DNA of 62,034 nt, filler included, from Deltaproteobacteria bacterium (GTDB taxonomy: Bacteria > JAUYMQ01), in NCBI GenBank assembly GCA_030698575.1. It is 11 parts of 11 records of this genome, joined end to end, with 100 filler letters (N's around TTAATTAATTAA, not from the genome) between each part and the next. Parts side by side here need not be neighbours in the genome. Positions count along the whole stretch, not along the records: positions 45,043 to 48,840 come from JAUYMQ010000598.1; 10 more parts are not named here. One strand, given 5' to 3'. The first letter of the stretch is position 1. Each line of letters begins with the position of its first letter. The position numbers were made by a program, and so were the translations under genes. The notes under the pieces are model-generated. The model was not told the DNA's origin, made no database searches, and was given only the letters and a program-made list of their open reading frames with translations. This document shows, piece by piece, positions 1 to 62,034 of the stretch.

Positions 1-165
1 GGCGCCGAGCATGCCGGAGGCGTCCCCGGCGGCGATGGCCGTGATGCCTGAGCGGAGCTGATCCACTGTGAGACCGGCAGATCCCCACGACTGCGCCGTC
101 TCCCCGAGGCGCCTACCGCCTAGGACGCGCACGCCTGGCACCCGTGAGTAGAGACGATGGTCCAT
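1..165 (-). CDS. Hypothetical virus-like protein, 3' partial (MDHRLYSRVPGVRVLGGRRLGETAQSWG...)
   Basis: Not in the ORF track; ATG at 165 follows GGAGG and the stop of the upstream gene; frame open to the window edge; carries the RLG motif shared across the operon. Confidence 0.65.
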   Translation of the reverse strand, partial: MDHRLYSRVPGVRVLGGRRLGETAQSWGSAGLTVDQLRSGITAIAAGDASGMLGA

Positions 166-166
166 G

Positions 167-361
167 CTAGTCCTCCGCCGTCCATCGCCCGATGGCCCAG
201 CCGATGCCAAACGAACTGGCCACGAGCCAGAAGCCGATCCTTACGGCTCGCCACGCTGCCGATCGAGCCTGCTCGGGGGTCAAGGCGACCTCACGAACCT
301 GGCCATCGGGCGTCTGGATCGCGATGCGCGTTGGAGCCGGGCCGATCGGGGTGGCGTCCAT
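167..361 (-). CDS. Small hypothetical membrane protein
   Basis: 64 aa with C-terminal hydrophobic helix (IGFWLVASSFGIGWAIG); tightly packed in a minus-strand operon. Confidence 0.6.
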   Translation of the reverse strand: MDATPIGPAPTRIAIQTPDGQVREVALTPEQARSAAWRAVRIGFWLVASSFGIGWAIGRWTAED

Positions 362-367
362 GGACCG

Positions 368-1183
368 TCAACTCACAGAGGGTGGGAAGATCGGGCGCCC
401 GTCCATGCGGCGCTGCCAGAGCGGCTCCCACGTCGGGAGGAAGCTGGGGCCCGTGGTGAAGAATGTCGAGTCGTCATCCAGGTCGAAGGGCGGAACGGGG
501 TAGCCCACGACGCCCCCCATCCGCTGAGCCTTGAGCGCGGCGATGCGCTCGTCGAGATCATCGATGAGAAAGTCCACGTCCACGGGCCCATCTTGTCTGG
601 CAGGAGGGAGTTCCAGTGTGGGATCGGCGCTTGCTCGTCGGGCACCCTCGTAGCCCTCGATGATACCCGACGCGAATTCGATAGCCCACTTCGTGACCGC
701 CCCCACGCCGATGGCGCTCCATACCGAGCGACGCTGGCGATAGCTGGCGATAGTAGCGATCGCCACGGCAAGAGGGGTCGCCCAGGCCAGGGGGAGGCCA
801 TTGCTGGATCCGAGGCGCCCACCCGAGATCCTCGGCGCAGGCATGACGGCGGGAACACCGGGAGGCGCAAAGGTCGGACGGAAGGTCTTGTACACGTCTC
901 GCCGAGGCCAGCCGTGCGAGCCTTGCTTCATGGCATGGAAAACGTTCGTGACGATCTCTCCACCGAGGCGGCCGATGCGAGGGTAGCTTCGGCTCGGGTA
1001 GTAGCTCGGGTCAGGGGTCCCCGTGTAGCGCTGAGTGTTCACGGGGGCCGCCTGGAAGAACGGAATGACGTTTGACCTCGACGAGGCGGGGTCCGTGATC
1101 GTCTTGTCCCACGTCTGCGGGCTGATCGGTCCCACGCCGTACTGCGACGGCTGAGCGGTCGAACGGTAGAAGGGCTCGTGCAT
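368..1183 (-). CDS. Hypothetical membrane protein (virus-like)
   Basis: 271 aa with Pro-rich N-terminus, two hydrophobic segments and two GRLG motifs; AGGAG upstream of ATG. Confidence 0.7.
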   Translation of the reverse strand: MHEPFYRSTAQPSQYGVGPISPQTWDKTITDPASSRSNVIPFFQAAPVNTQRYTGTPDPSYYPSRSYPRIGRLGGEIVTNVFHAMKQGSHGWPRRDVYKTFRPTFAPPGVPAVMPAPRISGGRLGSSNGLPLAWATPLAVAIATIASYRQRRSVWSAIGVGAVTKWAIEFASGIIEGYEGARRASADPTLELPPARQDGPVDVDFLIDDLDERIAALKAQRMGGVVGYPVPPFDLDDDSTFFTTGPSFLPTWEPLWQRRMDGRPIFPPSVS

Positions 1184-1272
1184 GCTGGCTCCTGTGCTAG
1201 CTCCCGGCGATTATCCAACACGAGCAAAGGAAACTCAATCGCGCTCCCTGCCCACAGGGGGAAGGGTCGGTC

Positions 1273-2541
1273 TCATGATGCACGAGAGCGCCCCTTCCAC
1301 AGAGCGAAGACCGCGACAATCGCTACCGCGGCGCCTCCGTAGAGCATGATGCGCTTGCGCCTCTCGGCGGACTCCATCAGGTCCGCTTCCGTCTCCTCCT
1401 CAAGCTGGGCGGCCAACTCCGGCCTCTGCGAGATCGCCAGAGCCAGTGTGGCGCGAAGGGCGTCAAGGTCGGCCTGGAGTTGGTCAGCTTCGGCGTTCAT
1501 CGCGTCCACTTCGAGTTGCAGCGCTCGAAGGTAGCCCTGTGCCGCCCGCCTGGCCTCCTGCGTCTGGTGGTAGTTGTAGCTGACCTCGGCGCTCAGGACG
1601 GCCAAAATCGTCGCGAGACCGAGAGACATCCCGTAGACCGTCCAGGGCATCACGAGGAAGGCAGCTATCCTGAGCCATGGCCCGTATCGCACGGCTACGT
1701 CCTCGACCGATCGCCGGAGTTGGCGATCAAAGGTCCTCCCAGCACGCCGCGTCTCGTCCTCGACCTGCCGGCCGAAATCTCTCACGTCAGACGGAAGAAA
1801 GCGGCGAGCTGCGCTATCCCTGGTCTGCCTGGCGACGTCAACCACGGGTTGCGTGGCTCTCGAAACCTCGGCCGAAACCGACTTCACGGTACGGCTGACG
1901 CCCCTGGCCACGCTCTTTATGCCTATGCCAAGGGCACCTAGCCTTTGCGTTCCAGCCCGTATAGATGCTAGCTCATCCGCCAGGGCGTCTCGACGGTCCA
2001 TGGCCGACGAGAGTTCGGCAGCGAGGCGCTGGGCTTCGTCCTCCTCCTCAGCGGTCGCCAGTTCGTCAACCGCGAGGATCCCGGATAGCTCCTCGGCGAG
2101 AGCGGGGGCGGCTTCGGCCGGGATAGGCTCCGCTGGGAGGTAGGCCGACCTCGTGTCCGCCCATTCCTCCGGATGGGTCGTTGTGATTTGCGCGATGGCA
2201 TCCTCGACCACCATCGCTTGCGGGGCCATGGGTTGCCTTGTCGATCGAGCGGCGACCCGGCGGTTGAGCTCATCGATGACGGCATCGGCCGCACCCTGGA
2301 TCCCAGGGCCGGCCACCGAAAGGGCAAACTGAGCCGAGATAAGCACGCCCCAGGCGTCGAGCCACTCTTTGCCGGCGACCCCAAGCGAGTTGAGGTTGTC
2401 GATCTCGTTTACGGCGATGAGGAATCCACGCACGCGAGGATCAGCGTAGGGCAGCCCGGAGCTTGCGTCCCACGAATCTCGCCCAAACGATGGGAGCGGA
2501 GATCCTGGCTCAATCGCGACATCTCCGAGCCTCGCTCTCAT
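1273..2541 (-). CDS. Hypothetical coiled-coil membrane protein (virus-like)
   Basis: Start reassigned to ATG 2541 (MRARLG...), overlapping the upstream stop (ATGA); heptad-rich helices, internal TM pair, C-terminal TM plus basic tail. Confidence 0.75.
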   Translation of the reverse strand: MRARLGDVAIEPGSPLPSFGRDSWDASSGLPYADPRVRGFLIAVNEIDNLNSLGVAGKEWLDAWGVLISAQFALSVAGPGIQGAADAVIDELNRRVAARSTRQPMAPQAMVVEDAIAQITTTHPEEWADTRSAYLPAEPIPAEAAPALAEELSGILAVDELATAEEEDEAQRLAAELSSAMDRRDALADELASIRAGTQRLGALGIGIKSVARGVSRTVKSVSAEVSRATQPVVDVARQTRDSAARRFLPSDVRDFGRQVEDETRRAGRTFDRQLRRSVEDVAVRYGPWLRIAAFLVMPWTVYGMSLGLATILAVLSAEVSYNYHQTQEARRAAQGYLRALQLEVDAMNAEADQLQADLDALRATLALAISQRPELAAQLEEETEADLMESAERRKRIMLYGGAAVAIVAVFALWKGRSRAS

Positions 2542-3080
2542 CGCAGAGCCCACCATCCCGCCCCGACAAGGACGAGGGCCCCGCCTGCGATCCATCCCCA
2601 CGGGAGACCCTTCTTCTTGGCGATGACGAAAACTCCTGGCGAGACCTCCTCAGCAAACGATGGAACCTGCTCCATGGGAACAACGATGGTCTCCCCCGTC
2701 TCTTCGTCCATTACCGCCACGTCTCCAGCGCTCGCGGATCCCGTGACCGGTGGAGCAGATGGCGTCAAGACGCTGGAGATCGCCCCCTCCGCATCGAGAG
2801 CGTCGAGGAGATACTCTCCCCACGCTTGCCCGTCACCGAGCGGCAGTTGGTCTAGTTCTGCCTGAAGGGAGGGTAGCAAAGACGAGACGGCACCCGACGC
2901 CCCCTGCTGTGCGAGCACGAGTACCTGGTTGGCCAGGTCGGCGGCCCTGATCGCGACGGCCCGAGACTCGGGCCTCCAGCCTCCATCCCCAGGCCTCTTT
3001 CGCGCGGGAGGGTAGACGATGGCAAGCCTTCCGCTTGCCTCGCGTCTCGTTGAAACGAACCTCGTGCCAGAGAATCTCAC
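2538..3080 (-). CDS. Hypothetical protein with C-terminal membrane anchor
   Basis: GTG start at 3080 after GAGGGAG; ends KKKGLPWGWIAGGALVLVGAGWWALR. Confidence 0.65.
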   Translation of the reverse strand: MRFSGTRFVSTRREASGRLAIVYPPARKRPGDGGWRPESRAVAIRAADLANQVLVLAQQGASGAVSSLLPSLQAELDQLPLGDGQAWGEYLLDALDAEGAISSVLTPSAPPVTGSASAGDVAVMDEETGETIVVPMEQVPSFAEEVSPGVFVIAKKKGLPWGWIAGGALVLVGAGWWALR

Positions 3081-3209
3081 CGCTCCCTCATGGCATCGAC
3101 CGAGCGCCGAATTGTCCGCCCACGGAAGCACCGTTTGCACGGCGCGGGCCCGTGATGGGCTCGCCCCACGCGGTACACGATCCCGACCCCTCCGCAGCAC
3201 CGGCAAGGG

Positions 3210-3521
3210 CTACGCTGGATCGGAGGCACCCTGGACGGCGCGCTTGGCGATCCCGGTCGGGTTTCGTTGCTCGGCTCGCGCATTGCGCCTCGCCTCTCTC
3301 TTCCTGCGCCAGGCGCTCCACGACGTGCCCGCCAAGAATCCAAGGGAGAACCAAAGGATCGCCTCCCGGTTTCCCTTGATGGTGCGGCCGAACCCGTTCA
3401 GCGCCCTGGACAGACCGCTCTCCTGGGCCACGGCGGGAACGGGTTGCGCGGGAGGATCGTACGAAGGCTTACCGTCGACCCCAACGCCCACGGGGACGAA
3501 CGGCTTCGCGTGACCAGCCAT
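3210..3521 (-). CDS. Small hypothetical membrane protein
   Basis: ATG 3521 overlaps the upstream TGA (TGATG); TM AILWFSLGFLAGTSW followed by a basic stretch and RNP. Confidence 0.65.
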   Translation of the reverse strand: MAGHAKPFVPVGVGVDGKPSYDPPAQPVPAVAQESGLSRALNGFGRTIKGNREAILWFSLGFLAGTSWSAWRRKREARRNARAEQRNPTGIAKRAVQGASDPA

Positions 3522-3880
3522 CAGCGACGCCTCCGTGCCCCACGCCATCGGCGCGGGTTCTTGCGGCCCTTGCGGGCCGAAACGATGATGGCGAGGGTCG
3601 CGAGCCCAAACGCAGCCGCCCCGGCGACAGCAACCACCTTGAAGATACGCTCGGTGGTCGCCTGCTCGCCCGCAGCAATCCATCTCCCCTGCTGGGCCTG
3701 GCTCGCTGCGATATTCTGGCCCGCACTGGCCTGAACCTTGACCCCCTTGTAGCCGAGGTATGCTCCCCATCCCTGGAGAGCCAAGCCCCCGATGTTGCTG
3801 ACCGTCTGGCCGATGTTTACGCCAGCGCCGCTGCCAAGGCGAGCCTGCCCAACTCGGGTGGCAAGCATGGCTAGTTCCAT
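3521..3880 (-). CDS. Small Gly/Ala-rich protein with C-terminal TM and RKGRKNP tail
   Basis: 119 aa (alternative start 3868); QARLG near the N-terminus; TM then RKGRKNPRRWRGARRRR. Confidence 0.7.
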   Translation of the reverse strand: MELAMLATRVGQARLGSGAGVNIGQTVSNIGGLALQGWGAYLGYKGVKVQASAGQNIAASQAQQGRWIAAGEQATTERIFKVVAVAGAAAFGLATLAIIVSARKGRKNPRRWRGARRRR

Positions 3881-3923
3881 CGACGGCGACGGCGACGGCT
3901 CGGGTTCTTGCGGCCCTTGCGGG
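3554..3923. repeat. Exact 23-bp direct repeat CGGGTTCTTGCGGCCCTTGCGGG at 3554-3576 and 3901-3923
   Basis: Read directly; encodes the RKGRKNP tail in two adjacent genes. Confidence 0.9.
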
Positions 3924-4170
3924 ACACGAGGATAGCGCCGCCAACGAGGATGGCTCCGCCTCCAGCGATCCAGAGCCAGGGAACGCCTCCGGCCTTCGAG
4001 GGGGGAGCCTGAACGTAGGTGTTCTGGATGGGCTGGCCCGTCGCCGGGTTGATGAGCCCGCTAGCGAAGTTCAGGACGTTGGGATCCGTCGCAACCCCGG
4101 TAATCCGGTCGAGCCAATCGGGACCTTCGCTGGCGTGGGCCTCATGGGCACCGGACAGAACGTATCTCAT
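3871..4170 (-). CDS. Small protein with C-terminal TM and RKGRKNP tail
   Basis: ATG 4170 (MRYVLSG) with GGAGG, ATGA overlap with the upstream gene; ends WLWIAGGGAILVGGAILVSRKGRKNPSRRRRRRWN. Confidence 0.7.
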   Translation of the reverse strand: MRYVLSGAHEAHASEGPDWLDRITGVATDPNVLNFASGLINPATGQPIQNTYVQAPPSKAGGVPWLWIAGGGAILVGGAILVSRKGRKNPSRRRRRRWN

Positions 4171-4864
4171 GGACGCCTCCTCTTCGGTGGTCGGCGCCCG
4201 GGTCTCGTGGACCATACTACTACGCCCGCAGCAGTAAGCGCTAGCGCGCCAAGCAAAATAGCCTCGCTGGCCCTCGACAAAGCGACGGCTTTCTGGGCAT
4301 CCTGTCGAGCATCCCAATACGACATGGCCTCGGAGTCTATGGCATGCTGGGTAGCCTGGAGATCAAGGGCAAGGCTCTCGACACGCTCTTGAGCCTTCGA
4401 CCAAATCTTGGCCGCCTGATCGATCGCCCGGCTCTGGCGCCTCGATGCCCTGGACCCCATGACCATGTTGGCGACGCTGGCCCCGAACTCGAGGAAGTTC
4501 GCGATGACGCCTCCCTGGGACGCCTGGCCAAGCCCCCCCCCTGCCAGCCTCCCGAGACCCTGGCGCTCGTAGAGTCCCGTCCTATCCAGATCCGTGAGCT
4601 TTGCCTCGGCGGTCGCGATGCCCGGATGCGGAAGGTCGTAGTCGACGTGCGGTAGGCTCGTGTCGAGATGGACCCACCTCTCAGGCTCGTAGGGGCTCGC
4701 GATGTTCGCGGCGCAGTGGACATGCTCGTAGACGGGCTTGGAGTCATCCGTCATCGTGATGATGAACTTAGGCTCTATCCCGAGGCTGTGACACAAGGAC
4801 CCCATCAGGACGGCGTGATCGTCGCAATCCCCTATGGCTGCGGGGTCGCCATTGATGGCGAGCT
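4167..4864 (-). CDS. Transglutaminase-like cysteine protease domain protein with C-terminal membrane anchor, 5' partial
   Basis: Extending the frame upstream of the track ORF gives GDCDDHAVLMGSL (Cys at 4824-4826), then YEHVH and WVHLD: the Cys-His-Asp triad pattern of transglutaminase-like proteins. Confidence 0.8.
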
Positions 4865-4964
4865 NNNNNNNNNNNNNNNNNNNNNNNNNNNNNNNNNNNN
4901 NNNNNNNNTTAATTAATTAANNNNNNNNNNNNNNNNNNNNNNNNNNNNNNNNNNNNNNNNNNNN
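4865..4964. other. Artificial contig linker (N44-TTAATTAATTAA-N44); the same linker recurs at 16624-16723, 21594-21693, 26740-26839, 30622-30721, 36356-36455, 44943-45042, 48841-48940, 52036-52135, 57263-57362
   Basis: Identical 100-bp spacer whose core gives stop codons in all six frames; genes are cut off at its edges. Confidence 0.99.
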
Positions 4965-7900
4965 ACGTCGTTCTCAACTGGGCGACGATCGCCTCCGGCG
5001 CGACGGTCTCGGTGAACTACTTCGTGGCGGTCACCCCCGCCGGCGCCGGCGCGGTGAATGTCACAGCCACCCCGGCGAGCGGGAACGGCACGCGCGCGAC
5101 CTACACACCGGCTTTCTCCAGCGTCACCTTCCCGCGGACCGAGGCCATGGGCGCGATCTGCCAGATCACGGTACAGGCGTCCACGTCCGTGCCGAACGCC
5201 GTCGCGCTCTCGAAGTTCGAAGCGCACGGCTACGCCGGCGCCGTGTGGCTCGAATGGGACACGGCCAGCGAGTGGGCCAATCTGGGATTCAACGTCTATC
5301 GGGCCGAGGGAAGCACGGGCCGCTTCGCGCAGTTGAACGACGGCCTCATTCTGGGGGCGGGAACCTCGACGCTGGAAGCCCGCTACCTGTTCATCGATCC
5401 GGGTGTGCGCGACGGGCGAACCTACAGCTACCTGATCGAGGACGTCGAGCGAACCGGCAAGTGGACACTCCACGGCCCGGTCACGGCCACGGCGGGCGGA
5501 CCAGCCGCGCCTGACATCGACCCGGCCGCTTACGACCGTGTCGCCACGCTGGGCGGCGAACTGTCTCCGACGGTTCTCGCCGTGCTGCCGGGAGGCGCCG
5601 TCGGGGCGGCCGCCGGAAGCGGGCCCGCCCTCGGCGGAGCTGATTTAGCTCCCATCGTGATCCCGTCCACGGCCTCTGCCCCTGAAAAGATTCTGAAGAT
5701 CCTGTCGCAGGACAGCGCGGGGATGGTGATCGAGATTCGCACGGACCCACCCTCGCTCTCTTCCGTGACGCTCGACGGCATCCCTTACACGGACGTGCGC
5801 ATCCAAGGGTTCGCCCAGGCCGCCGAACCGGGCATGCCGGCGCTCCCGGCCCTCGGGTTGCCGCTCGAGATTCCGGATGTCGCCGACGTGACTATGGCGA
5901 TCGAGCAGGTCAAGGCCAAGACGGTGGGGAAGGGCGTCCTCCCCGCGCCGGCCCCGCTTCTCACCCTCGAGCCGGATGGCGGTGTCTCGTCCGATTACAC
6001 GCCCGACCCGACAGTCTATCAGGGCGCGAACGCATACCCGGCCGCTCCGGTACGGCTCGGCGGGAGCGTGCGCCAGGGTGAGAGTCGTCTTCTTGTTCTC
6101 GTTGCATCGCCCGTGACCTGGTCGCCGGGGAGTGGCGTCCTCACGCATGCGCGGCGCGTGCGAGTGCGTCTCGATTTCCACGGCGCAGGGGCCCAGGCGT
6201 CCTCCGCGAGCAGCGACCAGAGGCGCGAGAACCAGTTCTACCTTGCTTCGCAGGGCGCCCTGAAGATCGCCGTCGAGCGGACCGGCCTCCAGGCGGTAAC
6301 CGGCGCGGCGCTGATCAATGCGGGGCTGGATCCGTCGGTCGATCCACGGTTCGTCTCCCTCTATAACGAGGGGCGCGAGGTCGCAGTGCTGTTCCAGGGC
6401 GAGGAGGACGGCGTCCTGGATGCCGAAGATCTGCTCCTCTTCAACGGCGAGAACCGTGACGACGACCACGCGCTGGCCCGCAGCTACTGGCTCATGCACG
6501 GAAACCTGGCGGGGCGTCGCATGGCCCTCCGCGATGCCGCGCCTTCGGGCCAGCCCTCCGGCGAGGCGCTCACCGACGAGACGGTCAGGCTCGAGAAAAA
6601 TCTCGTCTATCTCCCCTTCGTCCTGAATGGCGAGACCAGCAACTTCGTGGGTGATTCAATCTTCCTGAATCCCCGGGATCAGATGATCACGCTCGAGGGC
6701 GTGAGCGGCGGCGCCGCCACGCTCCGGATGCGTCTTCAGGGAGCGACGAGCGACAGCAACGTGAACCCTGATCACCACATGGCGATCTCGGTGAACGGCG
6801 TGCCGGTCGGCGACGCCCTCTGGGACGGCTTCAGCGCTTTCGAGGGCAGCTTCCCGGTTCCCCCGGGGGCGCTCCAGGAAGGGGCGAACCAGGTCCGCCT
6901 CACGCCCGTGGCGGACACGGGGGCAATTTTCGACTTCGATTACGTGGACTGGGTCGAGATCAACCATCCGCGCAGCCTGGGCGCCGCCGGCGAGACGCTC
7001 GATATCACCACGCGGGCGGCGGGCGACCGGCGCATCGAGGGGATCGTCGGCCAGACGGCGATCCTGCTCGACGTGACCGACCCGGATGCGCCGGTGCGGC
7101 TGACGGGGGCGGTTTTCGCACCCGATGCGGCGGGGGGAACGCTCGAATTCCGCATGGGCGCGGGTGAACGACGGGTGCTGCTTTCGACGGACGAAGGGCT
7201 CGTCACGCCGGCTGGAGTAACCGCTGATCTTCCGAGCGCGCTCCACGACGCCCCGGGAACCGACTGGCTGGCGATTACGCATGCTGATTTTATGGCCGGC
7301 GCTTCCGATCTTGCCGGCCTACGTGCGCTGGAAGGCCATCGGGCGCGTGTCGTGGACGTTCAGGACGTGTACGACGAGTTCGGCCACGGCGATCCCGATC
7401 CGCGGGCCATCAGGGACTACCTTGCCTGGCAGTACGCGCAGGGGGGGGATCCCCGGCTCCGATACGTTCTACTGGTGGGAGACGCGAGTTACGACGAGCG
7501 AAACTACCTGGGGCAACCCAACCGGAACTTCGTTCCCTCAAAGCTCCTCGACGGCACCTTCACGGAGCGTTCCAGCGACAACTGGTTCGCGAGCTTCCTG
7601 GGCGACGACTCGCTGCCGGACGTTGCGCTGGGCCGGTTGCCGGTGAAGAGTGCGGCGGAACTCGACTCTCTCGTGGCGAAGATTGCCGGCTACGCAGCCC
7701 AGCCGCTCTCCCAGGAATGGCAGGCGCGCGCGCTGCTCGTGGCTGACGACGGGTTCCGCGACTTCCATGCCGGCGAGGCCGCGATCTTCGAGGGCGCCTC
7801 CGACGCCATGGTCGCGCAGCTGCCGCCGAATTTCGATCCGTTGAAGCTGTTCCTGTCGGACATTCCCGAGGTCGAGCAGCAGACGGTGGCGCGGCAGGTC

Positions 7901-8653
7901 ATCATCGACACGCTGAACGCCGGCGCGCTCACCGCCGTTTACACCGGACACGGCGCCATCACCCTCTGGGCCGACGAGGTGATCTTCCGGGCAAGCGATC
8001 TGGCCCTTCTGCGCAACGCCGATCGCCTTCCCTTCGTAATGGTGCTGAACTGCCTGAACGGGCTGTTCAGCGCGCCACTGGGCGACGCACTCGGTGAATC
8101 AATGCTGCTCAAGGAAAACGCCGGGGCGGCGGCGTTCTTCGCCCCGACCGGCGTCTCGCCCATCGGCGGGCAGGACATTTTCGGCGAGGCTGTGATGCGC
8201 ACCATCTTCCGGGAGGGCCACACGCGCATCGGAGACGCGCTGGTGCGCGCGCGCGAATCGATCCTGGGTCTGGAGTTCTTTGACGATCTTTCTGAAAGCT
8301 GGGTGCTCCTCGGCGATCCGGCCATGCGGCTCGCCTTCCTCCCCGTGCCCATCGCGGACGCCGGCGAGGACATCGAGACCCTCGAGAAGAGCCTGGTTCG
8401 GCTTCAGGGAACAGTGCGCGGGGGCGCGCCCGCGCCCCACGCCTACGCCTGGCGGCTGATCTCGGCGCCGGCCGGCAGCAGGGTCCGGATTGACAAAGCC
8501 GGCGAGCGCAACGCGCAGTTCAAGGCCGATGCCGCCGGCGCCTACGTGATCGAGCTGGTGGTTACATCCGGCGGTCTCGAGAGTAAGCCGGACACGCTCA
8601 GGGTGCTCGTCCTTCCGCGCAAGAGCGGGAAGGAGGTTCCGGACGGTTTCTGA
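4965..8653 (+). CDS. C25 family (gingipain-like) cysteine peptidase with propeptide and C-terminal PKD/Ig-like domain, 5' partial
   Basis: DVYDEF, YVLLVGDASYD, SDNWF, GRLPV, catalytic YTGHG and LNCLNG, LLGDP; PIADAG-type domain at the end; frame open from the contig start. Confidence 0.9.
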
Positions 8654-9460
8654 TCAGTACTGGCCGAGGGTTCCGTCGCGGCGCGCCGCACGGAGAGCGA
8701 GCGAGAAGGCGAGAACCGAGAGCGGCACGAGGACGGCGGCGAAGAGCGCCAGCACCAGCAGGTCCCGGCTGAGGGCAGAAGTCGCGGCCCCTTCGAGAAT
8801 GGCGCCGCGCATTGCAGAGAGTGCGTAGGTAAGGGGGATCCAGGCCGCCACCTTCTGCAGCCATCCCGGGATGACCTCCACCGGGAAATAGACGCCGCCC
8901 AGCAGCGCGGAGGCTGTTCCCAGGAAGAACGCGAGCGGATCGCCGCGCTTCCAGCGCAACGTGAAACTCGCCGAGAGAATGCCAAGGCCGCTGAAGGCCA
9001 CTACGGTCAGCAGCAGGGTCAGGCAGGCCGCCCCCAGATTGGCTCGCGAAAGATCGAAGTCGAAGAAGAGGGCGGCCACGATCAGGTAGGCCACGGCTGT
9101 GAGCGAGGTGTAGAGAAAGCTGTAGAGCGACGAGCCGAAGAGCAGCGTCGGGATCCCGACGGGCGTGACCAGGACCGGCTCGAGCGTCCCCGTGAGCTGC
9201 GCCTGGCGGAGGCTCCCGGAAAAACTGTTCAGCGCGGTCCCGAGAAAGTTGTAGAAGGCGATGCCGACCAGAACGAACGAGAAGTAGTCGGTGCCGCCCA
9301 GGCGTCCCTCCACCGCGGGGCCGATGAGCTTTCCCAGATAGTAGAAGATGGCAACCGAGAAAAAGATCCCGACGATGTTGAGGACGAAGGATGCACGATA
9401 GCTGGACTGGAGCAGGAGATCCCGCCGCAGGAATGCGAGCCCCTTCGAGAGCGCATTCAC
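8654..9460 (-). CDS. ABC-2 type transporter permease
   Basis: About six TM helices, GTLEPVLVTP, GVYFPVEVIPGWLQ. Confidence 0.9.
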   Translation of the reverse strand: MNALSKGLAFLRRDLLLQSSYRASFVLNIVGIFFSVAIFYYLGKLIGPAVEGRLGGTDYFSFVLVGIAFYNFLGTALNSFSGSLRQAQLTGTLEPVLVTPVGIPTLLFGSSLYSFLYTSLTAVAYLIVAALFFDFDLSRANLGAACLTLLLTVVAFSGLGILSASFTLRWKRGDPLAFFLGTASALLGGVYFPVEVIPGWLQKVAAWIPLTYALSAMRGAILEGAATSALSRDLLVLALFAAVLVPLSVLAFSLALRAARRDGTLGQY

Positions 9461-10161
9461 GACACGCTCTCCAGCGCGAACTTGCCCGCCCGCATGACAC
9501 CGAGATGCGTGCAGACTGCCCGCGCTTCCTCCCGTGCGTGCGTCACGAGGACGACCGTGTGGCCTCCCTCGCGCACGAGGCGCAGGAGCAGGACGCGGAA
9601 AGCTTCCGCGGCTTCAGGATCGAGGCTCCGCGTCGGCTCGTCGAGAAGCAGGAGGGAGGGTTCATGCAGGAGCCCGCGGGCCACCGAGAGCCGCTGGCGC
9701 ATTCCGGTCGAGAACGTGTCGACGGGGGCATCCAGCATATCTTCGAGGGCCAGGGCAGAGGAGAGATCCAGGATCCGGCGTTCGAGGGCCGCCCCTCCGA
9801 TCCCCTGGAGAGCCCCGAAGAAGGCGAGGTTCTGCCTGCCCGAGAGGCGCCAGTAGAACGATCGCTCGTCACCGGTTACCAAGCCGATGCGCGAGCGAAC
9901 GGAGCCGGCGGACGCGACGCAGTCGATTCCGTCCACCTCGAGCCGGCCGCTGTCCGGAAGAAGGAGGGTGGCGAGAAGTTTCAGGAAAGTGGTCTTGCCG
10001 GCGCCGTTGGGTCCCATGACTCCCAGGATCGCGCCGCGGGGAAGAACCAGGTCCATCCCGTCGACCGCGGGCACGACGGCGCCCGGACGGCGCAGCCATC
10101 CCCGGGAACGCTGAAAGCGCTTCGAGAGTCCTTCGGTCAATATGGCTGGTGGCGCCGACAT
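9457..10161 (-). CDS. ABC transporter ATP-binding protein
   Basis: Walker A GPNGAGKT, signature FSTGM, Walker B LLLDEP, TH; 4-bp overlap with the permease gene. Confidence 0.95.
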   Translation of the reverse strand: MSAPPAILTEGLSKRFQRSRGWLRRPGAVVPAVDGMDLVLPRGAILGVMGPNGAGKTTFLKLLATLLLPDSGRLEVDGIDCVASAGSVRSRIGLVTGDERSFYWRLSGRQNLAFFGALQGIGGAALERRILDLSSALALEDMLDAPVDTFSTGMRQRLSVARGLLHEPSLLLLDEPTRSLDPEAAEAFRVLLLRLVREGGHTVVLVTHAREEARAVCTHLGVMRAGKFALESVS

Positions 10162-10286
10162 GCGGCGCGAGTCTACTGGCGGAGATTCCCAGTGTCAATG
10201 AAGCAGTACAGACACACGCAAATTCGGCCGATGAGTGACCATGTCCGATGGAGCGCCTTTGCGGCTCCCTGCAACAGGCTGGCGTG

Positions 10287-12077
10287 ATGCAGATAAACAC
10301 ACCCTTCAGTCTCCTCTGGAGCGTGCTGGCGCTCAGCCTCGCGTTGTTAATCCTCGCCCGCGATCACACCGCGCCGGCGAACCGCGCCCTCGGAAGATTC
10401 TTCATTGCCCTCACCTGGTGGGCCTTCTGCGAGTTCCTCTGGAACAACGCAGCCACGGAAACCCTCGCGCTCAAGTGGCTTCACATCGGGATGCCGGGCT
10501 TCCTCTCGCTGGGGGGGCTCTATCTGGCCTTTGTCCTACGCCTGACCGAGCGCGAAGCGCTGCTGCACAGGCGCTGGTTCAATCCGTTCGCATACGGCGT
10601 TCCCATTCTGATCGGGGTCGCGGCCGTCACGATCAGTCCGCTCTGGGAAGGCCTCACCCGGACTTCCTGGGGGTGGGGCTACAGGCCCACGGCGCTCTAC
10701 GCCCTATGGTTCAGCCATCTCGCAGCCTGCTTCACACTGGGAATCTGGAACAACTTTCGGTACCTGATCGAGGCGCGGTCCGTGCGTGTCAGGCGCAAGG
10801 CCTCGTTCCTGCTCGTGGCTTCGATGATCCCCATTGTGGCGGGGTCGCTCACGGACGCCATTCTCCCCCTTCTCGACATCCAGGTGTTCCGTTTAGCATC
10901 CCTCGCGGCCACGGTCATGCTCGGTATTTTCATCTACGCCATGGTCGTCTACCGCGAGCCCCTGGTCAGCCCCCAGACCGTTTCCTCGGAGATCCTCGCC
11001 ACGATTCCCGACGCGGTTCTTCTCATCGACAACGACGGCCGGCTGGTCTACTCGAATGCCGCCGCCGCGCTTCTCGCGGGAAGAACCCCGGAAAGCCTCC
11101 AGGGACTGCCGATCGAGGATCTTTTGGAGGTCCCGTCGGAGGCCCTGAAGATGTCCGCCAGCGGCCCTGGAAGCTTTGGCGATCTGCATAACGCGGAGGT
11201 GTTCCTCAGGGACTGGGATGGAAAGAAGGTCCCGGTCGCGCTCAGCACCTCGGCCCTCGTGGACGACAATGGAGATTTCGTAGGCCTTGCCGGCGTCGCG
11301 CGCGACTTGCGCGCGGAAAGACGACTCAAGACGCAGGTGGCCCGGTCCGACAGGCTCGCGGCCATCGGGCGCCTTGCATCGGGCATCGGACACGAGATCA
11401 ACAATCCCATCACCTACGTCTCGATGAACCTGCGATCGCTCCGGTCCGAGATTGACGGATGTGAAAAAGCCGCCGTTGAAGCCTCAGCGGGCGGCGCGAA
11501 CGATCGGGATATCTGGAAGACGCATGTCGGTCAGATGCGCGAGCTTCTCGACGATAGTATTGAAGGAGCGGCCCGCATCAACGAGATCGTCCAGAACATG
11601 CGCCGCTTCTCCAGCATGAGCGCGGGCAAGCTCAGCAGGACCGACCTCAAAGCTGAGATGACACGGGCGCTGAGCGTGGCGGATCCGGAAGTCAAGGCCC
11701 ACGCCAAAGTGCATCTCGATGTGGTTTCGATTCCGTCCGTCATGGCGCGAACTTCGGAACTCCAGCAAGTGCTCGTGAATCTCCTCATCAACGCCACCCA
11801 GGCGATCTCCGGCTACGGCAACATCTGGATCCGGATGGCTCAGGAAGGGGGCTGGGCCTCCCTCGAGATCGAGGATGACGGCTCCGGCATCGATCCTGAA
11901 GTGATGCCCTACATCTTCGACCCATACTTCACCACGAAGGAGGGCGGCACGGGGACGGGGCTCGGTCTCGCGATCGCCTACCAGCTCATCGAAGGCATGG
12001 GCGGGCGCATCGCGGTTCGCGCGGCGAGAAGGGCTGGAACGGTCTTTCGCCTGGAGCTCCCGCTGGCCGCCATCTGA
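10287..12077 (+). CDS. Sensor histidine kinase (N-terminal 7TM, PAS, HisKA, HATPase)
   Basis: About seven TM segments, PAS (IPDAVLLID...SNAAA), H-box GHEINNP, N-box NLLINA, DDGSG, GTGLGL. Confidence 0.92.
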   Translation: MQINTPFSLLWSVLALSLALLILARDHTAPANRALGRFFIALTWWAFCEFLWNNAATETLALKWLHIGMPGFLSLGGLYLAFVLRLTEREALLHRRWFNPFAYGVPILIGVAAVTISPLWEGLTRTSWGWGYRPTALYALWFSHLAACFTLGIWNNFRYLIEARSVRVRRKASFLLVASMIPIVAGSLTDAILPLLDIQVFRLASLAATVMLGIFIYAMVVYREPLVSPQTVSSEILATIPDAVLLIDNDGRLVYSNAAAALLAGRTPESLQGLPIEDLLEVPSEALKMSASGPGSFGDLHNAEVFLRDWDGKKVPVALSTSALVDDNGDFVGLAGVARDLRAERRLKTQVARSDRLAAIGRLASGIGHEINNPITYVSMNLRSLRSEIDGCEKAAVEASAGGANDRDIWKTHVGQMRELLDDSIEGAARINEIVQNMRRFSSMSAGKLSRTDLKAEMTRALSVADPEVKAHAKVHLDVVSIPSVMARTSELQQVLVNLLINATQAISGYGNIWIRMAQEGGWASLEIEDDGSGIDPEVMPYIFDPYFTTKEGGTGTGLGLAIAYQLIEGMGGRIAVRAARRAGTVFRLELPLAAI

Positions 12078-12274
12078 GCAAACCGTCTCGTCCGGCTGTG
12101 CACAAGCCTCACCGCCAGGCCGGAAGCGCTCGTTTCATCCCTCCATCCCCTCGGTATCACGCCCTTCACTGACACATCGCGCCCGGGTGCGGGACCGGCA
12201 AGCAGTCAGCTATACTGCTCCCTCTCGCCAAGGAGCGCGCAACTCGCCCGCTCAACCCCGGAGTTCACGAACGT

Positions 12275-13738
12275 ATGCATCGATATCTGCTTGTCCTCGT
12301 TCTCGTCCTTCTCTCACTTCCTCTCGGACCTGTTCAGACCCTGGCGCTCGACGGCGCCGACGGCGAGGGTGAGGCCTCCGTCGCAACCGCCGCGCGCACC
12401 CTTACCCGGACCGTGGATCCCGTCATCGTGCAGGGAAAGGAGCTGCCCGGCATGAGCGGCCGTCCCCTGGCGAGCCTCCGCGCGTTCGCCCTGCGCGACG
12501 GGCGCCTCGAAGCGATCCCATACCAGATTGACGAATTCGACGAGAAGGGACGCATCACGTGCCCGGAGGGGAAGGACCCGCGGAAAGACGAAGACGAGGG
12601 GCATCTCGATTCGAACGACGAAGTGGTGGTCATGGCGGCCGATCTCGGCGACAAGGCCCCCCGCCGCATCTTCCCGCGCGACGCGAGAGCGGCTTCAGAG
12701 GTGAGGGTGCAGGACCCGACGTCGGGGACCCAGGCCTGGTTCTATGTCTTCGATTTCGATTCTCCGCCGCCGCCCTCGCCGGTTGAGTACGTCCAGTACG
12801 ACCCGACGGAGGACAAGGCCTCGTCGGATCTCTACCTGGTGGATTTCAACGAGCGGCGCTCGATCCTCCTCGACGATATGAGAATCAAGGGTAAGGACGG
12901 CAAGCTCGGGGTGAACATCATCGATCGGATCAAGGTTCGCACGTGGTTCAAGTCGCGGATCTTCATCACCTTCAAGTTCAACGAGGAGGATATCACCAGC
13001 CACGTCACGGCCCACAAGAACGGCCCCATCCGCTCGGTGCGCTCCGCCGACTACTTTCTGAAGCTCCTGTTCATCAAGGTCACGCCGTCGGCGCACGTGG
13101 ACTATCTCTTCTATCGCAACGCCATTGTCGGGCCCGGCGAACTGAAGGTGCCCTTCAACCCGAAGCTCGTGCTGCGGGGCGGGAGCCGGGCTGTCACGGG
13201 GCTCGACTTCGACGAGGCTGTCCGCGGCTGGCAGTTCTACAGCGCCAGGAACCCCAATCCCATCGTGCTCGACGGCATCAACAAGACTGGAGACGGCCTC
13301 GAGAAGAAAGATGTCAACTGGTTTGCCCTGTTCGGGGAAGAGGGCGGCACCATGACGCGCGTCGTCTACGGCCCCAGCATCCTGAAAGCCAAGCAGGGGT
13401 ACGACCTGTACTACGTCGATGACCTCGATCAGGATGGCTCCCCCGAGAGGACGAAGGGCGAGACGATGTTCGGGTTTACCATGGACCTTCTGAAGCTTCC
13501 CCGGGGGGCCCACCAGCTCTGGTTTTACCAGTATTTTGCGTCACCCTTCACTATGGGTGATGAGGTGAAGTTCAACGACATCCTCGATCACGCGCTTGAG
13601 CCGCGCGCGCTCGCGGTCTCGGTTCCCCGCGACGGCATGGCCACGCCGAGCGCGGCGGGAAGCGACCCGGGGGAGAATGGGGAAGCGCTCCCGGCCCACG
13701 GCGGGAAGGCCGGCGAAGCCGCCGACAGGGAGGGCTGA
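12275..13738 (+). CDS. Secreted hypothetical protein
   Basis: 487 aa with signal peptide and typical GC-rich codon usage; IPYQIDE motif; family not recognised. Confidence 0.8.
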   Translation: MHRYLLVLVLVLLSLPLGPVQTLALDGADGEGEASVATAARTLTRTVDPVIVQGKELPGMSGRPLASLRAFALRDGRLEAIPYQIDEFDEKGRITCPEGKDPRKDEDEGHLDSNDEVVVMAADLGDKAPRRIFPRDARAASEVRVQDPTSGTQAWFYVFDFDSPPPPSPVEYVQYDPTEDKASSDLYLVDFNERRSILLDDMRIKGKDGKLGVNIIDRIKVRTWFKSRIFITFKFNEEDITSHVTAHKNGPIRSVRSADYFLKLLFIKVTPSAHVDYLFYRNAIVGPGELKVPFNPKLVLRGGSRAVTGLDFDEAVRGWQFYSARNPNPIVLDGINKTGDGLEKKDVNWFALFGEEGGTMTRVVYGPSILKAKQGYDLYYVDDLDQDGSPERTKGETMFGFTMDLLKLPRGAHQLWFYQYFASPFTMGDEVKFNDILDHALEPRALAVSVPRDGMATPSAAGSDPGENGEALPAHGGKAGEAADREG

Positions 13739-13742
13739 GGGC

Positions 13743-14192
13743 GTGAAATCCCGCGTCGAGCGAAGGGTCATCTTCGCCGAAACCGACGCCATGCGGATTG
13801 TGTACTATGCGAACTATCTGAAGTATTTCGAGATCGGGCGCGCGGAATTCTTCAGGGAATTTGACGCGCCCTTCACCCACTACATCGACAAGGGCCTCTA
13901 TCTCGCGGTTACAGAGACGGCCGCCCGCTATCACCGGCCGGCGCGCTACGATGATATGCTCATCATCGAAACAAGCCTGACGCGGCTTGGCCGGGCAACG
14001 CTCGACATGGGATACGTGATCACGCTCAAGGACACCGGGGATCTGATCTCGACCGGGATGACCGGCCACGCGATCCTGGATGAATCCGGGCGCGTACGCC
14101 GCTTCGATCCTGATTTTATAGGGCGCCTACGGCCCCTGCTTTCGGATCCCCCGCCCGCGAGGGCCGGTGCCCGGAGGAGAGGCGAATCATGA
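13743..14192 (+). CDS. Acyl-CoA thioesterase (YbgC/4HBT family)
   Basis: RVIFAETDAMRIVYYANYLKYFEIGR, YHRPARYDD; GTG start at 13743. Confidence 0.9.
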   Translation: MKSRVERRVIFAETDAMRIVYYANYLKYFEIGRAEFFREFDAPFTHYIDKGLYLAVTETAARYHRPARYDDMLIIETSLTRLGRATLDMGYVITLKDTGDLISTGMTGHAILDESGRVRRFDPDFIGRLRPLLSDPPPARAGARRRGES

Positions 14193-15292
14193 GCTTCATG
14201 GACTTTCTCGGATGGGCAGGCGGAACCCTGGGGTTCATCGTCTTGCTCTGGGCCGCCGCCGCGGTCTGGATCACGCGCCGCCACCGGATATCGACCCTCC
14301 CAGACGAACGGCACGCCGCCGTCACGACGGACGGCTGGCTGCTCGCCCTTCACCGGTATCTGCCGCGGACGGAAGGCCCCGGCCGGGGGCCGGTTCTCCT
14401 CTGTCACGGACTTCTGGCCAACCGGGGAAACCTGGATCTCGATGAGCGACGCTCCGTCGCCAGGTACCTGGCCGGGATGGGCTTCGACGCCTGGGTGATC
14501 GAGCTGCGGGGCAGCGGCCTCTCGCGGGACGCGAACGGCCGCCGGGGGCTCGGGCGCATCACCTTCGATGACTACGTGGAGCGCGATATCCCCGCCGCCA
14601 TCCAGACCATCCTCAAGGAAACAGGTTGGGAGCAGCTTCAGTGGGTCGGCCACAGCATGGGCGGGATGCTGCTTTACGCCTACCTCTCGAACCGGGACGA
14701 CAGATCCATCGCGGCCGCCGTGACCATCGGTTCGCCGATCGACTTCACGGTGCTCTCGCGAACGGCGCGTGACCTGCTGCGCCTGCGGCCGCTCCTTCGA
14801 CTCGGCTGGGTTCCCCTCGGCTACATGCTTCGCGGGTTGCTCCCTCTCCTGCGGCTGTCACGCCGGGCGCTGCTCGACATGGGCCTCGTTTCGTCGAACC
14901 TGAGCGGCGCCGAGATCGGCGAAGTGCTCGTCAACGTGATCGAGGGTTTCGGCCCGGCCGGCGTTCTGGAGCAGTTCGGCAACTGGGTCGAGGAGGGCGT
15001 CTACGTGAGCCGCGACGGGCGCCGGCCCTACGGCACCCTGACGCACCTTCGATGCCCGCTCCTGGTCATCCAGCCGTCGCTCGACAACATTGCGCCTCCG
15101 GACAGCGTGCGCCCGGCCGTCGATCGGGCGCCTGCGACCGAGAAGACCTACCGCCTCTTCGGAAAGGTGTCCGGCGACGATCGCGACTACGGCCACGGAG
15201 ACATCCTGCTCTCCGACGCGGCTCGCCAGAACGTCTTCCCTCTCATTGCTGACTGGCTCATCAAGCACGCCCCCTCGCCGCCACAGGCCTGA
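14189..15292 (+). CDS. Alpha/beta fold hydrolase with N-terminal membrane anchor
   Basis: LCHG, nucleophile GHSMGG, D-N-I-A acid, YGHGD. Confidence 0.9.
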   Translation: MSFMDFLGWAGGTLGFIVLLWAAAAVWITRRHRISTLPDERHAAVTTDGWLLALHRYLPRTEGPGRGPVLLCHGLLANRGNLDLDERRSVARYLAGMGFDAWVIELRGSGLSRDANGRRGLGRITFDDYVERDIPAAIQTILKETGWEQLQWVGHSMGGMLLYAYLSNRDDRSIAAAVTIGSPIDFTVLSRTARDLLRLRPLLRLGWVPLGYMLRGLLPLLRLSRRALLDMGLVSSNLSGAEIGEVLVNVIEGFGPAGVLEQFGNWVEEGVYVSRDGRRPYGTLTHLRCPLLVIQPSLDNIAPPDSVRPAVDRAPATEKTYRLFGKVSGDDRDYGHGDILLSDAARQNVFPLIADWLIKHAPSPPQA

Positions 15293-15580
15293 TTTCAGGC
15301 CTTCGCGGCCTCTCAAACCGCTAAACCCCACAGACAGGGTGACCATTCGCGTCACCACACCGGGGGCGATGTCCCGTTTCCGGGACATCCGTCCTTTCCC
15401 CCGGCAGCAGGCCCTCCGCCGACCTCCCTGATTGCATGGAAGCTTCCAGTACCTCTCAAGCTCCGTGACGCCAGCGCCGATAAATACAGACAGCGTTGGG
15501 CAGTTCCGCGGTGCCGGCTACCCACCCGGGGATAGGCGTGCCGCGGAGTTGGATGCCACGGGGAGGGAGGCACAAAGAGA

Positions 15581-16270
15581 ATGCGATCCAGGTTAATCAT
15601 CTTAGCTGTGCTGGTTCTTTTCGGTTTCGCTGCGAGCGTCCACGAGGCTTCGGCATTGCCGCTGGGGCCGAAGCTCTATATGCAGATTGACAAGTGGACC
15701 TTCAAGCCGGCCAAGGGGGACAAGCCCGGTGAGCTTCAGATCAAGAAAGGGAATGTAATCGCGGTCCAGTACGCCGATGACACCGTGGTTACTCAACCGA
15801 CGGATTTCGAGACCATCGTCGGCGCGAAGGTGAAGTTTCAGAAAAAGATCCAGCAGTCGATGAACGATCCGTTCACCTTCATGGACTCCACGCTCGAGAT
15901 CGTGAGCGGCAAGACCGTCTACATCGCGGGAATGCTGACGAACGTCACTTTCGATCCGGGCGTCAACATGACCGACGGAATTGTGACGCTCAACCTCGGC
16001 TTCCAGCTGGATAACCTCTGGTTCAGCACGCTGAACACGAGCGCCAATTCACGTTTCACGGAAGAGTACGCCACGCTCAGCAGCATGACGGCTGGCGCGC
16101 TGGCGCTGACGCTGGTCAGCTCCAGCGAGGCGGGCGAGCGGATCGATCTCTTCAACGTGAAGTCGAAGGGAAGGGCCTCGGCCGAGTTCCAGCTTCCGGA
16201 GCCAGGCTCCATCGCGCTCCTGGGTGCGGGGCTGGCCGGCCTCGCGCGGCTCCGGCGGCGTCGCAACTAG
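15581..16270 (+). CDS. PEP-CTERM sorting domain protein
   Basis: Signal peptide; C-terminus LPEPGSIALLGAGLAGLARLRRRRN. Confidence 0.92.
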   Translation: MRSRLIILAVLVLFGFAASVHEASALPLGPKLYMQIDKWTFKPAKGDKPGELQIKKGNVIAVQYADDTVVTQPTDFETIVGAKVKFQKKIQQSMNDPFTFMDSTLEIVSGKTVYIAGMLTNVTFDPGVNMTDGIVTLNLGFQLDNLWFSTLNTSANSRFTEEYATLSSMTAGALALTLVSSSEAGERIDLFNVKSKGRASAEFQLPEPGSIALLGAGLAGLARLRRRRN

Positions 16271-16320
16271 CCTCCTCCCCAGCAGGGCCGCCCAAGCGGG
16301 GGCGGTCTCCGAAACAGCAG

Positions 16321-16357
16321 AGCCCCCGGAACTTGTGTTCCGGGGGCTTCGCTTTTT
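16321..16357 (+). terminator. Rho-independent terminator after the PEP-CTERM gene
   Basis: 12-bp perfect stem AGCCCCCGGAAC/GTTCCGGGGGCT followed by TCGCTTTTT. Confidence 0.8.
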
Positions 16358-16723
16358 GTGCCGCCTCTTTTCTCCGGTCTCTCTCTTCGATGTCCGGGCG
16401 CAAAGCGAAAGGCGGCTCCGAGGAGCCGCCACTTGCATGGGGTGACCGCCACAGCCGACGTGGCCAGTGAATTTAAACCCTGTATTACCAGGTGGGCTCC
16501 GTGTCGCGAGCGTCCGGTTTTCCGCACTGGGCGGAAGACACTCAGCAGCGAGGAACGGATCCCGGTTTTGAGCATTAGGGTAGAAATTGCAACCGGCCAT
16601 CGCGTACCAGGCAGTCCCGAGGGNNNNNNNNNNNNNNNNNNNNNNNNNNNNNNNNNNNNNNNNNNNNTTAATTAATTAANNNNNNNNNNNNNNNNNNNNN
16701 NNNNNNNNNNNNNNNNNNNNNNN

Positions 16724-19296
16724 GGTGCCAATAGATGGTCATCGGACAACCCTTTGACAAAATAAAATGGGGGGCCCTCCGGTGTCTTATCGGCCTTTAC
16801 TCGGCTCAGCAAGAAGCGGTTCCCTTCCCAGCACTGCACCCATAAAGTTGGACGGGGTTCATTCCAAAGTGGACGGACCGAACTGTAATAACACCAGCGC
16901 GAATCGAAGGGCCGCATGACATAGCGGCGCAAACGGTTGCTATCAAACGATTCAGAAGTAATCACTTTCTTGCGAGTCTTCACAGCATCAAAACGGGCTG
17001 CGTTCCGTTTCAAGCCGAGATGGAGGGATCCAATCTCATTCCATGATGCATCAGGATCGTAGTAAACTTTCATCCGGCTCCCTAGAACGTCCCTATCAAT
17101 ATCAATTAGAGCCCCTCCGCGTTTTTCCATCAGCCCATTACTGGGAGATTCGAGGGATAGTTCGACGAGCCTCGGCCATCCCATGTACTGATCTGAAACA
17201 TTCTGTGGCCGAAACGAGAATCGGTTACTCTCCCGCGGAGAGGCGTGCTCATAACAGGCCTCAAAGTTCGCCGTCTGAAGGCTTTCGAGTAGATCTCTTC
17301 GCTTGGATGCGCCCCAGAAATTACGAAATCTGACGGAATACTTCTTCCTGTCGGCGGCTCCACGCACCATTAGGCCCACGGCCGTTCCGACCCGTATGCC
17401 CTCGCGGTTTCGCTCTGTTGAGAAAACGGACGGATCCGGTTTTCCATCAGGCGTGAGCTTTCCTGTCTCTCTACTGTCTCCATTCATTGAATCAAACCAG
17501 AGCTTGTCAAATTCATTCAAAAACCGCTTTCGCATAACTACAAATGATGGATCGCTGAGGTAGGAAAAGTTCGAGATGTAGCAAACGATTCCCTTGCCTG
17601 TCATCTCCGCGATGCGTCGCTCTGCCAAACGAAAGAAGCGAATGTAAAGATCGTCGAGATTGAACTTCTTGATCTTCCATTCAGAAATCAAGCCCTCCTT
17701 GTATGGATCCACCAAGCCCAGCTCTTGGGCCGGGCTCACGCCCGCGAAGGAGTTGTACGGTGGATTACCCAGAACCACCAAGATGGGTTCCGCTCGTTTC
17801 ACTTGTGCGGCGGCGTCGCGCTCGGCTACAAACTCGGGAAATGCCGGGGTTGCCGGCGAACCCACGGGCGGTTCCCACCCGGTTAGGGCGTTGGTGAGAT
17901 AGACACTGATGCGCTCTCCGTAGTCTTCAAGCGGCGCTCCCAGGTTTCGGAGCAGGAGCCCCAGTTGAAGGTGCGCGACGACGAAGGGGGCCGGGAGGAT
18001 TTCGAAACCAAAAACCCGATCGCGGGCAATGCGTTTTAGATCCTGTGCCAAGAGAGCATCGGAACCTTTCTCACGGAGCGTGTTGGCGATTCGCTTGAGA
18101 ACTTCAACGAGGAAAGTGCCGGTGCCGCAGCATGGGTCGAGTACGTAGACATTGGGATCCGCCAAACCATCTTCGAGCCCCAGATCCTCTCGAAGCACGG
18201 TATCCACCCGTGCCACCATGTACTGGACGATCTCCATAGGTGTGTACCAGACTCCCAGTTGCTTCCGAAGCGCGGGATCGAAGGCCTCGAGGAATGGTTC
18301 GTAGAAGTACTGAACTGCTTGGCCTTCATCGAACTTTTCGAAGAAGTTGGCACGATCCACACGGTTCAGGGTCGCGGCGCTCCAGTCGAGCACTTCGACC
18401 AGCCCCAGGGGGCCGAGTTGACTCGGCGTCGCGATCTGTTCGAAGAGCGTGCGGATCATCGGTACATGGAGGGACCACGCGGCCGCCTTCCAGTCGAAGG
18501 AGGCCTTTTGATCCGTGGGTCGGTGTTCCTTGCTCCAAAGTACCCAGGCCGAGAAGACTCCATAAAAGAGCGTTTGCACGAGCGTCGATCGGAAGAAATG
18601 TTCACCCTTCGGGCCTTCAAACTGGAGTCCGAGGGACTCTTCCAAGGATGTCCGAACCGCTTTTAGCGCTGGCAGATCCGCGTTCTCGATTCGGGAGAGA
18701 GCGTCGCGTGCGTAGGATGCCAGAAACCAGGCCACGTCCTCAGGTGCCGCCAGTGGCGCAGCATGCATCATCACTCGTTTCAGGTAGTCTTCGAGTCGCT
18801 TTCCCTGCGTGGTAGCGGTTGCGCGAGGGTGTGCCGCTGCTTCCCAGAAAGCCCGCTCATCGGCGGCAAGGGAATAGCTTTCAAGGATGATCGGTTCTCC
18901 ATCCCCTCCCCTCGTGGTCAATGCGAAGTCGCGGTAGTTCGTGATGAGAAGTTGCCGGTACTTAGAGAGGTAGTCCTTGACCTGCTTGGTTCTTGCGATT
19001 TGGCGGACACTGTCTTTGGTCGGCTTGGCTTCGAGGGCACCGCGAGCGGGGAGTTGCCCGGGCAGCGGTGTCTCGGCCGATGGTTTTTGGAATTGATCGG
19101 CGGTGAACAAACCGCCATCCGGATGCCCCGCCCCTCGATTCTTGAGCGTGATGATGCAACGCACCTTGGGCTTAAGGGTTTTTCCAATTTCGTTGAAGAG
19201 AGTCTCCAGAGGACCGTAGTAGGAGGTTTCGTCGACCCCGCTCCCGGAGGAACGAATTCGGCTGAGCGAGCGGAGATAGGTTTCAAGTGGGTGCAT
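16724..19296 (-). CDS. Single-chain restriction-modification enzyme (N6-adenine MTase with type ISP-like C-terminal TRD and N-terminal PD-(D/E)xK-like domain), 3' partial
   Basis: GHPDGG...LEAK, GVWYTP, motif I VLDPCCGTGTF, motif IV GNPPY; start reassigned to ATG 19296 (MHPLETY). Confidence 0.88.
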
Positions 19297-19384
19297 CAAA
19301 GAACTCCGGGACGGACCGAAATCGCGGCCATCATAACCCAAAACAGAGACAGGACGGAGCGGGCTATTGCCCCGCACGCTCCTC

Positions 19385-20041
19385 TCACGGCCGGGTCTTC
19401 GGGGAAAAAGGGCAGAGATCGGCCAGCGCGCAGCCCGGGCATTCGGGCTTCCGCGCCTTGCAACAATGCCGCCCGTGAAGGATCAGCGCCTGCGAGAAGA
19501 GGCTCCAGTCTTTTTCCGGCAGAAGCTTCTGCAAATCGAACTCGATCTTGACCGGGTCGGTCTCCCGTGTGAGGGCGAGCCGCGGGCCGGAGAGGCGCTT
19601 CACGTGTGTGTCGACAATGATGCCCGCTTCGCCCCACACCGCCGCCCGCACCACGTTCGCCGTCTTTCGCCCCACGCCTCTGAGCTTCACCAGATCCTCG
19701 AGCGCCCGGGGCACTTTCCCGCCGTGCTCGTGCAGCAGATCCCGCGACAGCTCGCGGATGGCCCGGGCTTTCTGGCGATAGAAGCCGGTGCTGCGGATGT
19801 CCTCCTCGAGCTCGTCGGGGGGCGCGCGGACGAAGTCCTCGGCCTTGCGGTACTTGCGGAAGAGCGTTTTCGTAACCTCGTTCACCCGCTCGTCGGTGCA
19901 CTGGGCCGAGAGGATCGTGGCCACGAGCAGCTGAAGCGGATCGACGAAATCGAGCGTGCACCCCGCGCCGGGGTAGGCCTTCCGAAGTCGGCGCGCGATG
20001 GCTCCCGCGCGCTTTCGCCGCGCTACCGGGCTCTCTCTCAA
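19385..20041 (-). CDS. nth: Endonuclease III
   Basis: LLVATILSAQCTDERVN, HhH GVGRKTA, VDTHV, Fe-S cluster motif CKARKPECPGCALADLC. Confidence 0.96.
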   Translation of the reverse strand: MRESPVARRKRAGAIARRLRKAYPGAGCTLDFVDPLQLLVATILSAQCTDERVNEVTKTLFRKYRKAEDFVRAPPDELEEDIRSTGFYRQKARAIRELSRDLLHEHGGKVPRALEDLVKLRGVGRKTANVVRAAVWGEAGIIVDTHVKRLSGPRLALTRETDPVKIEFDLQKLLPEKDWSLFSQALILHGRHCCKARKPECPGCALADLCPFSPKTRP

Positions 20042-21039
20042 GGCGCGGTTCCCGCGCGGCGCCGCGGGCGCGTTCGCACGCGCTCTTTCCGCAGCACGAC
20101 GATCGTCTGGTGGGCGATGTTCGGGACGAAAGCGTAGGGGTAGCCGTAGGGGCGCAGGCGCGATCCGGCCTGGTACCAGATGATCTCCCCCTTCAGGAAG
20201 AAGCGGTGGTCGTGCTTGCCTTCCCGAAGAACAGGGCGGCGCGCGCGCTCGGCCACGTCGGCCTGCGTCATCATGTACTCACCGTCCTGGTACGCGTTGC
20301 GGAGGATGACCGCGGCGTAGCCGTCGGTGCGAAGCAGGGGGAGGAGCTTCCCGAAGAGTCGCTCCATCCGGTCGAGGAACTCGCCGTAGCTCGCGCTGTT
20401 CGAGAAATCCTCGGGATGGTCGCTGAAGGCGGAGTTGAAATCAGTGCGGCGGTTTGCGTTCTCGTAGGCGCCGTTGCACATGGTGCGCTCGAACTGGCGG
20501 TTGTAGGGGGGGTCGGTGGCCACGAAGTCCACACTTCCCGCCTCGATGCCGTCGAGAGATTTCAGGCAATCGCCCACGATGAAGGTCTGGGGCGCGATTT
20601 CCTCCTCGGCGCAGACCCGCTCATAAATGTCACGCCAGGCCGGGTTGATCTCGATGCCGATGGCGCGACGCCCGGCAACCGACGCGCCGAGCAGCGTCCC
20701 GCCCACGCCGGCAAAGGGATCGAGCACGCAGGCGCCCGGCTTCGTGAAGAACTCGACGAGCTCCTTCATGAGCTGTGGGGGTTTGTTGGCGCCGTGGGCT
20801 TTGCGCAGCTTGTGCCCGTAGGCCGACGGATAGGCGGTCTGCAGCACCGAGCGCGAGCGAAAGAGCCACTCCTCGCCGGTGAGATCATTCAGCTTGGTGC
20901 GGGGATGAACGGAGCGCACGGCTGCGGGGCGCTCTGGCTTGCCCTTCGCTGCCACGCCGGGGGGGCGCCGCGCCTTGCGCGTCGCGGCGGGTCGTTTGCG
21001 CACGCCTTTCCCCGTGGCGGGCGTTTTCATCGGCGCCAT
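20038..21039 (-). CDS. DNA amino-methyltransferase (N4-C/N6-A)
   Basis: Motif I VLDPFAGVG precedes motif IV TDPPY; 4-bp overlap with nth. Confidence 0.85.
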   Translation of the reverse strand: MAPMKTPATGKGVRKRPAATRKARRPPGVAAKGKPERPAAVRSVHPRTKLNDLTGEEWLFRSRSVLQTAYPSAYGHKLRKAHGANKPPQLMKELVEFFTKPGACVLDPFAGVGGTLLGASVAGRRAIGIEINPAWRDIYERVCAEEEIAPQTFIVGDCLKSLDGIEAGSVDFVATDPPYNRQFERTMCNGAYENANRRTDFNSAFSDHPEDFSNSASYGEFLDRMERLFGKLLPLLRTDGYAAVILRNAYQDGEYMMTQADVAERARRPVLREGKHDHRFFLKGEIIWYQAGSRLRPYGYPYAFVPNIAHQTIVVLRKERVRTRPRRRAGTAP

Positions 21040-21139
21040 GAAATCACACCGATCCGGGGAAGTAAAGAATTCCTTGGAATGTTGCGGGGCTGGGCGAGCG
21101 GCCTCTATATTGAGCGCCGGCCATTGCGTGAGGAGAGAG

Positions 21140-21593
21140 ATGGATCGGCAGTTCGATGTCGCGCTTCACGCGCGCCGCGCGGGGCGGTTGTTTTTCGCAC
21201 TCGTGGGGCTCACGTGGATGCTGATCGTGTTCGGCGCCATCGTGCGCGCCCACGGGGCGGGGCTCGCATGCCCCGACTGGCCCTACTGCTTCGGATCGCT
21301 TCTGCCGCGGCTGGACTTTCGCGTGCTGCTCGAGTGGGGCCACCGCGCGATTGCGGGGTCGCTCGTGCTGCTCTTCACGGGCGCCGCGCGGTACACGCTT
21401 CGCGAGCCGGAGTTGCGCGCGCGGGTGGGCGGGAAGATTCTGCTGGCGTCGGCGCTGCTTGCCGTGCAGGTGGTGCTGGGGGGCCTGACCGTCCTGCACC
21501 TTCTCGCGGAGTGGAGCGTGGTCTCGCACCTGGTCACGGGCAACGCGTTCTGTCTCGTCCTTCTGCTCACCGCGCGCGCGCTGCTCGGCTTCG
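21140..21593 (+). CDS. ctaA: Heme A synthase (COX15/CtaA), 3' partial
   Basis: GAIVRAHGAGLACPDWPYC, EWGHR, QVVLGGLTV. Confidence 0.9.
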
Positions 21594-21693
21594 NNNNNNN
21601 NNNNNNNNNNNNNNNNNNNNNNNNNNNNNNNNNNNNNTTAATTAATTAANNNNNNNNNNNNNNNNNNNNNNNNNNNNNNNNNNNNNNNNNNNN

Positions 21694-22493
21694 CACGGCG
21701 CCGGCCCTGGGTGGCCGTCCTGCTCTCGCTCTTCGCGCCGGGTCTCGGCCAGCTCTACGCCGGCAAGCTCGCCGGCGCCTTCGCAGCTTCGCTCCTTTAC
21801 ATCGCATTCTTCCCGGCGGTCGCGTGGCTCGGCCTCCGGCTGCGCGGTGGCCGCGCGGCGCTCTTCGCGCCGGTGGCTATCGGCGTCTTTTTCGCCACCG
21901 GCGTCTGCCTGGACGCGGCGCGCCAGGCTCGCAGAGGCCGGCCCATCCTCGATGCCCGCTGGAAGCGGGCGCTGCTCTACGCCGCCTGGTTCGTCGTCCT
22001 GTCGCTCGGAGTGGACGTGACGCGGGCTGTCGTGAGGGGACATCTTGCGCAGGCCTTTCGGCTGTCGACCGGCAGCATGCTCCCGGTGATGCTTCCCGGC
22101 GACCATTTCGTCGTGGACAAACGCGCGTACCGCAGCTCTACGCCGGCGCGCGGTGATCTGGTCGCCTTTCGATCGCCCGTCGAACCACACGGTATCAACG
22201 TGAAACGCGTCATCGGGCTCCCGGGCGCCCAGGTTCGCTTCAAGCACCGGGAGGTGTACGTGAACGGCGTGGCGGACGGCTATATGCCGAGCGACGTGAA
22301 ATTCGATGATGCGGTCATTGCCCCCGGCACCTTCTTTCTCATGGGCGACGACCGTTCGCGCTCGCTCGACAGCCGGAGCTACGGAGCCGTTCCGGTGGAT
22401 GGAATCATCGGCCGTGTCTCGCACGTCTATTTCTCGCGCGATCCCGAAACCGGCCGGATTCGCTGGGATCGCATGGGGCTCATTCCTGAGTGA
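21694..22493 (+). CDS. lepB: Signal peptidase I with extra N-terminal TM region, 5' partial
   Basis: TGSMLP (Ser), VKRVIGLPG (Lys), MGDDRSRSLDSR. Confidence 0.9.
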
Positions 22494-22596
22494 AGCGACG
22501 CCCGGGTGCGCCAGTGTGGTAGAATTCCGGAAAGTCGGGAGCGGAGGGCCGATCGATGATGAGGCCCGAGAGCAGTGACAGCAAGGGAGGCGGGAC

Positions 22597-23493
22597 ATGA
22601 CTGAAGCTGGCGGTCTGCGGGTCTACAGGGACGCAGTCGCGGTAATTACCGGGGGGGCCTCCGGAATCGGCCGCGCTTTCGGTGAAACGCTCGCCCGGCG
22701 GGGCGCCCGCGTGGTGCTGGGGGATCTGCAGGCGGATCTTGCCGAGGAGGTGGCGGCCGGCATCCGTTCCAGCGGAGGCCGGGCCACCGCTGTGCAGCTG
22801 GACGTTGCCGACTTCAAGGCGGTCGAGAAGCTCATCCAGGAGACGGTCGCCGGAGAAGGGCGCCTCGACTTCATGTTCAACAACGCGGGGATCGCAATCG
22901 CCGGCGAGACGCGCTACTGCCAGATCGAGGACTGGAACCGTGTCATCGACATCAACCTCCGCGGTGTGATCAACGGCATCCAGGCGGCCTATCCGGTGAT
23001 GGTGCAGCAGGGATTCGGCCATCTCGTGAACACCGCCTCGATGGCCGGGCTCACGCCCTTCCCCATGAACGCGAGCTATGCGACCACGAAGCACGCGGTC
23101 GTGGGGCTCACGACCTCGCTACGGATCGAGGCGGCGCCCCTCGGCGTCCGCGTGAGCGCGCTCTGCCCGGGCGTGATCCGCACGCCGATCCTCTTCGACG
23201 GCGGCGTGCACGGGAAGCTGCTGCAACCGCTGTTGCATGAAGCTCAGCAGCGGATGTGGGAGCCGCTGCGGCCGCTCGACGTGAACGTATTCGCCGAGAA
23301 GGCGCTCCGTTCCATCGCCCGCAACGAGGCGATCATCATCCACCCGGCCTGGTGGCGCGTCGCCTGGTGGCTCCACCGGCTCTCGCCCGCCATCGGTTTC
23401 GCCTTCGCCCGGCAGATGTACAACAGCGCCCAGAAAGAGCTGGCGGCGGCCGCCGAAGCGGATAATCGCAAGGCGGCCGGGACCGCAGGCTGA
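22597..23493 (+). CDS. Short-chain dehydrogenase/reductase
   Basis: TGGASGIG, NNAG, YATTK. Confidence 0.95.
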   Translation: MTEAGGLRVYRDAVAVITGGASGIGRAFGETLARRGARVVLGDLQADLAEEVAAGIRSSGGRATAVQLDVADFKAVEKLIQETVAGEGRLDFMFNNAGIAIAGETRYCQIEDWNRVIDINLRGVINGIQAAYPVMVQQGFGHLVNTASMAGLTPFPMNASYATTKHAVVGLTTSLRIEAAPLGVRVSALCPGVIRTPILFDGGVHGKLLQPLLHEAQQRMWEPLRPLDVNVFAEKALRSIARNEAIIIHPAWWRVAWWLHRLSPAIGFAFARQMYNSAQKELAAAAEADNRKAAGTAG

Positions 23494-23672
23494 GGCGCAC
23501 TCCAGGAAATCTTCGCGTCTGGGTTCGGCCCGCCCCGGGGCGCCTCTCCTCGAAAACCCCTGCCCGGAGGGGTCCGTTCGTGTCATAATATCGGCCACTG
23601 TTCGTTCCGGTCGCCCCCTCGGGCTGTGTCTCAAGGAGCGCTTTCCCCCATCCGATTGAGTTTCTAACCGAC

Positions 23673-25055
23673 ATGACCCCACTTGCCACACTCATTCTCG
23701 CCGCCGGGAAGGGCACGCGGATGCGGTCCGGGCGGGCGAAGGTTCTCCACGAGATCCTCGGGGAGCCGATGCTGGCCTACCCGCTCGCGACGGCCGCGGC
23801 CCTCGAGCCCGCCCAGATCGTCGTCGTGGTCGGCCACCAGGCCGATGAGATCCGGGAGCGTTGCGGCGGCGCCGGCGCGCGCTTCGTAGTCCAGGAGCCG
23901 CAACTCGGCAGCGGTCACGCCGCCCAGGTGGCGCTGCGGGAGATGACGGAGTTTAAGGGCGACGTGCTGGTGCTCTACGGCGACGGCCCGCTCGTGCGCC
24001 CGGAGACGCTCCAGGCCCTCCGGGAATCGCACGCCGAAAGCGGGGCGGCCATCACGCTGCTGGCGATGCGGCTTGCCGATCCGACGGGCTATGGACGGGT
24101 TCTCCAGAAGGGGAAGAAGGGCTCGGTGAAGGCGATCCGCGAAGAGCGCGATGCCTCCGCTGCTGAGAAGCGTGTCAATCTGGTTCACTCGGGCGTTCTG
24201 ATCGCCGGCGCCGGCGTGCTGCGCGGGCTGCTCGACCGCCTGCGCCCGGAGAACGACCAGGGGGAGTACTACCTGACCGATGTCGTCGAGATCGCCGTCT
24301 CTGACAGGCTCGAGGTGAGCGCGGTGGAAGCCGCCGATTCCGGCGAGCTCGAAGGGATCAACACGAAGGCTGAGCTGGCGCGAGCCGCTGCGCGGCTGCG
24401 CGATCGAATCAACGAGAGGCACATGGAGGCGGGGGTGACCCTGGCCAGCCCGGAAAGTGCCTGGATCGGCCCGCGCGTCCGCATCGGCGCCGACACCGTC
24501 ATCGGGAGCAACGTGGAGATTGGGGGCGAGACGTCCATCGGCGAGGCGTGCACAGTGGAAACGGGATCCGTGATCGTTGACGCCCGCATGGGCAACGCCG
24601 TGCACGTGAAGCCCGGTTGCGTCATCCGCGAATCGACGGTCGAGGATGGCGTGTCGATCGGACCCATGGCGCACCTGCGGCCCGAGACCGTTCTTCGGCA
24701 GGGCGCCAGGGTGGGCAACTTCGTCGAGATCAAGAAGAGCGAGATCGGCCCGGGCTCGAAGGTGAATCACCTCACCTACATCGGCGACGCCACGATCGGC
24801 GCCGGCGTCAACGTGGGCGCAGGCACGATCACTTGCAACTACGACGGCGAGGGCAAGCACCGGACGATCATCGAGGACGGCGCCTTCATCGGTTCGAACA
24901 CGCAGCTCGTGGCGCCCGTCACGGTAGGCCGGGGGGCGTACGTGGGTTCGGGATCGACGATCACCAAGGACGTGCCCGCGGGCTCGCTCGCCGTCGGGCG
25001 CGGCAAGCAGCGAATCATCGAGGGGTGGGCCGAGAGGCGAAGGAGGAAGGACTGA
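23673..25055 (+). CDS. glmU: Bifunctional UDP-GlcNAc pyrophosphorylase / glucosamine-1-phosphate acetyltransferase
   Basis: [16 protein letters not shown], hexapeptide repeats, GNFVEIK, TCNYDG. Confidence 0.97.
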
Positions 25056-26739
25056 TGTGCGGGATTGTCGGATATATAGGACACCGGGACGCGCTTCCTG
25101 TTCTTCTCGAGACGCTTCGCAAGCTCGAGTACCGGGGCTATGACTCGGCGGGCGTGGCGCTGCTGAACGACGGCCGCGTGCAGGTGGTGAAAACCCAGGG
25201 GAAGCTCGCCAACCTCGTCGCCCTTGTCGAGCAGGAAAAGCCCACCGGCACCATTGGCGTGGGGCACACGCGCTGGGCCACGCACGGCAAGCCTTCGACG
25301 GTGAATGCTCACCCGCACCGGGCGGGCAAGATCGCCATCATCCACAACGGGATCATCGAAAACCACATCGACCTCAAGCAGCGCCTGCTTCGCGAGGGGG
25401 CGAAGTTCAAGAGCGAAACCGACACCGAGATCCTGGCCCACCTCGTCAATCTTCATCTCAAGGGGGGCTCTTCCTTCGAGGAAGCCGTGCGCTCGGCGCT
25501 TCTCGAGGCGGAGGGCTCCTACGCGGTTGCGGTGCTGTCGGAGGGCCATCCCGATCAGATTATCGCGGCGAAGAACGGCGCCAGCCCCCTCATCCTCGGA
25601 TACGGCGAGGGGGAGAACTTCATCGCCAGCGATATCCCCGCCATCCTTGCCTACACGCAGCGCGTCGTCGCCCTTGAAGACGGGCAAATGGCGGTCGTGA
25701 CCAACAAGACCATCCGGGTGTCGATGCTTGCGGGGCGCGAGGTGAGCGTCGAGCCTCTCACCATCACATGGTCGCCGGTCATGGCGGAGAAGGGTGGCTA
25801 CAAGCACTACATGCAGAAGGAGATCTTCGAACAGCCCCGCGCCATCGTTGAGACCATCGGAACCCGCGTCGACGAGGAAACCGGCCATGTCTCCTTCGAC
25901 GGCTTCGAGATTCCTGAAAAGGTGCTCGCCGGGATCAATCGCGTGCACCTTGTGGCCTGCGGGACGGCCTGGCATGCCGCTCTGATCGGGAAGTTCATGA
26001 TCGAGGAGCTTGCCCGCATTCCCGCCGAGGTGGATCTCGCCAGCGAGTACCGCTACCGGAATCCCATCGTCGGCGCCGACACTCTGCTCATCGCCGTATC
26101 GCAGTCGGGAGAGACCGCCGACACGCTCGCTGCGCTGCGGGAGGGGAAGCAGAAGGGAGCATTCGTCGCGGCGATCTCGAACACCGAGGGATCGGGTATC
26201 TCACGGGAGGCCCACAGCACGCTCTACACACACGCGGGCCCCGAGATCGGCGTCGCCAGCACGAAGTGCTTCACCACGCAGATCGTGGCCCTCTACCTGC
26301 TGGCCATTCATCTGGGCCGCAGGCGGAAGGAGCTCAACGCCGCCCGGGCCCGCGAGCACCTGCACGCGCTGCTCCGCCTCCCCAAGCGGGTGGAGGAAGT
26401 TCTGGATCTGGACGGCCAGATCAAAGCTGTGGCGAAGAAGTATTCGCACGCCCGCGACTTTCTGTATCTCGGGCGCGGCACGAACTATCCCATCGCGCTC
26501 GAGGGCGCGCTGAAGCTCAAGGAAATTTCCTACATCCACGCCGAAGGCTACCCGGCTGGCGAGATGAAGCACGGGCCGATCGCGCTCATCGACGAGAAGA
26601 TGCCGGTCGTGATCCTGGTCACGAAGGGGAAGACCTACGAGAAGGTGCTCTCGAACATGGAGGAAGTGCGCGCGCGCGACGGCCGCGTGATCGCCCTTGC
26701 AACCGAGGGAGACCCCGCCATCCCGCCCCGGGCCGACGA
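25055..26739 (+). CDS. glmS: Glutamine--fructose-6-phosphate aminotransferase, 3' partial
   Basis: MCGIVG start overlapping the glmU stop, [35 protein letters not shown]. Confidence 0.97.
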
Positions 26740-26926
26740 NNNNNNNNNNNNNNNNNNNNNNNNNNNNNNNNNNNNNNNNNNNNTTAATTAATTAANNNNN
26801 NNNNNNNNNNNNNNNNNNNNNNNNNNNNNNNNNNNNNNNAACGGCGACGTCATTGTAGTTTCGAAAAGTGGGATCCGCTGTGGACGCATTTGGAAGGGGA
26901 ACCGCGATCCGGGAGGCTATCCAAAG

Positions 26927-29900
26927 CTACTGGAGCTTGACCGAAACGACCTTCGAGATGCCGGGGTCTTCCATCGTGATCCCGTAAAGCGTGTCCGCCA
27001 GCTCGATGGTGGCCTTGTTGTGGGTGATGAGCACGAACTGGGATCGGGCGGTCATTTCATGGAGCAACGTGTTGAAGCGCCCTACGTTGGCATCGTCGAG
27101 CGCAGCGTCGACCTCGTCCAGCAGGAAGAAGGGGCTGGGCCTGACCTGGAAGATCGCAAAGAGGAGGCTCACCGCCGTAAGCGTCTTCTCGCCGCCGGAC
27201 AGGAGAGTCACGTTTTGCAACCGCTTGCCCGGAGGTTGCGCCACAATCTCGACGCCCGCCTCGAGAACATCCTCGCCTTCGGTCAGGGAAAGCCGCGCCT
27301 TGCCGCCGTTGAAGAGCTGCGGAAAGGTTTCTTCAAACTTCTTCGAAACCTGCTCAAAGGTGTCGATGAACAGCTTCCGGCTCGTCCGGTTGATCTTCTG
27401 GATGGCGTTCTGCAGCGATTCGATCGTGCGCCGGAGATCCTCGCTCTGCTCGGTGAGGAAGCGGTAGCGCTCGGAAAGCTCCTGGTACTCCTCGATCGCG
27501 CCGAGGCTCACTTCGCCAAGCCGTTCGAGCTGCGCACGGAGCTCCGCGCGACGCGCTTCTCGCGCCTCGTGATCCACGACCGCTGCTTCGTCGATCTCGA
27601 GGTCGTCCAGCCGCACCTGGTACTTCTCGTACACGCTTTCGGTCAGGTGCTGGAGACGGAGTTCAATCTCCTTCTGGGCCACCTGAAACTTGTTGACTTG
27701 CTCGCCCCGCGCCTGATGCGCGTGGCGCAACTCCCGCACCCGGCTGTCGATGGCCTGAAGCCGGACGGTGAACGCCTCAATCCCCTCCCGGTCCTTGCCG
27801 AGCGCATCGCCCCCCTGGGCGTGCTGCACCATCAACACCGCCAGGGCTTCGTCGCAGGCGACCAGTTCGGTTTCGATGGCGGCAATCCGGGTCTGGGCGC
27901 CCTCGATTTCCTCCTGGAGCGACTGCGCGCGCGCGTCAGATTCCAGAATTGATTGACCGAGCCGCTGTGCCTCCTGCTCAAGGCCCTGCCCTCTCTCGAT
28001 GAGCCCCGCGGACTCTACTCTTAGTTCGGTTGCTTCCAGCCGTGCAGCATCGAGATCGACCACGAGCGAGGCACGGCGCTCGCGCAACGTCGCGATCTCG
28101 CTCTCCCGAGCCGTGCGCTCCTCGCCAAGCTGCTGCTGCCGGGACACTGCCTGATCGAGATCGCGGCCCAGCTGTTCGAACGAGCCGGCGATGCTCCGGA
28201 CATCTTCTTCTCGAAGGGAAAGGGCCCGTGACAGCGCATCGCGTTCAGCTTCCAGGCGCTCCAGGGCCCGCTCGAGGGAGACGGAATCCAGTTCCCGCGC
28301 ATGCAGGGCCGAACCCGCTTCCTCGAGTGCGCGCTGCGCCGCCTCGAGCGCCGCCTTGCGTTCCGTGAATGCCGCTTCGGCGCGTTCACAGGCCGCCTGG
28401 GTTTCCGGCAGCCCGCCGTCCATCTCCCGGATCTCCCGCTTGCGGGAAATGAGTCCGCCCGTCGCCCGGGCGCTCCCGCCGGTCATCATCCCCGTCGGAT
28501 CCAGAACGTCCCCCTCTTTCGTCACCAGCGTCCCGTCGAAACCACCGGCGCGCCAGATGGCCGCCGCCCGCTCGAGGGTGTCGACCACGTAAACGCGCCG
28601 GAGAAGCGCTTCCACAACGTCATGGTAGGGAGGTTCCACGCGCAGGAACCTTGCAAGAGGGGGCGCCAGCACCGGGTCGGGCGGCGCGCCGGTCGCCTGC
28701 TCGCGCTGGCGAAGCGCGAGCGGGAGGAAGCTCGAGCGCCCGGATCCGGACGCCTTCAGATACTTGACTGACTCGATGCCGTCGTCGAGGTCGCGGACAA
28801 CGACGGACTGGAGGCGCTCGCCAAGCGCCGCCTCGACTGCCTTCTCGTACTCCGTCGGCGCCTCGATCGCTTCAGTGAGAAGTCCCAGCACGCGCCCGCT
28901 GCCCCCACCCCCCTCACGCTCGCGCGACAGGATAACGCGCACACCGTCCTGATAGCCCTCGTAGCCTGCCTCGAACTCCCGCAGCGAAGAGAGCCGGCTT
29001 TCCATGACCCGCAGCCCCTCGCGGGCGGTGTGCCATGCCGTCTCGAGTTCGGCAACCTCGCCCCGGAGGCTTTCCACGCGCGCCACCCGAGACTCCCGCT
29101 CGAGGACCTGCCCGTCCTTCTCTGCCCGTTCGCGCTGCAACTTCGTAGTCGTAGACTCAATCTCGGGGGCAAGCGACATGAGCCTGAGGCGCAGTTCGCC
29201 GGCCCCGCCTTCTCCTGCCTCGGCGCGCTCTTTCACCTCGCTCTGCCGTTGTCGCAACTCCGCGATCGACCGCTCGACGGCAGCGGCTTCGGCAATTCGC
29301 GCCGAAAGCGCCTCGCCCGCACGCTGAATTTCCTCGGCCAATTCCACCTCACGTGTAACCACCTGCGCCAGCAGGGCTTCCGCCTCCGACTGCGCGGTTT
29401 CCTTCTCCTTGAGCCCCTTCAGCGCCGTGTCGCGGTCGCCCAGGACCCTGACGCGCTCGCTCTCGAACCGCGAGCACTCTCCGCGCAGCCTCTCGATCTC
29501 CGTCCCGCCACGGGCCTGCTGGAGCTGGAGGTTCTCCCGGTCCTTCTTGAGCAGGTCGATCCGGGACTCGTGCCTGGCAATGGTGCTCTTCAGATCAAAC
29601 AGTTCGGTCTGCTTCCGCTCGAGGGCGCGCTCGTGCTCGACCATCTCGAGGCGCAGCGCCTCTGCCGCGCCCTCATCCGATGCAATCGAGGCCGAAAGGG
29701 AATCCAGCTCCCTCCCGAGCACGGCGAGCCTCTCGCTTCCTTCCTCGACCTCGCGGGCAAGCGACCGCGACTGCCGGGCCGAAAGATCGATATCGAGGAG
29801 GCGCAACTCGTCCCGCAGCGTCTTGAAGCGTTCGGCCCGCCGGGCCTGACGCTCCAGGCTACCCATCTGGCGCCGGACCTCATGGACGATGTCGTTCACG

Positions 29901-30478
29901 CGGAGGAGGTTCTGGTCGGTCGCTTCGAGCTTTCGGAGGGCGGCGTTCTTGCGACTCTTGTACTTCGTGATGCCGGCGGCCTCCTCGATGAGGCCGCGGC
30001 GGTCGGCCGCGCGCGCGCTCACGAGATCAGCGATGTGTCCCTGCTCCACGATGGCGTAGGCCTTGGTCCCGACGCCTGTCCCCATGAAAAGCTCGAGGAC
30101 ATCACGCAGCCGGCAGGGGACCTTGTTGATGAGATACTCGCTCTCCATGTCCCGGAAGACACGGCGCGTGATGCTGATTTCAGAGAAGCCGGCGTACTGG
30201 GGGGGGGCAATGCCGTCCTCTGTCGAAAAGGTAATCGTGACTTCGGCCATGTTGACCGGGGAGCGCTTGGCGCTCCCGTTGAAGATCACGTCCTCCATTG
30301 ACTTGCCGCGAAGGTGCTTGGCGCTCATCTCGCCCATCGACCAGCGGATGGCATCGACAATGTTGGACTTTCCGCAGCCGTTCGGGCCCACGACAGCCGT
30401 GATTCCCGTCGGGAATTCGAAGACCGTGCGGTCCACGAAGGACTTGAAGCCGCACAGCTCCAGGTTCTTGATCTTCAT
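26927..30478 (-). CDS. smc: Chromosome segregation protein SMC
   Basis: GFKSF, GPNGCGKSN, coiled coils with hinge, LSGGEK, LDEVDAALD. Confidence 0.98.
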   Translation of the reverse strand: MKIKNLELCGFKSFVDRTVFEFPTGITAVVGPNGCGKSNIVDAIRWSMGEMSAKHLRGKSMEDVIFNGSAKRSPVNMAEVTITFSTEDGIAPPQYAGFSEISITRRVFRDMESEYLINKVPCRLRDVLELFMGTGVGTKAYAIVEQGHIADLVSARAADRRGLIEEAAGITKYKSRKNAALRKLEATDQNLLRVNDIVHEVRRQMGSLERQARRAERFKTLRDELRLLDIDLSARQSRSLAREVEEGSERLAVLGRELDSLSASIASDEGAAEALRLEMVEHERALERKQTELFDLKSTIARHESRIDLLKKDRENLQLQQARGGTEIERLRGECSRFESERVRVLGDRDTALKGLKEKETAQSEAEALLAQVVTREVELAEEIQRAGEALSARIAEAAAVERSIAELRQRQSEVKERAEAGEGGAGELRLRLMSLAPEIESTTTKLQRERAEKDGQVLERESRVARVESLRGEVAELETAWHTAREGLRVMESRLSSLREFEAGYEGYQDGVRVILSREREGGGGSGRVLGLLTEAIEAPTEYEKAVEAALGERLQSVVVRDLDDGIESVKYLKASGSGRSSFLPLALRQREQATGAPPDPVLAPPLARFLRVEPPYHDVVEALLRRVYVVDTLERAAAIWRAGGFDGTLVTKEGDVLDPTGMMTGGSARATGGLISRKREIREMDGGLPETQAACERAEAAFTERKAALEAAQRALEEAGSALHARELDSVSLERALERLEAERDALSRALSLREEDVRSIAGSFEQLGRDLDQAVSRQQQLGEERTARESEIATLRERRASLVVDLDAARLEATELRVESAGLIERGQGLEQEAQRLGQSILESDARAQSLQEEIEGAQTRIAAIETELVACDEALAVLMVQHAQGGDALGKDREGIEAFTVRLQAIDSRVRELRHAHQARGEQVNKFQVAQKEIELRLQHLTESVYEKYQVRLDDLEIDEAAVVDHEAREARRAELRAQLERLGEVSLGAIEEYQELSERYRFLTEQSEDLRRTIESLQNAIQKINRTSRKLFIDTFEQVSKKFEETFPQLFNGGKARLSLTEGEDVLEAGVEIVAQPPGKRLQNVTLLSGGEKTLTAVSLLFAIFQVRPSPFFLLDEVDAALDDANVGRFNTLLHEMTARSQFVLITHNKATIELADTLYGITMEDPGISKVVSVKLQ

Positions 30479-30721
30479 GAAGATTCCTCTGGCGGTTTCC
30501 GCTGCGAGGGTCCGCCGGCCGGTGGTGCGAAGGACGGACCCTTAATTGCTAAATAGCCGGGAACACTGACTTTTCGGGGGGTAGGCCCCGCCGGGCCGGG
30601 ACCCTGGAGCAGCCTTGCGGANNNNNNNNNNNNNNNNNNNNNNNNNNNNNNNNNNNNNNNNNNNNTTAATTAATTAANNNNNNNNNNNNNNNNNNNNNNN
30701 NNNNNNNNNNNNNNNNNNNNN

Positions 30722-33700
30722 CGTTCGGTCCCATGGTTCGCTCGTAACCGCCGATTCCCAACTCGTCCTCAGCCGCAACGCCTCCGGAGGCTTCCAGCGC
30801 CGCGACGCCCGTGAGCACCATCGAGGAACTGGTGAGCATGATCAGAACGCCTCTTGTGTCCACTCCCATGGTCGCGAGGGCGTCGAAGTAGCTCTGTGCG
30901 CCCACATTCACGCCGGCCAGGATGAGATTCACCTCGCCCCCCGCGTCGGTGAAGGTAACGAGGCGCCGCACCACGCGGGCCGTGGCGTCGAGATTCTCGG
31001 TGCCGCTGTCCATCGCGATGTGGGCGCCGGCCGAGACGGCCACCCACTCCACGGGAATGCCCTCGCGCTCGGCGAGATCGATGGCTGCGGTAATCCGGTC
31101 GCACTCACTCGCCGTCAGCGCGCCCATGCTTCGCGTGGGATCGCTGAGCAGGAGAACCCGCCGCATTCCTTCCGGATACTTGGCCGTGGGCGTGCGGATC
31201 GTGCCAAAGACGACCCCGCTTTCGTTCTCACCGAAGGGGCGCTGCACCGGCAGGGCTCGTCCGCCGGCTAGGTCGTACTCAATGAACTCTCCGGGCCCTA
31301 GTGGCCGGCCCGGGCCCGTCCGGTCCGTCGGACCGTAGGCCATGAACAGGCGGATGACCTCGTACGGATAGGTCAGCCCACGCGCGCGGGCCATGGCCAC
31401 CTTGCGTTCGTAAGGCGTGGCGGGCTCCAACGGCTTGCTGTGTGGCACGCGAAGGCTCGTCTCGACACGACTCCCTGTCGGATTGCCTCCGAGCACTTCC
31501 ATCATTTGGGGCGGAGCTCCGGGATTCAGCGGATCGACCCGGGCAAAGCGAACGATGATCTTTTCGAGTCCGAGATGCGCAGTCTCGGACGCGAGACGAG
31601 ACACCATTTGATCGACGAGCTGATCGTCAACGACGAGAGGGGGGCGCAGGAAGATATAGAGGCGGTTCCAGTGAAGACGATGGTTCGGGTCGTAAAGGCC
31701 CTGGATGGATCGCAAGGCCTCGATCGCATCGCGGAAACGCCGCGCCAGCAGGTTGGTGTCGGGATGATTGGGAGCATCAGGCCCGAGGTCGTTCACCTCG
31801 GCGAAGCAGAAGATTCGCTCGTCATCGATCTGATTCCTCGCACGGCCGCGGAAGAGGTGAAAGCCGGGGAGGCTTTCGAGCGGCTTCAGCTGGAAGCCGG
31901 CGAGCCGCCATATTTCCATCCGCCGCGCCGTTTCCGGATCAAGTCCAACCTCCGCCGCCTGTCGAGCCAGCGCCATGGGGTCGGGCGGAGTCACGAGCGT
32001 GAGCGACGGATCGGCCTCGCGCCCGTCCGCTCCGGCCGGCCGTTCGGCTCCCGTCCCGTCCACTATCAGATGGCGGGCATAAGCCGCGAGGTCGGAAACG
32101 CCGTTCGATACCGCCCCTCTCAGGCGAACGAGACGATCCAGTCCGTCGAGGAGCGCGGAATCATCCGTGAAGGGCTCGCCCCGCCGAACAAGACGGATCA
32201 GGAGGTTCAGGATCAGCATGACGATCCGGCTGCGAAGTTCAAGCGTCGTGCGGGCGGCGCACAGGCGGAGCACCGCGCGAAACAGGGCCTCGGTGGGCTC
32301 CAGCTCCGTGACCCCGTAGTAGACGAGCACGCGACGTAGCTGATCCAGAAACCCCGCGTCGAGCCCCGCACCCTCCGCCGCGATCCGGCGCAGATAGAGC
32401 GTCATGCGCGCATCGTTCGACGGGCCGAGCTCGCCGCCCTCGAGACGGCCCGGCGCGCGGCTGAAAAGGGCTTCCAGGCTGGCCAACAGCGGAATCACCC
32501 CCGCCAGACGGGCAAGCTCGGCCTGAAGCGGCGCCGTGATCCCCTGAAGGGGCGCATCGAGAATCTCGACAATCATCTGTGCACGGGGAGGATTCACGTC
32601 GTAGCCCATGAGAATCCGTTGGGTCTCGGACAGCAGCGCCGCCGTGGCGGCCGCAAGCGCCGGCTTACTCAGCTCGGAGGCACGCGTGAGATCGGGCCGG
32701 AGCGACTCGGGGTTCATGAAAGCATCGAGGGGGTCCGGCTCGATCTCCAGTTCCAGCAAGGGCCCTCTCGAAACCGGCGCTCCGGCCGCCGACCTCGGCT
32801 CGATGGTCAGGATCTCCTGCCCCGCCGAGACCTGCACCCCGGGCTGGGCGATGATCTCGCGGATGGTCCCGGAGACGGGCGCCACGAACGTCGTTTCGGT
32901 CTTCATCGCCTCGAGAAGGCCGAGTCGGTCGCCGGTCTCGACTTCATCGCCCGGCTTGACCGCGATCTCGATCAGCAGCGCGGGCGCCGGCGCACGCACC
33001 TTTCCGCCGATGTCGCGCTGGACCCGGTGGGTTCTCCCGTCGAGCTCGATCTTGAATTCAACCTCGGTTTCGCTGAAGAACACCGTGGATCGACTGCTGC
33101 CGCGAACGATCCGCCGGCCATGAGGTCCCAGCTCGATGAATCGCAACCGCGTCATCCGCCCGTCGAGATAGACGAGGTAGTTCCAGCCGCCGATCGCGAA
33201 GACCTCGAGGCGGTAGGTGTGTCCGCCATAGACGAGCGCGATCTTGGCTCCGAGCGACGCGGGAATCACCCGCGGCCGGCCACGCGATGCCTCGGCGAAG
33301 AAGTTCGCGCGCATCCCCCCCCGCTCCTTCTGGTAGGTGAGGACGGCCGCCGCCAGCAGGACGTCCATGCGCGGCTCCGGCGCCCCGCCGATGGCCGCCT
33401 CGGCCAGCCGGTCGGTGTAAAACCGACCGGCTACAAAGTCGGGATGGCCGAGGACGTCGAGCAAGAAGCCCTTGTTGGTCGTTCCGCCCTCGATGACCAG
33501 ACGGGTGTCGAGGAGCGCGCGAATCAGACGGGCACGGGCCTCCCCGCGCGTCGCGCCGTGCGCGATGATCTTGGCGATCATCGAGTCGAACTCCAGGGGC
33601 ACGGCGCCGTATTGCGAAACCCCCGAATCGACCCGGATTCCGGGCCCGGAGGGAAGCTCCAGAAGGGCGATCCTTCCCGGTGTCGGCACGAAGTCGGCCG

Positions 33701-34829
33701 ACGGATCCTCGGCACAGAGGCGCACCTCGATCGCGTGGCCGCGATCCTCCGGGGCGACGTCCGGGAGCCGCGCGCCCCGGGCAATGCGGAACTGCCATTT
33801 GACGAGGTCGAACCCCGTCAGCGCCTCGGTAACTCCGTGCTCGACCTGAAGGCGCGGGTTGACTTCGAGGAAGTAGAACTCGCCGGCTCCAGTGACGAGG
33901 AATTCGCAGGTTCCGAGCCCGACGTAGCCCACCTCCCGCGCCAGTCGCAGGGCGGCCTCTTGCATTTCGCGGCAGAGCGACTCGGAAAGGCCCGGAGGCG
34001 GCCCTTCCTCGACGACTTTCTGGTGGCGTCGCTGCACCGAGCAGTCGCGGAGACCAAGGGCCAGCAAAACACCGTGTTGATCGGCGGCGAACTGGACCTC
34101 GACGTGACGCGCCTTCTCGACGCTTTTCTCGAGGAAGATCGTGCCGTCGCCGAAAGCGGCGGCAGCCTCGGACGCCGCCGACTGGAAGGCCGCGGCCAGT
34201 TTAGCTTCCCCCGTCACCCGGCGAATCCCCCGCCCTCCTCCGCCGTGGGTGGCCTTGATGACGAGCGGGAAGCCCAGTCGGGCGGCTTCGGCGCGAAGGG
34301 TTTTCCGGTCGACGCTGCCGTTGCTCCAGGGGAGAACGGGCACGCCGGCCTGCTCGGCCAGGCGCTTCGCGTGCACTTTGTCGGCAAGGACGCGGAGGGT
34401 CTCGGTGGGCGGTCCAATGAAGGTGATCCCCGCTGTCCGCAAGCGATCGGCGAAACCGGGATCCTCCGCGAGGAATCCCCACCCCGGCCATACGGTGTCG
34501 GCCCGTGATTCACGCAGCACGCTCAGCAGGCGATCTTGATTCAGATAGGCGAGGCGCGGGGCATGGCCAGGGGAACGATGCAGCGGCTGCCCCAGGGAGA
34601 CGGCCTCGTCGGCCTCGCGGACGTAGGGGTTCGACTGATCGACGTCGGTGTACAGGGCGATCCCGACGAGGTCCGAGTGCTCCTCCACCCGCAGCTCGCG
34701 GATGGCGCGCAGGCAACGGGTCGCGGCGTCGCCCCGGTTCAGCACGGCTATTCTCCGGATGTCCCGAGCGAGGTCGCCTTCGCCGGTCGGGTTTCCGGCC
34801 CGTCCCCGGGAGGCCCGTTCCCCAGACAT
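30722..34829 (-). CDS. Fused multidomain acyl-CoA carboxylase (biotin carboxylase-BCCP-carboxyltransferase), 3' partial
   Basis: GGGGRGIR, RDCSVQRRHQK, EVNPRLQVEH, biotinylation motif EAMK, CT region SAGAHIAMDSGTE. Confidence 0.92.
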
Positions 34830-44726: not shown

Positions 44727-44833
44727 TCCGTGTCGTAAGGGCTCCCGCCTTCGCCGAGCCGGCGCTTCAGCGCACGGACTGCCCTCCCTACCTGACGTGG
44801 TCCGCTCTTTCCCACACGCCCTGGCCTAATTCC

Positions 44834-44938
44834 CAGTCGAAGTGCGCTCGCGGCGGAACGCAGTACGCTCGCGGTGGGTCGGGGGGCGCTCGCGGCAAGA
44901 CGCAGTACTCGCGCGGACGAACGCAGTGCACTCGCGGC
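44834..44938. repeat. Five imperfect 21-bp tandem repeats running to the contig end
   Basis: Units resemble NNNACGCAGTRCRCTCGCGGC with a constant 21-bp period. Confidence 0.75.
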
Positions 44939-45074
44939 CGTANNNNNNNNNNNNNNNNNNNNNNNNNNNNNNNNNNNNNNNNNNNNTTAATTAATTAANN
45001 NNNNNNNNNNNNNNNNNNNNNNNNNNNNNNNNNNNNNNNNNNAACGGCCCCGCGGGACACCACCAACAGGAGGC

Positions 45075-45896
45075 ATGAGTATGGATTTCAGGCAGATGGC
45101 ACGATCAGCCCCCAACACGACATGGATGTTTATCACCCCGGAGATGGCGGCCTGGTGGCTCACTCTCAATACGCGGAACAGACCGATCAGATCGCGGGCA
45201 GCAATTGCGAAAATGGTTCGTGAGTTGCTCGCAGGGACGTATATCTCCAGCCACCAGGGCATCGCGTTTTACTCCGATGGCGTTCTGGCCGATGGGCAAC
45301 ACCGGCTGACGGCCATCGTCGAGGCCGGCGTGGCCGCCTTCATGCCGGTGACGGTTGGTTTGTCAGAGGCGACGGCGCCCTATATCGACGGGTCGCTGAT
45401 CATCAGGACCGTGGCGGAAGCGGCCACCATCGAGCACGGTCAGCGCGTGTCAAACGCCCATCAGGGGACACTCGCCGGGATGTTTGTCAGGCGTAAGAAG
45501 TGGTGGGATGACCTGACTCGGCAGGAGCGGATTGCTCTGCTCATCCAGCATTCGGAGACGATCATCACGGTGACCGCGTTGCTCGACACCGCTCCCGCAG
45601 GCGTGCGACAGGGGATCGTGGCGGGGGTCCTTGCGCGAGTGCTCTATGTGGTCGGCGGCGGAAAGACGATGCGGATCGGGTCGTTGCTGACCACGGGGGA
45701 GTCGCTCGGCGAAGGCGATCGGGTGCTGGTGCGTCTTCGGAATCTGCTCATCGCTACCCCGGGGTCGCGCATGGAGAAACACAAGCGATACAGCATCACC
45801 GAACGCGGGATTGACGCTTACCTAAAAGGCGAATCTCTCCAGATTATCCGGCCGGCAAAAGATGAATTGTTTCCGCTGCCCGACGAGGAGGCATGA
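45075..45896 (+). CDS. Phage-type protein with DGQHR (ParB/Srx-like) motif
   Basis: NTRNR, QGIAF...LADGQHRL; AGGAGG RBS. Confidence 0.75.
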   Translation: MSMDFRQMARSAPNTTWMFITPEMAAWWLTLNTRNRPIRSRAAIAKMVRELLAGTYISSHQGIAFYSDGVLADGQHRLTAIVEAGVAAFMPVTVGLSEATAPYIDGSLIIRTVAEAATIEHGQRVSNAHQGTLAGMFVRRKKWWDDLTRQERIALLIQHSETIITVTALLDTAPAGVRQGIVAGVLARVLYVVGGGKTMRIGSLLTTGESLGEGDRVLVRLRNLLIATPGSRMEKHKRYSITERGIDAYLKGESLQIIRPAKDELFPLPDEEA

Positions 45897-46024
45897 CCAT
45901 GGACAGAATCGCGGCGATGAAAGAGGCGCTCAAGGTCGAGCGGCAGATCCTCAAGGTCGAGGCGATCCTGGTGCAGTTGCGGTTGCGCCAGGCCGAGCTG
46001 CTGCGGGAGCTGGGCGGGAGCTGA
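45893..46024 (+). CDS. Small hypothetical phage protein (43 aa, helical)
   Basis: Below the ORF-track cutoff; GAGGAGG RBS and stop/start overlaps on both sides (MTMDRIAAMKEALKVERQIL...). Confidence 0.55.
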   Translation: MTMDRIAAMKEALKVERQILKVEAILVQLRLRQAELLRELGGS

Positions 46025-46158
46025 TGCTCTTCCGCTGGGCGAACGAGCGAGAGCTGAACAGCATGCCGACTCCGGAGGCGCTGGAGCTCGAGGGCTGGGT
46101 CCGGGTGCGGCGGCATCCGTTCTGGCCGCTGTCGTGGTTGATGCGGAGGGATGGATGA
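46024..46158 (+). CDS. Small hypothetical phage protein (44 aa)
   Basis: TGATG and ATGA coupling to its neighbours (MLFRWANERE...). Confidence 0.5.
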   Translation: MLFRWANERELNSMPTPEALELEGWVRVRRHPFWPLSWLMRRDG

Positions 46159-48840
46159 GCGAGTACGCGGCATTCCTAGCATCGAAGCGACGAGAGTGGA
46201 CCGGGGCCGGCGTGGCGATCCAGCCTGATACGCTTCCATCTGCGCTCTATCCGTTCCAGCGGGCCCTGACGGCCTGGGCATTGCGAAAGGGACGCGCGGC
46301 GTTGTTCGCCGATACCGGCCTCGGCAAGACCTTCATGCAGGTCGCCTGGGCCGAGCAGATCCCTGGCCGCGTCCTGATTCTCGCGCCGCTCTGCGTGGGA
46401 GCGCAGACCGTCAAGGAGGCCGAGAAACTCGGAATCGTCGTCTCGCCATTCGGATCTGGAGGACGTCTCGAAGTCCTCAACTACGAGATGCTCCACCACG
46501 TCACGCCGTCAGATTACGCGGGTGTGGTGCTGGACGAGTGTTTCATGGCCGGAACGCTGGTCGATACGGCTGACGGCCAGCGGCCAATCGAGAGCATTCG
46601 GCCGGGAGACGGCGTGCGGAACGTGACCGGCCTTGATCGTGTCGCGGCCGTCAAGACGCAGGATCTCTCTCGCCTCATCCGCATGACGCTATCCGACGGG
46701 ACGCAGATTCATTGCTCTGAGCATCATCCTTTCTTTAGCATGCGGGGCCTAGTTGGTGCTAGGATGCTAAAGAGGGGGGATAGACTTTATGGCACCGATG
46801 AAGCCCTGCGAATACTGCGGAGCCCCGCTCGCACCGGAGAAGAATCGTTTCTGCAATCGCTCGTGCTCCGCGAAATGGCGGATGCGCCAGCCGGAGATCC
46901 TGGCTCGGGTCCATTCGCCAGAGGTTGCCGCCAAACGGGGCCTCAAGCGTCGGGCGTGGCTCGCGTCGGGATCGACAAAGGCCAAGGCAGAAATCGCTCG
47001 GATCAGGAAACTCAATCCCTCGTTGCGGCCGGATGTGCGCGCGAAGATCTCGGCTTCACTGCGAGCGATGGGGCACCGGCCTGCCGTCAGAGGCGGAAAC
47101 GGGAAGGGTCCGACACTCCCACAGCGAGTGCTATTCGAGTTGCTCGGAGGCGGCTGGTATATGGAGTACGCGGTCTCGCTCGGCTCCAGGAGGCGTGGCT
47201 ATCCGACGTGCTACAAGGTCGACCTCGGCAACCCGTCGCTCATGCTCGCGGTGGAGGTAGACGGGTTCACGCACGGCAGTCGCCGGGATCAGGATATGAA
47301 GAAGGACACGCGGCTCATGGAGCTTGGGTGGCGCGTGTTGAGGTTCTCGAATCAAGAAGTCCTGAGTTCCGCGCACTTAGTGGTGGACAGGATACGGTCT
47401 CACTCTACGATCTCCAGGTAACGCGGCACCCGTCCTACTCCGTTTCCGGCCTGCTCGTCCACAACTCCTCTATCCTGAAGTCCTTCGACGGGCGCACGCG
47501 CGGGCGCCTCATCGAGATGTTTGCGGCCGTCCCCTATCGGCTGTGCTGCACGGCCACTCCCGCGCCGAATGACATCGCGGAGTTGACGAACCACTGCGAG
47601 TTCCTCGGGATCATGACGCGCGCCGAGATGCTCGCCACATTCTTCGTTCACACCGACGATGCGAACCACGGGCAGGCCGGGTGGCGACTCAAGCGCCACG
47701 CCCGAGAGGCATTCTACCGCTGGCTCGCATCCTGGGGTATGTTCCTGCGCCGCCCGTCTGATCTTGCCTTCTCCGACGAGGGATACGATCTGCCTCCACT
47801 GGAGGTCCACGACGTGATCGTGAAGAGCGGCGCGGCCTATCACGGCGAGTATCTGTTCCCCGGCATGGGGCTCGGCGGGATTCATGGGCGAATGTCGGCC
47901 CGCCGAGGTTCGCTCAAGCCGCGCGTGGACGCGGTCGTGTCGCTCGTGGAAAACACGCCAGGGGCCTGGGTTGTTTGGTGTGGATTGAACGATGAGAGTC
48001 GAGAGGTGGCGGCTAGGATTCCAGGGGCGCAAGAGGTTACTGGGTCCGATTCTTTGGAACGAAAGACTCGCGTGATCGAATGGTTTAGTGGTAAACTATG
48101 CCTATGCCAACACGCGAAGCTAAACTTGAGTACATGCGTAAATGGGCCCGACGCAACCGAGATCGAATCCGAGAGTATGTCCGAGCGAGGTCGAAGCAAA
48201 GGAACGCGCGCCGTCGCCGACGGTATGCTGAAGACACCGAGCATCGGGAAGGGATCAAGGCTGACGTCAGAAGGTGGCAACATGCGAACCCGGCAGCGAG
48301 ACTCCGACAACGGCTCAGGTGCCATGGGCTCACCCTGGAACAATTCTACAAACTTCTCGATTCGCAAGGGGGTAGCTGCGCCATCTGCTTTAAGCGAGCA
48401 GCCCGTCTCCGGGTTGACCACGACCATGAGACCAAGAGAGTTAGAGGTTTACTCTGCAACTCCTGCAATCTCGGGCTGGGAAAGTTCGGAGATAACGCAG
48501 AGCTGCTCGGGCGAGCTGCCCTGTATGTGCGGACATCGAAGCGGGCGGCGCATCCTCATAACTAAGCCAGCGATCTTTGGTCACGGTATGAATTGGCAGC
48601 ATTGTCACCAGATGGCCTTCCTCGGCCTCGGGGATAGTTACGAGACCTACTACCAAGCGATCCGGCGCTGCTGGCGTTACGGGCAGACGCGGCCCGTAGC
48701 CGTCCATGTCGTCGTGTCGGAGGGAGAAACCGAGATCGTGGCGAACGTCAGGAAGAAAGAACAGGAGGCCGGTCGCATGGCCGAAGGACTCATCAAGGCC
48801 GTCCGGGACATGGAACGCGAAGAGGTCGGCATGACGGTGC
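46155..48840 (+). CDS. Phage SNF2-like (SF2) helicase with an intein and a second insertion, 3' partial
   Basis: LYPFQ, ADTGLGKT, VLDE/SS, CTATPAPND, TKPAIFGHGMNWQH, YQAIRRCWRYGQ. Confidence 0.9.
46539..47465 (+). mobile_element. Intein (309 aa) inserted in the helicase Walker B motif (DE|S)
   Basis: Block A CFMAGTLV, block B CSEHHPF, block F YDLQV, terminal HN followed by Ser +1. Confidence 0.92.
46789..47421 (+). CDS. Vsr/DUF559-like endonuclease with N-terminal Zn finger, nested in the +1 frame of the intein
   Basis: CEYC...FCNRSC, RAKIS, YKVDL, LAVEVDGFTH, DMKKD, GWRVLRFSN. Confidence 0.85.
   Translation: MAPMKPCEYCGAPLAPEKNRFCNRSCSAKWRMRQPEILARVHSPEVAAKRGLKRRAWLASGSTKAKAEIARIRKLNPSLRPDVRAKISASLRAMGHRPAVRGGNGKGPTLPQRVLFELLGGGWYMEYAVSLGSRRRGYPTCYKVDLGNPSLMLAVEVDGFTHGSRRDQDMKKDTRLMELGWRVLRFSNQEVLSSAHLVVDRIRSHSTISR
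48098..48565 (+). CDS. Endonuclease VII-family (HNH-like) nuclease nested in the +2 frame of the helicase
   Basis: HGLTLEQFYKLLDSQGGSCAIC, VDHDH, VRGLLCNSCNLGLG. Confidence 0.88.
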   Translation: MPMPTREAKLEYMRKWARRNRDRIREYVRARSKQRNARRRRRYAEDTEHREGIKADVRRWQHANPAARLRQRLRCHGLTLEQFYKLLDSQGGSCAICFKRAARLRVDHDHETKRVRGLLCNSCNLGLGKFGDNAELLGRAALYVRTSKRAAHPHN

Positions 48841-48940
48841 NNNNNNNNNNNNNNNNNNNNNNNNNNNNNNNNNNNNNNNNNNNNTTAATTAATTAANNNN
48901 NNNNNNNNNNNNNNNNNNNNNNNNNNNNNNNNNNNNNNNN

Positions 48941-49831
48941 ACTCGAGCAGCCGGGCGGCGGCGCGGCGGCGGAGCTTTCCAAGGGCCGTGCGCGGAAGGC
49001 TCTCCACGAAGCGGATCGAACGGGGAGTCTTGTAGCGGGCGAGCAGCCCGCCGCAGTGATCGAGAAGCGCGGCCGCGTCGATCGCCGTTCCGGCCCGCCT
49101 CACCACGAGGGCGACGGGCACCGCCCCCCAGCGATCGTCGGGCATGCCCAGGACGGCGGCGTCGGCCACGTCCGGATGGACGAGGAGCGCGCGTTCGACC
49201 TCCGCGGGATAGACGTTCTCGCCCCCCGAGAGAATCAGATCGCTCTCGCGCGCGAGGACCGTGATCGCCCCGGCCGCGTCCATGCGGCCGCGATCGCCCG
49301 TGTGGAGCCAGCCGTTGCGCAAGGCCCGCGCCGTTTCGCCCGGGCGATTCCAGTAACCCGCAGTCACGACCGCGCCCGCAACGCAGATCTCGCCCTCCTC
49401 ATCCGCATCGGCCATGCCCCCGTCCTCGCGCGCAATTCGGATATTCACGCCGGGGATCGCCGTTCCCACCGAGTCCCAGTGACTTGCTAGCAGACCCGGC
49501 GGGAGGGTCGCCACCTGGGAGGCACACTCCGTAAGGCCGTAGGTCGGCGACACGGGGACGCCGCGCGCGAGGGACGCTTCGACAAGCTCCTCGGGCGCCG
49601 GCCCGCCGCCGAGCAGGACGCAGCGCAGCGACGCGAAAGTGTCGTCGCTGCTCACCGCCGCGTAGAGCCGTTCCAGCATCGTCGCAACCACTGAGAGATG
49701 CGTGACGCGTTGCTCCCGCAAGAGTCGGAGGTAGATCGCCTCGTCGAAGCGATCGGCGACGACGACCGCGCCGCCGAAGAGCACCGCGCGGAGGATGATG
49801 GCCAGCCCGCCCACGTGATAGAGGGGAAGGC
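48941..49831 (-). pseudogene. menE: O-succinylbenzoate-CoA ligase-like adenylate-forming enzyme, lacking its N-terminal part
   Basis: LPLYHVGG, YGLTECASQ, TGDRG, SGGENVYP, LPRTALGK; similarity stops abruptly near 49831. Confidence 0.7.
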
Positions 49832-50616
49832 TTGATGACCCCGGAACCCGTCCAAACCCAGGGCAGCGGCCCGACCGAGCGCGTTCTCTACATCCACACG
49901 GATCACCTCGGCACGGCGCTGCAACTGACCGACGCCAATCAGCAGGGGGTGTGGGAGGGAAAGGCCGAGCCCTTCGGCAAGACCACGGCAACGGCCGTGA
50001 ACACTGTCTACAACCTCCGGTTTCCGGGGCAGTATCATGATTCGAAAACCGGGTTGGACTATAACTGGTTCCGCACTTACGACTCGACGATGGGGAGATA
50101 CCGCGAGACAGACCCAGTTGGGCAGGCCGGGGGGATCAACGTCTATCAATATGCTGCCGCCAACCCGCTGTACTGGCTCGATTTCGATGGAAGGACGGTG
50201 CGCATCAAATCCAGGAGCGTACGGCGTACCGGGCCGTTTGGAGCACACACCTACACAGAGGTCTCAGATGCATCAGGGACCGATTCGTATGGCAGCTATA
50301 AAATAATCGAGACGAAAACGAGGTTCGTAAGAATGATCCTTCGGACTCCGGCCTAAACCGGTTGCCGGTCACGAGTTCGGTAGAAGTTCCGCCGCCGCCG
50401 GGGATGACACAGGAGCAGTGGGACAAGGCAGTGCGAGATGTCGCAGAGAGATGGATGCGATACCCGCGGCAGGTTTACGAAGCAGCGCCGGATGCAGGTC
50501 AACCCGCCGAAGGCAACTGTCACACGACCACGCGTGGAATCTTGGAAGATGCGGGTGGGTCGGGCCCGAGCGAATACAACCCGTTAGGTGCCAACCCCGG
50601 ACTGCACTCCCGATAG
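49832..50616 (+). pseudogene. RHS core C-terminal fragment plus toxin domain, frameshifted near 50300
   Basis: HTDHLGT, NLRFPGQY, YNWFRTYD, NPLYWLDFDG; one extra A in AAAA (50300-50303) would join it to the 50362-50616 frame. Confidence 0.8.
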
Positions 50617-50662
50617 CCCTGTCTCGGTTTTGATCACTGGAGTCCCTGCTGGGAGGTTGAAT

Positions 50663-50956
50663 GTGACACGAGGCTTGGTTGAGTATTTTGGGGTGGCCCT
50701 GGTGGGTGCGGCCTCTTCAGGCTGGTACCTAATGACCAGTTGCGATCGGGTCGCAGAAATTACTGGCTATTCTGTTGCCTTCTGGATCCCGGCGATCATC
50801 GCCCCCGCGCTGTTTACTAGCTTGGATCTCGCTCTGATCAAGTGGCGACCTGAGCTCGCCGTGCGACCGGTGTGGTTGGTGGCGCTTGTTGCAGGTGTAG
50901 CCGCGGCGGCTCCACCTGCGTGGACGCTGTGGGCGATGTCTCAACCTGGCGCCTGA
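50663..50956 (+). CDS. Small membrane protein, candidate immunity protein
   Basis: GTG after GGAGG, three hydrophobic segments, directly downstream of the RHS toxin tip. Confidence 0.5.
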   Translation: MTRGLVEYFGVALVGAASSGWYLMTSCDRVAEITGYSVAFWIPAIIAPALFTSLDLALIKWRPELAVRPVWLVALVAGVAAAAPPAWTLWAMSQPGA

Positions 50957-51039
50957 GCCGTCCGGCGAAGCCCCGCTGCTTCCGCGCTCGTAAGCTTCCC
51001 CGTCAAGTAGACAATTCAAAAGTAGAGTTTTCCAGCTCT

Positions 51040-51224
51040 TGACGTTGGTCCCATAAGGAGACAGTTCCAAGCTAGAGAAGGGCGCCTTCATCGGTCAGTT
51101 GGCCCTGACCTTGCCGAGCATACTCGTTCGGCGTCAGGTTGCCGAGCGAGCCGTGCGGACGAATCTGATTGTAGTCGATGCGCCAGGCTTCAATCTTCGC
51201 CTGCGCATCGGCAAGCGTCACGAA
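51040..51224 (-). mobile_element. IS3-family remnant (transposase C-terminus and terminal repeat)
   Basis: Minus strand reads [35 protein letters not shown]; end sequence TGACGTTGGTCCCATAAGGAGACAG at 51040; a second IS3-like end may lie near 50989-51013. Confidence 0.8.
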
Positions 51225-51460
51225 CTTGATGTCCTCTTTGCTTCGACCGCCTCCGTGCAGAACGATCAGGAGAGGGACGGGCGAAGCGGGACGGGCGAAG
51301 CGGGAAGGCCGAAGGGGAGATAGTAGTCGAAGTAGCGGGTAACGCCCCCGTGCTGCAGCGTTACGTTCTCGACGAGCGTGCCAAACTGGGCGAGGGCGGC
51401 GGCGGGAAGGATCAGGACGCCGGCGAGCACGGCGGCCAGCGCGCGCATGATGCGGATCAC
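51225..51460 (-). pseudogene. N-terminal fragment of a secreted esterase (LpqC/PHB depolymerase-like)
   Basis: Signal peptide; removing the 14-bp duplication (51277-51290 = 51291-51304) restores [12 protein letters not shown]; truncated by the IS3 remnant. Confidence 0.65.
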
Positions 51461-51687
51461 GATGGTGACTCCGGGAACGGGTTTCGGCCGGGCAAGGACA
51501 GTCTACACGAAAGGGCTCAGGCTTGATTCATCCCTGGGTGTTTTTAGAGATGCAAGGAGCGAGGCAAAGAAGCAGTCCCCTGCGCGCTCATCGCCCTCGC
51601 AAGCCGCGGCCGGCTCGCGCGTAGCGCGGCGGAAGGCGGCAGTCATTCGCGATGGAACACCGCCTCAGGAATCCCCGCGCCTTTCGA

Positions 51688-52035
51688 TTACCTGATTTCA
51701 GCGAGCGACCGGATGATCTCGGGTCTGAGCTTCGCCGGCTCGATGATCTCTTCCAGTGACCCTACCTTCAGCGCCCGCTCGACCGTATGGATAGCGTCGA
51801 ACTCGGCGGCAACCTCGGCTTGATACTCGAGCATGACCTCCTGAACCACACCCGCCAGGCGTGCACGCAGGAGCGTCCGGGACGCGGGATCGGTCGACCG
51901 TTCGACCTCGGCGCTCATGGACTTCACGCGGGGATCGGAGTTCGCACGCTTCCGAACCTCCCGGGAGAAGACGACCTTTGCCGCCGCTGTTCCCCCGATG
52001 ACCGACGCGTAACAGCCCGTGAGCGCCGTGGCGCG
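51688..52035 (-). CDS. C-terminus of a carboxyltransferase domain (fused acyl-CoA carboxylase type), 5' partial
   Basis: YASVIGGTAAAKVVF...AEFDAIHTVERALKVGSLEEIIEP. Confidence 0.75.
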   Translation of the reverse strand, partial: RATALTGCYASVIGGTAAAKVVFSREVRKRANSDPRVKSMSAEVERSTDPASRTLLRARLAGVVQEVMLEYQAEVAAEFDAIHTVERALKVGSLEEIIEPAKLRPEIIRSLAEIR

Positions 52036-52135
52036 NNNNNNNNNNNNNNNNNNNNNNNNNNNNNNNNNNNNNNNNNNNNTTAATTAATTAANNNNNNNNN
52101 NNNNNNNNNNNNNNNNNNNNNNNNNNNNNNNNNNN

Positions 52136-52501
52136 GTGCACGGGTATCTGACGGAGCGCGTGGACATCGAGCGCACGGCCGCGGTCAACGTCGATCTGTT
52201 CCTGCGCTACTTCGAATGGAATTTCGCGGCACGCGAGAAGATCCAGGCCGGACGCATTCTGGACATCCGTTACGATGACCTCACGGCCGACTCGGTCGGC
52301 ACCATCCGCCGGATCTACGATCACTTCGGGTTGAAGTTTCATGAGGGTTTCGAAGCGCGCCTCGTGAAGTGGCTGGCGGAGCGGCCCCAGCACAAGTTCG
52401 GCAAGCACGTCTATGCAGCGGAAGACTTCGGCATGACCGACGCGCAGCTGGCGGAGCGGTTCAAGGCGTACACCGAACGCTTCCTCGCGCGCCACGATTG
52501 A
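52136..52501 (+). CDS. Sulfotransferase family protein, C-terminal part
   Basis: DIRYDDL...IRRIYDHFG, KHVYAAEDFG. Confidence 0.7.
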   Translation: MHGYLTERVDIERTAAVNVDLFLRYFEWNFAAREKIQAGRILDIRYDDLTADSVGTIRRIYDHFGLKFHEGFEARLVKWLAERPQHKFGKHVYAAEDFGMTDAQLAERFKAYTERFLARHD

Positions 52502-52551
52502 CCTTTGCGGCTCGGCTGATCCCCGCTCACTACCCCTCGGGAGGTGAAAGG

Positions 52552-53154
52552 ATGGCCCCGCCAACGACAGCTGAGCGATTCGATCAGCTTCACGCCGCCC
52601 ACCGGGACGCGATCGCAGGTTACCTGCGCCGGCTGACGCGAAACGAAGCGCTAGCGGAAGATCTCACCCAGGAGGCCTTTCTTCGTGCCGGGCGAGGGCT
52701 CGCGGGGTTCCGTGGCGAGTCCAGCCCATCGACGTGGATCTACCACATCGCGACCAACGTCTATCTGGATCACCACCGCCGGCGAGCGGCCCGAGGGCGG
52801 AAGGCCGAGGCCGGTGCACTTCCCCTGGAAGACCTGCCCGACTCCCTGATCCCCTCGACCCCGGCGCCACTTCTCCCTGACCGACTGTTCGAGCAGTCTG
52901 AGATGGGCAGCTGCGTCCGTGAATTCGTCGATAGCCTTCCGCCCGAATCTCGTGCGATGATCGTCCTCCACGATCTCCAGGGCCTCACCAACGCCGAGAT
53001 CGCACGCGTGTTCGACTGCTCCCTCGAGAATGTCAAGATCCGCGTTCACCGTGCCCGCCAGAAGCTCAAGGCCCTCCTGTCCGAGCACTGCGACTTCGAT
53101 CGCGACGGCGACGACGTCCTCCGCTGCGACAGGAAGCAACCCCCTGGGGATTGA
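52552..53154 (+). CDS. ECF RNA polymerase sigma factor with Cys-containing C-terminal extension (SigZ-like)
   Basis: AEDLTQEAF, TWIYHIATN, VKIRVHRAR, tail CDF...VLRCDRK. Confidence 0.9.
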   Translation: MAPPTTAERFDQLHAAHRDAIAGYLRRLTRNEALAEDLTQEAFLRAGRGLAGFRGESSPSTWIYHIATNVYLDHHRRRAARGRKAEAGALPLEDLPDSLIPSTPAPLLPDRLFEQSEMGSCVREFVDSLPPESRAMIVLHDLQGLTNAEIARVFDCSLENVKIRVHRARQKLKALLSEHCDFDRDGDDVLRCDRKQPPGD

Positions 53155-53327
53155 TCCTCATCCAGACCATTCGCTGAGAAAGTCGGCGCATCCCCGCGGA
53201 GGGAGCGCCGCGTATCCCTTCCCTTCTTTTCACGTCTTAACAAGCGAGGCCCGGAACGGGCGCCGGTGGCCAGTACCGATGCGCGGGGCAACGGTCCGGC
53301 CGTCGGCCGCAACGTAGGAGGTTCCCG

Positions 53328-53849
53328 ATGAAAGAGAACGAAGCACTGATCAACAAGGAGAAGGCACTCGTCGCGCTGTCTGCCGCCATGGGCGCCGGCT
53401 GCCGCACCTGCGCCAAGGGGCTCCACCCCATGGCGCAGGAGGCGGGCGCCACCAACGACGAAATCGAGCGCTCCCTGAGGGTGGGAGTGGAGATGCGCCA
53501 GTACGCGACGACCACCGTGCGCCGGGAGGTCGACGCCCTGCTCGGGAGACAGTTGCTCGAGGAGAGCGTGCCCTGCACGCCGACGGAGCTCCGGCTCGAG
53601 GAGCTTTGCCGTGTCGCAGCCGCCGTCGGCGCGAATTCCTCTCCCGACGCCCGCCGTCACATCGAGGCCGCGATCGCGGCCGGATCGACCGAGGCCGGCA
53701 TTGAACTGGCCATGGCGCTCGCCCGCAAGGTTCGATCGAAGGCAGCGTCCTTCTCGGACAGCGAGATCGGAGAATTCCGGCACGAGAAAGCGGAGCATCG
53801 AGAGGCCGGCGAGGATCGAGGCGAGGGTGCGGCCGAGGGCCGCCCCTAA
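53328..53849 (+). CDS. Carboxymuconolactone decarboxylase/AhpD-like protein
   Basis: KEKALVAL...GCRTC...H...AGAT, followed by a second degenerate repeat; AGGAGG RBS. Confidence 0.75.
   Translation: MKENEALINKEKALVALSAAMGAGCRTCAKGLHPMAQEAGATNDEIERSLRVGVEMRQYATTTVRREVDALLGRQLLEESVPCTPTELRLEELCRVAAAVGANSSPDARRHIEAAIAAGSTEAGIELAMALARKVRSKAASFSDSEIGEFRHEKAEHREAGEDRGEGAAEGRP

Positions 53850-62034: not shown

Follow-up and report, generated by a model that had tools for sequence, protein, structure and literature searches.

One contig in the assembly of a Deltaproteobacteria bacterium (GCA_030698575.1) raises the question of how a helicase gene can carry about 150 surplus codons, with a nuclease gene concealed in another reading frame, and still encode a helicase. 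The contig spans positions 45043-48840 of the window (the whole 62,034-nucleotide stretch of DNA that was analysed, filler included) as read from the N spacers, is 3.8 kb long, and bears on its plus strand an open reading frame (46134-48840) whose 3' end is cut by the contig end at 48840. The interrupted helicase of the window itself stays below the thresholds of a Pfam profile search and is assigned to the SNF2-like helicases by homology, through relatives at 56-75% identity that carry PF00176, PF00271 and PF01555. Members of this host family measure ~430 aa alone, or ~725 aa when fused to an N4/N6 DNA methylase. An earlier note on this DNA had described about 150 extra residues between EWFSG and RRILITKP, free of stops and of intein motifs, which begin with LCLCQH and end with PCMCGH. 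The open reading frame and the Pfam searches agree with this description, and the helicase frame indeed reads ...RVIEWFSGK LCLCQH ... ELPCMCGH RSG RRILITKP... without a stop. Alignment with insert-free homologues, in which the spacing at this place is fixed at 38-39 aa, delimits an in-frame insertion of 450 nt (48096-48545, plus strand; hereafter site A) between WFSGK and RRILITKP, although its ends are uncertain by ~4 codons because FSGK and RSGR form an imperfect repeat at the flanks. Its 150 codons contain no stops and yield a product rich in Ser, Thr, Gly and Arg. Both insert junctions are bridged, with 0 differences, by contigs from two public sequencing runs, one of which may be the source sample, and the insertion is not an assembly artefact. 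A look-up of sequencing runs that contain the stretch listed no RNA run.

The concealed gene lies on the same strand in the +2 frame (48098-48565) and encodes 155 aa that match the endonuclease VII family (PF02945 Endonuclease_7, E=1.2e-19; a score of 70.4 bits where the cutoff is 23.6), as the note had proposed. Translation likely starts at the second ATG (48104), and the stop codon TAA (48563-48565) is located 20 nt beyond the insert, within the host T-K codons of ILITK. The motifs CAIC, VDHDH and CNSCNLGLGKF, which we take to be the zinc-binding and catalytic motifs of endonuclease VII, are intact and align with Hpy99I, T4 endonuclease VII and relatives; matches to the structures of Hpy99I (3fc3) and T4 endonuclease VII (1e7d) reach 9.8e-07 and 2.8e-05, respectively. 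In a comparison with the nested element of phage Malisha, the nuclease frame gives 63 identical residues of 144 (score 241) and the host frame 48 of 145 (score 26.5). The protein P0002 is compatible with the window nuclease at 116 of 157 positions, with a local score of 71 where shuffles score 7.3 +/- 1.1, and in an alignment with three relatives the site-A nucleases are mutually ~41-44% identical. As judged from these alignments, conservation lies in the frame of the nuclease.

The insert is sporadically distributed. Among the parsed homologues site A is empty in 186 of 214 and occupied in 28, and the segment is clearly not a constant part of the helicase. None of 78 metagenome loci is occupied at site A; locus L081 holds the same nuclease at a different site. 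A word-based protein search with the insert region returned just the window and P0002, and the 'longer' search showed the insert to be far commoner. Searched alone against viral and genome contigs, the nuclease protein found 17 loci, none of them flanked by this helicase, and alignment of the junction with viral contigs gave no match. Where contigs cover these places, related contigs in sequencing runs X3 and X4 are 927 nt shorter across the intein described below (1266-339 = 927 nt in X3) and 459 nt shorter across the insert. Runs X1 and X2 show a different filler of 630 nt in place of 525 nt at the insert, and this 105-nt difference is a multiple of 3.

Would the helicase frame stay open without any selection? 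When the nuclease protein was held fixed, 480 of 3000 synonymous-codon permutations left the helicase frame free of stops, as did 823 of 3000 resamplings by host codon usage, so the open frame in the window alone is not beyond chance by this measure. It is beyond chance when set against free-standing endonuclease VII relatives, of which 0/68 are free of stops in either of the two overlapping frames (on average 13.5 and 7.3 stops), a set in which many members may stem from lower-GC phages. The wider family gives a stronger signal. The host frame of L081 was stop-free in 0/3000 and 1/3000 shuffles, that of L278 in 2/2000 and that of L219 in 6/2000. By these statistics the open host frame is under selection across the family.

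Site A is one of three sites at which this helicase family has been invaded, the others being site B and the linker site of Pacc40 gp60. Site B is occupied by a nested nuclease in two cultured phages of Gordonia, Malisha and Squiddly, inside genes (Malisha gp71, Squiddly gp64) whose sole annotation is 'DNA helicase'. The window gene also contains a second invader, a 309-aa intein (46539-47465, plus strand; CFMAGT...LLVHN/S) at helicase motif II (DE/SS), with matches to Hint_2, PT-HINT and Intein_splicing. Taken as a separate protein, the intein scores 30.1 bits for Hint_2 against a cutoff of 28.4, with PT-HINT and Intein_splicing under their cutoffs. Nested in its linker is an out-of-frame gene for a DUF559/Vsr-like endonuclease of 210 aa (46789-47421, plus strand; PF04480, E=9.3e-12), across which the intein frame stays open, an outcome reached by merely 31/3000 and 11/3000 shuffles.

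Based on these observations, the site-A insert is rather probably a mobile homing-endonuclease cassette of the hidden out-of-frame kind, neither intron nor intein, that is read through as part of the helicase and held together by a cysteine staple. Such a cassette would have entered a surface turn of the second RecA-like domain, between the helix that ends in WFSGK and the strand RRILITK. The ribosome would translate the helicase straight across it without splicing, producing a disordered loop of ~150 residues, with selection keeping the frame free of stops. Endonuclease VII would be a separate product of the +2 frame, translated most likely from a leaderless mRNA that starts at ATG 48104 under an extended -10 promoter inside the gene (TGGTAAACT). 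As a homing enzyme it would cut insert-free helicase alleles, into which the cassette would then be copied by repair, and the terminal CxC pairs would bind a metal ion, probably zinc, stapling the ends of the loop so that the helicase domain still folds. The note had likewise suggested a homing element that is not spliced out and persists as a loop, and the results on intron signatures, RNA folding, HINT domains, predicted disorder and sporadic occurrence (28/214) given here and below lend support to that suggestion.

The candidate promoter is the motif TTTAGTGGTAAACT (48084-48097, plus strand), which resembles an extended -10 element (TGnTAAACT), lies 6 nt ahead of the ATG at 48104, and encodes F-S-G-K-L in the helicase frame. 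TGnTAAAcT-N6-ATG (in looser form TGnTAnnnT-N6-[AG]TG) occurs in 7 of the 12 nested elements for which DNA is available; motif and spacing are common to L081, Malisha/Squiddly, L220, L224, L227 and L222. A trace of it at the protein level, [KIR][LH]xx[WC], is found in 20 of 29 site-A inserts. A scan for two-hexamer promoters gave no site at the motif and no -35 element is evident there, so the case for a promoter rests on its likeness to an extended -10 element and on its being conserved in related elements; a terminator scan returned no sites. That the 5' CxC pair might itself encode a -35 element (TTG in xTT-TGy) was considered and rejected, as its middle residue can also be K, E, D or P. The conservation of the motif at this distance from the start codon suggests an internal transcript without a leader, and the motif may serve as an extended -10 promoter inside the host gene, from which the nuclease mRNA is made.

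The ends of the insert carry the second conserved feature. In the window the 5' cysteine pair C-L-C (TGC CTA TGC, 48099-48107, plus strand) lies in the helicase frame two residues past the host GK, and the 3' pair C-M-C-G-H (TGT ATG TGC GGA CAT, 48522-48536, plus strand) overlaps the L-Y-V-R-T codons of the nuclease. CxC is present at both ends in 26 of 29 full-size site-A inserts and in both of the mini-inserts that lack the nuclease, and not once in the 4539 interior residues, and the CxC ends noticed in the window are consequently a conserved trait of the family. The remaining full-size inserts comprise two without either pair and one that has CxC plus CxxC. Counted by end, the 5' CxC occurs in 27/29 and the 3' CxC in 26/29, with CxCGH in 17/29, in all cases among 29 mutually related inserts whose counts are not independent events. 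In P0180, S-T-S replaces C-x-C and the 5' pair is lost too. The pairs sit 2 and 5-6 residues from the junction, which spans merely 4-5 residues in empty alleles. A native zinc knuckle of the helicase was rejected as their origin, since the 186 insert-free homologues have no cysteines at site A. Between the two cysteines of the 5' pair the residue varies (L, V, I, K, P, D, E), which leaves just the two Cys codons to be kept as a DNA motif. This pair is upstream of the nuclease ORF and outside its codons in most elements, and in L220 and L224 it lies upstream of both the promoter-like motif and the ORF. The conservation of CxC at both ends, its absence inside, and the position of the 5' pair mostly outside the nuclease ORF support selection on the helicase-frame cysteines, and these four residues may bind a metal, probably zinc. 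The note had proposed a zinc clasp formed by the two CxC-x-H ends, and for such a putative clasp the family comparison offers clear support.

The same cysteines can also be explained as a by-product of the DNA with no role in the helicase, the loop being tolerated because the site is permissive; this we consider rather unlikely. The 3' pair would then be a shadow of the [L/M]-Y-[L/V]-R codons at the nuclease C-terminus, and the 5' pair a relic of a terminal duplication or, in the window, of the ATGCCTATGCC double start. In keeping with this, the 3' pair maps exactly to NTG-TAY-NTG-CGG in the nuclease frame, and its middle residue is I, T or M in 27/28, as the hidden Tyr codon dictates; because the overlap is complete, the nuclease frame could account for the conservation of this pair. 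The residues beside the Tyr could nevertheless take many codons, and NTG is found in 26/29 while site-B relatives, including L081, use CTA. At the other end, the 5' pair of L220 and L224 resembles a diverged duplicate of the 3' end of the element (11/15 and 10/15 nt), so that the pairs may originate from a DNA repeat at the ends of the element, and the 5' unit of L220, read by eye, gives M-C-L-R-R-stop in the nuclease register. A relic without function should decay, yet 27/29 inserts keep both 5' cysteines where the residue between them and the residue after vary freely. Furthermore, the two inserts without one pair also lack the other (Fisher's exact p ~0.007, own arithmetic), and both nuclease-less mini-inserts retain both pairs. 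An explanation by the nuclease codons MPMP and LYVR as a pure shadow was accordingly dropped as the sole cause after the family comparison. Two observations still speak for a by-product: inserts at site B, although their nucleases belong to the same family, cope without such cysteine pairs as read by eye, and AlphaFold predicts no confident clasp or metal-site-like knuckle, placing the 5' pair in a helix (pLDDT 84) and giving the 3' pair a pLDDT of 55. Within the reading as a stapled cassette, it is conceivable, if somewhat doubtful, that the lineage evolved a substitute for splicing, composed of a four-cysteine staple (CxC ... CxCG[H]), a loop of 150-250 residues and a leaderless promoter, in which case the mini versions P0143 and P0167 would be the counterpart of mini-inteins.

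Removal of the insert after translation, by a new, non-HINT kind of protein splicing through the terminal cysteines that leaves a loop-free mature helicase, would need an open host frame as much as read-through does, and would fit both the conserved cysteines near the two junctions and the true intein in the same gene. It is very unlikely, because the host-frame translation of the insert contains no Pfam family at E<=0.01, neither HINT nor any other, and its interior, where conservation is poor, is predicted to be disordered (pLDDT ~30 in the interior against 88-95 in the flanks, and <50 for model residues 224-352), so that there is no fold to catalyse the reaction. The insert starts K/L-C-L-C and ends C-G-H-R-S-G/R-R; cysteine is not the first inserted residue, the junction G-H-x-S-G-R-R with its variable x has no conserved terminal Asn or Gln followed by Cys, Ser or Thr, and the site-B inserts do without terminal cysteines. 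Phage group I introns often bear HNH-type ORFs, and the open frame in the window is compatible with chance, which would allow for a self-splicing intron with a nuclease ORF in which the open helicase frame is incidental. Such an intron is highly implausible here: Rfam detected no intron family in the insert at E<=10, its 4 matches being weak and irrelevant, and the RNA of the insert folds no more stably than shuffles (z = -0.51; 31/100 shuffles fold equally well or better). The ORF moreover fills the insert and extends 20 nt into what would be the downstream exon, leaving no room for a ribozyme core, and the host frame is open far beyond chance across the family, which an intron does not need. 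Finally, the contig of just 3.8 kb, a gene cut by its end, and helicase domains that go unrecognised by Pfam could point to a recent nuclease insertion into a dead, decaying gene on a short metagenome contig. This is scarcely credible, as both flanks of the insert retain the invariant residues of the family, P0002 and 27 other proteins carry the same insert within full-length open helicase-methylase genes, and the site-B version is present in cultured, plaque-forming Gordonia phages.

A rather probable reading as a hidden, read-through cassette places the locus beside several known systems. Free-standing homing endonuclease genes that split phage genes, such as mobE in nrdA of Aeh1 and mobA with the gene 60 bypass of T4, likewise put a nuclease gene without intron or intein inside an important phage gene and come with a device that preserves host function. 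Those cases lead to two polypeptides or to a ribosomal hop, whereas the window gene would yield a single polypeptide read through the cassette. The closest precedent is the hidden out-of-frame HNH insertion (ShiLan domain) in mycobacteriophage DNA methylases (Arsenault, Gosselin and Gogarten 2025, PMC11855218), whose retention in mRNA or protein is, according to the outlook of that paper, not yet demonstrated. According to the accessible text of the same paper, ShiLan shares with the window an in-frame insertion with a stop-free host frame, a complete nuclease ORF on the host strand but in a different frame, no detected intein or intron signature, a host-frame product predicted to be a loop, and a sporadic distribution; leaderless translation was proposed by its authors as well (PMC11855218). 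It differs in its nuclease (HNH with flanking zinc fingers versus endonuclease VII, PF02945), in its host domain (DNA methylase versus the RecA-like domain of a helicase), and in that its ORF stops at the very end of the insert, unlike the window ORF, which runs 20 nt into the host exon (PMC11855218). No conserved promoter-like motif is reported in the accessible text, where the word 'promoter' appears 0 times, nor are host-frame cysteine pairs, its mentions of zinc and cysteine referring to the HNH frame or to inteins (PMC11855218). Inteins with the homing endonuclease in a separate frame have also been described (Gosselin et al., bioRxiv 10.1101/2025.01.02.630785; Phillips et al., bioRxiv 10.64898/2026.09.14.751524). 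As far as these preprints are accessible, an endonuclease VII-like or LAGLIDADG gene is there overprinted on a disordered, stop-free host-frame linker, much as in the window; their host-frame product is spliced out, whereas the site-A insert is without a splicing domain. The window's own intein with its out-of-frame DUF559 gene (46539-47465) belongs to their type, although a VSR-like endonuclease is found on the antisense strand only in the accessible text of Gosselin et al. (10.1101/2025.01.02.630785), and the DUF559/Vsr-like gene of the window is in sense, one base out of frame.

The hidden out-of-frame nuclease insertion as a kind is already published (ShiLan, Pacc40 gp60; Arsenault et al. 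2025). The earlier note had named such a precedent in phage methylases, which is borne out (PMC11855218), and none in helicases, which is not, as Pacc40 gp60 is a helicase-methylase. Its host is called a methylase in section 3.6 of that paper (PMC11855218). Since gp60 belongs to the host family of the window, being 35-38% identical to the helicase parts of the latter, a helicase-domain host has already been published, labelled as a methylase. The gp60 gene, like that of the window, has an intein elsewhere, and its in-frame insert of ~160 codons conceals a 159-aa ORF at offset 2, as in the window. The host-frame ends of this insert read CRCLCH ... QCPCD. It occupies the third site, a linker at RPSDI/.../GYDLPP, and its hidden nuclease is a different one, with no PF02945 match and no tblastn match to the window nuclease. 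Three insertion sites in one helicase family, the promoter-like motif and the conserved cysteine pairs appear to be new.

To our knowledge, homing endonuclease genes in essential genes were formerly thought to be limited to an intron, an intein or the splitting of the gene. The ShiLan work, in its accessible text, added a fourth way of surviving there, that of being read through (2025, PMC11855218). The locus in the window and its 40-odd relatives suggest that in one family of phage helicase-methylases this way is common; it would be used there at three sites, by no fewer than two families of nucleases, and among cultured phages in those of Gordonia and Mycobacterium. They also offer two candidate devices by which read-through could be made to work, the promoter-like motif 6 nt before the nuclease start and the cysteine clamp in the host frame. 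If true, the clamp would show that a selfish element has evolved, in an overlapping frame, a structural feature for the protein of its host, and it would provide protein engineering with a ready-made 'loop staple'. For annotation the family carries a warning, as helicases that are 150-250 residues longer than their relatives may conceal unannotated nuclease genes.

The insert lies on a 3.8-kb contig (45043-48840) of the window, which chains short contigs via N spacers, and the same contig is present in two groundwater-metagenome runs. Nearly the whole contig is taken up by a single ORF (46134..48840+), truncated by the contig end. It is related to SNF2-like helicases, which measure ~430 aa by themselves and ~725 aa in the frequent fusions with an N4/N6 DNA methylase. 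This ORF contains two foreign segments, namely an insert at site A, between WFSGK and RRILITKP, and an intein in helicase motif II. In the helicase reading frame (host frame), site A reads ...RVIEWFSGK-LCLCQH...ELPCMCGHRSG-RRILITKP... and is stop-free. Because insert-free homologues, exemplified by the P0003-type sequence around FLEGRARVLVTKP, keep F-x-x-G-x-x-R-V-L-V-T-K-P at fixed spacing, the insert can be delimited to 150 codons (48096-48545), with a boundary that slides by ~4 codons owing to the imperfect repeat FSGK (5') and RSGR (3') around it. As the earlier note had recognized, the +2 frame of this open segment encodes an endonuclease VII (48098-48565, plus strand, 155 aa; Pfam Endonuclease_7 at 1.2e-19). 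Among proteins of known structure, the nuclease matches Hpy99I and T4 endonuclease VII; its stop codon falls 20 nt past the insert, within the host T-K codons. Both insert junctions are bridged with 0 differences by contigs of the public sequencing runs X1 and X2. Neighbouring contigs encode features (49832-50356 and 48941-49991) unrelated to the helicase insert. One protein there has an end (...YDSTMGRYRETDPVGQAGGINVYQYAAANP...) that resembles an RHS/YD-repeat core, and the minus strand of a neighbouring contig carries an acyl/AMP-ligase-like ORF cut by the spacer.

The intein (DE/C...HN/SS, 46539-47465) houses a hidden gene of its own: a DUF559/Vsr-like endonuclease (46789-47421; PF04480, 9.3e-12) is encoded out of frame in its linker, with a G-rich Shine-Dalgarno-like stretch (AGAGGGGGG) 9 nt ahead of the ATG. 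While the available text of Gosselin et al. (bioRxiv 10.1101/2025.01.02.630785) places VSR-like intein endonucleases on the antisense strand only, the gene in the window is on the sense strand. A metagenome helicase locus (L073, 2794-3767) has a ~970-nt insert at the same motif II site.

An insert with an open host frame could be an intron, an intein or a segment that is simply read through. The Rfam search of the site-A insert returned no intron, its RNA folds no better than shuffled sequence (z = -0.51), and its host-frame translation matched no Pfam family, in agreement with the earlier observation that intein signals are missing. In the AlphaFold model, pLDDT is ~30 across the insert (residues 224-352) and 88-95 in the flanks. 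Judged by alignment, the conserved frame is the nuclease frame: identity between the window and the Gordonia phage Malisha is 63/144 in that frame vs 48/145 in the host frame, and in the close relative P0002 as many as 116 of 157 positions could encode the window nuclease, those of CAIC, VDH.H and RGLLC.SCNLGLGKFGD among them (compatibility score 71 vs 7.3 +/- 1.1 for shuffles). Given the lack of an Rfam intron, the ordinary RNA fold, the low-pLDDT interior and the conserved nuclease frame, the insert is most likely a homing-type cassette that is read through and not spliced out, as had been proposed.

Chance is another possible explanation for an open host frame, and for the window alone it suffices. 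With the nuclease protein held fixed, the host frame of the insert stayed open in 480/3000 synonymous permutations and 823/3000 host-usage resamplings, which is not beyond chance. Other nested copies are decisive and settle that open frames exceed chance, since equivalent shuffles were open in 0/3000 and 1/3000 cases for the viral contig L081, 2/2000 for L278, 6/2000 for L219, and 31/3000 and 11/3000 for the DUF559 gene in its intein frame. Of 68 free-standing endonuclease VII relatives that the same search yielded, none is open in either overlapping frame (mean stops 13.5 and 7.3), a contrast that may be inflated by differences in GC content. In the window and in most nested copies, host codons begin 2 nt ahead of nuclease codons, an easy offset for keeping the host frame open.

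The cassette recurs within one helicase family. Among the best 80 viral loci with relatives of the nuclease, nine are nested in a longer ORF, eight of them in this family. A tblastn search of GenBank phages located the nuclease beneath a gene annotated 'DNA helicase' (619 aa) in two cultured Gordonia phages, Malisha (42853-44712) and Squiddly (41175-43031); in each gene, a 176-aa endonuclease VII ORF that the annotation omits runs in a different frame. These copies are 99.4% identical and occupy a different place, site B, just ahead of the WIVWCGLN strand, as does the nuclease of L081 (= L096, 41 kb). A search for longer proteins showed site-A inserts to be frequent among helicase-methylases of 880-975 aa, and full-length site-A relatives include P0123 and P0129; of 240 proteins, 214 could be parsed at site A, 186 of them empty and 28 occupied. 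Two of the occupied proteins (P0143 and P0167) have merely 44-45 extra residues, leaving no room for a nuclease. Both keep the two CxC pairs, P0167 also retains a trace of the promoter motif (FRTKLAEW), and these inserts look like a counterpart of mini-inteins. At L268 (1509-2096), an endonuclease VII relative sits out of frame within a long ORF other than this helicase, with the motif TGGTAAACT directly upstream of its start.

Populations appear to be mixed as well. In X1, the insert unitig has a depth of 14 vs ~93-115 for the flanking helicase segment, and in a related contig of the groundwater runs X1 and X2, 630 other letters replace the 525 between 48050 and 48576, a difference of 105 nt or 35 codons; in X1 this alternative allele reaches a depth of 37.5 vs 14 for the version in the window. 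Across the insert, a contig of run X4 lacks 459 nt, and across the intein, one of X3 lacks exactly 927 nt. These data come from contigs whose matching sides are short, and they fit the coexistence of occupied, differently occupied and empty alleles.

The hidden nuclease may carry its own start signal. In the window, TTTAGTGGTAAACT is followed by 6 nt and the nuclease ATG (48104). This motif recurs at an identical distance in L081, Malisha/Squiddly, L220 (= L123, the latter recovered by a pattern search with the motif itself), L224, L227 and L222, which makes 7 of the 12 nested elements for which DNA is available; these elements are related to one another. L230 and L268 have a partial motif, and its host-frame trace, [KIR][LH]xx[WC], is found in 20 of 29 site-A inserts. 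The motif reads as a putative extended -10 element (TGnTAAACT) with an expected start 7 nt downstream, at the A of the ATG. Transcription of the nuclease would then begin there and yield a leaderless mRNA. A two-hexamer promoter scan found no promoter at the motif.

The earlier note had also proposed that two host-frame CxC pairs, one at each insert end, form a zinc clasp. In the window, each pair overlaps a nuclease-frame feature (ATGCCTATGCC at the 5' end, CTG-TAT-GTG-CGG at the 3' end), and both were initially taken for mere shadows of nuclease codons. The wider site-A set argues otherwise. In counts that are not phylogenetically independent, the 5' pair is present in 27 of 29 full-size inserts, two or three residues past WFxGx, and the 3' pair, which is inseparable from the nuclease [L/M]-Y-[L/V]-R codons, in 26, five or six residues ahead of the RR(V/I)L(V/I)SK strand (CxCGH in 17). 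Both pairs occur in 26 of the 29 and in both mini-inserts; the exceptions are P0182 (CxC + CxxC) and L223 and P0180 (neither), and P0180 has S-T-S where others have C-x-C and has lost the 5' unit too. The insert interiors hold 84 cysteines and not one CxC in 4539 residues. Between the two 5' cysteines stands L, V, I, K, P, D or E, so that only the two Cys codons are conserved there. This 5' pair is upstream of the promoter-like motif, and thus outside the nuclease ORF, in L220 and L224 and in most members known from protein only. Insert-free helicases have no cysteines at site A, and 13 inspected site-B inserts have no such pairs. Site A is a helix-to-strand turn of 4-5 residues within the RecA-like domain, where the insert ends must meet; site B is at the domain entry. 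Selection therefore probably acts on the host-frame cysteines, and we propose only tentatively that they actually bind zinc at a putative site. The conservation supports the clasp idea. As a caution, AlphaFold builds the 5' pair as a continuation of a helix (pLDDT 84) and gives the 3' pair a pLDDT of 55.

The 5' unit resembles the 3' end in diverged form (11/15 nt in L220, 10/15 in L224), and the pairs may have arisen by terminal duplication and then been kept. At their 5' ends, the elements in L220 (2345-2362) and L224 (about 2411-2422) repeat the end of the nuclease ORF, giving M-C-L-R-R-stop and M-Y-L-stop, respectively, in nuclease register. This repeat suggests a cassette excised from a tandem array of nuclease genes, with one cut in the tail of one gene and the other in the tail of its successor.

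Hidden out-of-frame nuclease insertions are a kind known since 2025. Arsenault, Gosselin and Gogarten (2025, PMC11855218) describe two in-frame insertions with out-of-frame, hidden HNH genes, namely the ShiLan domain and the insert of Pacc40 gp60, in which they detected no intron or intein signature and for which they proposed leaderless translation. Two preprints report out-of-frame endonucleases inside inteins (bioRxiv 10.1101/2025.01.02.630785; bioRxiv 10.64898/2026.09.14.751524). Pacc40 gp60 is a helicase-methylase of the same family as the host in the window; its insert, at a third site and unrelated to that of the window, also has CRCLCH...QCPCD. New here are the endonuclease VII cassettes at several sites in one helicase family, the conserved promoter-like start signal at the hidden nuclease, and the conserved host-frame cysteine pairs, which support the idea of a clasp.
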